From assembly GCA_045046875.1 (NCBI GenBank), contig JASFYY010000063.1, positions 1-45,181 of the forward strand: 45,181 bases of DNA, read 5' to 3'. Made by a program: the position numbers and the translations under genes. This document shows, piece by piece, positions 1-45,181 of the stretch. The notes under the pieces were generated by a model. It made no database searches. It was not told the origin of the DNA and saw only the letters and a program-made list of their open reading frames with translations. How positions within the stretch are numbered: the stretch's first letter is position 1; each line of letters starts with the position of its first letter. Source of the stretch: Verrucomicrobiota bacterium (GTDB lineage Bacteria > Verrucomicrobiota > Verrucomicrobiia > Verrucomicrobiales > DEV007).

Positions 1-1
1 G

Positions 2-208
2 GCTTTGCGCTGTCGGGTGCGGTATTTTACGGATGGGGCGGTGTTGGGGAGTCAGGGATTTGTGGATGAGTTTTTTGCGGGACGACGGGAGTGTTTTGGG
101 CAGAGACGAAAAGATGGAGGTAGGAAGATGCGAGGGGCGCAGTGGGGGGAATTGCGAGTGCTGCGGGATTTGGGAGCAGGGGTGCTTCGTGCGGTTGAGA
201 AAAATTAA
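2..208 (+). mobile_element. 3' end of a REP-associated tyrosine transposase (RAYT/Y1_Tnp), truncated by the window edge
   Basis: ALRCRVRYFTDGAVLGS...RRKDGGRKMRGAQWGELRVLRDL closely matches the C-terminus of the full-length transposase at 32728-33855. Confidence 0.85.
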
Positions 209-246
209 CGATTGAGATAATGGGGGTGAGATATTACCTCGAGTTT

Positions 247-1113
247 TCAACCATCGAACTTAAAGCTGGGTAGACTTTTCAGGAAATTTTTTGCGTTGAG
301 GCCGGAGGTTCTCAGGTCTTTTAAGGCGGGAGATTTTTTTCGTTTGGCCAGGCGGGTGCCTGCGGCATCTTTGATCAGGGGGTGGTGTGCGTATTCGGGC
401 ACGGGCAAGTTGAGCAGGGCTTGTAGCAGACGGTGGAGGTGGGTGGATTCGAAAAGGTCTTGCCCCCTGGTTACAAGGCTGATTTGTTGTAGGGAATCAT
501 CCAGCACAACTGCTAAGTGATAGCTGCAGTGGATATCTTTGCGAGCTAAAATTGCGTCACCAAGTAATTCTGGACGGGCTGTTTGCGGGCCGTGTATTCG
601 ATCGTGCCAAGTGAGTTTTTTGCCGTTAAGTGAGGCGAGGGCTTTTTTGAGATTCAAGCGTAAGGCAAACTCTTCTCCATTGCCTATACGAGTTTCTTGT
701 TCGTCTGCTGACAGTTTGCGGCAGATACCAGGGTAGAGCAGTTCGCTTGAATGGGGAAGGGCGGTGTTCGATTGTTCAATTTCCGTTAGGATGTCTTTAC
801 GGGTACAAAAACAGGGATAGATCCATTGCTGCTGCCGAAGTTTGTCCAAAGCGAGTTGGTATTCTGTAAGGTGATCGGATTGGCGGCGCACTGGAGTTTC
901 CCATTGCAAGCCGAGCCATGCCAAGTCTTGGTAGATGGCAGTTTCGTATTTGGCGCGACAGCGAGTGTAGTCGATGTCTTCTATCCTCAGCAAAAACTTC
1001 CCACAGGCACCTTGGGCTGCTTGTTGTGAAAATAGTGCAGAGTAAGCGTGGCCTTCGTGCAGGTAGCCCGTAGGGCTTGGGGCAAAACGGGTGATGCAGG
1101 CATTGGAGGTCAC
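247..1113 (-). CDS. gluQ: Glutamyl-Q tRNA(Asp) synthetase
   Basis: TRFAPSPTGYLHEGH, LRIEDID, YPCFCTR, YHLAVVLDD, RGQDL, RLAKR; 288 aa with no anticodon-binding domain. Confidence 0.92.
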   Translation of the reverse strand: MTSNACITRFAPSPTGYLHEGHAYSALFSQQAAQGACGKFLLRIEDIDYTRCRAKYETAIYQDLAWLGLQWETPVRRQSDHLTEYQLALDKLRQQQWIYPCFCTRKDILTEIEQSNTALPHSSELLYPGICRKLSADEQETRIGNGEEFALRLNLKKALASLNGKKLTWHDRIHGPQTARPELLGDAILARKDIHCSYHLAVVLDDSLQQISLVTRGQDLFESTHLHRLLQALLNLPVPEYAHHPLIKDAAGTRLAKRKKSPALKDLRTSGLNAKNFLKSLPSFKFDG

Positions 1114-1160
1114 AGGGGGGGGGATTGAAATTTTTTCAACATCAGATTTTGTGGAGATGG

Positions 1161-2054
1161 TTATAAGTCTTCAGCGAGTTTTTTGATGTAATCACGTAGT
1201 TCGGGGCCGATGTCATCACGGCGCAGGGCGAATTCGATATTGGTTTTAATGAAATCCAATTTATTGCCAATATCGTAGCGCTTTTCTGTCAGCTTGAGTC
1301 CGTACATGGCATGATCGGCCATCATGCTCACCATGGCGTCGGTGAGTTGCACTTCATTGTTTTTGCCACGGGGAGTATTGGCGAGGTATTCAAAGATCTC
1401 CGGGCGGAAGACATAACGGCTGGCAATAGCAAGTCGGGAAGGGGCTTCGTCAGGGGAGGGTTTTTCGATCAAGGCATCGATTTTTAAAACGGCGTTATTT
1501 TCGCTCAGCCAATCACCGCCGGCGATGCCGTAGCGGTTGACTTTTTCTTCAGGCACTTCTTCCAGGGCGACAACGTTTTGGCCATGTTGACAGAATACTT
1601 CGATCAGCTGCCCTGTGACCGCGGTGCCTTCCCCGGGAACTCCAAGCAGGGTGTCACCGAGCAAGAGGGCAAAAGCTTCGTTGCCGACAAAACTGCGAGC
1701 GTAGGATACCGCGTCACCGAGACCTTTGAGCTCTTGTTGCCAGATGAAGTGAATATTGGCCAGACCTGAGATCTTTTGAATTTTTTCAAGTTCTTCTATT
1801 TTGCCTTTGTCAGACAATTCTTTTTCCAGGTCAAGGTTAGGGTAAAAGTGTTCTTCGATTGCACGCTTGCTTTTGCCGATGATCATGAGGATGTCGGTGA
1901 TACCGGATTCGACCGCCTCTTCGACCACGTGTTGAATGGTCGGGGTGTCGATGATGGGCAACATCTCTTTGGGGAGGGATTTTGCGCTGGGCAAAAAACG
2001 TGTGCCAAAACCAGCGGCTGGGATTACTGCTTTGCGTACTGACGTGGGATTCAT
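1161..2054 (-). CDS. galU: UTP--glucose-1-phosphate uridylyltransferase family protein
   Basis: KAVIPAAGFGTRFLP..K..PKEMLPI, GLGDAV, LLGD, EKP, EVQLTDA. Confidence 0.9.
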   Translation of the reverse strand: MNPTSVRKAVIPAAGFGTRFLPSAKSLPKEMLPIIDTPTIQHVVEEAVESGITDILMIIGKSKRAIEEHFYPNLDLEKELSDKGKIEELEKIQKISGLANIHFIWQQELKGLGDAVSYARSFVGNEAFALLLGDTLLGVPGEGTAVTGQLIEVFCQHGQNVVALEEVPEEKVNRYGIAGGDWLSENNAVLKIDALIEKPSPDEAPSRLAIASRYVFRPEIFEYLANTPRGKNNEVQLTDAMVSMMADHAMYGLKLTEKRYDIGNKLDFIKTNIEFALRRDDIGPELRDYIKKLAEDL

Positions 2055-2067
2055 ATTAAGTTCAGGA

Positions 2068-3120
2068 TTATTGAGTCAAGGGGGCGATTGGACTTGGCTG
2101 TTCCTTGTTTTGCTTGGTAGGCGGGGCAGTGATGATGGGTTTGATCACTTGCAGGCCGAGCGGGATGAGTTTCGAAACCAGTGTTTGGTACATTTTTTCA
2201 TCTTCGTAAGTGCCGACAATGGCGCCTCCCGAGCCAGTGAATTTGGCCGATGCTCCACAGGCTCTTGCGGCTTGAACCATGCGGGTATTGCCTTTGCTCA
2301 TTTGGTAGTTTTTTGTGCGCAGATCAAAATTGGCGTCGATGAGAGAGCCGATTTTATCTCCTTGCCCATTCATTAGTAAATCGCGTGATTGTTCGGCTAG
2401 ATCAGCCCATTGGTTCATAGCGTCAATGATTTCAGGTTCCCCGCGTTCGAAGCGACCGCGGATGTCGTTGTGGAAAATTTCGGTACCTTCGGAGAGCCCG
2501 CTGGAATAGGCGATGTAGAGAGGGGGTAAAAGGTTGGGATCGAGCTCTTCATATTCCCCGTAACCGCGGCTGTTCATCAAATCTTTGTCGAAGTCCATAA
2601 AAACCACGCCTTCATAAGCTTGAATAACTCGATCTTGCAGCCCGGCAGGGATTTGAAGTTCATTGTTCTCTACCGCAAGAATTAGCCCAGCTTGAATCGC
2701 TTTGGGAATGGTGATGTCATAAAAGCTCATCAGCGCGCGCAGGCAGGCCGTGATAATGGCGCTGGAGCCGGCCATACCCACTTGGGAGGGAATATTGCTA
2801 TGGTATTGAATGGTGAAATTACGCTGGGCAAGCGAAAGGTCGTTTTCCAGACAGTAATCATAGAAACGTTTGATGGTGGCTTTGAGCAAGCGCACTCCGC
2901 CATAATAGCCAAAAGAACTGACATCATCTTTAAGTCCCTGGATGCTATTGAATACCGAATGGTCGCGGGCGGCGGGCAGGATCTCCAGTTGAGGGCTTTG
3001 CCACAGGACTACTTCGGCTTGAAAATTTCTAACAATGAAGGAGATGGTTTTGCCAAAATATCCGTCGGATGGATTGCCGATCAATCCGGCTCGGGCGTAA
3101 GACTGTTGTTTGATTATCAT
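2068..3120 (-). CDS. GHMP kinase, glucuronokinase-like
   Basis: GHMP loop IPSQVGMAGSSA; GNPSDGYFG, GYYGGVRLL, AGLQDRV and AKFTGSGGA resemble plant glucuronokinase (from memory). Confidence 0.82.
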   Translation of the reverse strand: MIIKQQSYARAGLIGNPSDGYFGKTISFIVRNFQAEVVLWQSPQLEILPAARDHSVFNSIQGLKDDVSSFGYYGGVRLLKATIKRFYDYCLENDLSLAQRNFTIQYHSNIPSQVGMAGSSAIITACLRALMSFYDITIPKAIQAGLILAVENNELQIPAGLQDRVIQAYEGVVFMDFDKDLMNSRGYGEYEELDPNLLPPLYIAYSSGLSEGTEIFHNDIRGRFERGEPEIIDAMNQWADLAEQSRDLLMNGQGDKIGSLIDANFDLRTKNYQMSKGNTRMVQAARACGASAKFTGSGGAIVGTYEDEKMYQTLVSKLIPLGLQVIKPIITAPPTKQNKEQPSPIAPLTQ

Positions 3121-3299
3121 TTTAAATCGAGCAAGCGCTCACTTTAACTGATATTGGCTTGTCTGACAAGTGTTGCAAAAGGGTTGCCTTTGTAGCCGTT
3201 GCGTTTGATCTGGAAGCGCTGGATAGATATGACCAGCGGCATTTTGAAGATTCCGGTTGCCTCTGCAGGGGCAGGGTGTTTCTTATCTGATTCAAAATT

Positions 3300-4568
3300 A
3301 TGAAAATGAACATCTACTTCCGTCCTTTGCCGAGCTTGCTGTTAGCTGGATTAATGATTTTATTAGGATCAAGTGTTTTGAATCTTAGGGCGGAGGACAA
3401 TTGGGCGCGATTCCGCGGACCAAATGGTACCGGTCATTCAAATGCCAAGAATATTCCGACAAAATGGGATTCGGGATCGATTGTTTGGAAAACCAAATTG
3501 AAAGGGGTTGGGCAATCGTCACCAGTAAATTGGGGTGATAAGTTGTTTCTCACCAGCTCGTCTGATGATGGCAGGGAGCGATATGTGTATTGTGTGAATG
3601 CCAAGGGCGGCAAAATTCTTTGGCAAAAAACGATCCCTTGTGAAAACCCTGAAAAAAACCATAAAATGAATTCATGGGCGACGCCATCTTGTGTCACTGA
3701 TGGCGAACGGGTCATTGCTTTTTTCGGCCCAGCGGGTTTGCACTGTTTTGATTTGGGCGGCAAGGAGATGTGGTCTCAGGATATGGGGGATTTCCCTGGC
3801 AATTGGGGAGTAGCGGCTTCACCGGTGATTTTTGAAAACCTGGTGATTCAGAATACGGATTGCACCGGACCGTCGGTCTTGGTCGCGTTGGATAAAAATA
3901 CTGGCAAACAAGTTTGGAAGGTTAAGCGTGAGGACAAACCTCGTGGCGGGTGGAGCACTCCAATTTTGATCGATTCGGGGAAGAGGGCGGAATTGGTATT
4001 GAATGGTGAGTTCGGCGTTCGAGCTTATGATCCTAAGACGGGAAAAGAACTGTGGTTTTGTAAATCTTTTAATGGTCGAGGGGCTCCTGTTCCCGATTTT
4101 GCCAACGGACTGGTGTATACGGTTAACGGCAAACCGGGCGATACCTACGCGGTTGAGCCTGGTGGATCTGGCGATGTGACTGATAGCAAAATGAAGTGGC
4201 ATGCCAAACGACCTAGGGGGAGAGATCTTCCTTCGCCATCTGTGGTAGGCGATTATCTAGTGGTTGTTAATATGTTGGGCGAAGTCACCTGTTATGACGC
4301 TAAAACAGGTGAGACGGTGTCGTCGCAAAAGCTGATTGAAAAAGGCGGGCATTTTGCTGCAGCACCTCTGGAAGTGAACGGCTTGCTCTATATTCAGAGT
4401 GAAGATGGAGGCGAAACCTTTGTGATCAAACCTGGTAAAAAAATAGAAATCGTGTCCAAGAACTCCTTGGGCGCGGATAAAAAAGAGATTTTCCGAGCCA
4501 CCTTGGCTCCGATTGGAGATCGTATTTATGCCCGGTCGCACACGACCCTGTATAGTATCGGAAACTAG
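3300..4568 (+). CDS. Secreted PQQ-like beta-propeller repeat protein (BamB-like family expanded in PVC)
   Basis: Signal peptide, NWARFRGPNGTG, repeated SSPV / ALDKNTGKQVW / AYDPKTGKELW blades. Confidence 0.88.
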   Translation: MKMNIYFRPLPSLLLAGLMILLGSSVLNLRAEDNWARFRGPNGTGHSNAKNIPTKWDSGSIVWKTKLKGVGQSSPVNWGDKLFLTSSSDDGRERYVYCVNAKGGKILWQKTIPCENPEKNHKMNSWATPSCVTDGERVIAFFGPAGLHCFDLGGKEMWSQDMGDFPGNWGVAASPVIFENLVIQNTDCTGPSVLVALDKNTGKQVWKVKREDKPRGGWSTPILIDSGKRAELVLNGEFGVRAYDPKTGKELWFCKSFNGRGAPVPDFANGLVYTVNGKPGDTYAVEPGGSGDVTDSKMKWHAKRPRGRDLPSPSVVGDYLVVVNMLGEVTCYDAKTGETVSSQKLIEKGGHFAAAPLEVNGLLYIQSEDGGETFVIKPGKKIEIVSKNSLGADKKEIFRATLAPIGDRIYARSHTTLYSIGN

Positions 4569-5989
4569 AGAATATCTCCCGCTTGATAGGCGGCAGCTTC
4601 GGGAAACTGTTTAGCGAGTTGCTCAACTGAGGCGGCAAAGTAGTCGATCTGGCTGGCAGCCGCACCGGTAGCGTTGCGGCCGAATTTGAGGATTTGCGCG
4701 ATTTTTTCTTCGGAAAAACCAATACGCTCATCTCCGGCCAGACGCTCAAGCAGGTCGTTTTTTTCGCTTTCTCCACTGCGGTAAGCCTGGGCTGCGGCGA
4801 CGGCGTGTTCCTTGATGACTTCGTGAGCGGTTTCGCGACCCACACCGGCTTTGGTGGCTTCCATCAGGAAGGTGGTGGACAGTAGGAAAGGTAGGTAGTG
4901 ATCGTTTTCCCGTTCGATGACCGCTGGATAGGCTGCCATTTGATCCAGCACGGTGATGAAAGTTTCGAGCAGGCCGTCAGCGGAGAAAAAACTGTCAGGC
5001 AACAAAACACGGCGCACCACAGAGCAGGAGACATCGCCTTCGTTCCACTGGTCGCCGGCGAGGGAGGAAGCCATTGTCAAATAACCTCCTAGCAAGGTGG
5101 TGAAACCATTGATGCGTTCACAGGAGCGGCTGTTCATTTTGTGCGGCATGGCAGAGGAACCGACCTGACCTTTGGCAAAACCTTCGGAGGCGAGTTCGTG
5201 GCCTGCCATCAGGCGTAGGGTCTTGGCAAAACTGGAAGGCCCCGAGGCAATTTCATTGAGGTTGGAGACCACACGCAAGTCGAGGCTGCGAGGATAAACC
5301 TGGCCGGGGTTGACCAACTTAGCAGGCAGTCCTAGATGAGCGACTACCTTGTTTTCCAGTTCGGCGACTTTCTGGGCGTCGCCATCAAACAGGCTGAGCT
5401 GATCGAGTTGTGTTCCGACGGCACCTTTGAGTCCGCGCACAGGATAGCTGTCGAGGATGTGTTGCAGTTGTTGGGTTGCGCCCAATAATTCTTCGCCAAA
5501 TTCAGCCAGACGTCGGCCGAAGGTCGTGACTTGGGCGGCGACGTTGTGGGTGCGGGCGGTGATCACCAAATCCGAGAATTCCTGGCTGCGGGCGGATATC
5601 CGAATGAGAGCTGCGATCGATTTTTTGTGAATTTCCTGCAAACCCCGATAAACCTGGAGTTGCTCGACATTCTCGGTGAGATCCCGGCTGGTCATGCCTT
5701 TGTGAATGTGTTCGTGGCCGGCCAAATCGCAAAATTCTTCGATACGGGATTTCACATCATGTCGGGTGATGCGTTCGCGTTCGTTGATGGAGTCCAGATC
5801 GATTTGGTCGACTACTTTTTTGTAGGCATCGATGGCTTCTGCGGGAATGTCGAGGCCAAGCTCACGCTGGCCTTCCATCACTGCGATCCAGAACTGTCGC
5901 TCCAGACGAATTTTGCCTTCGGTCGACCAGATCGACTTCATGGCGGTGGATGCGTAACGTTCTGCTAGGATATTAGTTATTTGAGACAT
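4565..5989 (-). CDS. purB: Adenylosuccinate lyase
   Basis: RYAS, TRHDV, IHKGMTSRD, GSSAMPHKMN fumarate-lyase signature. Confidence 0.95.
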   Translation of the reverse strand: MSQITNILAERYASTAMKSIWSTEGKIRLERQFWIAVMEGQRELGLDIPAEAIDAYKKVVDQIDLDSINERERITRHDVKSRIEEFCDLAGHEHIHKGMTSRDLTENVEQLQVYRGLQEIHKKSIAALIRISARSQEFSDLVITARTHNVAAQVTTFGRRLAEFGEELLGATQQLQHILDSYPVRGLKGAVGTQLDQLSLFDGDAQKVAELENKVVAHLGLPAKLVNPGQVYPRSLDLRVVSNLNEIASGPSSFAKTLRLMAGHELASEGFAKGQVGSSAMPHKMNSRSCERINGFTTLLGGYLTMASSLAGDQWNEGDVSCSVVRRVLLPDSFFSADGLLETFITVLDQMAAYPAVIERENDHYLPFLLSTTFLMEATKAGVGRETAHEVIKEHAVAAAQAYRSGESEKNDLLERLAGDERIGFSEEKIAQILKFGRNATGAAASQIDYFAASVEQLAKQFPEAAAYQAGDIL

Positions 5990-6020
5990 GGAAATTTAAT
6001 ATTTAAGATAGTTTTTGAAT

Positions 6021-6326
6021 TCAGGAGTCGACGTATTTACTACGACATTCGACGATGGCATCGAGCATGGTTTCAGCTTCGTTACGCAATTCTTTGTTCA
6101 GGCTGGACGCGGCTTCGTTGTGGCGTTTATAGAGTATTTTGAGGTGGGCTGAAATGGCCTTTTTGTCCATTGTTTCAGGATCTATCTCACACAGTTTTTC
6201 CGGGCTGGGTAGTGGGGTGACGGCCTTAAAAAAAAGTTCTTTGTTTTTTTCTTCTGGACTTGAAGAGCTTGCACTTGGCTGTGCTTTGCTTTTGTTTTTT
6301 TTGCGTTTGAAAAGATTGCGGATCAT
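6021..6326 (-). CDS. Small hypothetical protein with a J-domain-like C-terminus (HPD replaced by HNE)
   Basis: ATG at 6326 (MIRNLFKRKK), 25 nt after the Hsp70 stop; last ~60 aa follow the J-domain helix pattern by eye. Confidence 0.65.
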   Translation of the reverse strand: MIRNLFKRKKNKSKAQPSASSSSPEEKNKELFFKAVTPLPSPEKLCEIDPETMDKKAISAHLKILYKRHNEAASSLNKELRNEAETMLDAIVECRSKYVDS

Positions 6327-6351
6327 GTCAGGACGGAGGTTGGGTTGGGGG

Positions 6352-7845
6352 TCAAACGATGGTGATCTGTTTGAGATAGGCGGACTTACGTTCGATGTCT
6401 TTCTCGGAGAGCACCCCTTCACCTTCGTATTCGATGTCGATGTTTTGGCTCTGCCCGGATTCTTCATCCAGGATCTTGGCTTTGACCCGTTGGTTTTCAT
6501 CGTAACTGTAGGTGACCACCACTTCACAACCAGCAGGTCGACCGGGTGGGACTTTGAGAGAGATTTTGCCAACAATATCGACATAACGTGGATCAGGGTC
6601 TTCTCCCTGGGTGATTTCGACTTCGATCAGTTCCTCGTTGTCTTCCGAGGTGATGTAGGTCTGCGACATCGAGCAGGGGATGGGGGTGTTTTTAGGGATG
6701 ACGATGGAATTGCGTAATTCGGATTTGCCGGTGGAGGCGTCCTCGATGATGGCGATGGTGCCGTAGCTTTGGTTGCAGACTTCGGAAACCTGGCGCGCTT
6801 GTTTGGCGAACAGTGCTGCTCCGAGGGGGACACATTCGTCAACGTTGCCGCAGGAAATGGGATCGAAGCCAAATTGATCGCGTAAGGTCTGTGGCACAAT
6901 AGGCATGCGGGTACTGCCGCCGACGAGAACGACGTGGTCGATGTCAGAAGGTTTGAGCTCAAGAGCGTCCAAGGCTTGCTCGACCAGCATCACGGTGCGG
7001 GTCAGCAGGCGGGAGATGGCTTCTTCGAAAGAATCCCGGGTTAGGTTGATGCGCGCGGAGCCGTCGGTGTCGTTACCGACGGTCTCAGTGATCCGCTGCA
7101 GTTTGGAGAGCATTTTTTTTGCGTCCTCGCTGGTGATCATGGCACGTCGACGTTGGCGTTCATCTTGAAAAAGATCGGCGCCGTTTTGTTTGTGATATTC
7201 CTGAGCCAGGATTTCGATCAGAATTTCGTCAAAATTCGAGCCGCCGAGGTGGCGTGCTCCTTCGGATAGCAGGATATCTATTTTTTCGCCCTCGATATTC
7301 AGTATGGTGATGTCGAGAGTGCCTCCGCCCAGATCATAAACCATGACTTTACCTGAGATGTCACGGGTATGGGCGTAATAGAGAGCGGCGGCAGTGGGCT
7401 CGTTGACCAGGCGGGAGACTTTCATGCCCGCCAGTCGGCAGGCAGTGGTGGTGGCGTTGCGTGCCAGCTCGTTAAAATTGGCTGGCACGGTGATCACCAC
7501 TTCATTGATCTCACCGATAATATTGGAGCAATCTTGTTTGAGTTTGGCAAGGATCAGGGCGGAAATTTCAGTTGGTGTCCACTTCTGACCATCCATCTCG
7601 ATGAAGAAGGAGGGGTCATCCATGTGTTTTTTGATGTTGTGAACGGTGCGGTCGGGGTCGCCACCGTCACGGGCGGCGGAGCCGATCAACTTGACGCCGT
7701 CAAAACGATCAAAAAAGACAATCGAAGGAGTAAGGCGCTCGCCGTCACAATTGGGCACGATTTCCGGAGTGCCGTCCGCTTTGACGTGTGCCAGGCCGGA
7801 AGTCGAGGTGCCTAGATCGATGCCAATATATTTTTCCTGAGCCAT
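6352..7845 (-). CDS. Hsp70-family protein (non-canonical, short, no C-terminal lid)
   Basis: IGIDLGTS, TPS, VITVPANF, NEPTAAA, YDLGGGTLD, LGGSNFD, VLVGGSTRMP; only 497 aa. Confidence 0.92.
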   Translation of the reverse strand: MAQEKYIGIDLGTSTSGLAHVKADGTPEIVPNCDGERLTPSIVFFDRFDGVKLIGSAARDGGDPDRTVHNIKKHMDDPSFFIEMDGQKWTPTEISALILAKLKQDCSNIIGEINEVVITVPANFNELARNATTTACRLAGMKVSRLVNEPTAAALYYAHTRDISGKVMVYDLGGGTLDITILNIEGEKIDILLSEGARHLGGSNFDEILIEILAQEYHKQNGADLFQDERQRRRAMITSEDAKKMLSKLQRITETVGNDTDGSARINLTRDSFEEAISRLLTRTVMLVEQALDALELKPSDIDHVVLVGGSTRMPIVPQTLRDQFGFDPISCGNVDECVPLGAALFAKQARQVSEVCNQSYGTIAIIEDASTGKSELRNSIVIPKNTPIPCSMSQTYITSEDNEELIEVEITQGEDPDPRYVDIVGKISLKVPPGRPAGCEVVVTYSYDENQRVKAKILDEESGQSQNIDIEYEGEGVLSEKDIERKSAYLKQITIV

Positions 7846-8088
7846 GACAATGAGTGAAACCTTTTTCTGTAAAGGTGCCTGCCTTTTAATAATGCAAATC
7901 CGACAAACAGAAAGCCAGATTTGCCTTCTTTGAGATAATTTTCAAGAAGACTGGCCGGAACTTGCGTTAAGCTGCACAACACTCACATTCGTAAGCCCCA
8001 TCGGAAAGCATAAAGACGAGGCATCAAAAGAGAGCCTTTAGCTGGGTCTGCCGACTGATACTTGGAATATCAGAGAATGCTTTCGTTA

Positions 8089-11000
8089 TCAATGACTGGC
8101 GGTTTCCACTTTTGGCGGGGAATTGGCGTCGCTTTCAGCAATTTTACGTTGCATATCCGCCATTCGACCGCTCACAGCAGCGATTTCCTTGCCTTTGTTG
8201 GTCAGGCTGCTGCGCAGCTTGTTTTCAAGGGACGCGGCTTTCGCCAATTTTTCCTCGAGTTCTGCAATTCTGGATTCTTTTTCGTTTTTATCCTCAAAAG
8301 CTTTACTGAGTTCAGCTTGGGCGTCGCCACCTTCGGCTCCGGCCATCATCGAGGCTGTTTCCAGCTGTTTGTGCAGGGCATCGATCTCGGCTTGTTTTTC
8401 AGAGGCCAAGTGTTGAGCTTCATCTTTCATGCTTTTGGCGGATTTCTCCGACTGGATGACTCTGATTTTCATGGTTTCGAGTCGAGCGAAAGCCGCGGAT
8501 TTTTCAGCGGCGATTGCTTTTAGGCGATCGCCGGAATCACCGCTTCCACTGAGCTTTTCCTTGAGCTCCTCCTCTTTGCCTGCCGCTTCGTTTAGGGCTG
8601 CCGCGCGTTCTTCCAAGGTCTTTTGCTGGTCGCGAAGTTTCTGCTCAGCTTCGGCTTGTTGAAGCTGTTGTTTTTTTAATGAATCCTGCAGTTCTGAAAT
8701 TTTAGACTCTTTTTCAGAGGTAGCTTGATTCGCTTTGTTGATTTCGACTTCAGCTTTTTCCCGGGCTTCCTGATTGGCTCTTTCGATCTCTGCTTTGGCT
8801 TTTTCCTTGGCTTCTTGATTGGCTTTTTCGATTTCGACCTTGGCGTCTTGTGCGGCCTGTTCGAGTTTCTCCTGCATCGCCTCGACTTCAGCTTCCTTGC
8901 GAGCGACGGCATCGTCGGCTTTACTCTGTAACTCACTGACGGAGCTTTGTGATGCGCTGACTTGATCTTTCAGCTTTTGCATCTCTTCTTCGGATGCGGA
9001 TTTGTCGCCACTCAGTTCTTTAAGTTTGGCTTCGGCATCAGCCTGTTGCTGTTCTTGGCGGTTGATTTGCTCCTGTAGTTTCTCCTGCAGGGATTCGATC
9101 TCCGATTCTTTGGCCTCAGCGGCTTTTTGTGCACGGCGCACTTCGATTTTGGCCTCTTCACGTGCGGTTTGCGCTGCTTCTTCCAGCTCCAGGCGTAGGG
9201 CTTCTTTTTCGGCTTCTTTCTGTTTGACCGCTTCGTTCGCTTTTTGCTGAAGCTCGGCTACAGAACCTTGGGATGAAGCCACTTCATCTTTGAGTTTTTG
9301 GATTTCCTCTTCGGAGGCGGATTGGTCTCCACTGAGGGCAAGCAGGCGTTCTTCGGCTTCTGCCTGTTGTTGCTCTTGCCGTTTGAGTTGCTCGTCGAGT
9401 TTTTCCTGCAGGGTGGCCATTTCCGACTCTTTGGCAGCAGCGGCTTGTTGTGCCCGTGCTACTTCCGCTTTGGCTTCTTCGCGGGCATCCTGTGCAGCGG
9501 CTTCCAATTTGGCCCGCAGTTTATCCATTTCGGCTTCTTTACGAGCAACGGCGTCATCGGCCTTTTGCTGCAGCTCGTCGACCGAGCTCTGCGAGGAGGC
9601 AACCTCGTCACGTAATTTCTGAATTTCTTCTTCGGAAGCGGATTTATCTCCACTGAGCATTTTTAAACGCTGCTCGGCTTCAGCCTGCTGTTGTTCTTGC
9701 CGTTTGAGCTGCTCGTCGAGTTTCTCTTGTAAAGTGGCCATTTCGGCTTCTTTGGCGGCGGCGGCTTTTTGTGCCCGCTCCACTTCTGCCTTGGCTTCAT
9801 CCCGTGTGGCTTGAGCAGCGGCTTCAAGCTTGCTGCGGAGGGAATCCATCTCAGCTTCTTTCTCTGCAACGGTATCGTGCGCACTTTGTTGTAGGTCGGA
9901 AACTTTGCCTTGGGAAGCGCGGATTTCGTCGCGCAATTTATCCAACTGATCTTCGGATGCCGACTTGTCGCCACTGAGCTCTTGCAGTTGTTTTTCTGCG
10001 TCGGCTTGCTCTTGTTCTTGCTTGCCGATTTGAGCCTCTAGCTTAGCTCTCAGGTTGGCAATTTCAGATTCTTTTTGGTCAGTGGCCTTACGTGCTTTGT
10101 CGAGTTCTTCCTTGGCTTCCGAGCGTACGGTATCGACTGCCTCTTCAAGCTTGTCACGAAGGGCTTTCACTTCGTTTTCCTTTTCGGCTACCCGGTCGTC
10201 AGCACTTTTTTGCAATTTGCTGACTTTTCCCTGTGATGAGCGGATTTCATCGCGGAGTTTTTCCAGTTGTTCGCCATCATTGGACTTATCGCTGATAAGT
10301 GTGCGCAGTTTGTTTTCCGCATTACTTTGTTGTTGAGCTTGTTTGTCGATTTGCCCTTGCAGTTCATCCCGTAAGGCTATAATTTCAGCCTCTTTTTTCT
10401 CGGTATCCTGCTGGGCTTTGTCGGCTTTTTCCCGGGCCGCTTTGCTTACTTTTTCTAATTCTGCGCGAGCAGCCGCTTTGGCTTCGGCACGCGCTTTGGC
10501 TACTTTTTCCAGCGCCTCTTGTTCGGCTTCTTCTTCGAGTTTGTTGAGAGATTCTTTGGAGGCCGCAATTTCACCGCGCATTTTTTCGACTTCATCTTCG
10601 GAAGAAGATTTGTCACCACTCAATTCCTTGATGCGGGTGGCTGCTTCAGCTTGTTTCAGCTGCTGTTTGCGTAATTTGGCCTGCAGCTCTGCAATTTCGG
10701 CATCTTTTTCAGTGGTTTCCGGCGCTTTGTTAAGCCCGCTGGAAAGGTTACCTTGAACGCGGGATTTGCGGATCGTAGGTTTTTTGATGATTGAGCTTTT
10801 AGGCTCAGATGATTTTGCTTTGGGGCTCTCGGATTTTTCTTTGTTTTTAGCGGCCGCTGCCAGTTGGATTTTTTGCGATCCTGTGCGGTTTTTCAGTGGT
10901 GTGACATTAACCGTGGATGCTTTTTTAGAGGGCTCCGCTTCGAGGAAGCGCCCGCGCAAAACGCCAAATTTGATCTCATCTCCGGCTTTGATGATACATC

Positions 11001-11223
11001 GCTGGATTCTCTCGCCATTGATGAAAGTTCCATTAAAGGAGTCTTTGTCGATGATTTCGTAGTTCCCACTGTCAGAGCAGTTGATTTCCGCGTGAAAAGC
11101 AGACATAAAGCGATTCTTGATCCGAACGTCGCAATCGTGATGTCTGCCGATAGTGGTTTTGTCGTCGGAAATCAGAAAGGTTTCGAGATCCGCTTCGCCT
11201 GTATCAATCGTTAATTTCAGCAT
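8089..11223 (-). CDS. FHA-domain protein with long repetitive coiled coil
   Basis: N-terminal FHA motifs IGR, SAFHA, SFNGT; K/S/P-rich linker; ~850 aa of E/K/A/Q-rich coiled coil. Confidence 0.88.
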   Translation of the reverse strand: MLKLTIDTGEADLETFLISDDKTTIGRHHDCDVRIKNRFMSAFHAEINCSDSGNYEIIDKDSFNGTFINGERIQRCIIKAGDEIKFGVLRGRFLEAEPSKKASTVNVTPLKNRTGSQKIQLAAAAKNKEKSESPKAKSSEPKSSIIKKPTIRKSRVQGNLSSGLNKAPETTEKDAEIAELQAKLRKQQLKQAEAATRIKELSGDKSSSEDEVEKMRGEIAASKESLNKLEEEAEQEALEKVAKARAEAKAAARAELEKVSKAAREKADKAQQDTEKKEAEIIALRDELQGQIDKQAQQQSNAENKLRTLISDKSNDGEQLEKLRDEIRSSQGKVSKLQKSADDRVAEKENEVKALRDKLEEAVDTVRSEAKEELDKARKATDQKESEIANLRAKLEAQIGKQEQEQADAEKQLQELSGDKSASEDQLDKLRDEIRASQGKVSDLQQSAHDTVAEKEAEMDSLRSKLEAAAQATRDEAKAEVERAQKAAAAKEAEMATLQEKLDEQLKRQEQQQAEAEQRLKMLSGDKSASEEEIQKLRDEVASSQSSVDELQQKADDAVARKEAEMDKLRAKLEAAAQDAREEAKAEVARAQQAAAAKESEMATLQEKLDEQLKRQEQQQAEAEERLLALSGDQSASEEEIQKLKDEVASSQGSVAELQQKANEAVKQKEAEKEALRLELEEAAQTAREEAKIEVRRAQKAAEAKESEIESLQEKLQEQINRQEQQQADAEAKLKELSGDKSASEEEMQKLKDQVSASQSSVSELQSKADDAVARKEAEVEAMQEKLEQAAQDAKVEIEKANQEAKEKAKAEIERANQEAREKAEVEINKANQATSEKESKISELQDSLKKQQLQQAEAEQKLRDQQKTLEERAAALNEAAGKEEELKEKLSGSGDSGDRLKAIAAEKSAAFARLETMKIRVIQSEKSAKSMKDEAQHLASEKQAEIDALHKQLETASMMAGAEGGDAQAELSKAFEDKNEKESRIAELEEKLAKAASLENKLRSSLTNKGKEIAAVSGRMADMQRKIAESDANSPPKVETASH
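8800..10680 (-). repeat. Intragenic tandem repeat, ~321 nt (107 aa) unit, about six copies; boundaries approximate
   Basis: L(S/I)(G/S)D(K/Q)S anchor recurs near 9009, 9330, 9651, 9972, 10293 and 10617 (spacing 321,321,321,321,324). Confidence 0.88.
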
Positions 11224-11272
11224 AAATTAAGGAAAATTTATTTGTTATGGTCTTTATAGTCCCTATGCAGCC

Positions 11273-11295
11273 CTAGCGAAAGTAGTTTTCGCTAG
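11273..11295. promoter_or_regulatory. Perfect 9-bp inverted repeat in the divergent FHA/cysS intergenic region (operator or 5' hairpin)
   Basis: ctagcgaaa-gtagt-tttcgctag, ~50 nt upstream of the FHA gene start. Confidence 0.4.
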
Positions 11296-11489
11296 AGTGA
11301 TTTACTAGGTGAGACGTTTTTGCATATTATAAATTTTTATGATTAAAATCGAGTAAAAACTGTGCCTTCTCCCAAATTTTTTTAAAGAATCAATCAAATT
11401 TAAGAGTGAACGGGTCGTTAAGCTCTTCGTTTCCTTGCAAATCAAAGTGGTTCACGCGAGTAATAGGCTTTAGGATTCTTATATTTGCG

Positions 11490-12908
11490 ATGAAGCTTTA
11501 CGATACCATGGCGCGCGAAATGCGTGAATTGACTGCGGAAGACGGTGAAAACTTCCGTTTTTACTGCTGTGGCCCGACGGTTTACGGGCCGGCCCACATT
11601 GGGAATTTTCGGACTTTTGTGCTGCAGGATGTGTTTCGGCGGGTGTTGCAATTGTCAGGCCAATCGACGCAGCATGTGCGCAATATCACGGATGTGGATG
11701 ACAAGACGATCAGGGATTCCCGGGCAGCCGGTAAAAGTCTGGGTGAATTCACCGAGGCGTGGACGGTCAAATTCCGGGCGGATTGTGAAGCTCTGAATTT
11801 ATTGGCTCCACACGACGAACCGAGTGCGGTGGAGCACATTCCCCAACAGATCGCTTTGATCGAGCAGTTGATGGCAAAGGGTCATGCTTATCAGAGCGAT
11901 GATGGATCGGTTTATTTTAAAGTGACGTCTTTTGATCAATATGGCTGTCTTTCCCATTTGGACCAGCGTGAGTTGCGTGATGGAGCCGGTGGCGCGGCGG
12001 TGGCTGATGATGAGTATGAAAAAGACGCGGTGGCTGATTTTGCCTTGTGGAAAGGACGTAAGCAAGAGGACGGCGATAATTTCTGGTTGAGTCCATGGGG
12101 GGAGGGGCGCCCGGGCTGGCATTTGGAATGCTCGGCGATGTGTAAGGAATACCTGGGGGATACTTTTGATTTGCACTCAGGGGGGGTGGACTTGGTTTTT
12201 CCTCATCACGAAAACGAGATCGCCCAGAGTGAAGCCGCTTCGGGGGAAACTTTTGCGCGGCACTGGTTCCATATCACTCATTTGATGGTCGACGGGGGCA
12301 AGATGAGCAAGAGCCTGGGCAATATGTATACGCTGGCTGATTTGGAAGAGCGGGGGTTCACGGCGAATGAATTGCGCTACGTGTTGATTTCCGGGCACTA
12401 CCGTCACCCTTTGAATTTCACTCTGCAGTCGATGGATGACGCTAAGAAGGCCTTGTTGCGGATCGGAAAAGCGGGAGGGGCTTTGCGTGAGCGGGCAGGA
12501 GGCGATGCGGATGAACCTGACCAGCAGATCTCACGCGGCCATGACTTTGTTTATTTCAAATCCGCCTTTGAGTCGTTGTTGCAGGATTTGAACTCACCGG
12601 AAGCTTTGGGGCGAATATTTTCTGAGCTGCGGGAGTTGAAAGCGGATCAACTGTCGGCAGAGGACGCGCAGGCAGCGCTGCAGGATCTGGAATATATTTT
12701 GCTGGCTCTGGGTTTGTCTTTGCCGGAAGTGGAGGAGGAAAAACAAGTTGAAGTGCCTGAAGATATCCGCGATCTCGCTGAGAAACGTTGGCAGGCCAAG
12801 CAGGCTAAAGAGTGGGCGCAGTCGGATGCGCTGCGGGATGAACTGTTGGGGAAAGGATGGGAAATCAAAGATGATAAGGAAGGGTATCAATTATGTCCAA
12901 GAAGTTAG
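11490..12908 (+). CDS. cysS: Cysteine--tRNA ligase
   Basis: CGPTVY..AHIGN, DFALWK, GRPGWHLECSAM, FPHHENEIAQ, KMSKS; start moved to ATG 11490 (MKLYDT). Confidence 0.96.
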   Translation: MKLYDTMAREMRELTAEDGENFRFYCCGPTVYGPAHIGNFRTFVLQDVFRRVLQLSGQSTQHVRNITDVDDKTIRDSRAAGKSLGEFTEAWTVKFRADCEALNLLAPHDEPSAVEHIPQQIALIEQLMAKGHAYQSDDGSVYFKVTSFDQYGCLSHLDQRELRDGAGGAAVADDEYEKDAVADFALWKGRKQEDGDNFWLSPWGEGRPGWHLECSAMCKEYLGDTFDLHSGGVDLVFPHHENEIAQSEAASGETFARHWFHITHLMVDGGKMSKSLGNMYTLADLEERGFTANELRYVLISGHYRHPLNFTLQSMDDAKKALLRIGKAGGALRERAGGDADEPDQQISRGHDFVYFKSAFESLLQDLNSPEALGRIFSELRELKADQLSAEDAQAALQDLEYILLALGLSLPEVEEEKQVEVPEDIRDLAEKRWQAKQAKEWAQSDALRDELLGKGWEIKDDKEGYQLCPRS

Positions 12909-13897
12909 ATTTACCAATCAGGCCCAGGCGCAATCGCCAGAATGAATCGATCAGAAGTTTGGTCAGGGAGACGGCTTTGTTGCCAGCTGATCTGATCTAC
13001 CCGCTGTTTGTTCATGATAAGTTGGAGGATGAGCCGATCGATTCGATGCCCGGTTGCAAACGTTGGAGCCTTGAGGGTTTGTTGGTAGAGGTGGGGGAAG
13101 CGCGAGAGGCAGGGGTGAAGGCGGTGGTATTGTTTCCGGCGATTGACGATGCGTTAAAAACACCGGGCGCCGAAGAATGTTTTAATGCCGAAGGTTTGGT
13201 GCCGAAAGTGGTGGCGGCTATCAAAGCCGCGTATCCAGATGTGGCGGTGATCACTGATGTGGCTCTGGATCCTTATAACTCGGACGGGCATGACGGATTG
13301 GTGGTGAAAGATGCTGCGGGGCAAGCGGGGGTATTGAATGATGAAACGGTGCATGTGCTGTGTCAGCAGGCTTTGTGTCATGCTCGTGCAGGTGCCGATG
13401 TGGTATCTCCCAGTGATATGATGGACGGAAGGGTGGGCGAGATTCGCGGCGCTTTGGATGATGCAGGTTTTGAAAATGTTCTCATTATGAGTTACACCGC
13501 GAAATATGCATCGGCTTATTATGGGCCTTTTCGCGGAGCTTTGGAATCAGCGCCCAAATCGGGGGATAAAAAAACCTATCAAATGGATCCTGCCAATTGG
13601 AGGGAGGCGCTTCGAGAAGCTGAGTTGGATGTGATGGAGGGCGCGGATATCATTATGGTTAAACCGGCGGGACCGTATTTGGATGTGATCCGGGTTTTGC
13701 GCGAGGCCTTGGAGTTGCCGATGGCAGCCTATCAGGTCAGCGGTGAGTATTTGATGATCAAATCGGCGGCGGCAGACGGTTGGATTGACGAGGAGGCGGT
13801 GATGATGGAGAGCCTGTTGGGGATCAAACGTGCGGGGGCGGATATGATCTTGACCTACTTTGCTAAAGCGGCAGCCAAGTGTTTGACGGCTAAATGA
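12893..13897 (+). CDS. hemB: Delta-aminolevulinic acid dehydratase (porphobilinogen synthase)
   Basis: RPRRNR, DVALDPYNSDGHDG, PSDMMDGR, YGPFR, KKTYQMD, MVKPA, AYQVSGEY. Confidence 0.96.
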   Translation: MSKKLDLPIRPRRNRQNESIRSLVRETALLPADLIYPLFVHDKLEDEPIDSMPGCKRWSLEGLLVEVGEAREAGVKAVVLFPAIDDALKTPGAEECFNAEGLVPKVVAAIKAAYPDVAVITDVALDPYNSDGHDGLVVKDAAGQAGVLNDETVHVLCQQALCHARAGADVVSPSDMMDGRVGEIRGALDDAGFENVLIMSYTAKYASAYYGPFRGALESAPKSGDKKTYQMDPANWREALREAELDVMEGADIIMVKPAGPYLDVIRVLREALELPMAAYQVSGEYLMIKSAAADGWIDEEAVMMESLLGIKRAGADMILTYFAKAAAKCLTAK

Positions 13898-13989
13898 GAG
13901 AGTTGAAAAATCCACCATTTCTGAAGTGAAATCTTGCAGATGCGGGCGGTGTCGCGCACAGTCGAGCAGAGCTAATCGATAAGTTCCAA

Positions 13990-14673
13990 ATGTCAGCTTC
14001 CAGCACCAGTCACCAGAAACCTTTGTTGATCTTTGATTTCGACGGTACTTTGGCGGACACTCTCGCCGTAGGGGTCGAAATTTTTAATGACGTTGCCGGG
14101 GACTACGGACTAAAGACCGTGAGTGCTGAGGAGGTGGAGGAGTTGCGTAAGCTCAATACCCGGGCTTTGCTGGACCGTTTGGGCATATCCCGGCTGATGG
14201 CGGTCAAGATGGCGGCTCGGATTCGACATTTGCTGAGCAAGCGCATCGACGAGGTCCCCTTGATGCCGGGTGCTGAAAAAATGATTCGTGACCTGTCTGA
14301 TGCGGGTTTTGGAATGGGGATATTGAGCTCAAACGCGGTGGACAATGTGCGCCGTTTTTTGGCACATTATGATTTGGAGAATTGTTTTCATTTTGTCGAA
14401 GCGGGTGCGAGTTTATTTGGCAAAGGATCACGATTGCGCAGCATTCTCAAACGTGAGCGGCGCGAGGCACCTGCGGTGATGTATGTCGGGGATGAAACCC
14501 GCGACATGGAGGCGGCTCGCGACGCCGGTATCCATGGAGTGGCGGTTTGTTGGGGAGCCAACGAGCGCGAAGCGATGTTGACTGAGGATCCGGATTTCTG
14601 TGTGGATGCTCCCGAAGAGCTGGTTAAGGTCGCGCTGGCTTTTGTGGCGGCTGGAAATAAAACTCCAGAGTGA
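13990..14673 (+). CDS. HAD-family hydrolase (phosphoglycolate phosphatase-like)
   Basis: FDFDGTLAD, LSSN, K, YVGDETRD motifs. Confidence 0.88.
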   Translation: MSASSTSHQKPLLIFDFDGTLADTLAVGVEIFNDVAGDYGLKTVSAEEVEELRKLNTRALLDRLGISRLMAVKMAARIRHLLSKRIDEVPLMPGAEKMIRDLSDAGFGMGILSSNAVDNVRRFLAHYDLENCFHFVEAGASLFGKGSRLRSILKRERREAPAVMYVGDETRDMEAARDAGIHGVAVCWGANEREAMLTEDPDFCVDAPEELVKVALAFVAAGNKTPE

Positions 14674-14721
14674 TCAGCCGATTGGCGGTATAGCAGCCGG
14701 ATTCAGGCCGTAGCTATGAGC

Positions 14722-15306
14722 TCACTTTTTAGGGAAAGAGCGGAACATTTTGGCAATGGCGGTTTCGATTCTGGATTGGCGTCGGCGTTTGCTGTCATCC
14801 AAGCCGATTTCGGCTTCGGCGGATCCGCGCCAGAGTAATTGGCGGGTTCTGGCATCACCGACTCCGACAATGAGGTCACCTTTTTCAAAACGATCCACCA
14901 AGGTGGTGGTGGTGGACATCATGTATTCGGGGCGGACATAGTGTGGCAGGCCGGAATTAAAACCCATCGAGGTGTCAACTTGGGTCACCCGGGCTTGGCT
15001 GACAACCGAGGCAAAGTAGGCAACCAATAAGTCACTCGAACCTTGTTCAACCAGACGGAAGCCTCGTTTTTGCATTTCAGCATCGACTAGAAGGCGAACT
15101 TGTTTTCTCAGTAGCGGGCTGTCAAAGCGAGCTTTGCCTGCGCCAGCACCTGCTGGAGCCGGGATCCAGCGGTAAGTAGAGTATTTTGAAAAATCACTGC
15201 TACTAGCCAGATCGGAATTCACCTTGAGGCTTGAGCATGAATGGCTACTTATGGCCGTCAATGTGACGAGAATAAGGCTCAGAAGTCGAAAGTTGGGACG
15301 TTTCAT
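14722..15306 (-). CDS. DUF4136-like lipoprotein
   Basis: Signal peptide with Cys, DFSKYSTYRW, KRGF, G.LIV...DARTRQLLWRGSA, FPKK end. Confidence 0.8.
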   Translation of the reverse strand: MKRPNFRLLSLILVTLTAISSHSCSSLKVNSDLASSSDFSKYSTYRWIPAPAGAGAGKARFDSPLLRKQVRLLVDAEMQKRGFRLVEQGSSDLLVAYFASVVSQARVTQVDTSMGFNSGLPHYVRPEYMMSTTTTLVDRFEKGDLIVGVGDARTRQLLWRGSAEAEIGLDDSKRRRQSRIETAIAKMFRSFPKK

Positions 15307-15350
15307 GCAGTGACTTATTTGAGGGTTGGGTTTTTATTTGTCGCGTTGTT

Positions 15351-15920
15351 TTATTTGGGCGGGAAATCTTTCAGCATTTGAGCGACGGCCTTGTTGATGC
15401 GTTTTTTACGCACTTCGGCGCTATCTCCGGCATGAATTTCAGCTTGAGCGGAACTCCACCACACCAGTTCCTTGCTTTTTGCGTCGGCTATATTGAGTAC
15501 CAGGGTGCCTTGTTCGTAGGAGCGGATGTAGCTGAAGGTGTCGGCGGAAGAGACGCCCTCCGCTGATCCGATTAATTCAGGGTCGGTGGCATTGAGGTTG
15601 AAGTCGTAGTTGGTGGCGACATCATTGGCAGAAAGCTGGGTGTCGGCAGCGACCTGGTAGCCGATCAGGAAGTCAGCCTCAGCGGCGTCTGTTTTGCGAA
15701 AACCTTTGAAGTGAAGCTGCTCTTCCACACTTCGTTTGACTCTGCGATCTACGGTGGGTTCATCAATGGCGATATTGCCGGATACGGTGGCTTTAGGCAT
15801 CCAGGCGTAGGTGAGAAGGCGGGAGAAGTCTTCAGTTTCGTCATGGCGATGGCTGACAGTTATGGTTGAACAGCCAACGGTGAAGAGAGTGAGTGCGAGA
15901 ACGGGAATAAGAAGTTTCAT
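15351..15920 (-). CDS. DUF4136-like lipoprotein
   Basis: Lipobox TVGC, DFSRLLTYAW, YEQGTLVLNIADAKSKELVW, FPPK end. Confidence 0.82.
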   Translation of the reverse strand: MKLLIPVLALTLFTVGCSTITVSHRHDETEDFSRLLTYAWMPKATVSGNIAIDEPTVDRRVKRSVEEQLHFKGFRKTDAAEADFLIGYQVAADTQLSANDVATNYDFNLNATDPELIGSAEGVSSADTFSYIRSYEQGTLVLNIADAKSKELVWWSSAQAEIHAGDSAEVRKKRINKAVAQMLKDFPPK

Positions 15921-16101
15921 AAGGTAGCGATTAAAAGTTCAACTGGCCGTGGTGTGTAGCGCAGCCAGTTACTGCCATTGTATCGCAGGACAAGGCGACA
16001 AACGCAAGCATCGAGTTGGAATTAAGCTTGGGAAAAAAAACGCATATCCAATCGCTCTACCGGTTGCCGACTTAGAGAGTAGCGTGTAGGGACTCGGCAA
16101 C

Positions 16102-17166
16102 ATGGCCTTGTTTACAAATTTCAAAGAAGCAGTTCTGTCGGCAATGACGCTGGCTAAGGTGGGCAATGCCCAAAAAGGGGAGGTTTTGCAGACTTCGAAA
16201 ACGCTCTGCCGTTTTGCCGAGGAGGATACGGACTGGCTGACGGCTTGTTTTTTAAAATCGTTCAGAGCTCTGGAGGTGCATAGTCTGCATCACCATTCGG
16301 ATATCAGCAAGAACGAGGTTTATTCGTATGTGAGTGATATTTTTGAGTCAGAGGAGAAAGAGCAGGCGTTGTTGGAAAAGGGCGCGTTGATCGCAAAACA
16401 TCTGCACAGCTCATCGAATCATCCCAATATCAAAAACGGGGATCTTTGCATTGGTTTGCTCAAGGGGGTCAAAGTAGCGGGGCAGGTGACTGACGCGATC
16501 AGCATCATCAAATCAGAGAGCAAGGTGCCCTTCATGCAGGTGACTGAGCAGGATGGGGATTTGACTCTTTCGACCCAACAAGGCATTTACCCTGATAAAA
16601 TTGACAAGGGTTGTTTGATATTGAATCACAACCGCGAGGGAGGTTATGCGGTTTATGTTTTTGATAAGTCCGGGGGTAACACCTATTTCTGGAACCGCGA
16701 TTTTCTCGGGGCGACTCCGGTCAAGGATGACGATTATTTGACCAAACGTTATACCGAACTGTGTGTGGAATTTGCGGACGAGGGTTTGCCCGAGGGGGTC
16801 ATGCAGGAGGAGCGATTGGAATTGGCTAAAAAGGCGGTTAGCCATATTTCTGCCACTGAGGAATTCAATCGGGAAGAGTTTGAAAAAGAGGTGTTGGTGG
16901 AACCGGAGATGATCGAGCAATTCGCTCAGTTCAAAGAGGAGTTCGAGAAGGAGAACGATGTGCCTCTGGACGATCAATTCAAGGTGTCCAAGAAGATCGC
17001 CAAACGCGAAGAGAAAAAACTCAAAAGCCGGATGAAGCTGGATACCGGAGCGGTGATCCGTTTGTCATCAGCTTTGATCGAAACACCTGGTGGGATGGTG
17101 GAGCAGGGCTTTGATGAAGGGAAGAAGATGAAGTTTGTGAAGCTGTTTTATAATGAGGAGCTTTAG
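16102..17166 (+). CDS. Nucleoid-associated protein (NA37/YejK-like)
   Basis: KVGN, IAKHLH..S.HPNIK.GDL, IIKSESK, KIDKGCLI, YFWNRDFL; acidic C-terminal half. Confidence 0.75.
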   Translation: MALFTNFKEAVLSAMTLAKVGNAQKGEVLQTSKTLCRFAEEDTDWLTACFLKSFRALEVHSLHHHSDISKNEVYSYVSDIFESEEKEQALLEKGALIAKHLHSSSNHPNIKNGDLCIGLLKGVKVAGQVTDAISIIKSESKVPFMQVTEQDGDLTLSTQQGIYPDKIDKGCLILNHNREGGYAVYVFDKSGGNTYFWNRDFLGATPVKDDDYLTKRYTELCVEFADEGLPEGVMQEERLELAKKAVSHISATEEFNREEFEKEVLVEPEMIEQFAQFKEEFEKENDVPLDDQFKVSKKIAKREEKKLKSRMKLDTGAVIRLSSALIETPGGMVEQGFDEGKKMKFVKLFYNEEL

Positions 17167-17171
17167 GGGGG

Positions 17172-17213
17172 GATTCAGGAGGTAAAATTCAGGATTCAGG
17201 AGGTAGAAGTTAG
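17172..17213 (+). repeat. Degenerate heptamer tandem repeat (6 units) filling the intergenic space
   Basis: gattcag gaggtaa aattcag gattcag gaggtag aagttag; includes exact 14-nt direct repeat ggattcaggaggta 21 nt apart. Confidence 0.7.
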
Positions 17214-17216
17214 AAA

Positions 17217-17810
17217 ATGAAAATCACTTCAGCTAGATTTATCACCAGTGCCGTGGGCCTCGATGATTGTCCGCAATCCGAGATGCCGGAATTTGCCTTC
17301 ATCGGTCGATCAAATGTGGGCAAATCGTCGCTTTTGAATTTGCTCTGTAATCAGAAGCTGCTGGCGAAGGTTTCCAGCAAGCCGGGACGCACGAGGTTGA
17401 TTAATTTTTTTGTGATCAACGAAGACTGTTGTTTCGTCGATTTACCTGGCTACGGTTATGCAAAAGCTGCTAAGTCTGAGCGACAGCGTTTCAATGATTT
17501 TGTGGCGGATTACATTGAGTTCAGGGAGGGGCTCAAGCACGTGTTTATGCTGATTGATTCTCGTCATGAACCGATGACGATCGACATAGATCACGTGACC
17601 TGGCTGGTTGAGCGTAAGGTTGCTTTTTCCCTCGTATTCACAAAGTCCGACAAGGTCAAACCGGGTCGGATGAAAACCAACCAGAAGCTGTTCCTCGAAG
17701 CGCTGAGCGAATACACTGACGGCGAGCCATTGATGTTTACCACCTCCGCTAAATCCGAAGACGGACGTTTGGATATGTTGCAGTTTATTGACGGGTTGGC
17801 GCGGAGTTAA
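17217..17810 (+). CDS. engB: Ribosome biogenesis GTP-binding protein YihA/YsxC
   Basis: PEFAFIGRSNVGKSS, PGRT, DLPGYGY, TKSDK. Confidence 0.95.
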   Translation: MKITSARFITSAVGLDDCPQSEMPEFAFIGRSNVGKSSLLNLLCNQKLLAKVSSKPGRTRLINFFVINEDCCFVDLPGYGYAKAAKSERQRFNDFVADYIEFREGLKHVFMLIDSRHEPMTIDIDHVTWLVERKVAFSLVFTKSDKVKPGRMKTNQKLFLEALSEYTDGEPLMFTTSAKSEDGRLDMLQFIDGLARS

Positions 17811-18193
17811 CCCAGGACTTCAAGCACGATTTTCAGGAGAGATCGGGCAGCTCCGCTTGGCTTACTGGTGCCATGCTCCCATTTATGCAGGGTTTTTGGG
17901 CTGATTCTTAGGAATGAGGCAAATTTTGTTTGGGTCATTTTCAGCATGTGCCGAATTGCAATAGGATCAGGTGATGTGGCGGGAGAAATAGGAGTGGGCA
18001 GTTTTCTGCTAATTTGAGCTGCCGACTCAACGCATTCAATGGCGATTTCTTCGCATTCTCGATACACTTCGATCGGATCATTTCCATGGCAGCAATCACC
18101 CACTAAATCGTGGACGCTTCCGATGTAAGCGTTATCTTCTTCACTCCAGCGTATGGTTTTCGCATAACTCGCGGCAAGTTTTTTAGTGTCCAT
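17807..18193 (-). CDS. HicB-like antitoxin N-domain fused to an XRE-type HTH
   Basis: Y...IRWSEEDNAYIGSVHDLVGDCCHG (HicB-like) and IRHMLKMTQTKFASFLRISPKTLHKWEHGTSKPSGAARSLL (XRE HTH); RBS AAAGGAG. Confidence 0.78.
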   Translation of the reverse strand: MDTKKLAASYAKTIRWSEEDNAYIGSVHDLVGDCCHGNDPIEVYRECEEIAIECVESAAQISRKLPTPISPATSPDPIAIRHMLKMTQTKFASFLRISPKTLHKWEHGTSKPSGAARSLLKIVLEVLG

Positions 18194-18204
18194 TATTATT
18201 CTCC

Positions 18205-18387
18205 TTTCGCCCTTTTAGGGCTGGCAATAAAGACGATTTAACCCCAGCGCTTCGCACTGGGCTATATCATTGAGCACCGTTGGTGCAAAAGAGATGAAAG
18301 CAAACTGTCCTGTAAGGACAAAATGAGACAGCCCGGTGCGAAGCGCTGGGTAAAAAATCCAATTCTTCCAGTCCTGCAAGGGCGAAA
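18205..18387. repeat. REPIN/BIME-like composite inverted repeat (~183 bp)
   Basis: Outer arms 18205-18224 / 18368-18387 match 17/20; inner arms 18243-18263 / 18330-18350 match 20/21; small palindromes gcaccgttggtgc and tgtcctgtaaggaca inside. Confidence 0.85.
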
Positions 18388-18449
18388 CGCATAGCAGACA
18401 GCATTAACTTTTTTGTCTTACACCCACTAGAAGGGGGTTCTAGGGATGC

Positions 18450-19655
18450 TTAACGCTCTTGCAGCATTTGGATCAGTAGGGTATTGCCCCAGTGGTTGGT
18501 TAGGGTGATCAACAACGCGGCAAGTATTAGGCTGGCGGTGGCGATGAGGAAAAGTTCGGCGATGACAAAACCGGCGGTGGTGAGGCGTCCGCATCCGAGG
18601 CGGAAGATGGTGGTGAGTTCCCGTGCGCGCAGGCGTAGGCTGAGGATGAATACTAACAAGATAGTGAGGGCGGTGGAGATGGCGACGACCACGATGACGA
18701 GGTCGAGCACGGTTTTGATGCGGAAGATGGCATCGATCAGTTCCTGCATGATGAGCGGGGGACGAATGAGTTGCAGGGTTTGAGTCTGGGACGGGCTTTG
18801 ATAACGTCCGAGTAACAGGGCTTTGGATTTATCATCCTTGGGAACGATGATCGCCGAGCTGATGGGGAAACCTGCATCGTTGCCGTGGAAGTGAAAGCTG
18901 GCTAGATTTTCGGCAGTGATTTCGATGTAAGTGATCAGCTTGGCATTGGCGGTGACAGTGTTTTTATCAGCGGATTTCAAGGTGAGGTCGGGATCTTTGT
19001 TTTTGTTGAGATCCTGATGCCCGTGGCCGAGGCCGGCGATAACCCAGGAGGTGCGAAGATCGACAAACACGGCTTCGTCGTCTGCGGTGCCGGTGGCGGC
19101 GAGCACACCGGTGACTTTCATTTTCAGCGGGTATTGTCCGGCGATGTCGATGAAGTTTTCGGGGGTGGAGACCAGTGAATCCCCGGCGCTGCAGTTGAGC
19201 CTGCGGGCGGCGGTTGCGCCGACGACGGCTTCGCCGAGCATCGCCATCAAGCGTCCGTCTTTGAGACTTAGTTGGCGGTGGTCGAAATAGTCGAGAGTGG
19301 TCCCTACGATGCGGAAGTCACCGACACGAAAGCCGGTGTGCAAGGGAATGGCGGTGGCGAGTCCGCTTTGATCGATGTTGATGGCGTCTTGATAGGTGAT
19401 GGAGGCGGGCTGTTTGGCGACAAAGTAGAGATTGCTCATTGCCAGGTCGAGCGAGCTGCCGGGGGCACCGAGGATGAGCGGGGTGTCGTCGGCACGTGAA
19501 CTGAGTTGCTCGCGACTTTGGTTGACTATGATATTAAGAAAAACAGGAACAAAGAGAATGATGGCGAGAGCGATGATCAGGATCAGGCTACGCCCTTTGT
19601 GATACACCAGGTAGCGCCCGGCGATGAAAAAGCTGTTCACAATGGCTTTGATCAT
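18450..19655 (-). CDS. ABC transporter permease, MacB/FtsX-like
   Basis: One N-terminal TM, large periplasmic domain (LILGAPGSSLDL, IVGTTLDYF, EAVVGA), C-terminal TMs with R.REL..FRLG. Confidence 0.85.
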   Translation of the reverse strand: MIKAIVNSFFIAGRYLVYHKGRSLILIIALAIILFVPVFLNIIVNQSREQLSSRADDTPLILGAPGSSLDLAMSNLYFVAKQPASITYQDAINIDQSGLATAIPLHTGFRVGDFRIVGTTLDYFDHRQLSLKDGRLMAMLGEAVVGATAARRLNCSAGDSLVSTPENFIDIAGQYPLKMKVTGVLAATGTADDEAVFVDLRTSWVIAGLGHGHQDLNKNKDPDLTLKSADKNTVTANAKLITYIEITAENLASFHFHGNDAGFPISSAIIVPKDDKSKALLLGRYQSPSQTQTLQLIRPPLIMQELIDAIFRIKTVLDLVIVVVAISTALTILLVFILSLRLRARELTTIFRLGCGRLTTAGFVIAELFLIATASLILAALLITLTNHWGNTLLIQMLQER

Positions 19656-20320
19656 GATCCGATGAGTTTTGGGAAATCGACGACCTGGTCGAATGAGGGC
19701 AACAGGTCGTGATCGTGGGTGGCTACGATGAGGGCGGCTTGATTCTCCCTAGCGTGGTCGAGCAGAATGTCGAGGATGGCGGACTTGTTGGAGGGATCGA
19801 GGTTGCCGGTGGGTTCGTCAGCGAGAATGATCGAAGGTTGAGTGACCAAAGCGCGGCAGATGGCGGCGCGTTGTTGCTCGCCTTGTGAGGTTTGTGCAGG
19901 ATGGCGGTAAAGCTTTTCGCCGATCCCCATTTGCTCTGCGAGGCTGCGCGCCCGGTCTTTCACTTCGCGGGTGAGGCTGAGACTGGCGTTGATGCGGTAG
20001 GGGTGGAGGATGTTGTCGAAGAGATTGAGGTAATCGAGCAGAGCAAAGTCTTGGAAAACAAAGCCGATTTTACTGATGCGGAAGAGCCGCCGTTGGCGGT
20101 CGTTGAGCTGGTCGATGCGGGTGTCGTTGATCAAAATTTGCCCATTGCGAGCGGGTAGGATGCCGGCGATGAGGTGGAGCAGGGTGGTCTTGCCACAGCC
20201 ACTGGGTCCGATCAGTGCGGTGCTTTGCGTCGATGGGATTTTGAGGTCTGCGGAGGCGATTTTAAAATCACCTGAGCGGCCTTCTCCGTACTGGAATTCG
20301 ACTGACGAAAGCTGGATCAC
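19652..20320 (-). CDS. ABC transporter ATP-binding protein (LolD/MacB-like)
   Basis: GPSGCGKTT, SQGEQQR, ILADEPTGNLD, ATHD. Confidence 0.93.
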   Translation of the reverse strand: MIQLSSVEFQYGEGRSGDFKIASADLKIPSTQSTALIGPSGCGKTTLLHLIAGILPARNGQILINDTRIDQLNDRQRRLFRISKIGFVFQDFALLDYLNLFDNILHPYRINASLSLTREVKDRARSLAEQMGIGEKLYRHPAQTSQGEQQRAAICRALVTQPSIILADEPTGNLDPSNKSAILDILLDHARENQAALIVATHDHDLLPSFDQVVDFPKLIGS

Positions 20321-21225
20321 GGGACAAATACAGGGCGCAGGTTTTTGATGTTTTGCTGCATGACGCTGAGAAAATCACCTGAGCCAGGTTGATTGGCACA
20401 GGGTTCGAAGACCACACTGCCAAGTCCCATTTTTTTCAAACGTTGCACGCTTTTTTCCAGTGGAGGGCCTTCCCATATCATCCATTGGGCGGGATGGGTG
20501 GTGAGAATTTTTTCAAGAGCTTGCCATTGCTCTTCATCAGGGTAAACATCGGGCTCCCACAGCACGGCTTGAATATCGAGATTGTAAGCGCGGGCAAAAT
20601 ATTGATAAATGGGGTGTGAGGCGACGAGTTGCAGTTGGGGTTTGTTATTGGTGAGTTTTTTGAGTTTTGTATCCAAGCCGTCTAGGTCGCTGATCAGGCT
20701 TTTGAGATGGTGGGCCCAATCTGGGTTGGCAGTTGGATCGAGGGCACCTGCTAATGATTGGGCTTGGCGGGCGGCTAATGAAAGATCAATCCAGGTGGTG
20801 AAAACAATGCCGTTGTGGCTGTGCGGGCCTTTGGGGCCATGTTGGTGGGTGACTTCATTTTCAATATTGATCCATTGATCCTGAAATGAGGCAGAGGTGT
20901 CTACGATGCGGCGGCGTGGCACGGTGACGGTGTTGAGCCACTTCTCATAGGTCGCTCCGTTGAGGATCAGGGGATTGCATTGCTGGACGATGGAGATGTC
21001 TTCAGCGGTCGGTTGCCAGAATGCGGGGTCACCGCTGATTTTCGGGAAGTAGATTTGTCCGGGATCGGCGCTGAGGCGGCGAGCGAAATAAGCGAGCGGG
21101 TAGTTGGAAACGAAGACTTTTGATTCGGCAGCAGGGGCGCTGTTTGTTTTTTCTGATTCCGAATCACAGGATATCAGTAGGCTGAGGGCGGCGATTGCCC
21201 AGCAGATGGAATGCAGTTGTTTCAT
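20317..21225 (-). CDS. Metal ABC transporter substrate-binding lipoprotein (ZnuA/TroA-like)
   Basis: Lipobox LISC, SNYPL, LILNGATYEKW, His-rich loop THQHGPKGPHSH, SHPIYQYFARAY. Confidence 0.85.
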   Translation of the reverse strand: MKQLHSICWAIAALSLLISCDSESEKTNSAPAAESKVFVSNYPLAYFARRLSADPGQIYFPKISGDPAFWQPTAEDISIVQQCNPLILNGATYEKWLNTVTVPRRRIVDTSASFQDQWINIENEVTHQHGPKGPHSHNGIVFTTWIDLSLAARQAQSLAGALDPTANPDWAHHLKSLISDLDGLDTKLKKLTNNKPQLQLVASHPIYQYFARAYNLDIQAVLWEPDVYPDEEQWQALEKILTTHPAQWMIWEGPPLEKSVQRLKKMGLGSVVFEPCANQPGSGDFLSVMQQNIKNLRPVFVP

Positions 21226-21836
21226 TCTTCCATGTTTTCATTTTTGTCGGCCAGGGTAGAGATGGCACCACGAACCACAGAGCCGGTGAAGATCATCGCC
21301 CAGCCGTCGAAGATCAGGTTGATACCGAACAGAACGCCGATCGCCCAGGCTCCGGAGAGTGGCCAGTCTCTCCATAACATCAGGCCGAGCAGCAGGGTGA
21401 TGATACCGCTGAAAAGAACCCAGCCCCAGCCGGATTCGGGTTTATGTTTGAAGGCATACATGATTTTAACCAGCCCGTCGGCGACGAAGTAGCCGATCAG
21501 GATGAGGGTGAGCAGGCTGAGACCAAGAAGGGGTTTGGCAAACATCAGGCCACCGCAGAGGATCGCCAGCAGTCCACTGAGGAAGGCAAAAACGGGTTTG
21601 TTCTGTCCACCACCCTGGAAGGCGTGCAGGGTTTGGAAAATACCGCCGAACAAAATGGCTGCACCGACAAAATATTGGATCGCCACTCCGGCGAAGAGGG
21701 GGGAGCTGATGGCAAACATGCCCAGCAGGATAGTGATGATGCCGAGGGCGACGACCCAACCAGCGCTTTTTTTAACAACTTTGGATAGCTCTTGCGAGGG
21801 ATCACTCGGCGCTGGTTCGGTTTGGATAGGATTCAT
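21222..21836 (-). CDS. HdeD/DUF308-family membrane protein
   Basis: Six hydrophobic segments, WGWVLFSGIITLLLG, WPLSGAWAIGVLFGINLIFDG; start at ATG 21836 (MNPIQTE). Confidence 0.85.
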   Translation of the reverse strand: MNPIQTEPAPSDPSQELSKVVKKSAGWVVALGIITILLGMFAISSPLFAGVAIQYFVGAAILFGGIFQTLHAFQGGGQNKPVFAFLSGLLAILCGGLMFAKPLLGLSLLTLILIGYFVADGLVKIMYAFKHKPESGWGWVLFSGIITLLLGLMLWRDWPLSGAWAIGVLFGINLIFDGWAMIFTGSVVRGAISTLADKNENMEE

Positions 21837-21932
21837 GGAGACAGTGTCTTGGTTGGTGACAAATTGTCCAGCAGTGTTTAATGAAAAAAATACGGACTGG
21901 TCGCATGAAATTTCATGTATATATTCACAACG

Positions 21933-23015
21933 ATGGCAGATGATCACAGCGTGCAAAAGGAGGGAGTGGGAGAAGCTGAGATGCTGAATCTGAACCGGGT
22001 GCTGTTGGTGGATGATAATCCGACCAACTTGCAGGTTTTGTATCAGGCTTTGGAGGAGCAAGGGTATGAATTGCTGATTGCGCAGAGCGGCGAGGAGGCA
22101 TTGGAGATTGCAGGCGCTGCGAAACCTGCGCTCATTTTGCTCGATATCAATATGCCGGGCATGGATGGTTTTGAAACCTGTGAGCGACTGAAGGCTGATG
22201 AGGCGACCAAGGAGATTGTGATTATTTTTCTGTCGGCAAGGGATCAGGTGCAGGACAAGGTGAAGGGGCTGCAACTGGGGGCGGTGGATTATGTCAGCAA
22301 GCCGTTTCAATTCGAAGAAGTGGTGGCGCGGGTAAATACCCAGCTCGAGCTGAGGCGGGCGAAGGAGGAGCTACGCAGGATGCATCAGCAAGCGGATTCG
22401 TTGTTGTTGAACATCTTGCCGCGTTCGATTGCCGAACGTTTGAAGGAAAGTGAGCGTAACATTGTGGATAGTTTCCCCGAGGCGACGATTTTGTTTTGTG
22501 ATCTGGTGGGATTCACACCTATGGCTTCGCAGACCACACCGAGGGAGTTGGTGCAATTTTTGAACGGTATTTTTTCTGAACTGGATCAACTGGCGGGCAA
22601 ATACGGATTGGAGAAGATCAAAACGATAGGTGATGCCTACATGGCGGCGGGCGGGGTGCCCGACCCTCGTCCCGATCATGCGACAGCAGTGGCGGATTTT
22701 GCGCTGGAGTTGCTGCAGCGTTTACCCTCTTTGTCTGAACGCATGGATCTGCCGGTGAAGTTGCGGATAGGCATTCATAGTGGGCCGGTGGTGGCTGGGG
22801 TGATTGGTGAGAAGAAGTTTGCTTATGATCTATGGGGTGACACGGTGAACACAGCGAGTCGGATGGAATCAAGTGGTGGAGAGAATCGTATACATATCAG
22901 CCGGGTGACTCATGATTTGTTGGCGGATGTTTATGAATTTGAGCAACGCGGTAATGTGACGATTAAAGGCAAGGGGGAAATGGAGACTTATTATTTGCTG
23001 AATAAAAAAGCGTGA
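21933..23015 (+). CDS. Response regulator receiver fused to class III adenylate cyclase
   Basis: REC (LLVDD, LLDINMP, KPF); cyclase FCDLVGFT, EKIKTIGDAYM, YDLWGDTVNTASRMES, IKGKG; start could also be 21915 or 21981. Confidence 0.93.
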   Translation: MADDHSVQKEGVGEAEMLNLNRVLLVDDNPTNLQVLYQALEEQGYELLIAQSGEEALEIAGAAKPALILLDINMPGMDGFETCERLKADEATKEIVIIFLSARDQVQDKVKGLQLGAVDYVSKPFQFEEVVARVNTQLELRRAKEELRRMHQQADSLLLNILPRSIAERLKESERNIVDSFPEATILFCDLVGFTPMASQTTPRELVQFLNGIFSELDQLAGKYGLEKIKTIGDAYMAAGGVPDPRPDHATAVADFALELLQRLPSLSERMDLPVKLRIGIHSGPVVAGVIGEKKFAYDLWGDTVNTASRMESSGGENRIHISRVTHDLLADVYEFEQRGNVTIKGKGEMETYYLLNKKA

Positions 23016-23031
23016 GAGACGGGAACTGAAA

Positions 23032-25611
23032 ATGACACAATCTATTCGCAATAAAATGATGCTGTTCATCGCGGTTCCCACCGTCGCGATTTATATCGGG
23101 GTGATGGTGTGGATCATGGTATTTTCGAAAGGACAGGCTCATCGTTTTCATCATCAGGAAATGAAAGACCGGGCGGAGACGGCAGCCTCGCGTTTTGATG
23201 ATTATATTTCCAAGGTTGCGAGAGTGAGCGAGATCACTGCGGGTTTTGTCTCCTGGGTGCCGGAACTTTCAGATGAGCAGGTGTTTGGCATCGTCGAAGA
23301 TCTGGTATCGGAGAATAGCCGGATTTATGGGGCAGGTTTGGCTTTTGAACCGGGGACTTTGAAGCCTGAGGGCACCTTATTCAGTCCTTACGCCTACAGA
23401 GTGGATGGTAAGGCGGTGAGCAAGAATATCAGCAAGGAGGTGTATGACTGGTATGGGGATGAAAAATGGCAGTGGTGGCATTTGCCTAAGAAGTTAGGCA
23501 AAGGGGTGTGGACCGAGCCTTATTTTGACAAGGGCGCAGGAGATGTGCTGATGATAACTTATTCAACCCCTTTTTATAAGGAGGGTAAATTTTACGGAGT
23601 GGCCACTACCGATATAGATCTGGAAACGCTGTATGAAAATGTAGGGCATAAAATTGCCGGCAAGCGTGAGTTTTATATTTTGTCCAAGGACGGGAGGTTT
23701 GTGTTTTCACCGCACACGGAGGAGATCATGAATAAGAGTGCTTTTGAGGTGCTGGAGAGTGAAGGTCGTTCAGATCTTGCTGACGAACTTCAACAAATGC
23801 TGAAAGGGGAAAGTGGAATAGTGACGGTAGGGGCTTTGTTTGAGAGTGAGCGTCACATGTATGCTTATGCTCCGATCCCTTCGACGGATTGGACCTTTGT
23901 TGCCTACATGCCTGAGTCCGAGGCTTTGTCAGGTTTTCGCCAGAATATGGTGTATGTGGTGAGCGCTTTTGTGGCCGCTCTGCTGTTGATTCTGACGACG
24001 ATATGGATTGTCTCAAAACGTCTCACCCAACCGATTGAAAAACTTAGGGATACGGTGTTGAAGGTGGCGGACGGAGATTTGGATGCTCAAGTGGACGGTA
24101 ATTTTGCCAATGATGAGATTGGCGATTTGGCGAAAAATTTCAATCGCATGACCACCGAACTGAAGGGGCAGGTGTTGCGCCTCGCTCGTGAGGAAGCGGG
24201 GCGTGAAGAAGCCGAGGAGGAGAGTCGGGCGAACAGTGATTTTTTATCTCACATGAGTCATGAATTGCGTACCCCGCTGAATGGGATTCTTGGTTACGCG
24301 CAGATTTTGCAAAGAGATAAAGACCTGCCAACGAGACAACGTGGCAGTGTGGATTCGATTATCAATTGTGGGGATCACTTGTTGTCATTGATCAATGACG
24401 TGTTGGATTTATCAAAAAGCAAAGCGGGTCATCTTGAATTGGATTTGGCCCCTTGTGATTTGAAAAAGCTCACCACAGAGGTGGGCGATATTGTGGGGCA
24501 GCGCGCTCGCAACAAGCGGGTAGATTTTGCCGTGGAGGTTTCAGAGGGAGTTCCACGCACCATTATTTCCGATGCGGCTAAGATTCGTCAGATACTGGTG
24601 AATTTGTTGGGTAATGCTGTGAAGTTCACTGCAAGAGGTAGTGTGAAGTTGCGTGTGTTTAAATCAACAGAGGAGTTGCTGCAATTCGATATTACGGATA
24701 CCGGGGTGGGGATGAGCAAAAAAGAGATGGGACAGATTTTTGATCCTTTCAAACAGGTGAAGGCGGGCAAGGCAGCGGGTGGTACAGGATTGGGGTTGGC
24801 AATCACTGAGCGATTGGTAGCCTTGTTGGGGGGGGAGGTCAGCGTGGTCAGCGAGGTGGGCGAGGGTAGCACTTTTAGTGTGGTGATCCCTTTGCAGCGA
24901 GCGCCCGAGGAAGAGTTGGCTCGACTGGAAGCAGAGAGTGACAGGAATCGTCAGGTATCGAGATTGGCACCTGGGCAAAAGGCGACCATTTTGGTTGCGG
25001 ATGATCGTTTTGAGAATCGGGAGATTTTGAATCAATTATTGCTCAGTGCCGGATTTGATGTGTTGATGGCCGATGATGGAGATGTGGCGGTGGAAGAGGC
25101 TAAAAAAGGCGGAGTGGATCTCATTTTGATGGATGTTTATATGCCCAGGATGAGCGGTATGCGGGCGGTGCAGATTATTCGTCAGGATGAGGATTTGAAG
25201 GGGATCAAGATCGTGGCGGTGACGGCCAGTGTTTCGCTTGAGTTTCGCCAGAAAGCCCAGGATGCCGGATTTGATGATTTCATGGGCAAGCCTTTTTGGG
25301 TCGGTGAACTGATGCGCATTTTACAAAGGCATCTGGATGTGGAGTTCGAATGTGATGAAAACGAGGAGGGGGATTGTGACTCCATCGAGGAGGGTGGGGA
25401 TTTAGCTGAGCTGGAGTTGAGCGGAGTATCCAGATCCTTGGTGGAGAAATTAAATGCGGCGATGAAGATTCGTAATTTGACGGCGATTAAAGAACTTGCG
25501 AAAGAGTTGGAGGCGGACGGGGATCATTCCGCTTTGGCACAAGAAATTTTGAAATTATCCGCAGCTTTTGATTTTAAAGAATTAGGAAATTTGGTCGAAA
25601 AAATAAAGTGA
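23032..25611 (+). CDS. Hybrid sensor histidine kinase (dCache-HAMP-HisKA-HATPase-REC)
   Basis: Two TMs flanking dCache (WTEPYFD), HAMP (DEIGDLAKNFNRM), MSHELRTPLN, NLLGNAVKFT, DTGVG, GTGLGL, REC LMDVYMP. Confidence 0.94.
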   Translation: MTQSIRNKMMLFIAVPTVAIYIGVMVWIMVFSKGQAHRFHHQEMKDRAETAASRFDDYISKVARVSEITAGFVSWVPELSDEQVFGIVEDLVSENSRIYGAGLAFEPGTLKPEGTLFSPYAYRVDGKAVSKNISKEVYDWYGDEKWQWWHLPKKLGKGVWTEPYFDKGAGDVLMITYSTPFYKEGKFYGVATTDIDLETLYENVGHKIAGKREFYILSKDGRFVFSPHTEEIMNKSAFEVLESEGRSDLADELQQMLKGESGIVTVGALFESERHMYAYAPIPSTDWTFVAYMPESEALSGFRQNMVYVVSAFVAALLLILTTIWIVSKRLTQPIEKLRDTVLKVADGDLDAQVDGNFANDEIGDLAKNFNRMTTELKGQVLRLAREEAGREEAEEESRANSDFLSHMSHELRTPLNGILGYAQILQRDKDLPTRQRGSVDSIINCGDHLLSLINDVLDLSKSKAGHLELDLAPCDLKKLTTEVGDIVGQRARNKRVDFAVEVSEGVPRTIISDAAKIRQILVNLLGNAVKFTARGSVKLRVFKSTEELLQFDITDTGVGMSKKEMGQIFDPFKQVKAGKAAGGTGLGLAITERLVALLGGEVSVVSEVGEGSTFSVVIPLQRAPEEELARLEAESDRNRQVSRLAPGQKATILVADDRFENREILNQLLLSAGFDVLMADDGDVAVEEAKKGGVDLILMDVYMPRMSGMRAVQIIRQDEDLKGIKIVAVTASVSLEFRQKAQDAGFDDFMGKPFWVGELMRILQRHLDVEFECDENEEGDCDSIEEGGDLAELELSGVSRSLVEKLNAAMKIRNLTAIKELAKELEADGDHSALAQEILKLSAAFDFKELGNLVEKIK

Positions 25612-25612
25612 T

Positions 25613-26554
25613 ATGAGCAGTGTTTCTGAAAATACCGTTGAGAGGAAAAGTCGCGTATTGTTGGTGGACGATAATCTAACCAATTTGCAGGTGCTGTTTC
25701 AGGCTTTGGAACAGGAGGGTTACGAATTGTTGGTAGCTCAATCGGGTGAAGAGGCGCTGGATATAGCCAGGGAGGCTTGTCCTGACCTGATCCTATTGGA
25801 TATCAATATGCCGGGTATCGATGGCTATCAGACCTGCGTCCAGTTGAAAGAGGATGAGAAAACCCGGGATAGTGTGATTGTTTTCCTCTCGGCTAGAGGA
25901 GATACGGCGGACAAGGTGAGGGGGTTGGAAATAGGGGCGGTGGATTATATCGACAAACCTTTCCAGTTTGAAGAGGTGCTGGCGCGGGTGCGCAAACACC
26001 TTGAAATTCATGCGCGTGAACGACAGTTGGAGCAGGCCAATGAGGAACTTGAGGCTCGTTTGGGGGAAGGTTTTCGGGATTTAAATGATGCAAGTGTGGC
26101 GACGGTGATTAACGAGGGGGAGAGTGACCAATTGGAGTTCAAGTCTACTTTGCGCTGGAATTTACATACTAACAAATCAGATAAGCGTATGGAGAACGCT
26201 TGTCTGAAAACCATCGCAGCTTATTTGAATTCGGGTGGTGGCACATTGATGGTAGGGGTGGATGACGAGGGCGTGGCGTTGGGATTGGAGACGGATAAAT
26301 TTTCCAATGAGGACAAATTGTTACTGCATCTGAATACCCTGATCATGAATCATCTGGGTGGTGAGTTTGCGCAATTGATCAAAGCGACGATTCATACGGT
26401 GGATGAGCAGCGGGTGCTGGTGGTGCAATGTTTGCACTCGGTAGAGCCAGTATTTTTCCGCCGTGACAATGACGAATATTTTTATGTGCGCACGGGACCC
26501 GCCACGGCGGCTTTGTCGCCGAGTGAAGTGATCGCTTATTTGAAGGGACGGTGA
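25613..26554 (+). CDS. Response regulator receiver fused to Schlafen/AlbA_2 domain
   Basis: REC (LLVDD, LLDINMP, KPF), coiled-coil linker, then GESDQLEFKS...KTIAAYLNSGGGTLMVGVDDEG...FYVRTG. Confidence 0.88.
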   Translation: MSSVSENTVERKSRVLLVDDNLTNLQVLFQALEQEGYELLVAQSGEEALDIAREACPDLILLDINMPGIDGYQTCVQLKEDEKTRDSVIVFLSARGDTADKVRGLEIGAVDYIDKPFQFEEVLARVRKHLEIHARERQLEQANEELEARLGEGFRDLNDASVATVINEGESDQLEFKSTLRWNLHTNKSDKRMENACLKTIAAYLNSGGGTLMVGVDDEGVALGLETDKFSNEDKLLLHLNTLIMNHLGGEFAQLIKATIHTVDEQRVLVVQCLHSVEPVFFRRDNDEYFYVRTGPATAALSPSEVIAYLKGR

Positions 26555-26615
26555 GAGGGAGCCGCGATTGGGCGTTAATAGACGTGATTGCTTTTAAGTT
26601 TGAACCCTGCTGCTT

Positions 26616-27779
26616 TCACTCAAAGCTTTTGATGAATTCCCGGTAGAAAGTGGTGGCTTTCTCTACTTGATCAACTTCGACGTATTCGATGGCGACGTGG
26701 GCGCGGTCGATAGAGCCGGGGCCGTAGATCAGGCTGGGGATGCCTGCTCGGGAAAGTTTGGTGCAGTCGCAGCCGTAGGGAACGCCGGCGGGTTCCGGGT
26801 TGAGTCCGATCTTTTCCAGTGCTCGGGAGGCCGCCGTTACGACGGCGGCATTTGCAGGGGTTTCCATCGCTTCGTCGGTCAGGTTGGGAGCCAACATTTC
26901 GACTTTCAGCTGGGGGTGTTGGATTCGCACTTCGTCCAGTATACCTTGATAGTGAGCCAGTACGGTGGCGATTTGTTCTCCGGGCAACAAGCGACGATCC
27001 AACTGGATCTCGCAGCGGTCGGGCACGAAGTTCACTTGCAGTCCACCATTGATCAGCCCGATATTGCAGGTCGCGGCTCCGACCAAGGGGTGAGGAGTGC
27101 TTTTTGCAAGCTGGACTCCGTCGGCTTCCAGCGCGAGAATGACTCTCGCCATGTCTGCGATGGCGTTGATTCCCAGATGCGGCTTAGAACTATGTGCGGC
27201 TTTGCCATGGGTGACGATGCTCCAGCGGAGCACTCCTTTGTTGGCGCGGATGGCACGCAGTTCAGTAGGTTCGGCAACGATGGCGGCCAGCGGGGTGGGG
27301 CCGGTTTTTAGTTCTTTGACCAAATGATCCACCCCACGGTGACGGTATTCTTCATCTATCGCCGCGCAGAACCAAATTTCACAGTTGGGCTGGTAGCTTT
27401 CTGCTTTTAACGAACGCAAGGCTTCCATCATGGCGGCAACTCCGCCTTTGTTGTCACAGGCACCGCGCCCATAGAGGCGATTGCCTTCGATGCGAGCTTC
27501 GAAGGGTTCGATTTGCATGCCTTCAGTGGTAACTACATCTGTATGAGCTTCAAAGACGATGCGGCGTTCCGGATTTTTGCTGGGCAGCCGAGCGATGATA
27601 TTGGGGCGGTCGGGTAGCACTTCGCTCTCCCATACCTCGATGCCGGCTTGCTCGAAGTAGTTACGGATCCAGGTGGAGATTCTCTTTTCGCCAGGGCCGT
27701 CGTAAGCGGGGTTGACGCTGTTGATGCTGACCAGGCTTTTCAGCGTTTCGATGACCGGAGATATAGAAGATGAAGGCAT
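26616..27779 (-). CDS. M20 metallopeptidase, ArgE/DapE-family deacylase
   Basis: AHTDVV, LYGRGACDNKGG, DEE, EPT, GKAAHSS, GPG...AH..IE. Confidence 0.9.
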   Translation of the reverse strand: MPSSSISPVIETLKSLVSINSVNPAYDGPGEKRISTWIRNYFEQAGIEVWESEVLPDRPNIIARLPSKNPERRIVFEAHTDVVTTEGMQIEPFEARIEGNRLYGRGACDNKGGVAAMMEALRSLKAESYQPNCEIWFCAAIDEEYRHRGVDHLVKELKTGPTPLAAIVAEPTELRAIRANKGVLRWSIVTHGKAAHSSKPHLGINAIADMARVILALEADGVQLAKSTPHPLVGAATCNIGLINGGLQVNFVPDRCEIQLDRRLLPGEQIATVLAHYQGILDEVRIQHPQLKVEMLAPNLTDEAMETPANAAVVTAASRALEKIGLNPEPAGVPYGCDCTKLSRAGIPSLIYGPGSIDRAHVAIEYVEVDQVEKATTFYREFIKSFE

Positions 27780-27784
27780 GGTTG

Positions 27785-29113
27785 CTATTTTTTTGAGCCA
27801 CCGATGGAGATCAGTTGGGTTTTGCTGCGGACGATGAGCTTGCCTGCGAAGACAGCAGGGGTCGCAAAAATGTCGGAGCCGAAGTCGTAACGGGAAACCA
27901 CTTCAAAACTGCGCCCTGCCTTGATCACGGCCATGATGCCGTCGCGGGTGGCGCAGTAGATGTGACCATTGATGGCGATGGGTGAGCTGAAATAGACGCC
28001 GCCTACTTTTTCGCTGTAGATCTGTTTCCCTGTTAGGGCTTCGCGGCAGGTGAGCATGCCTTTGTCACTCCACAGGTAGAGCAAGTCATCGACAAAAATC
28101 GGGGTGGGCACATAACCCAGGCCGTCGGTTTTATCGAGTGAGTAGAGAACTTCGACCTGGCCGTTTGCGCTGATGCGCAGAGCGTCGCTGAGCTTGCCTT
28201 TGCCACTGGCTCCGAGGGTGGCAAATAGCAGGCCGTCTTTTTCCACAGGTGACCCGACCGAGCGGTTGGGGTAGTTTTCTTTATGCTGCCAGATGTTTTT
28301 GCCAGTTTGGGGGGCGAGGCCGAGCCAACCGTGATGGGTGCTGACCAGCGCTACGCTTTTTTTATCGCCGACCTTGACCACCAGTGGGGTGCTGTAAACG
28401 GTTTTGTGAGGCAGTTTTTCCGATGCCGGATCGATGCGTTCGCGGCTCCAGAGGACTTTTCCGCTGTCGGCATCGACGCCGACAATGTGGTTTTTGCGCT
28501 GCTCTTTGGAGTCGGTATTTACGATCAGCACTCCGTTGACCAGAATGGGGGAGGAGGCGCTGCCGTGGTCGGAGGTGTAGCCGTCGAGATGCTGTTTCCA
28601 GAGCGGCTTGCCATCGTGAGTCAGGGCTCGAATGCTCAATTGCTCGCCGCTACTGGATATGAAATATACGCCAGCTGCAGCGGTGACTGGTGTGCAGGAA
28701 GCGAAGGTGTTGAGTTTTTTGTTGGTGTGGTGAGGCTGGTAGGGGTCGGTTGCAGACCATAGTTTTTTGCCGTCGGTTGATGAATAACAGACTAAGGCGC
28801 GTTCGCCTTCTTTGGTGGGATCGGCGACCAACAGGTAGATGTGATCCTGCCACACGACGGGGGAGGAGTGGCCAATTCCTTGCAACTCGGTTTTCCAGTT
28901 GAAGTCAGCTTCGGTGAAAGTGGTAGGAACCGTCGAGGCATCACTCAGACCAGATCCATTGGGGCCACGAAAACGAGACCATTGTTCCTGTTGTGATGGT
29001 TTCTCCTGTTCGACACTTTGTGCGGGGGCTGCTACAAAGGTGAAAAACAAAACGATGGCCAGTGAACAGAAAGTTCGGATGGATTTGGAGGAAAGGAGGG
29101 GGGGGAGGTGCAT
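27785..29113 (-). CDS. Secreted PQQ-like beta-propeller repeat protein
   Basis: Signal peptide, WSRFRGPNGSG, GHSSPVVW, repeated GK.LW blades; start at ATG 29113 (MHLPPLL). Confidence 0.85.
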   Translation of the reverse strand: MHLPPLLSSKSIRTFCSLAIVLFFTFVAAPAQSVEQEKPSQQEQWSRFRGPNGSGLSDASTVPTTFTEADFNWKTELQGIGHSSPVVWQDHIYLLVADPTKEGERALVCYSSTDGKKLWSATDPYQPHHTNKKLNTFASCTPVTAAAGVYFISSSGEQLSIRALTHDGKPLWKQHLDGYTSDHGSASSPILVNGVLIVNTDSKEQRKNHIVGVDADSGKVLWSRERIDPASEKLPHKTVYSTPLVVKVGDKKSVALVSTHHGWLGLAPQTGKNIWQHKENYPNRSVGSPVEKDGLLFATLGASGKGKLSDALRISANGQVEVLYSLDKTDGLGYVPTPIFVDDLLYLWSDKGMLTCREALTGKQIYSEKVGGVYFSSPIAINGHIYCATRDGIMAVIKAGRSFEVVSRYDFGSDIFATPAVFAGKLIVRSKTQLISIGGSKK

Positions 29114-29153
29114 CGGGGAGGGAGTTTGGATGGAGTGGGTTACACTTGTTATT

Positions 29154-30449
29154 TTATGAGGGTTCTTCCGGGTTGAATATTTGTTGCCAGTTAGTATTTC
29201 CGGCAGACAGGGCTTCTTTGGCCTTGTCGAGTTCTGTATTGGTATTGGCAAAACGATGGGAGATCACCCCGAGAAACTGCCATAACAGCTTTACTGCGAG
29301 TTGGTGTTCCTGACGAAGGATTTCGAAAAACTCTGCGCGGCGGATAACCATGAGTTCAGTAGATCCTTTGCTGATGACGGAAGCGGAACGGGGTTCTCCA
29401 CGAACCAGGGCCATTTCTCCAAAATGATCTCCGACGCTCAGTTGGGCGATCTCATTATTGCCCTTACGCACTGATGCTTGTCCGTCGAGGATGACAAAAA
29501 GGCTGTCACCTTCTTCGCCCTCATTAATGATGTTTTCTTCGTCCCGGAAATTAACCACGGCCGTGATTTGCAGGACGTGTAATAACTCGCGTTCATCCAG
29601 TTGTTTGAAGAGTGCCATTTTGGAGAGCAGGTCGTGTTTCAATTGCAATGTGCGGGCACGCTCTTCATCCGGATGGTCACCTTCGCTGACCGATATTGCA
29701 ATGGCAGTGATATTGTCCCCGCCACCAGCATCATTGGCTGCATCGATCATCGTTTGCGCGGCACAATCAATATCGCTGATCGCCAGAATTTCCCCAAGCA
29801 TCTCAGGCTCCTCCTCAAAATAATGGGAAAGTCCGTCCGAGCAGAGCAGGAATCGGTCACTATCCAACAAATCGACAATCAGGGTTTCCGGTTTGGCGTG
29901 TTCAAAGGTTCCGATAGCCCGGGTGATCGAGTTGCCGAGTCCAAGTTGTTCGGCATGCTCTTGTGCCAGTTGCCCACTGCTGACCAACTCGTTGTAGACC
30001 GTATGATCCGTGGTGAGCTGTTCGAGTGAATGGTTGCGTAGGATGTAGGCACGGCTATCTCCAACGTTGAGGATGAATGCTTTGGCACCAACAATCAGGA
30101 TGGCGACCAAAGTGGTGCCCATGCCGCTGCATCCTGGGTTTTTGAGGGATTCCGCATGGACTTCGCTGGACGCCCGGTTGGCAGCGAAGGACATCAAGTT
30201 GACTAAGTCCAGTTTGGTTGTGTTTTCGTTTTTATCGAGGTAGCGGCTAAGCAAGTCTTGTTCTTTCCAAATTTCATTGTGAAAAACTTGCACGGCGATT
30301 TTACTCGCAACTTCACCAGCGGCATGCCCGCCCATGCCATCACAAACCACAAACAAATCCAGTCTTGGGTCAGCGAGAAAATTATCTTCGTTTTCCGGGC
30401 GCAGACGCCCGATATCAGTGAGGCCGCAAAATTTTATTTCGATTGCCAT
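29154..30449 (-). CDS. PP2C/Stp1-family Ser/Thr phosphatase with C-terminal cyclic-nucleotide-binding domain
   Basis: NEDN, VCDGMGG, GTT, VGDSR, CSDGL, GDNIT; cNMP cassette FGEMALVRGEPRSASV. Confidence 0.92.
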   Translation of the reverse strand: MAIEIKFCGLTDIGRLRPENEDNFLADPRLDLFVVCDGMGGHAAGEVASKIAVQVFHNEIWKEQDLLSRYLDKNENTTKLDLVNLMSFAANRASSEVHAESLKNPGCSGMGTTLVAILIVGAKAFILNVGDSRAYILRNHSLEQLTTDHTVYNELVSSGQLAQEHAEQLGLGNSITRAIGTFEHAKPETLIVDLLDSDRFLLCSDGLSHYFEEEPEMLGEILAISDIDCAAQTMIDAANDAGGGDNITAIAISVSEGDHPDEERARTLQLKHDLLSKMALFKQLDERELLHVLQITAVVNFRDEENIINEGEEGDSLFVILDGQASVRKGNNEIAQLSVGDHFGEMALVRGEPRSASVISKGSTELMVIRRAEFFEILRQEHQLAVKLLWQFLGVISHRFANTNTELDKAKEALSAGNTNWQQIFNPEEPS

Positions 30450-30530
30450 CTCTAACTAACGTCCGGCCTCAATGATTTTGAGTTGAATCAGTAATAGTTT
30501 GTTTCCGATCGATTTTTCGCTCCAATGAGC

Positions 30531-31391
30531 TCAGCCGTCGATGTCGGCTACCAGCACCTCGAGACGTTTGGCGAAGTCCACCCACACGGTGCGCCCTTCT
30601 CCTGAGTCATCAACATCTTGCCCGGCGTGGATCGCTGCTTTGATGTGCGGCTCGATTGACAGCCAGCCTTCGTAGCCGGTGTCTTTCAAATCCTGGATGA
30701 TTTTTCTCTGCACGGGATCTTCGTCAACATGACAGGTCACGAACTCTTTTCCATCGGGGCCGGCTTTGGCGCATTTGATGTGAACGTGGGTGATCTGGTC
30801 ACGGCATTTTTGATAATAATCCCAAGTGGCGTCGGTACTGTTGGCATGCAGGCTGTTATTGCCGGTGTCAAAAATGAGCTGTAAGGCGGGGCTGTTGACT
30901 TTCTCGACCAGTTCGAGATAACCTTCAGGATCTGCACCAATGCCACTGCAGTTTTCGTGAGCGAGGATAATGCCTTCGGCTTCGGCGATGACTGCTAGTT
31001 CTTTAAAGCGGCGCACAGCTTCTGTCAGCCAAGCGTCGCGTTCGAGTGGGCTGTCCGCATCGTTGGGATAGGACATGGTGCGAAGGAATTGGGTGTTCGC
31101 CTGGCGCATGCGTGGAGCGACACGTTTCAATTCGTCGAGATCGACTTGGAAGTCGGAGGTGATGGGGCGTGCCCAGTTGGCGATCTGGCCGCCGAATCCT
31201 ACTACTTCGATACTTTCGGCTTGGAGCTTGTCCCAGGTCGCAGACCATTCGTCGTCCGTTTGGTCAACGATATTTTTTCCGTCAATCAAGCGTAGCTCGA
31301 TGGCCGACCAGCCTACTTCCTTGAGAGTAGAAATTTGTTCAGCGAGTGATTTTTCTGCTTCGTCGGCGAATCCGGTAAATTGAAATGACAT
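30531..31391 (-). CDS. Sugar phosphate isomerase/epimerase (xylose-isomerase-like TIM barrel)
   Basis: GFADE, IELR, HEN, FDTGN, HVHIK, GYEGWLSIEPH. Confidence 0.85.
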   Translation of the reverse strand: MSFQFTGFADEAEKSLAEQISTLKEVGWSAIELRLIDGKNIVDQTDDEWSATWDKLQAESIEVVGFGGQIANWARPITSDFQVDLDELKRVAPRMRQANTQFLRTMSYPNDADSPLERDAWLTEAVRRFKELAVIAEAEGIILAHENCSGIGADPEGYLELVEKVNSPALQLIFDTGNNSLHANSTDATWDYYQKCRDQITHVHIKCAKAGPDGKEFVTCHVDEDPVQRKIIQDLKDTGYEGWLSIEPHIKAAIHAGQDVDDSGEGRTVWVDFAKRLEVLVADIDG

Positions 31392-31463
31392 AGTTTGTAT
31401 AGGTGGAAATTCAGATAAAAGCTTTGCAGCAAAAGGATTAGGTCAAAAAACGCTAAAAGACAA

Positions 31464-32447
31464 TCACTTATCGAGCTTGGCTTGAGCGCTTTGCATCACA
31501 CTGGCGAGGGTGACTTCCTTGCCGCCTTGACGTTTACTTTCGTCAGCGGCTTCCATGAATGCGTAGATTTCGAGTGTTTCTTCCTGGCTGACAGGAACCT
31601 TGCCGGTGCGGAAATATTTGGCAATCGCAACTACCAGAGGTTTGTAACCGTCGTATTTGCCGATTTCGGCTTCGCCTTTGTCGCCTTTGGCGATGCCTCC
31701 GTATCCTTTGCGTTCTTCGAAGATGCCAGTGCGGCCACCGCTCCATTTGCCGGTGACGCGGATTTTGCCATCGTCGGTGGTGCTGCGAACAACGGATTCA
31801 CAACCAGGTCCCATCAGAGTGAACAGTGATTCTACACCGTGGATGCCGTACCAGTATAGATCGGGGTGGGTTTTTTCAATTGATGCCGGACTGCCGGTTT
31901 TGGCGTAGTGGACTTTGCCAATAGAGCCATTGCGCACCGCTTGGTTTTGCGCAGAAAAACGTAGTGAAGACGAGGAAAACAGCGGCACACCGTATTTTTT
32001 GGATGCAGCAAAAATGGCAATTGAATCTTCCAGAGAGGCAGCGATGGGCTTGTCGATGAAAACTCGTTTTTTGGCTTTCAATACTGGCAATACCTGGGCG
32101 AGGTGAGGGCGTCCGTCATTGGTTTCCAGACAGACTGCATCAACTTTTTCCAGTAGAGCCTCGATGGAAGGCACGATTTCGATGCCCATTTCTTTCAACT
32201 GGGCGGTGTATTTCGGCACCCGGCTGGTGCTCGACTCGATGTCGGGGCTGCCTTTGGGGTAAGCGGCCACCAATTTGCAATTGGCCAGATCGCCAGTGGC
32301 CTTGGGATCATTGAATGCTTTGGTGAAGGCGATGACGTGAGAAGTGTCGAGGCCGATGATGCCGACTTTGATTTCTTCGGCCCGGCTGTTGGACAATGCG
32401 AGCAAGGAAAAAGTGGCGACGAGGAGAGTGAATAGTCTGGTTTTCAT
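31464..32447 (-). CDS. Secreted Gfo/Idh/MocA-family oxidoreductase
   Basis: Signal peptide, VGIIGLDTSH, VFIDKP, SSSSLRF, WYGIHGVE. Confidence 0.85.
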   Translation of the reverse strand: MKTRLFTLLVATFSLLALSNSRAEEIKVGIIGLDTSHVIAFTKAFNDPKATGDLANCKLVAAYPKGSPDIESSTSRVPKYTAQLKEMGIEIVPSIEALLEKVDAVCLETNDGRPHLAQVLPVLKAKKRVFIDKPIAASLEDSIAIFAASKKYGVPLFSSSSLRFSAQNQAVRNGSIGKVHYAKTGSPASIEKTHPDLYWYGIHGVESLFTLMGPGCESVVRSTTDDGKIRVTGKWSGGRTGIFEERKGYGGIAKGDKGEAEIGKYDGYKPLVVAIAKYFRTGKVPVSQEETLEIYAFMEAADESKRQGGKEVTLASVMQSAQAKLDK

Positions 32448-32727
32448 GAATGGCTAGTTTGGGTTTTTAACTATGCGTAAGGGATAAATGGACGATTGCA
32501 AGTGGAGGGTGAACTGGGAGAGAGGTGGGGATGGAAATTTTTCCTGATAGCCGACAGGGCTGAGGGGATGTTTACAGGTTGGCTGTTTTATTCTTGGTAT
32601 ATTTAATAGTTATATTTAAGGGAGGATCCCCATGTAAAAAAGTTCTTGTGTGGAGCGGATGTCGTTGTATTATGGAGGGAGGGGACATATTTGGAGGGGG
32701 CAAAATGCTTAAAAAACGAGATCAATT

Positions 32728-33855
32728 ATGAGGAAAATACGGGAGTTTTTGTTGGGGCCGGAGGGGCAAACGAACTATTACCATGTGGTGAGCCGGACGG
32801 CGGGGAGGGATATTTTGTTTGAGGATGATGAGAAGGAAACTTTTCGGATTTTGATGCTTAAACAGTTGAAGTTCAGTGGACTGCGGGCACTGGCATGGTG
32901 TTTTATGGGCAATCATTTTCATTTGCTGTTGGAGGTGCCGGACAGGGAGTTGGCGACAGAGGGGTGGAAGGATGAGGATTATATTAAGCGTTTGGAGGTG
33001 TTTAAGTATGAGTGGTCGAGCAAGTTGGTATTGGATGAGGTAGAGATGTTTAGGGAGAACGGTGCGGATGAAAAGGTGAATGAGGTTGCAGAATCGGTGA
33101 AGGCGCGGCTGTTTGATCTATCGATGTTTATGAAGGAGCTGAAGCTGAAGATGACACTGGCTTACAACCGGAAACACGGTCGGGTGGGGACTTTGTGGGA
33201 GGGACCGTTTAAGAGTGTGTTGCTGCAACCTCCTTCGCCATTCTCCTTCGCTAAAGCTACGGCGAACAAGAGGCTTCGGCGGTCAGGGGAGACGGATGGT
33301 GAGAGTGGAGAGAGTAGTGATGCGTTGCGTATGGTGGCGGCTTATATCGATCTGAATCCGATTCGGGCGGGGTTGGCGCGGGAGCCGGAGGGTTATCGCT
33401 GGTGTTCGTATGCGGCGGCGGTGGCCGGGGTTCGCGACGCGCGACAGGGTTTGTGTTATGCTGTGATGGGGCGCAGTCGGGTGGCGTGGAAAAAGGTGGC
33501 GCAGGAATATCGTTGTTTGTTGTATGCAAAAGGGAAAACGGTGAAGGCTGATCAAACGGTGGATGGTTACAACAAGGGCAGGGCAGGTTTTAGTCGGGCG
33601 GAGATCAAGGAGGTGTTGGAATCGGGTGGGCGTTTGCCGGTGGCGGAGGCTTTGCGGTGTCGGGTGAGGTATTTTACCGATGGAGCAGTGTTGGGAAGTC
33701 AACGTTATGTGGATGACTTTTTTGAGAGTAAGAGGGAGAGTTTTGGTGCACGGCGTAAGGATGGTGGGCGGCGAATGCGCGGGGCGCAGTGGGGGGATTT
33801 ACGGGTGCTTCGGGATTTGAAAGAGGATGTGGTGACGGTCAAACGGCCTTGTTAG
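32728..33855 (+). mobile_element. REP-associated tyrosine transposase (HUH/Y1, IS200-like), apparently intact
   Basis: YYHVVSR, CFMGNHFHLL (HUH), GTLWEGPFKS, AAYIDLNPIRAG, YRWCSY. Confidence 0.9.
33229..33288 (+). repeat. Two nested ~30-nt palindromic repeat units inserted in-frame in the transposase
   Basis: Outer cctccttcgcca|gaggcttcggcggtcagg is interrupted by related inner unit ttctccttcgctaaagctacggcgaacaa. Confidence 0.72.
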
Positions 33856-34001
33856 CAGGAGTGGGGGATTTATTACCGGTGATATTACCGGAAGATTTCG
33901 GGAGCGTCTGCAAGTATTCAATCCGCCGTTGAAAAATACACTTAAGGGGCGCGGCTATTAAATCATGGCTCCAGTTGTTGCTGGTGAATGAAGCGATAGT
34001 A

Positions 34002-35417
34002 TCACTTGCGAGTGGTTGGATGCGGTTCGGCTGAGTATTCAAGATCTGCCAGACGGGTGCCGGTGGCAGAAAGAACATCGACGACGATTTGCCATTGCCA
34101 GGCGCGGTGGTTGGCTTTGAAAACCAGGGTATTCCAGCCTTGCTGTAGGGTGGCATCGATGGTGGTGACGGGGGACTTTGCTTTTATCAAGCTTTGGTGA
34201 AGTTGTTTTCCATTTAACCACAGGGTGAGATGGATGTTGCCGGCGAAGATGTCGCTGGAGAGCTTGATTTGCACGGGAGCGGCCTGGGGGATGTGGATCC
34301 ACTGGGCGCCGTAGCCGCCTTCGAATATTTTTGCGTGGGTGATGGCTGAAAAGTCGGCACTGCCGGCTTGATCCTGGCCGGTGTAATTGATGCTCGGTTG
34401 GTATTTTTTCCATTGCAGTAACTGGCCTTGGCCGACATCGATCGCGGCGGTGAAGTCGGTATGAGATTCAATGGCATCGTCGATGGGCGTGCGGGCTTTG
34501 TCTGGCTGGAATTGGTAACCTTTCCAATAGGGCTGATTCAGTTTGGAAGCTAACAACCAAGGGGTTGAAACCGTAGGGGAGGTGATTTTTTTCGCCCGTT
34601 TTACTTCGTTTTGCCATACGGCTTGCAGTGTTTCGTTTTCAAGAAAAGCGGCGGCTTTGTTTTCTCCTAGACCCTGCAACATGCCTATGGCCACGGCGAT
34701 ATGACCGGCGAGGTTGGGATGGACAAAATCGTTGGTGACATGGAAGCGGGGGTTGATCCGCCTGCCATGATCCAGGGTTTTCCGAACCGAGGTATTGACC
34801 GGCAGGACGAGCCAATGATGTTGTGCTGCCATTTCGCGGATGAGTTGGTTCATGCGCTGGATCAGCTGGTTTTTTGGCGAAGCCGGGTCTTCGGTTGCCA
34901 TGCTGATGGTGGCGATGGCGGTGGTTTTGGGATGGATGCGGGCTTGCAGTGAGGTGATCAGGGAGAGGTAGTCGGCCTGCCATTTTTTGAGCGAGATTTT
35001 GTCATCACCGACATAGGGGGCGAGCACGTCATTCATACCTAACATGATGACCATGATGTCGGTGGATTTGCCGAGGTTTTCTTTCAAACCGTATTTTTTG
35101 ATGTCGAGGAATACTTCTTGTTCACTCTCGCGGGATCTTTTTTCATGACCGATCCAGGAGTGGACCCCACTGCCACTGCCGCCGAGTGGGATGAGTTCGG
35201 TTGCTTGCTGTGGAGAGACTTTTTTCAGTGCCTTTTTGATCTGGAACACAAAGCCGGTATTGAGCCACCCTCCGCCTTGTCCGGTGATGCTGTCGCCGAT
35301 GAAAACGATGCGAAGTTTTTTCTGGTTGGAAAGTTGTTCGGCTAAGCAGAGGGGAGCTAGTGCGATGAGGGTGGTTAGGAAGAGGGTCGCGACCCGTATC
35401 TGATGAGAAGCAAACAT
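34002..35417 (-). CDS. Secreted SGNH/GDSL hydrolase with an extra C-terminal beta-rich domain
   Basis: Signal peptide, FIGDSIT, GMND, DFVHPN..GH. Confidence 0.85.
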   Translation of the reverse strand: MFASHQIRVATLFLTTLIALAPLCLAEQLSNQKKLRIVFIGDSITGQGGGWLNTGFVFQIKKALKKVSPQQATELIPLGGSGSGVHSWIGHEKRSRESEQEVFLDIKKYGLKENLGKSTDIMVIMLGMNDVLAPYVGDDKISLKKWQADYLSLITSLQARIHPKTTAIATISMATEDPASPKNQLIQRMNQLIREMAAQHHWLVLPVNTSVRKTLDHGRRINPRFHVTNDFVHPNLAGHIAVAIGMLQGLGENKAAAFLENETLQAVWQNEVKRAKKITSPTVSTPWLLASKLNQPYWKGYQFQPDKARTPIDDAIESHTDFTAAIDVGQGQLLQWKKYQPSINYTGQDQAGSADFSAITHAKIFEGGYGAQWIHIPQAAPVQIKLSSDIFAGNIHLTLWLNGKQLHQSLIKAKSPVTTIDATLQQGWNTLVFKANHRAWQWQIVVDVLSATGTRLADLEYSAEPHPTTRK

Positions 35418-35454
35418 GAGGGGGCTGGATAGGCAGGCGGAGTAAAAGATGGGT

Positions 35455-35478
35455 GGGCAAGCGGAGCGCTCGCCCTAC
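35455..35478 (-). repeat. GTAG-type REP palindrome
   Basis: Minus strand GTAGGGCGAGCG-CTC-CGCTTGCCC: GTAG followed by an imperfect GC-rich hairpin, intergenic. Confidence 0.65.
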
Positions 35479-35514
35479 AATATGGTGATGTGTAAATTGA
35501 GAAAGAGGAGCTGC

Positions 35515-36342
35515 TTAGTTGGCAGGAATCTCCAGGATGGCGAATACCGGGCGGTGATCGGAGGCGATGGATTCGGGGATCACTTTTGATTCGATCACTT
35601 TGAAGGCTGTTGCCGGGCGACAGAAAATGTAATCGATGCGTGATTTGGGCTTGGTGGACGGCACGGTGGGGGTGGCGTTTTTATCCATCGAGTTGGTCCA
35701 TTTTTTCAACAGGATCTGCACCGGTTCGGCTTCAGGCTTGGCATTCATGTCGCCGGCAAGAATGGTGGGGATGGTCTGGTCTTTCCAAGTGAAAAGAGCA
35801 TTGACCGCTTTGGCTTCGGCGACTCGGTCTTCGGCGAGGTTGTGTTGGAAGTGGGTGCTGATGATGCGCAGAGGCTTGCCGTTGGGTCCTTCGACGGTGA
35901 CCGCGACGGTGGCGCGTGGGTAAGTTACTTTTTCCGCCGTGCTTTCGGTGTAGGGCAGGGGTTGGATGACTACGTTGAGTATGGGGAAGCGGGACAGCAC
36001 GGCGTTGCCGAACAGGCCGCCCTCGTAGTGTTGGGTCGGGCCGAAGCGGGCGTGCAGTCCGGTGAGTTTGGCGAGTTCCTGGAGTTGGTGAACCCGGCCG
36101 GAGCGTTTGACATGCACGTCCATTTCCTGCAGGGCGACCAGATCGGGTTGGGTTTTATTGATGACCTCGGCGAGGCGTGCGATGTCGTAGATGCCGTCGG
36201 TGCCTTGGCCGTAGTGGATGTTGTAACAGAGCACACGGATTTGGTGGGGCTTTTTGTCAGCGGCTTGTGCGCCTGGGAAGAGAGCAAAAAGGGCAAAGGT
36301 CAGTGTGGCGAGACGCAGGAGGGTGGGGATCGGGGATTTCAT
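35515..36342 (-). CDS. Secreted endonuclease/exonuclease/phosphatase-family protein
   Basis: YNIH, DLVALQE, GNAVLSR, STH, GDMN, RIDYI, SDHRP; start at ATG 36342 (MKSPIP). Confidence 0.9.
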   Translation of the reverse strand: MKSPIPTLLRLATLTFALFALFPGAQAADKKPHQIRVLCYNIHYGQGTDGIYDIARLAEVINKTQPDLVALQEMDVHVKRSGRVHQLQELAKLTGLHARFGPTQHYEGGLFGNAVLSRFPILNVVIQPLPYTESTAEKVTYPRATVAVTVEGPNGKPLRIISTHFQHNLAEDRVAEAKAVNALFTWKDQTIPTILAGDMNAKPEAEPVQILLKKWTNSMDKNATPTVPSTKPKSRIDYIFCRPATAFKVIESKVIPESIASDHRPVFAILEIPAN

Positions 36343-36501
36343 GTGTTGTTGGTAAACAAGCACAGGAAGCTAGATCGCGCTAGTTGAAGAGCGTAGGATT
36401 ATGGAGATTACGAATTATCCGTTTTGCGATCAGTCATAAATGGCAGGGCATTAAGAGACTGAGGCACTTTGCTTATCTTTTCCTTAGTTGAGTTTTTTTA
36501 C

Positions 36502-36527
36502 CGCGGATTTCGCGGATGAACGCGGAT
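36502..36527 (+). repeat. Triple cgcggat short tandem repeat, intergenic
   Basis: cgcggat at 36502, 36511 and 36521, preceded by a T-run. Confidence 0.65.
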
Positions 36528-36559
36528 AAGAAAGAAGAGAGGCTCGGAGAAGAGAGCGT

Positions 36560-37015
36560 TTAGTTATTCGTTATATCTGCGATAGTGACGTTATGAATTT
36601 CAACTTTGGCGAGAGCATTGAGGACATCGATGAAGCGTTGGCTGGGGACGTTGTCATCAGCATTGACAATAATCAGCGGCTGGGTGCGCATTAAGTCTGA
36701 GGCTATTTTGTATTGGGTGAGTTTGTCATTTAACAAAGGAAGGTCTCTGCGGTCATTGTCGATATCCAATATGCTTTTTTCCCAAGAGATGCTGCCGTCG
36801 CTTTGAATAGCAATATGGACTTCATCGATTGGTGTGGGCTCGCCTGGTAAAGCGTTGGGTGTCGGTAAGGACATTCCTAAGTCGGTTTCCTTGGGGTCGA
36901 GGGTTGAGGTGATGAGGAAGAAAATCAACAGCAGGAAGCTGACGTCGATCATGGATGACATGTCCAATTTTGGGTCATTGTCGGCGGCGGGGAGGGGTTT
37001 GCGTTTGGTGCTCAT
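36560..37015 (-). CDS. ExbD/TolR-family biopolymer transport protein
   Basis: MSSMIDVSFLLLIFFLITS TM motif; IVNADD...FIDVLNAL. Confidence 0.9.
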   Translation of the reverse strand: MSTKRKPLPAADNDPKLDMSSMIDVSFLLLIFFLITSTLDPKETDLGMSLPTPNALPGEPTPIDEVHIAIQSDGSISWEKSILDIDNDRRDLPLLNDKLTQYKIASDLMRTQPLIIVNADDNVPSQRFIDVLNALAKVEIHNVTIADITNN

Positions 37016-37159
37016 GGGAAACTATAGAGTTAAGATGGGTTGGGTTGAACCGTTGTATTTGATTAAATATTATCAATTTGACCGGTGTTTGGCGAGAAAA
37101 ATCGTAAGAACCCTTGCAGGTCGGAGGATGCCGTAGTGATGTGTAGGCTTGTGAATGAG

Positions 37160-38050
37160 ATGAACAAAGCGGAAAGACCTGAAAACAGCCCTTGGCTGAG
37201 GGATTTGCAATGGGTGATCAATAGCCCGTTTTTGATGAATTCGGGGGGGGGTGGGGGCGAGGAGCTCCCTGTATTCGGTCATGGGATGGAGCGGGAGCTC
37301 AAGCGTCAGGAGGCGGAGGTATTGCTTGGGCAATATGCAGGACGTCGGGTGGGATATTATTTTGAAAGTCTGGTGCATTATTGGCTGAAGGCCATGCGCA
37401 AAGTGGAGATCCTGGCTCAGGGGCATCAGATCGTGGAGAATGGAAGGACGCTGGGTGAATTGGATTTTGTTTTTCGGGATGAACAGGGGGTGCTGACTCA
37501 TTGGGAGGTGGCGGTCAAGTTTTACCTTTATTGTTCAGAGATTGAAGTGAAAGGCAGTCACTACATCGGGCCTAATGCCGGAGATACGTTTGAGCTGAAA
37601 CGGGATAAGGTTTTTGCCAGGCAATTACCCTTGAGTGAAAAATTGTTCCCCGAACTGGAAGTTCGCCAGGCTTTTGTGAAAGGGCGGATTTTTTATCATC
37701 CCCAGACCGTGGTTGCAGATGAACGGCCTCTGGGTTTGATGGCTGGACATTTGCGGGGCACTTGGATCAGGAGTTCGGAATTGTCATGGCTGGAGAGCGG
37801 GGCGGAAGCTGGAAAAGCAGCCTATCATTTGATTGAGAAACCTCATTGGCTGGCTGATTTTTGTGAGAGTAACTATGAAAATTCGCTGCTGGATTTTCAA
37901 ACAATTAAAGAGCATTTACAGACCCATTTCTCACAACAGAAGCAGCCGGTTTTGATCAGTGTGTTGACGCAGCGGGACGATAGCTGGCAAGAGTGCGAAC
38001 GTGTGTTTGTGGTGGCGGATGACTGGCCTGCCATACGAAGCGAGAACTGA
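37160..38050 (+). CDS. DUF1853-like protein (PD-(D/E)XK-like motifs)
   Basis: RDLQW, RRVGYYFE, TLGELDF, HWEVAVKFYL, GPN..D; start uncertain (37085-37160). Confidence 0.75.
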   Translation: MNKAERPENSPWLRDLQWVINSPFLMNSGGGGGEELPVFGHGMERELKRQEAEVLLGQYAGRRVGYYFESLVHYWLKAMRKVEILAQGHQIVENGRTLGELDFVFRDEQGVLTHWEVAVKFYLYCSEIEVKGSHYIGPNAGDTFELKRDKVFARQLPLSEKLFPELEVRQAFVKGRIFYHPQTVVADERPLGLMAGHLRGTWIRSSELSWLESGAEAGKAAYHLIEKPHWLADFCESNYENSLLDFQTIKEHLQTHFSQQKQPVLISVLTQRDDSWQECERVFVVADDWPAIRSEN

Positions 38051-38072
38051 GCAGGGTGCCCGGTGATGGCAA

Positions 38073-39497
38073 TTACGCAAGGATGTCGCGGATTACTTTT
38101 CCGTGCACATCAGTTAGTCTGAAGTCACGTCCGGCGTAACGGTAGGTCAAACGTTCGTGGTCGAGGCCAAGCAGGTGCAGCATGGTGGCGTGCAGGTCAT
38201 GCACGCTGACCGGGTTTTCAACGGCTTTGAACCCAAATTCGTCGGTGGCTCCGTAAGTGGTTCCACCTTTGATGCCGCCGCCGGCCATCCACACACTGAA
38301 GCCGTAATGATTGTGATCACGGCCGAGTTTGGATTTGCCTCCGGCGAGTTCGACGGTCGGAGTGCGGCCGAATTCGCCGCCCCACAGGACGAGCGTATCT
38401 TCCAGCATACCGCGTTGTTTGAGGTCGGTCAGCAGAGCGGCGATAGGTTGATCAATCTGCGCTGCATTTTTTCGATGAGTGATTTCGATTTTTTCGTGAT
38501 TGTCCCAGGGCTGCCCTGCGCCGTGCCAGAGTTGCACATAACGCACACCTCGCTCAAGCAGGCGTCGCGCGATGAGGGTCTGGCGTCCGTGCACTTCGGA
38601 GCCGTAGGCTTCGCGGATGTGTTTGGGTTCACGTGATATATCAAAAGCATCACTGGCTTCGGTCTGCATGCGGTAGGCGAGTTCGTAGGATTGGATGCGG
38701 GCATTCAGGCGATCGTCGAGACGTGTGGTCTGGTGGCGTTGGTTCCAGCGCTCGAGCAGATTAAGCTGGCGACGTTGTGCGGCATCCGTCAGTTGTGGGT
38801 GGTCAATGTTTTCGATCAAACGACTGATCTCCTGCTGTTGGGAATCAATATAAGTCCCTTGATAAGCGCCGGGCAGGAAAGAGGACTGCCAGTTTTCGTT
38901 GCCTTTGATCGGTAGGCCGCCGGGGCACATGGAAATGAAGCCCGGCAGGTTTTCGTTTTCGCTGCCCAGTCCGTAAGTGGTCCAGGCTCCCATGCTGGGG
39001 CGTGCCTGCACCGAGTCGCCGCAATTCATCAGCATGAGGGAGGGTTCGTGATTAGGAACCTGGGCCTGCATCGAGCGAATGACGGCGATGTCGTCCGCGT
39101 GTTGTGCGGTCTTGGAAAAGAGCTCACTGATTTCGAGACCAGATTCCCCATAACGGTCGAAGCTGAAAGGTGAGGGGAAAGCGGCTCCGGTTTTGCGTTC
39201 GGTGGTCAGATTGGTGTCCAGGATTTTACCGGCATACTTAGCTAGTGCGGGTTTGTGATCGAAGGTGTCAACATGGGAGGGGCCGCCGTTGAGGAAAAAA
39301 TGGATCACCCGTTTGGCGCGCGGGGCGAAGTGGGAAGGGTGTGAAGCGAGAGGTCCGGCGCTTGATTTTCCAGTAGCGGCGAGCAGGCCATTGCCGTGCA
39401 TGAGATCGGATAGCCCGAGCGCGCCGAGTCCGAGTGCGGAGTTTTGTAGCAAGGACCGGCGACTGAGTATGTCTGAAAAGTCAGGTTGTTTTTTCAT
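38073..39497 (-). CDS. DUF1501-family protein with Tat-like signal
   Basis: SRRSLL, AKRVIHFFLNGGPSHVDTFD, ARRLLERGVR, WDNH, GEFGRTP, GRDH, DLHAT. Confidence 0.9.
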   Translation of the reverse strand: MKKQPDFSDILSRRSLLQNSALGLGALGLSDLMHGNGLLAATGKSSAGPLASHPSHFAPRAKRVIHFFLNGGPSHVDTFDHKPALAKYAGKILDTNLTTERKTGAAFPSPFSFDRYGESGLEISELFSKTAQHADDIAVIRSMQAQVPNHEPSLMLMNCGDSVQARPSMGAWTTYGLGSENENLPGFISMCPGGLPIKGNENWQSSFLPGAYQGTYIDSQQQEISRLIENIDHPQLTDAAQRRQLNLLERWNQRHQTTRLDDRLNARIQSYELAYRMQTEASDAFDISREPKHIREAYGSEVHGRQTLIARRLLERGVRYVQLWHGAGQPWDNHEKIEITHRKNAAQIDQPIAALLTDLKQRGMLEDTLVLWGGEFGRTPTVELAGGKSKLGRDHNHYGFSVWMAGGGIKGGTTYGATDEFGFKAVENPVSVHDLHATMLHLLGLDHERLTYRYAGRDFRLTDVHGKVIRDILA

Positions 39498-39523
39498 CTG
39501 ATCTAAAAAAGAGGGGGATAGCT

Positions 39524-42835
<3,312 letters not shown>

Positions 42836-42958
42836 GGGGTAATAAGGCAGGGCATCTGTTCGTTGACAATCTGTTCAGGCTTTTCTTTACTATTGTTTCC
42901 TTGCACTTTTCATCAGAGGTCCCTTGTTCTTTTACTGAAAAACCTTGTTTATTGGCTA

Positions 42959-43798
42959 ATGAAACCTGACAATTTAGAAAATTATGGCCTTTCTGTATTT
43001 AGTTGGGATGTTGAATTGAATGTGGGGCGAGACCTCATGCACTATCATCCTGAGATCGAAATCATGATTTTGGAGCATGCGGGGGTTCGGTTGAGGTATG
43101 GTGATGAGGTTCATGAAATTGAGCCCGATCATTTAGTTCTTTTTTGGGGAATGCGGGAGCATCAGGTGGTAGTTGCCGAATCGGGGGCAATTTCCCATGG
43201 GTTCAGATTGCCGATTGCCTGGGTGTTGCCATGGAATCTTCCGCGTCCGTTTTTCAACGATTTGTTACGAGGAAAGATGATGGTTTGCGAAGTTCGTAGC
43301 GAGCCTTGTTCGGATATTGACTTGATCAAGTCCTGGAAAAATCTACTGGAAGGGGGCTTGCTGGAAAAAGAAGCGATATTGTTACAAGTGCAGGCTCGTG
43401 TCCTCCAGGTTGTAGCTGAATTTTCTAAAAATAAAAGTAATGGGAATAAGCAGCGTAACTTGCCTGCTTCAGCAATTGCTCGTTTTGAAAAGTTGACCCG
43501 GACGATCACAGAAAATTATATGCGTCCAATTCACGGAGCTGAAATCGCAGCAAGTGCGGGTATGCATCATTCATCGGCCATGCGCCTTTTCCGTCAGGTG
43601 TCCGGTTTGAGTATTCACGAATTCATGACGTCGCTTCGTGTCGAGCATGCCAAGCAGCTGTTGTTGACCAGTGATCTTACCATGGAAGGGATTGCCAGTC
43701 AGAGTGGTTTTGGTTCACCTCCACGGCTGTACGCCGCTTTTAGTAAATTCAGCAAACAGACGCCCGGAAATTATCGCAGTACGATGGCGAAGATTTGA
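42959..43798 (+). CDS. AraC-family transcriptional regulator (cupin + HTH, MelR-like)
   Basis: HYHPEIE, LFWG..EH, C-terminal RVEHAKQLL...IASQSGF...F.K...TPGNYR; start at ATG 42959. Confidence 0.88.
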   Translation: MKPDNLENYGLSVFSWDVELNVGRDLMHYHPEIEIMILEHAGVRLRYGDEVHEIEPDHLVLFWGMREHQVVVAESGAISHGFRLPIAWVLPWNLPRPFFNDLLRGKMMVCEVRSEPCSDIDLIKSWKNLLEGGLLEKEAILLQVQARVLQVVAEFSKNKSNGNKQRNLPASAIARFEKLTRTITENYMRPIHGAEIAASAGMHHSSAMRLFRQVSGLSIHEFMTSLRVEHAKQLLLTSDLTMEGIASQSGFGSPPRLYAAFSKFSKQTPGNYRSTMAKI

Positions 43799-43927
43799 TA
43801 AATATTGAGTCTTTCAATTAAGCGGCGGAATTAATGTGTGAATCAAGGGGTAGAAGATGTGAGCTGATTGCCAGGGGCAGAAAAATTGTTAGCTTGATTA
43901 AATAATACCTTATGACTAGAGGTAGCT

Positions 43928-44815
43928 ATGAAAAATATTCTCCTAAGCTCATTAATTTGTATTATCAGCCTCAGCTCAAGTTTTTTGCATGCCGATGAAA
44001 AGGCTGATCAGCAGAAACAGCTCGATGCTATTCTGGCAAAGATCAAATATCAGGACGGCACGATCGCCATAGGTGAAGGTTTGGCTACGATTAATTTGCC
44101 GTCAGCGTATCGCTATGTCGATGGGGCTGGTACGGAAATCGTTCTTAACCAGCTATGGGGCAATCCGCCTTCTGATGCACAGCCGTTGGGGATGATTGTG
44201 GCGGCTGGTTTTGACCCTTTATCCGATGAGGCCTGGTGCGTGGTGATCGATTATGAAGAAGATGGTTATGTTACGGATGACGATGCGGAGAGCATTGATT
44301 ATTCCAAGCTGTTGAAAGACATGCAGGCAGGGATCAAAGAGGCCAGTAAAGAAAGAGTGAAAGAAGGGTACCCGGCAATTGATTTGGTGGGTTGGGCCAG
44401 CCCTCCGCATTACGATAAAGAGACTCACAAAATGTACTGGGCCAAGGAGATCAAGTTTGGCGAAGAAGGCGAAATGAATACTTTGAACTACAACTTACGC
44501 TTGTTGGGGCGTCACGGGGTGATGGTGCTCAATGCTATTGCGAGCATGCCCCAATTGGATGAAATCGAGCAGGCTACGCCAGAGATTCTCGCTATGATTG
44601 ATTTTGACGAAGGCAAACGCTACGCCGATTATTCGCCAGGGGTGGATAAAGTGGCGGGTTATGGTCTGGCTGCTCTGGTTGCGGGTGGCGTGGCGGCTAA
44701 AACAGGATTGCTGAAAGGTCTGTTGTTGGGTTTGCTGGCGATGAAGAAATTTTTGATTGTGGGTGTCATCGCGGTGGTCGCTTTTTTGAAGAAAATGTTT
44801 TCACGATCGGAGTAA
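43928..44815 (+). CDS. DUF2167-family membrane-anchored protein
   Basis: WGNPP, GYVTDDDA, GWASPPHYD, LNYNLRLLGRHG, YADY...DKVAGYGLAALVAGG. Confidence 0.85.
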   Translation: MKNILLSSLICIISLSSSFLHADEKADQQKQLDAILAKIKYQDGTIAIGEGLATINLPSAYRYVDGAGTEIVLNQLWGNPPSDAQPLGMIVAAGFDPLSDEAWCVVIDYEEDGYVTDDDAESIDYSKLLKDMQAGIKEASKERVKEGYPAIDLVGWASPPHYDKETHKMYWAKEIKFGEEGEMNTLNYNLRLLGRHGVMVLNAIASMPQLDEIEQATPEILAMIDFDEGKRYADYSPGVDKVAGYGLAALVAGGVAAKTGLLKGLLLGLLAMKKFLIVGVIAVVAFLKKMFSRSE

Positions 44816-44879
44816 AACAAATGGGTGTGTTATGTGTAGAGGGAATTTGATGATGGCACTGGTTTGAAGTAAGTTCACT

Positions 44880-45181
44880 ATGACTATGAAAAATCGCATA
44901 GGTCTCGTCGTTATCTTATGGAGCATTGTTTGTTTGCTCCCACTAAGGGGGCAGGAAGTTATTTATCACTCATTGCCGGGTGAAAATTCCTTGCCAGCGG
45001 CTCATGCGGTGAAAGTCAAAAGGGGAGGTCTGGTTCATACGCGCTTGTTTTCTGCTCTCGACACGGATGATGGCAATTACGATGGCGAGATCGCTGATTT
45101 GATTGGGCAACTTGCGGGCATTGCCCGTGCGTATGACACGGATTTGAAGTCTGTGGTTAAGTTGAATTTGTATTTGGGCAA
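44880..45181 (+). CDS. Partial ORF: signal peptide followed by probable RidA/YjgF-like domain
   Basis: Own translation MTMKNRIGLVVILWSIVCLLPLRG...HAVKVKRGGLVHT...DLKSVVKLNLYLG, open to the window end; absent from the ORF track. Confidence 0.6.
   Translation, partial: MTMKNRIGLVVILWSIVCLLPLRGQEVIYHSLPGENSLPAAHAVKVKRGGLVHTRLFSALDTDDGNYDGEIADLIGQLAGIARAYDTDLKSVVKLNLYLG

Follow-up and report, generated by a model that had tools for sequence, protein, structure and literature searches.

The locus raises the question of whether one sensor kinase controls two different outputs, an adenylate cyclase and a Schlafen-type (AlbA_2) ribonuclease, through two closely related receivers, and whether such a circuit serves growth and stress control or defence. 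It lies in a window, meaning the whole stretch of DNA that was analysed, of 45,181 nucleotides from a Verrucomicrobiota genome. The first-pass annotation had read here three tightly packed genes in the order receiver-cyclase, dCache hybrid kinase and receiver-Schlafen, with gaps of 16 nt and 1 nt, and the open reading frames and Pfam agree with this layout (Table 1). Pfam assigns REC (23-134) and Guanylate_cyc (180-356, 213 bits) to the cyclase protein, dCache/PDC, HisKA, HATPase_c and REC (653-764) to the kinase, and REC (15-127) and SLFN_AlbA_2 (170-299) to the Schlafen protein. Promoter and terminator scans of both cassette ends gave 0 sites each and are uninformative.

Table 1. Features of the three-gene cassette, in window coordinates.
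Feature	Position	Strand	Residues and basis
Response regulator-adenylate cyclase gene	21933-23015	+	360 aa from 21933; alternative starts 21915, 21981
Receiver 1	21999-22334	+	D27, D28, phospho-D71, S101, K123; Pfam and residue check
Helical linker before the catalytic domain	22392-22442	+	weak HNOBA match, residues 136-170; taken here to be a cyclase-transducer-like element
Class III cyclase domain	22470-23000	+	D190, D234 metal; K230, D299 ATP-specifying; N306, R310 transition state
Hybrid sensor histidine kinase gene	23032-25611	+	859 aa
Kinase architecture, TM-dCache-TM-HAMP-HisKA-HATPase-REC-helical tail	23032-25611	+	HAMP from Pfam matches in orthologues
Periplasmic dCache sensor domain, between two hydrophobic segments	23155-23904	+	Pfam, residue check
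Kinase core, HisKA and HATPase	24232-24897	+	H410, N528; Pfam, residue check
Kinase's own receiver	24988-25323	+	D701; Pfam, residue check
Conserved four-helix C-terminal kinase tail	25432-25605	+	no conserved His; Hpt-likeness is a lead only
Response regulator-Schlafen (AlbA_2) gene	25613-26554	+	313 aa
Receiver 2	25655-25993	+	D19, D20, phospho-D63, S93, K115; long helix continues to residue 150
Schlafen nuclease domain	26120-26509	+	E170, E175, K177 (E-x4-E-x-K), D218

The arrangement is not due to chance, because it is kept in 13/134 genomes of the family (6/30 genera, this one included), each of which has both receivers. The family search (E <= 1e-44, with no more than 17 candidates scored in each genome) gave exactly two matches in every positive genome, and these are the two receivers. 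Gene order is the same in all 12 other positive genomes, nine of which carry the trio on a single contig while three are split at contig ends within the kinase; with this genome counted, 10 of the 13 cassettes lie on one contig. The whole trio is also present in one metagenome locus, L050. The flanking genes vary by genus, which identifies the three genes themselves as the conserved unit, and the cassette is virtually certain to be real; the neighbourhood that the first-pass annotation had treated as one operon is thus conserved. It was not found in 300 further genomes sampled from the class, in each of which at most seven candidates were scored. A scan of genome contigs with a single protein gave only 5 loci. 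Kinases of other genera carry one to three PAS domains, which are absent in this genus. Two members are incomplete: in a close relative (G005) codon 207 of the Schlafen gene is a TAG while the receiver is intact, and the cyclase gene of G017 runs into the PAS region of the kinase, both the cyclase and the Cache domain being absent. Both may be real losses or assembly errors, and they suggest that either output is possibly dispensable.

The two receivers of the regulators align without gaps at 82/113 identical residues, which reproduces the earlier hand count, and are 69% identical over 121 residues. Identity drops to 48% for the nearest other receiver of the genome and, as had also been claimed, is far lower, at 28-31%, for the one that the kinase itself carries. 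Both keep the acidic pair, the phospho-Asp, the Ser and the Lys, and the five residues of receiver 1 are invariant in 47/47 closest relatives. The first-pass annotation explained this likeness by receiver duplication with a swap of outputs, and of that explanation membership of one receiver subfamily is well supported and strict sisterhood weakly so. In a 209-row FastTree the two receiver sets are sisters with a support of 0.55, nested among other receiver-Schlafen proteins; in a thinned 52-row IQ-TREE both fall in a 25-row clade (97/92) that excludes the genome's other receivers placed in the tree and whose inner order is not settled. Both trees are built solely from sequences that the searches returned, and in a search of 50% representatives with the receiver alone the top ranks went to multi-receiver proteins, so that this search sampled the subfamily unevenly. 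The duplication is old: over 15 receiver pairs (the window, G024 and 13 pairs matched solely by contigs of equal length) identity is 67.6% within loci and 67.5% between loci, which rules out a recent duplication and leaves no sign of gene conversion. Receiver orthologues are 74% alike on the Schlafen side and 86% alike on the cyclase side.

The likeness of the two receivers extends to the surface through which a kinase would be recognised. Five positions of helix 1 that are expected to touch the kinase read TNVQA in both window receivers, and N, V and A are invariant across all 30 receivers of the 15 pairs, while the set occurs in 0/19 other receivers compared from this genome. Four of the five positions follow the rewired RR468 to which a PDB title refers, and they presumably correspond to the same positions in the receivers studied here. 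The kinase's own receiver has ENIQL, which is nearer to the receiver-cyclase of another contig (C51, ENIEL) than to the twins. Divergence between the twins is greatest in the beta4-alpha4 and beta5-alpha5 segments (59-62% identity versus 69-75% in the first three). Fold searches with both models returned receiver domains alone, and the receiver with its following helix superposes best on PleD of Caulobacter (Z 23.5, rmsd 1.8, 139 residues), which is the closest solved receiver by sequence and by structure, the post-receiver helix included. PleD has a diguanylate cyclase as its output and a second, pseudo-receiver domain.

The kinase has H410 and its ATP-binding boxes intact. Its dCache domain matches 3LIC (E 8.7e-27) better than 3LIB (E 6.7e-15), and the later positions of the amine-binding dCache_1AM motif, as this is given in the available text of 10.1101/2023.04.06.535858, are matched, while the first aromatic residue and the upstream insertion are not. 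A four-step His-Asp-His-Asp phosphorelay was considered for this cassette and is not supported, since no Pfam Hpt domain is found in the window's kinase and no His is conserved in its tail across 8 aligned sequences; the first-pass annotation had left this point out of account. The tail forms four helices in the predicted model, its Atlas Hpt matches fall under the bar of the tool, and its resemblance to the tails of other hybrid kinases is taken as a lead; the kinase fold search was filled by its receiver. Three of the five cassette genomes tested (91-96% complete) have 0 Hpt matches, and in the remaining two, as in this genome, the sole Hpt match lies inside an ORF of more than 1100 aa. VirA is a precedent for a hybrid kinase that works without an Hpt. 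For a kinase without Hpt, direct transfer from H410 to the receivers is the simplest route, and it is likely, judged from the joint occurrence of the two receivers and their shared helix-1 residues, that both are fed by this kinase. Against this, a hybrid kinase commonly phosphorylates its own receiver before others.

The receiver-Schlafen protein could instead tune the cyclase, as a phosphate sink or by forming a heterodimer with it, or other kinases of the genome could feed the two regulators. Receivers that are 69% alike and are followed by similar helices could cross-dimerise, the relative with a stop in its Schlafen domain has kept the receiver, and a second hybrid kinase of the genome, which has an Hpt, adjoins another receiver-cyclase. 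The twins differ most, however, at the usual site of dimer contacts, purifying selection on the Schlafen domain equals that on its receiver, and three cassette genomes are without any Hpt match, and this alternative is quite improbable. The second pair itself (G000:C51:3894-8818, minus strand) consists of a receiver-cyclase, whose receiver is 48% like the window's, and a hybrid kinase with two receivers and the genome's sole Hpt match.

All six catalytic and specificity residues of the cyclase are found in one chain. The first-pass annotation had named the Lys of EKIKT and the Asp of YDLWG as ATP-specifying, and these are confirmed as K230 and D299. D190, K230, D234, D299 and R310 are kept in 47/47 closest relatives and N306 in 46/47. 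The domain was aligned to mammalian AC5/AC9 and its nearest solved structures are mammalian-type enzymes, and by these residues the protein should be a homodimeric adenylate cyclase, which is very probably active. The genome has 7 cyclase-domain and 10 cNMP-binding matches, so cAMP has receptors in this organism. A Pycsar cyclase (PycC) was considered and rejected, as the PADLOC match has 62 bits against 213 bits for Guanylate_cyc and the specificity residues K230 and D299 are of the ATP type; in place of the cNMP-gated TIR or membrane effector of a Pycsar locus, the genes that adjoin the cyclase are the kinase and a DUF308 gene. A PP2C phosphatase with a C-terminal cNMP-binding domain, which is a candidate cAMP effector, is encoded 2.6 kb away in the window (29154-30449, minus strand), and a cNMP-FHA gene adjoins the cassette in G445 and G489.

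The SLFN_AlbA_2 domain scores 62 bits against a Pfam cut-off of 25.3 and its profile matches mammalian SLFN structures. The E-x4-E-x-K motif, which is the catalytic motif in the available texts of PMC13056530 and PMC13462974, is intact; E170 and K177 are found in 120/120 relatives and the E175 position is E or D in 120/120. As the motif is kept in all of these, a purely binding role is unlikely. Values of dN/dS against three relatives are 0.018/0.59, 0.099/1.76 and 0.082/1.44 (about 0.03-0.06), by which the domain is under purifying selection, as strong as that on its receiver. The domain is likely to be an active RNase, and tRNA is slightly favoured as its substrate.

A reading with the same wiring takes the Schlafen domain as a narrow regulatory RNase or RNA-binding domain, or as one that phosphorylation switches off, so that no translation brake would result. 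It is consistent with a stretch behind the catalytic Lys that is invariant and peculiar to the subfamily, with a single-gene Schlafen that stands without an antitoxin and is stable among housekeeping genes, and with fusions of the subfamily to membrane Cache sensors and cNMP-binding domains, which fit routine signalling. The bacterial Schlafens that are characterised in the available texts of PMC13056530 and PMC13462974 nevertheless cut tRNA, and this reading is unlikely.

The relatives of the domain show how widely it is used. Among the best 80 of 565 metagenome Schlafen matches, 41 are receiver fusions, and the others include fusions to Cache, cNMP-binding (4), GmrSD (3), HsdR (2) and BrxL (1) domains. 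In a 142-row Schlafen tree the receiver and Cache fusions form one 113-row clade with an SH-aLRT of 93, which is below the starred support level of the tool, and the cNMP fusions group outside it with the defence fusions (GmrSD, HsdR, BrxL). The receiver type changes inside the Schlafen clade, which indicates that the domain was recoupled more than once.

Several of these relatives are of interest in their own right. The cNMP-Schlafen fusions L064:4111-4836 (which falls under the Pfam cut-off), L073:2171-3076, L088:2-979 and L104:6021-6932 are candidate cyclic-nucleotide-gated RNases, and Cache-Schlafen fusions of 490-550 aa (L033, L034, L038, L040), which correspond to pSlfn12 of the published catalogue, are one-component counterparts of the cassette. 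C-terminally extended receiver-Schlafen proteins occur at L058:4681-6012, L062:2126-3448, L063:2289-3659, L066:410-1801 and L069:2351-3919, and the four examined end in hydrophobic, probably membrane-spanning segments. At six loci (L074, L082, L092, L094, L095, L123) an orphan receiver-Schlafen gene has a DnaJ gene downstream, five times with DUF1232, and at four of them a YbjQ-like gene upstream. Schlafen proteins of 435-449 aa whose N-terminus carries no annotation are encoded beside a DUF2225 gene (L036:238-2826, L037:236-2784). The genome itself has two other, distantly related SLFN_AlbA_2 domains, at G000:C25:22935-23291 and G000:C19:69607-69981.

A defence circuit was among the roles that the first-pass annotation had proposed, and the genomic context argues against it. 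Beyond matches to shared domains, none of which falls on the Schlafen domain, no defence gene is found in 20 window proteins; no restriction, CRISPR or similar family is found in 32 proteins that flank the cassette loci; and among 81 neighbours of 31 of the 41 receiver-Schlafen loci, defence families are absent save one PIN and one AAA-DUF4143 gene. The GC content agrees with that of the genome, and neither this nor the neighbouring genes support a defence island or a recent mobile insertion. With defence context absent, control of growth or stress is favoured over defence, and a non-defence role is, on this genomic evidence, fairly likely. Elsewhere in the window, a 1044-aa ORF with an N-terminal FHA domain, a long coiled-coil-like region and strong AT skew is found at 8089-11223 (minus strand), and a gene like that of a REP-associated tyrosine transposase, with weak matches, at 32728-33855 (plus strand).

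An anti-phage or danger circuit would have the dCache domain sense a cue of lysis or damage, the Schlafen domain abort infection by cutting tRNA, and cAMP act as an alarm. Schlafen domains 45-55% identical to that of the cassette sit in the GmrSD, HsdR and BrxL fusions, the catalogue gives pSlfn18, a group of receiver-Schlafen proteins, a defence score of 0.5, the cyclase has its weak PycC match, and the distribution of the cassette over genomes and genera is patchy. Against this, the three contexts above hold no defence genes apart from the exceptions given, the GC content is not foreign, no defence gene adjoins four of the six pSlfn18 entries that were checked, and the Guanylate_cyc score is far above that of PycC, with residues of the ATP type; such a circuit is quite improbable. 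All bacterial Schlafens tested in the available texts of PMC13056530 and PMC13462974 act in immunity, and 30.4% of Schlafens lie outside defence islands with a role that the catalogue (PMC13056530, in its available text) leaves open.

The reading preferred here is that a single sensor governs both cAMP synthesis and an RNase for signal-gated growth or stress control, and as a whole it has about an even chance of being right. A periplasmic small molecule would bind the dCache domain and set the balance of kinase and phosphatase activities of the hybrid kinase. With no Hpt in the cassette, the phosphoryl group would pass directly from H410 to both related receivers, and the kinase's own receiver would be a sink or modulator, not a relay. 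Phosphorylation would then rearrange both regulators by way of their post-receiver helices, in a PleD-like manner. The first output, which has the residues for it, would make cAMP; the second, from its conserved residues and the selection on it, would be a metal-dependent Schlafen RNase and likeliest a tRNase. The net effect, as the context suggests, would be a change in cAMP that is gated by the signal and coupled to a translation brake, in growth or stress control as opposed to phage defence.

The same design is found with other partners. L055 has a receiver-Schlafen gene, a hybrid kinase and a receiver-HD-GYP gene, and its receivers are 69% alike and 48-51% like the window's, which suggests the same design on a different receiver lineage. 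In P0243 and P0244, which the receiver-only search returned, a single chain holds receiver-Schlafen together with receiver-HD-GYP or receiver-PP2C (their receivers are 56% and 62% alike), and L053, L060 and L103 are weaker cases of the paired design (receivers 58-62% alike). Among the best 80 of the 565 matches, a second receiver-enzyme gene is present at 5/41 receiver-Schlafen loci and a receiver-cyclase at 1/41 (L050), counted on metagenome contigs many of which are short, with several loci that have no adjacent kinase; pairing like that of the cassette is not general among receiver-Schlafen loci. A broader and more tentative proposal is that a Schlafen clade, fused to receivers and membrane Cache sensors, was domesticated as a signalling output and repeatedly paired, through matching receivers and under a single hybrid kinase, with a second-messenger or phosphatase enzyme, the cassette being a kinase-controlled, non-immune translation brake that responds to an extracellular chemical cue by cutting tRNA in time with a cAMP pulse. 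If true, a ribonuclease joins the outputs of two-component systems and Schlafens gain a role outside defence. The cassette allows a direct test of such a role, as the trigger can be mimicked by BeF3 or acetyl phosphate; the cyclase would itself report the activation of its receiver, and the receiver pair offers a natural experiment on the specificity of one kinase for two outputs.

The first-pass annotation knew of no described system with this wiring, which holds for the wiring and not for the receiver-Schlafen fusion, since the latter is already catalogued as pSlfn18, the "CheY.pSlfn" group of 14 members (Perez Taboada et al. 2026, PMC13056530). In the available text of this source, pSlfn18 has the same Response_reg and SLFN_AlbA_2 architecture as the cassette protein and the motif E-x4-(E/D)-x-K, and it includes one CheY.pSlfn.CheY.HD_PDEase protein, which is the architecture of P0243. 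The group is catalogued there outside the four tested architectures, with no operon or kinase partner described, and the terms "response regulator", "receiver", "two-component" and "cyclase" occur 0 times in the main text. The titles and abstract starts of the literature searched, which leaves most subscription papers outside, describe no kinase that feeds a cyclase and a Schlafen. New are the conserved trio and the recurrence of its design with HD-GYP or PP2C as the partner enzyme, in one case built on another receiver lineage.

Three known systems, each compared through the available text of its source, share parts of the design. Cash (CRISPR-associated Schlafen), a Csx15 fusion (PMC13462974), has, like the cassette protein, a single Schlafen domain with a catalytic triad that is gated by a fused signal-receiving domain, and its activation changes the oligomeric state; it is triggered by cA4 in type III CRISPR through a C-terminal sensor, whereas the cassette has an N-terminal phospho-receiver and no defence genes were seen with it. 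Receiver-controlled cyclases are already known from CyaC of Spirulina and Anabaena (PMC3009899), a class III adenylate cyclase that a histidine kinase switches on by phosphorylating the receiver; CyaC is one multidomain protein of type IIIb, while the cassette has separate kinase and cyclase genes, a cyclase of the mammalian type and an added nuclease output. In VirA/VirG of Agrobacterium (PMC4705274), the hybrid kinase's own receiver controls the activation of a separate response regulator, but the single output there is DNA-binding and, unlike those of the cassette, is neither a cyclase nor a nuclease.

Follow-up and report, generated by a model that had tools for sequence, protein, structure and literature searches.

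What does a two-component receiver control when the domain fused to it is a Schlafen domain? The question is raised by a gene in a 45,181-nucleotide stretch of a Verrucomicrobiota contig (JASFYY010000063.1, assembly GCA_045046875.1; hereafter the window), which an earlier note had read as a response regulator with an intact RNase site, leaning towards an anti-phage role. We posit, with a probability of roughly 0.55, that this REC-Schlafen protein is a two-component-gated RNase that probably cuts tRNA and works in environmental signalling, not in phage defence. The features on which the argument turns are given in Table 1.

Table 1. Positions in the window of the REC-Schlafen gene, its domains and motifs, and the two genes upstream
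Feature	Position	Strand	Basis or remark
REC-class III nucleotidyl cyclase, 366 aa, predicted adenylyl cyclase	21915..23015	+	Pfam PF00072 and PF00211 (213 bits)
Membrane hybrid histidine kinase dCache_1-HAMP-HisKA-HATPase-REC, 859 aa	23032..25611	+	Pfam; H-box intact; likely cognate kinase
REC-Schlafen response regulator gene, 313 aa	25613..26554	+	ATG start; homolog search
Receiver domain, residues 15-127	25655..25993	+	Pfam PF00072 Response_reg, 102 bits, cut-off 30.2
Long helix prolonging the receiver, residues 119-150	25967..26062	+	Structure model; predicted coiled-coil signalling helix
Single-lobe Schlafen/AlbA_2 output domain, residues 153-313	26069..26551	+	Pfam and fold
SLFN_AlbA_2 (PF04326) match, residues 170-299	26120-26509	+	Pfam, 62 bits, cut-off 25.3
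Catalytic motif E170-x4-E175-x-K177 (ESDQLEFK)	26120..26143	+	Homolog alignment
GVDD motif, D218 last residue	26255..26266	+	D218 conserved

The open reading frame is confirmed to consist of a receiver, a signalling helix and an SLFN_AlbA_2 domain. This is the arrangement that the earlier note had described, with the two motifs lying where it had placed them, and the PF04326 profile search that it had suggested gives a score well above the cut-off. The model of the whole protein (pLDDT 90) likewise comprises a receiver, a long helix and a compact C-terminal domain. The fusion is no assembly chimera, because a 1,337-base contig from another run covers 25149-26490, including the kinase end, the receiver and the output domain, and because both domains are present in 119 of 120 homologs (the best 120 of 551 matches).

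The receiver carries the residue set required for phosphorylation, namely D19, D20, the phospho-acceptor D63 (25799-25801), S93 and K115. Across 119 aligned homologs (the best 120 of 551 matches, minus one kinase-fused fragment), D19, D20 and D63 are kept in 118 and both K115 and S/T93 in all. REC-Schlafen is the last gene of a cyclase-kinase-regulator cluster, in which the cyclase and kinase genes are 16 bases apart and the kinase stop codon lies 1 base ahead of the REC-Schlafen start. A scan for promoters and terminators was uninformative (8 and 6 sites against shuffle means of 5.6 and 5.5), and co-transcription is therefore argued from these gaps and from the conserved gene order. Among 15 loci of this lineage, nine have the full cyclase-kinase-regulator order, one has it broken, three end inside the kinase, one has kinase and regulator only (L166) and one is a short contig that carries no kinase. 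A kinase gene stands immediately upstream of REC-Schlafen in 14 of the 15, an adjacency that suggests it as the cognate kinase. With the receiver residues intact and a kinase gene ending 1 base upstream, control of REC-Schlafen by phosphorylation, as the earlier note had supposed, is plausible. In one locus (L105:3426-5760, genome G112) the receiver of the cyclase gene runs into kinase-like sequence and the cyclase and sensor parts are missing, which reflects either a deletion or a mis-assembly.

The receiver of the cyclase is 70% identical to that of REC-Schlafen and is its nearest paralog in the genome, as against 29% for the kinase's own receiver. Such similarity suggests that both regulators are phosphorylated by the one kinase, so that cyclase and REC-Schlafen probably share the dCache sensor kinase. 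Direct phosphotransfer from kinase to D63 is presumed here for an enzyme that has a receiver of its own and in which Pfam matched no Hpt domain. At the C-terminus of the kinase, some 75 residues (about 25360-25611, + strand) form a conserved helical tail with the motif KI[RK]NL...F[DN]F and no conserved His across nine kinases, possibly a degenerate Hpt-like domain.

Between receiver and output domain, the model places a heptad register (L139/N143/L146/L150) along the helix of residues 119-150. K115 and E170 are 55 residues apart in 110 of 135 homologs, and in ten more the distance is 48, a heptad shorter; this near-fixed spacing fits the expectation for a rigid signalling helix. Fold matches to the whole model include PleD, WspR and EutV, all receiver-coiled-coil-output regulators and the best matches found. 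These share with REC-Schlafen the long helix that prolongs the receiver but have GGDEF or ANTAR outputs and no nuclease. Regulators of this type dimerise on phosphorylation. Gating of REC-Schlafen by dimerisation may be proposed by analogy with SLFN11 and RzAgo, together with the predicted heptad helix; a homodimer prediction scored 0.34 against a mark of 0.42 (controls 0.00) and was kept out of the evidence. Two receiver subtypes occur on one type of output domain, with mean identities to the protein studied here of 75% and 47% for the receiver and 68% and 65% for the output domain, which makes at least one replacement of the receiver probable in REC-Schlafen proteins.

Whether such a pathway serves defence is best judged from its surroundings. 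Of the rival explanations, the one that survives best, though we consider it unlikely, is an anti-phage two-component system resembling Detocs, in which the kinase would respond to infection and tRNA cleavage by the Schlafen domain would stop the phage. Detocs, which pairs a sensor kinase with a receiver-linked enzyme of potential toxicity, is a precedent for defence (bioRxiv 10.1101/2023.01.24.525353), fusions to GmrSD, HsdR and BrxL are found in the closest relatives of the output domain, the distribution of REC-Schlafen is patchy, and the cyclase weakly matches the Pycsar PycC model (62 bits). The neighbourhoods argue otherwise: among 161 neighbouring frames at 20 REC-Schlafen loci, searched with PADLOC with the cluster genes left out, no locus (0/20) has a dedicated defence gene, and the nine matches obtained reflect shared domains in every case (ABC ATPase, cNMP-binding, protease, radical SAM). 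The 20 loci are related and several lie on short contigs, so that they do not amount to 20 independent trials. By comparison, all four control loci, which encode GmrSD or BrxL fusions of this domain clade, gave strong restriction-modification, BREX, AbiE or SoFic matches. The cluster genes themselves match PADLOC models through their receiver or cyclase domains only, the PycC match being the best; against that weak match, the PF00211 score of the cyclase is 213 bits, and the protein retains the motifs KTIGDAY and FAYDLWG, which in class III cyclases point to ATP as substrate.

Nor does the Detocs gene set (DtcA kinase, DtcB and the receiver-effector DtcC) describe this cluster, the third gene of which is a receiver-cyclase: no Dtc model was among the PADLOC matches and the cluster has no stand-alone receiver like DtcB, while its sensor is a periplasmic dCache domain. 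Detocs itself has DtcB as a buffer receiver, mostly PNP effectors (also REase, TOPRIM and hydrolase) and an anti-phage function (bioRxiv 10.1101/2023.01.24.525353). A search of 50,697 phage records and of viral contigs gave no match, the 12 plasmid records retrieved are all below 40% identity, and carriage of REC-Schlafen by phages or plasmids was accordingly ruled out. REC-Schlafen thus appears to be located in a conserved signalling cluster outside anti-phage genes, and the anti-phage leaning of the earlier note finds no support in its neighbourhood.

Because fold searches with the whole model gave receiver matches only, the output domain was modelled separately (pLDDT 95). Of 48,161 chains, seven matched at Z>=8, and all seven belong to the Schlafen/AlbA_2/SAMD9 family; the next match reached Z 4.9, and Foldseek gave the same outcome. 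The closest structures were DIP2311 (Z 14.0, rmsd 3.4, 144 aligned), SAMD9 (Z 13.0, rmsd 3.3, 154 aligned) and SLFN11 (Z 8.6, rmsd 4.9, 136 aligned). In a profile of 16 domains the catalytic motif is in sequence register with ESASIEFK of SLFN13 (5yd0) and ESTHVEFK of SLFN14, and GVDD aligns to GVDD. A bare Ex4ExK is common (365 of the 3,484 six-frame open frames of at least 250 aa in this genome, as against a single one for the full core pattern), and the assignment to Schlafen is for that reason carried by profile and fold rather than by the motif. At the level of fold and sequence register, the structural comparison with Schlafens that the earlier note had called for supports its domain call.

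Its claim of intact catalytic residues is supported, with one correction. E170, E175 and K177 are invariant in all 119 aligned homologs (from the best 120 of 551 matches), and the triad is intact in 240 of 240 domains, other fusions included. Mutation of this E-x4-(E/D)-x-K set kills SLFN11 (E209A, E214A and K216A each abolish activity), RorSlfn5 (E15/D20) and CbCash (E17/D22/K24) (PMC9482658, PMC13056530, PMC13462974). The GVDD aspartate fared differently, and its candidacy as a member of the SLFN11 triad was ruled out, since SLFN11 D252A keeps, and slightly raises, activity (PMC9482658). In the homologs D218 is kept in 119/119 and D217 in 102/119 (same alignment), and SAMD9 requires D241 (PMC10246899), which, judged by spacing, may be the counterpart of D218. 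D218 lies outside the mutation-proven triad, and its role is uncertain.

Purifying selection on the output domain is strong, as estimated from dN/dS of 0.02-0.07 against four same-genus genomes (three of the four dS values being near saturation), similar to the receiver and lower than the linker. The closest relative genome (G094, L098:2107-3048) has an in-frame TAG at codon 207 despite a dN/dS of 0.02, which represents either a recent loss or an assembly error. The output domain carries a net negative charge, averaging -5.1 across 119 homologs, and its defence-fused relatives are likewise acidic.

The triad residues also bear on a reading that we consider slightly less probable than the anti-phage one, in which the domain cuts nothing but attaches to nucleic acid or to a protein partner, so that the regulator would serve as a scaffold or exert post-transcriptional control. 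Annotations of PF04326 proteins often give DNA or RNA binding, EutV is a receiver-coiled-coil regulator with an RNA-binding output, and non-catalytic Schlafens exist (PMC13462974). In the non-catalytic cases described, however, a triad residue is missing (PMC9482658), whereas here the triad is complete in every domain compared and the domain appears to be under strong purifying selection.

Under the gated-RNase reading, a small molecule outside the cell would bind the dCache domain of the kinase, which would phosphorylate D63 and, in parallel, the cyclase receiver. The coiled-coil helix would then bring together or re-orient two single-lobe Schlafen domains to form a two-lobed nuclease as in RzAgo dimers, a pairing step modelled on RzAgo, CbCash and SLFN11, and the outcome would be translational slowing or RNA remodelling beside a cAMP signal. 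The dependence of single-lobe bacterial Schlafens on dimers or oligomers (PMC13462974; bioRxiv 10.64898/2026.05.29.728809), and the way in which two Schlafen domains rebuild a two-lobed nuclease in RzAgo (bioRxiv 10.64898/2026.05.29.728809), are the models for this step. We infer RNase activity, the tRNA substrate, dimerisation and the direction of control, for which activation by phosphorylation is more likely than inhibition. Points that count against the gated-RNase reading are the net acidic domain, the remoteness of the tested relative, the G094 stop codon, the patchy occurrence of the gene and the kinase having its own receiver, as well as the fact that most characterised prokaryotic Schlafens are defence effectors (PMC13056530). 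In the literature found, no member of this REC-Schlafen sequence clade has been assayed, and the tested Schlafen EcoSlfn7 was ruled out as a close relative (BLASTP 21.6 bits; hhalign probability 11%).

Homologs with a named source (among the best 120 of 551 matches) come mainly from Verrucomicrobiales (82%), and also from Lentisphaeria, Pirellulaceae and Gammaproteobacteria. A scan of 134 genomes of the family gave a match in 16, with REC-Schlafen in 12 including this genome, and four of the five other genomes of the genus have it; its distribution across the family is patchy. Sixteen longer proteins among the 120 homologs add a C-terminal Ser/Thr kinase. Proteins of this REC-Schlafen-Ser/Thr kinase type (P0121-P0136 and P0058; 617-642 aa) are nested within the same clade. 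Nine of 17 genomes of a Desulfobacterales family, and one gammaproteobacterium, carry a second REC-Schlafen lineage. Two of its ten loci have dCache/Hpt kinase clusters, with REC-HD-REC (L001, L191) and REC-SpoIIE (L191), and the other eight have no kinase or cyclase within the sequence stretch examined. In six of eight loci of the Desulfobacterales family (L184, L185, L187-L190), REC-Schlafen stands head to head with a CitMHS/TrkA-C permease. A sample of 400 Gammaproteobacteria-side genomes, one of them unscored, yielded a single REC-Schlafen locus (L160), and a sample of 301 Planctomycetota-side genomes no long match frame of REC-Schlafen size. In a GTDB scan with full-length alignment, both domains were spanned at 1 of 77 loci among the matches listed, receiver matches dominating.

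The recurrent partners of REC-Schlafen, namely the REC-cyclase (nine loci), REC-HD-REC, REC-SpoIIE and the fused Ser/Thr kinase, together with a REC-SLFN-REC-HD fusion within the catalogued class pSlfn18 (PMC13056530), an acidic domain that does not point to a long RNA and an R284 invariant in the REC-fused group only (240-domain comparison), could suggest a Schlafen site repurposed to hydrolyse cAMP, a cyclic dinucleotide, a short oligonucleotide or the like, a small nucleotide messenger in each case, as an off-switch for the co-encoded cyclase, but this is the least likely of the three rivals, given that no Schlafen domain with such activity was found in the literature, that the motif is identical in defence-fused relatives that have no cyclase, and that neither L166 nor eight of the ten second-lineage loci (in the stretch examined) have a cyclase.

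Trees place the REC-Schlafen and REC-Schlafen-kinase proteins of this lineage in one group (SH-aLRT 98 and 99 in quick trees of 125 and 89 selected rows), although the rows were picked by similarity to the query, which favours such grouping, and one of the trees was built without two thirds of the REC rows and half of the GmrSD rows. The surrounding groups are GmrSD, HsdR, BrxL, Cache, cNMP and membrane fusions. The two REC-Schlafen lineages fall in separate clades (SH-aLRT 99 each), a single clade not being rejected (p-AU 0.38). The Atlas holds further fusions of this Schlafen domain to cNMP, bPH_2 and DUF2238, as well as a cyanobacterial REC-Schlafen cluster. Cache receptors, cNMP sensors and Ser/Thr kinases are further partners of the same domain clade. 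More tentatively, and at somewhat less than even odds, we suggest that a Schlafen lineage left phage defence to become a general signalling output, with an extracellular metabolite acting through the dCache kinase to switch on tRNA cutting, reversibly and in concert with cAMP synthesis. The trees are unrooted, and the direction from defence to signalling is one that we infer.

The earlier note had called the output class unusual. Rare it is, but it has already been catalogued: the domain composition Response_reg plus SLFN_AlbA_2 is that of pSlfn18 ('CheY.pSlfn'), which accounts for 14 of 5,930 proteins in supplementary files 21 and 22 of Perez Taboada et al. 2026 (PMC13056530). There pSlfn18 is a table label, not among the architectures assayed, and receivers go unmentioned in the main text (PMC13056530). 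The class pools proteins of differing linker lengths; its four Cytophagales members and its Phycisphaerales member have nearly the domain spacing of the protein studied here (e.g. 8-120, 160-292). Its defence score is 0.5, with seven of the 14 members having at least one defence match within 10 kb, a point in favour of the anti-phage reading, versus 0.76 for DUF262 fusions; yet four of the five members with this domain spacing lack a defence neighbour (PMC13056530). The cyclase-kinase cluster and the REC-Schlafen-kinase fusion are absent from the 55 pSlfn compositions listed in that source (PMC13056530). Our literature search found no study describing a REC-Schlafen fusion, and the portions consulted of the Detocs preprint, PMC3710099 and an NLR preprint contain none.

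Like REC-Schlafen, as judged from its sequence, RorSlfn5, CbCash and RzAgo combine a single-lobe Schlafen domain, an Ex4(E/D)xK motif and a sensor-effector fusion; their activity is oligomer-linked, as is proposed for REC-Schlafen (PMC13056530, PMC13462974, bioRxiv 10.64898/2026.05.29.728809). They act in defence, their triggers being a phage protein, cA4 or guide-matched DNA, whereas REC-Schlafen, which lies outside defence islands, is predicted to receive its input by phosphotransfer from a dCache kinase. The SLFN11 and SAMD9 tRNases share the fold and, in register with SLFN13/14, the E-E-K motif, but differ in having a second lobe or other domains and no receiver (PMC9482658, PMC10246899), and SLFN11 is inhibited by Ser/Thr phosphorylation (PMC9482658). 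REC-Schlafen belongs to a rare, catalogued and unstudied class, and its signalling context distinguishes it from characterised prokaryotic Schlafens.

Those characterised Schlafens that we found in the literature are all anti-phage effectors. Whether the 30% of prokaryotic Schlafens outside defence islands have any non-immune role has been left as an open question (PMC13056530), which REC-Schlafen makes directly testable. No phage trigger would be needed for the assay, because acetyl-phosphate or BeF3- can mimic the input. If RNA is cut on phosphorylation, an RNase would join the output classes of response regulators, and the cluster would provide a bacterial receptor-to-RNase pathway and a direct path from an environmental chemical to translational control.

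Several further genes were noted. At 29154-30449 (- strand), 2.6 kb from the cluster, the window encodes a PP2C phosphatase fused to a cNMP-binding domain, a possible reader of cAMP; genes with cNMP domains also occur near the cluster in L106 and L107, and the PP2C-cNMP fusion was not found adjoining the cluster in relatives. Next to an Hsp70-like gene lies the gene of a 1,044-aa FHA protein (6352-11223, - strand) that includes a long stretch of biased composition, and an IS200-like Y1 transposase (32728-33855, + strand) lies within a stretch of strong G skew. A small protein with a C-terminal HTH (17807-18193, - strand) resembles an orphan antitoxin. Two more, distant PF04326 proteins of 489 aa and 310 aa are encoded elsewhere in this genome (L172 and L173, on contigs C25 and C19 of G000). 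Membrane Cache-Schlafen one-component receptors of the pSlfn12 type, with the triad intact, were observed at seven loci (L117, L120, L121, L123 and L167-L169); the three Cache-Schlafen loci scanned have housekeeping-like surroundings, with one near-full-length match to a nicking-enzyme model.
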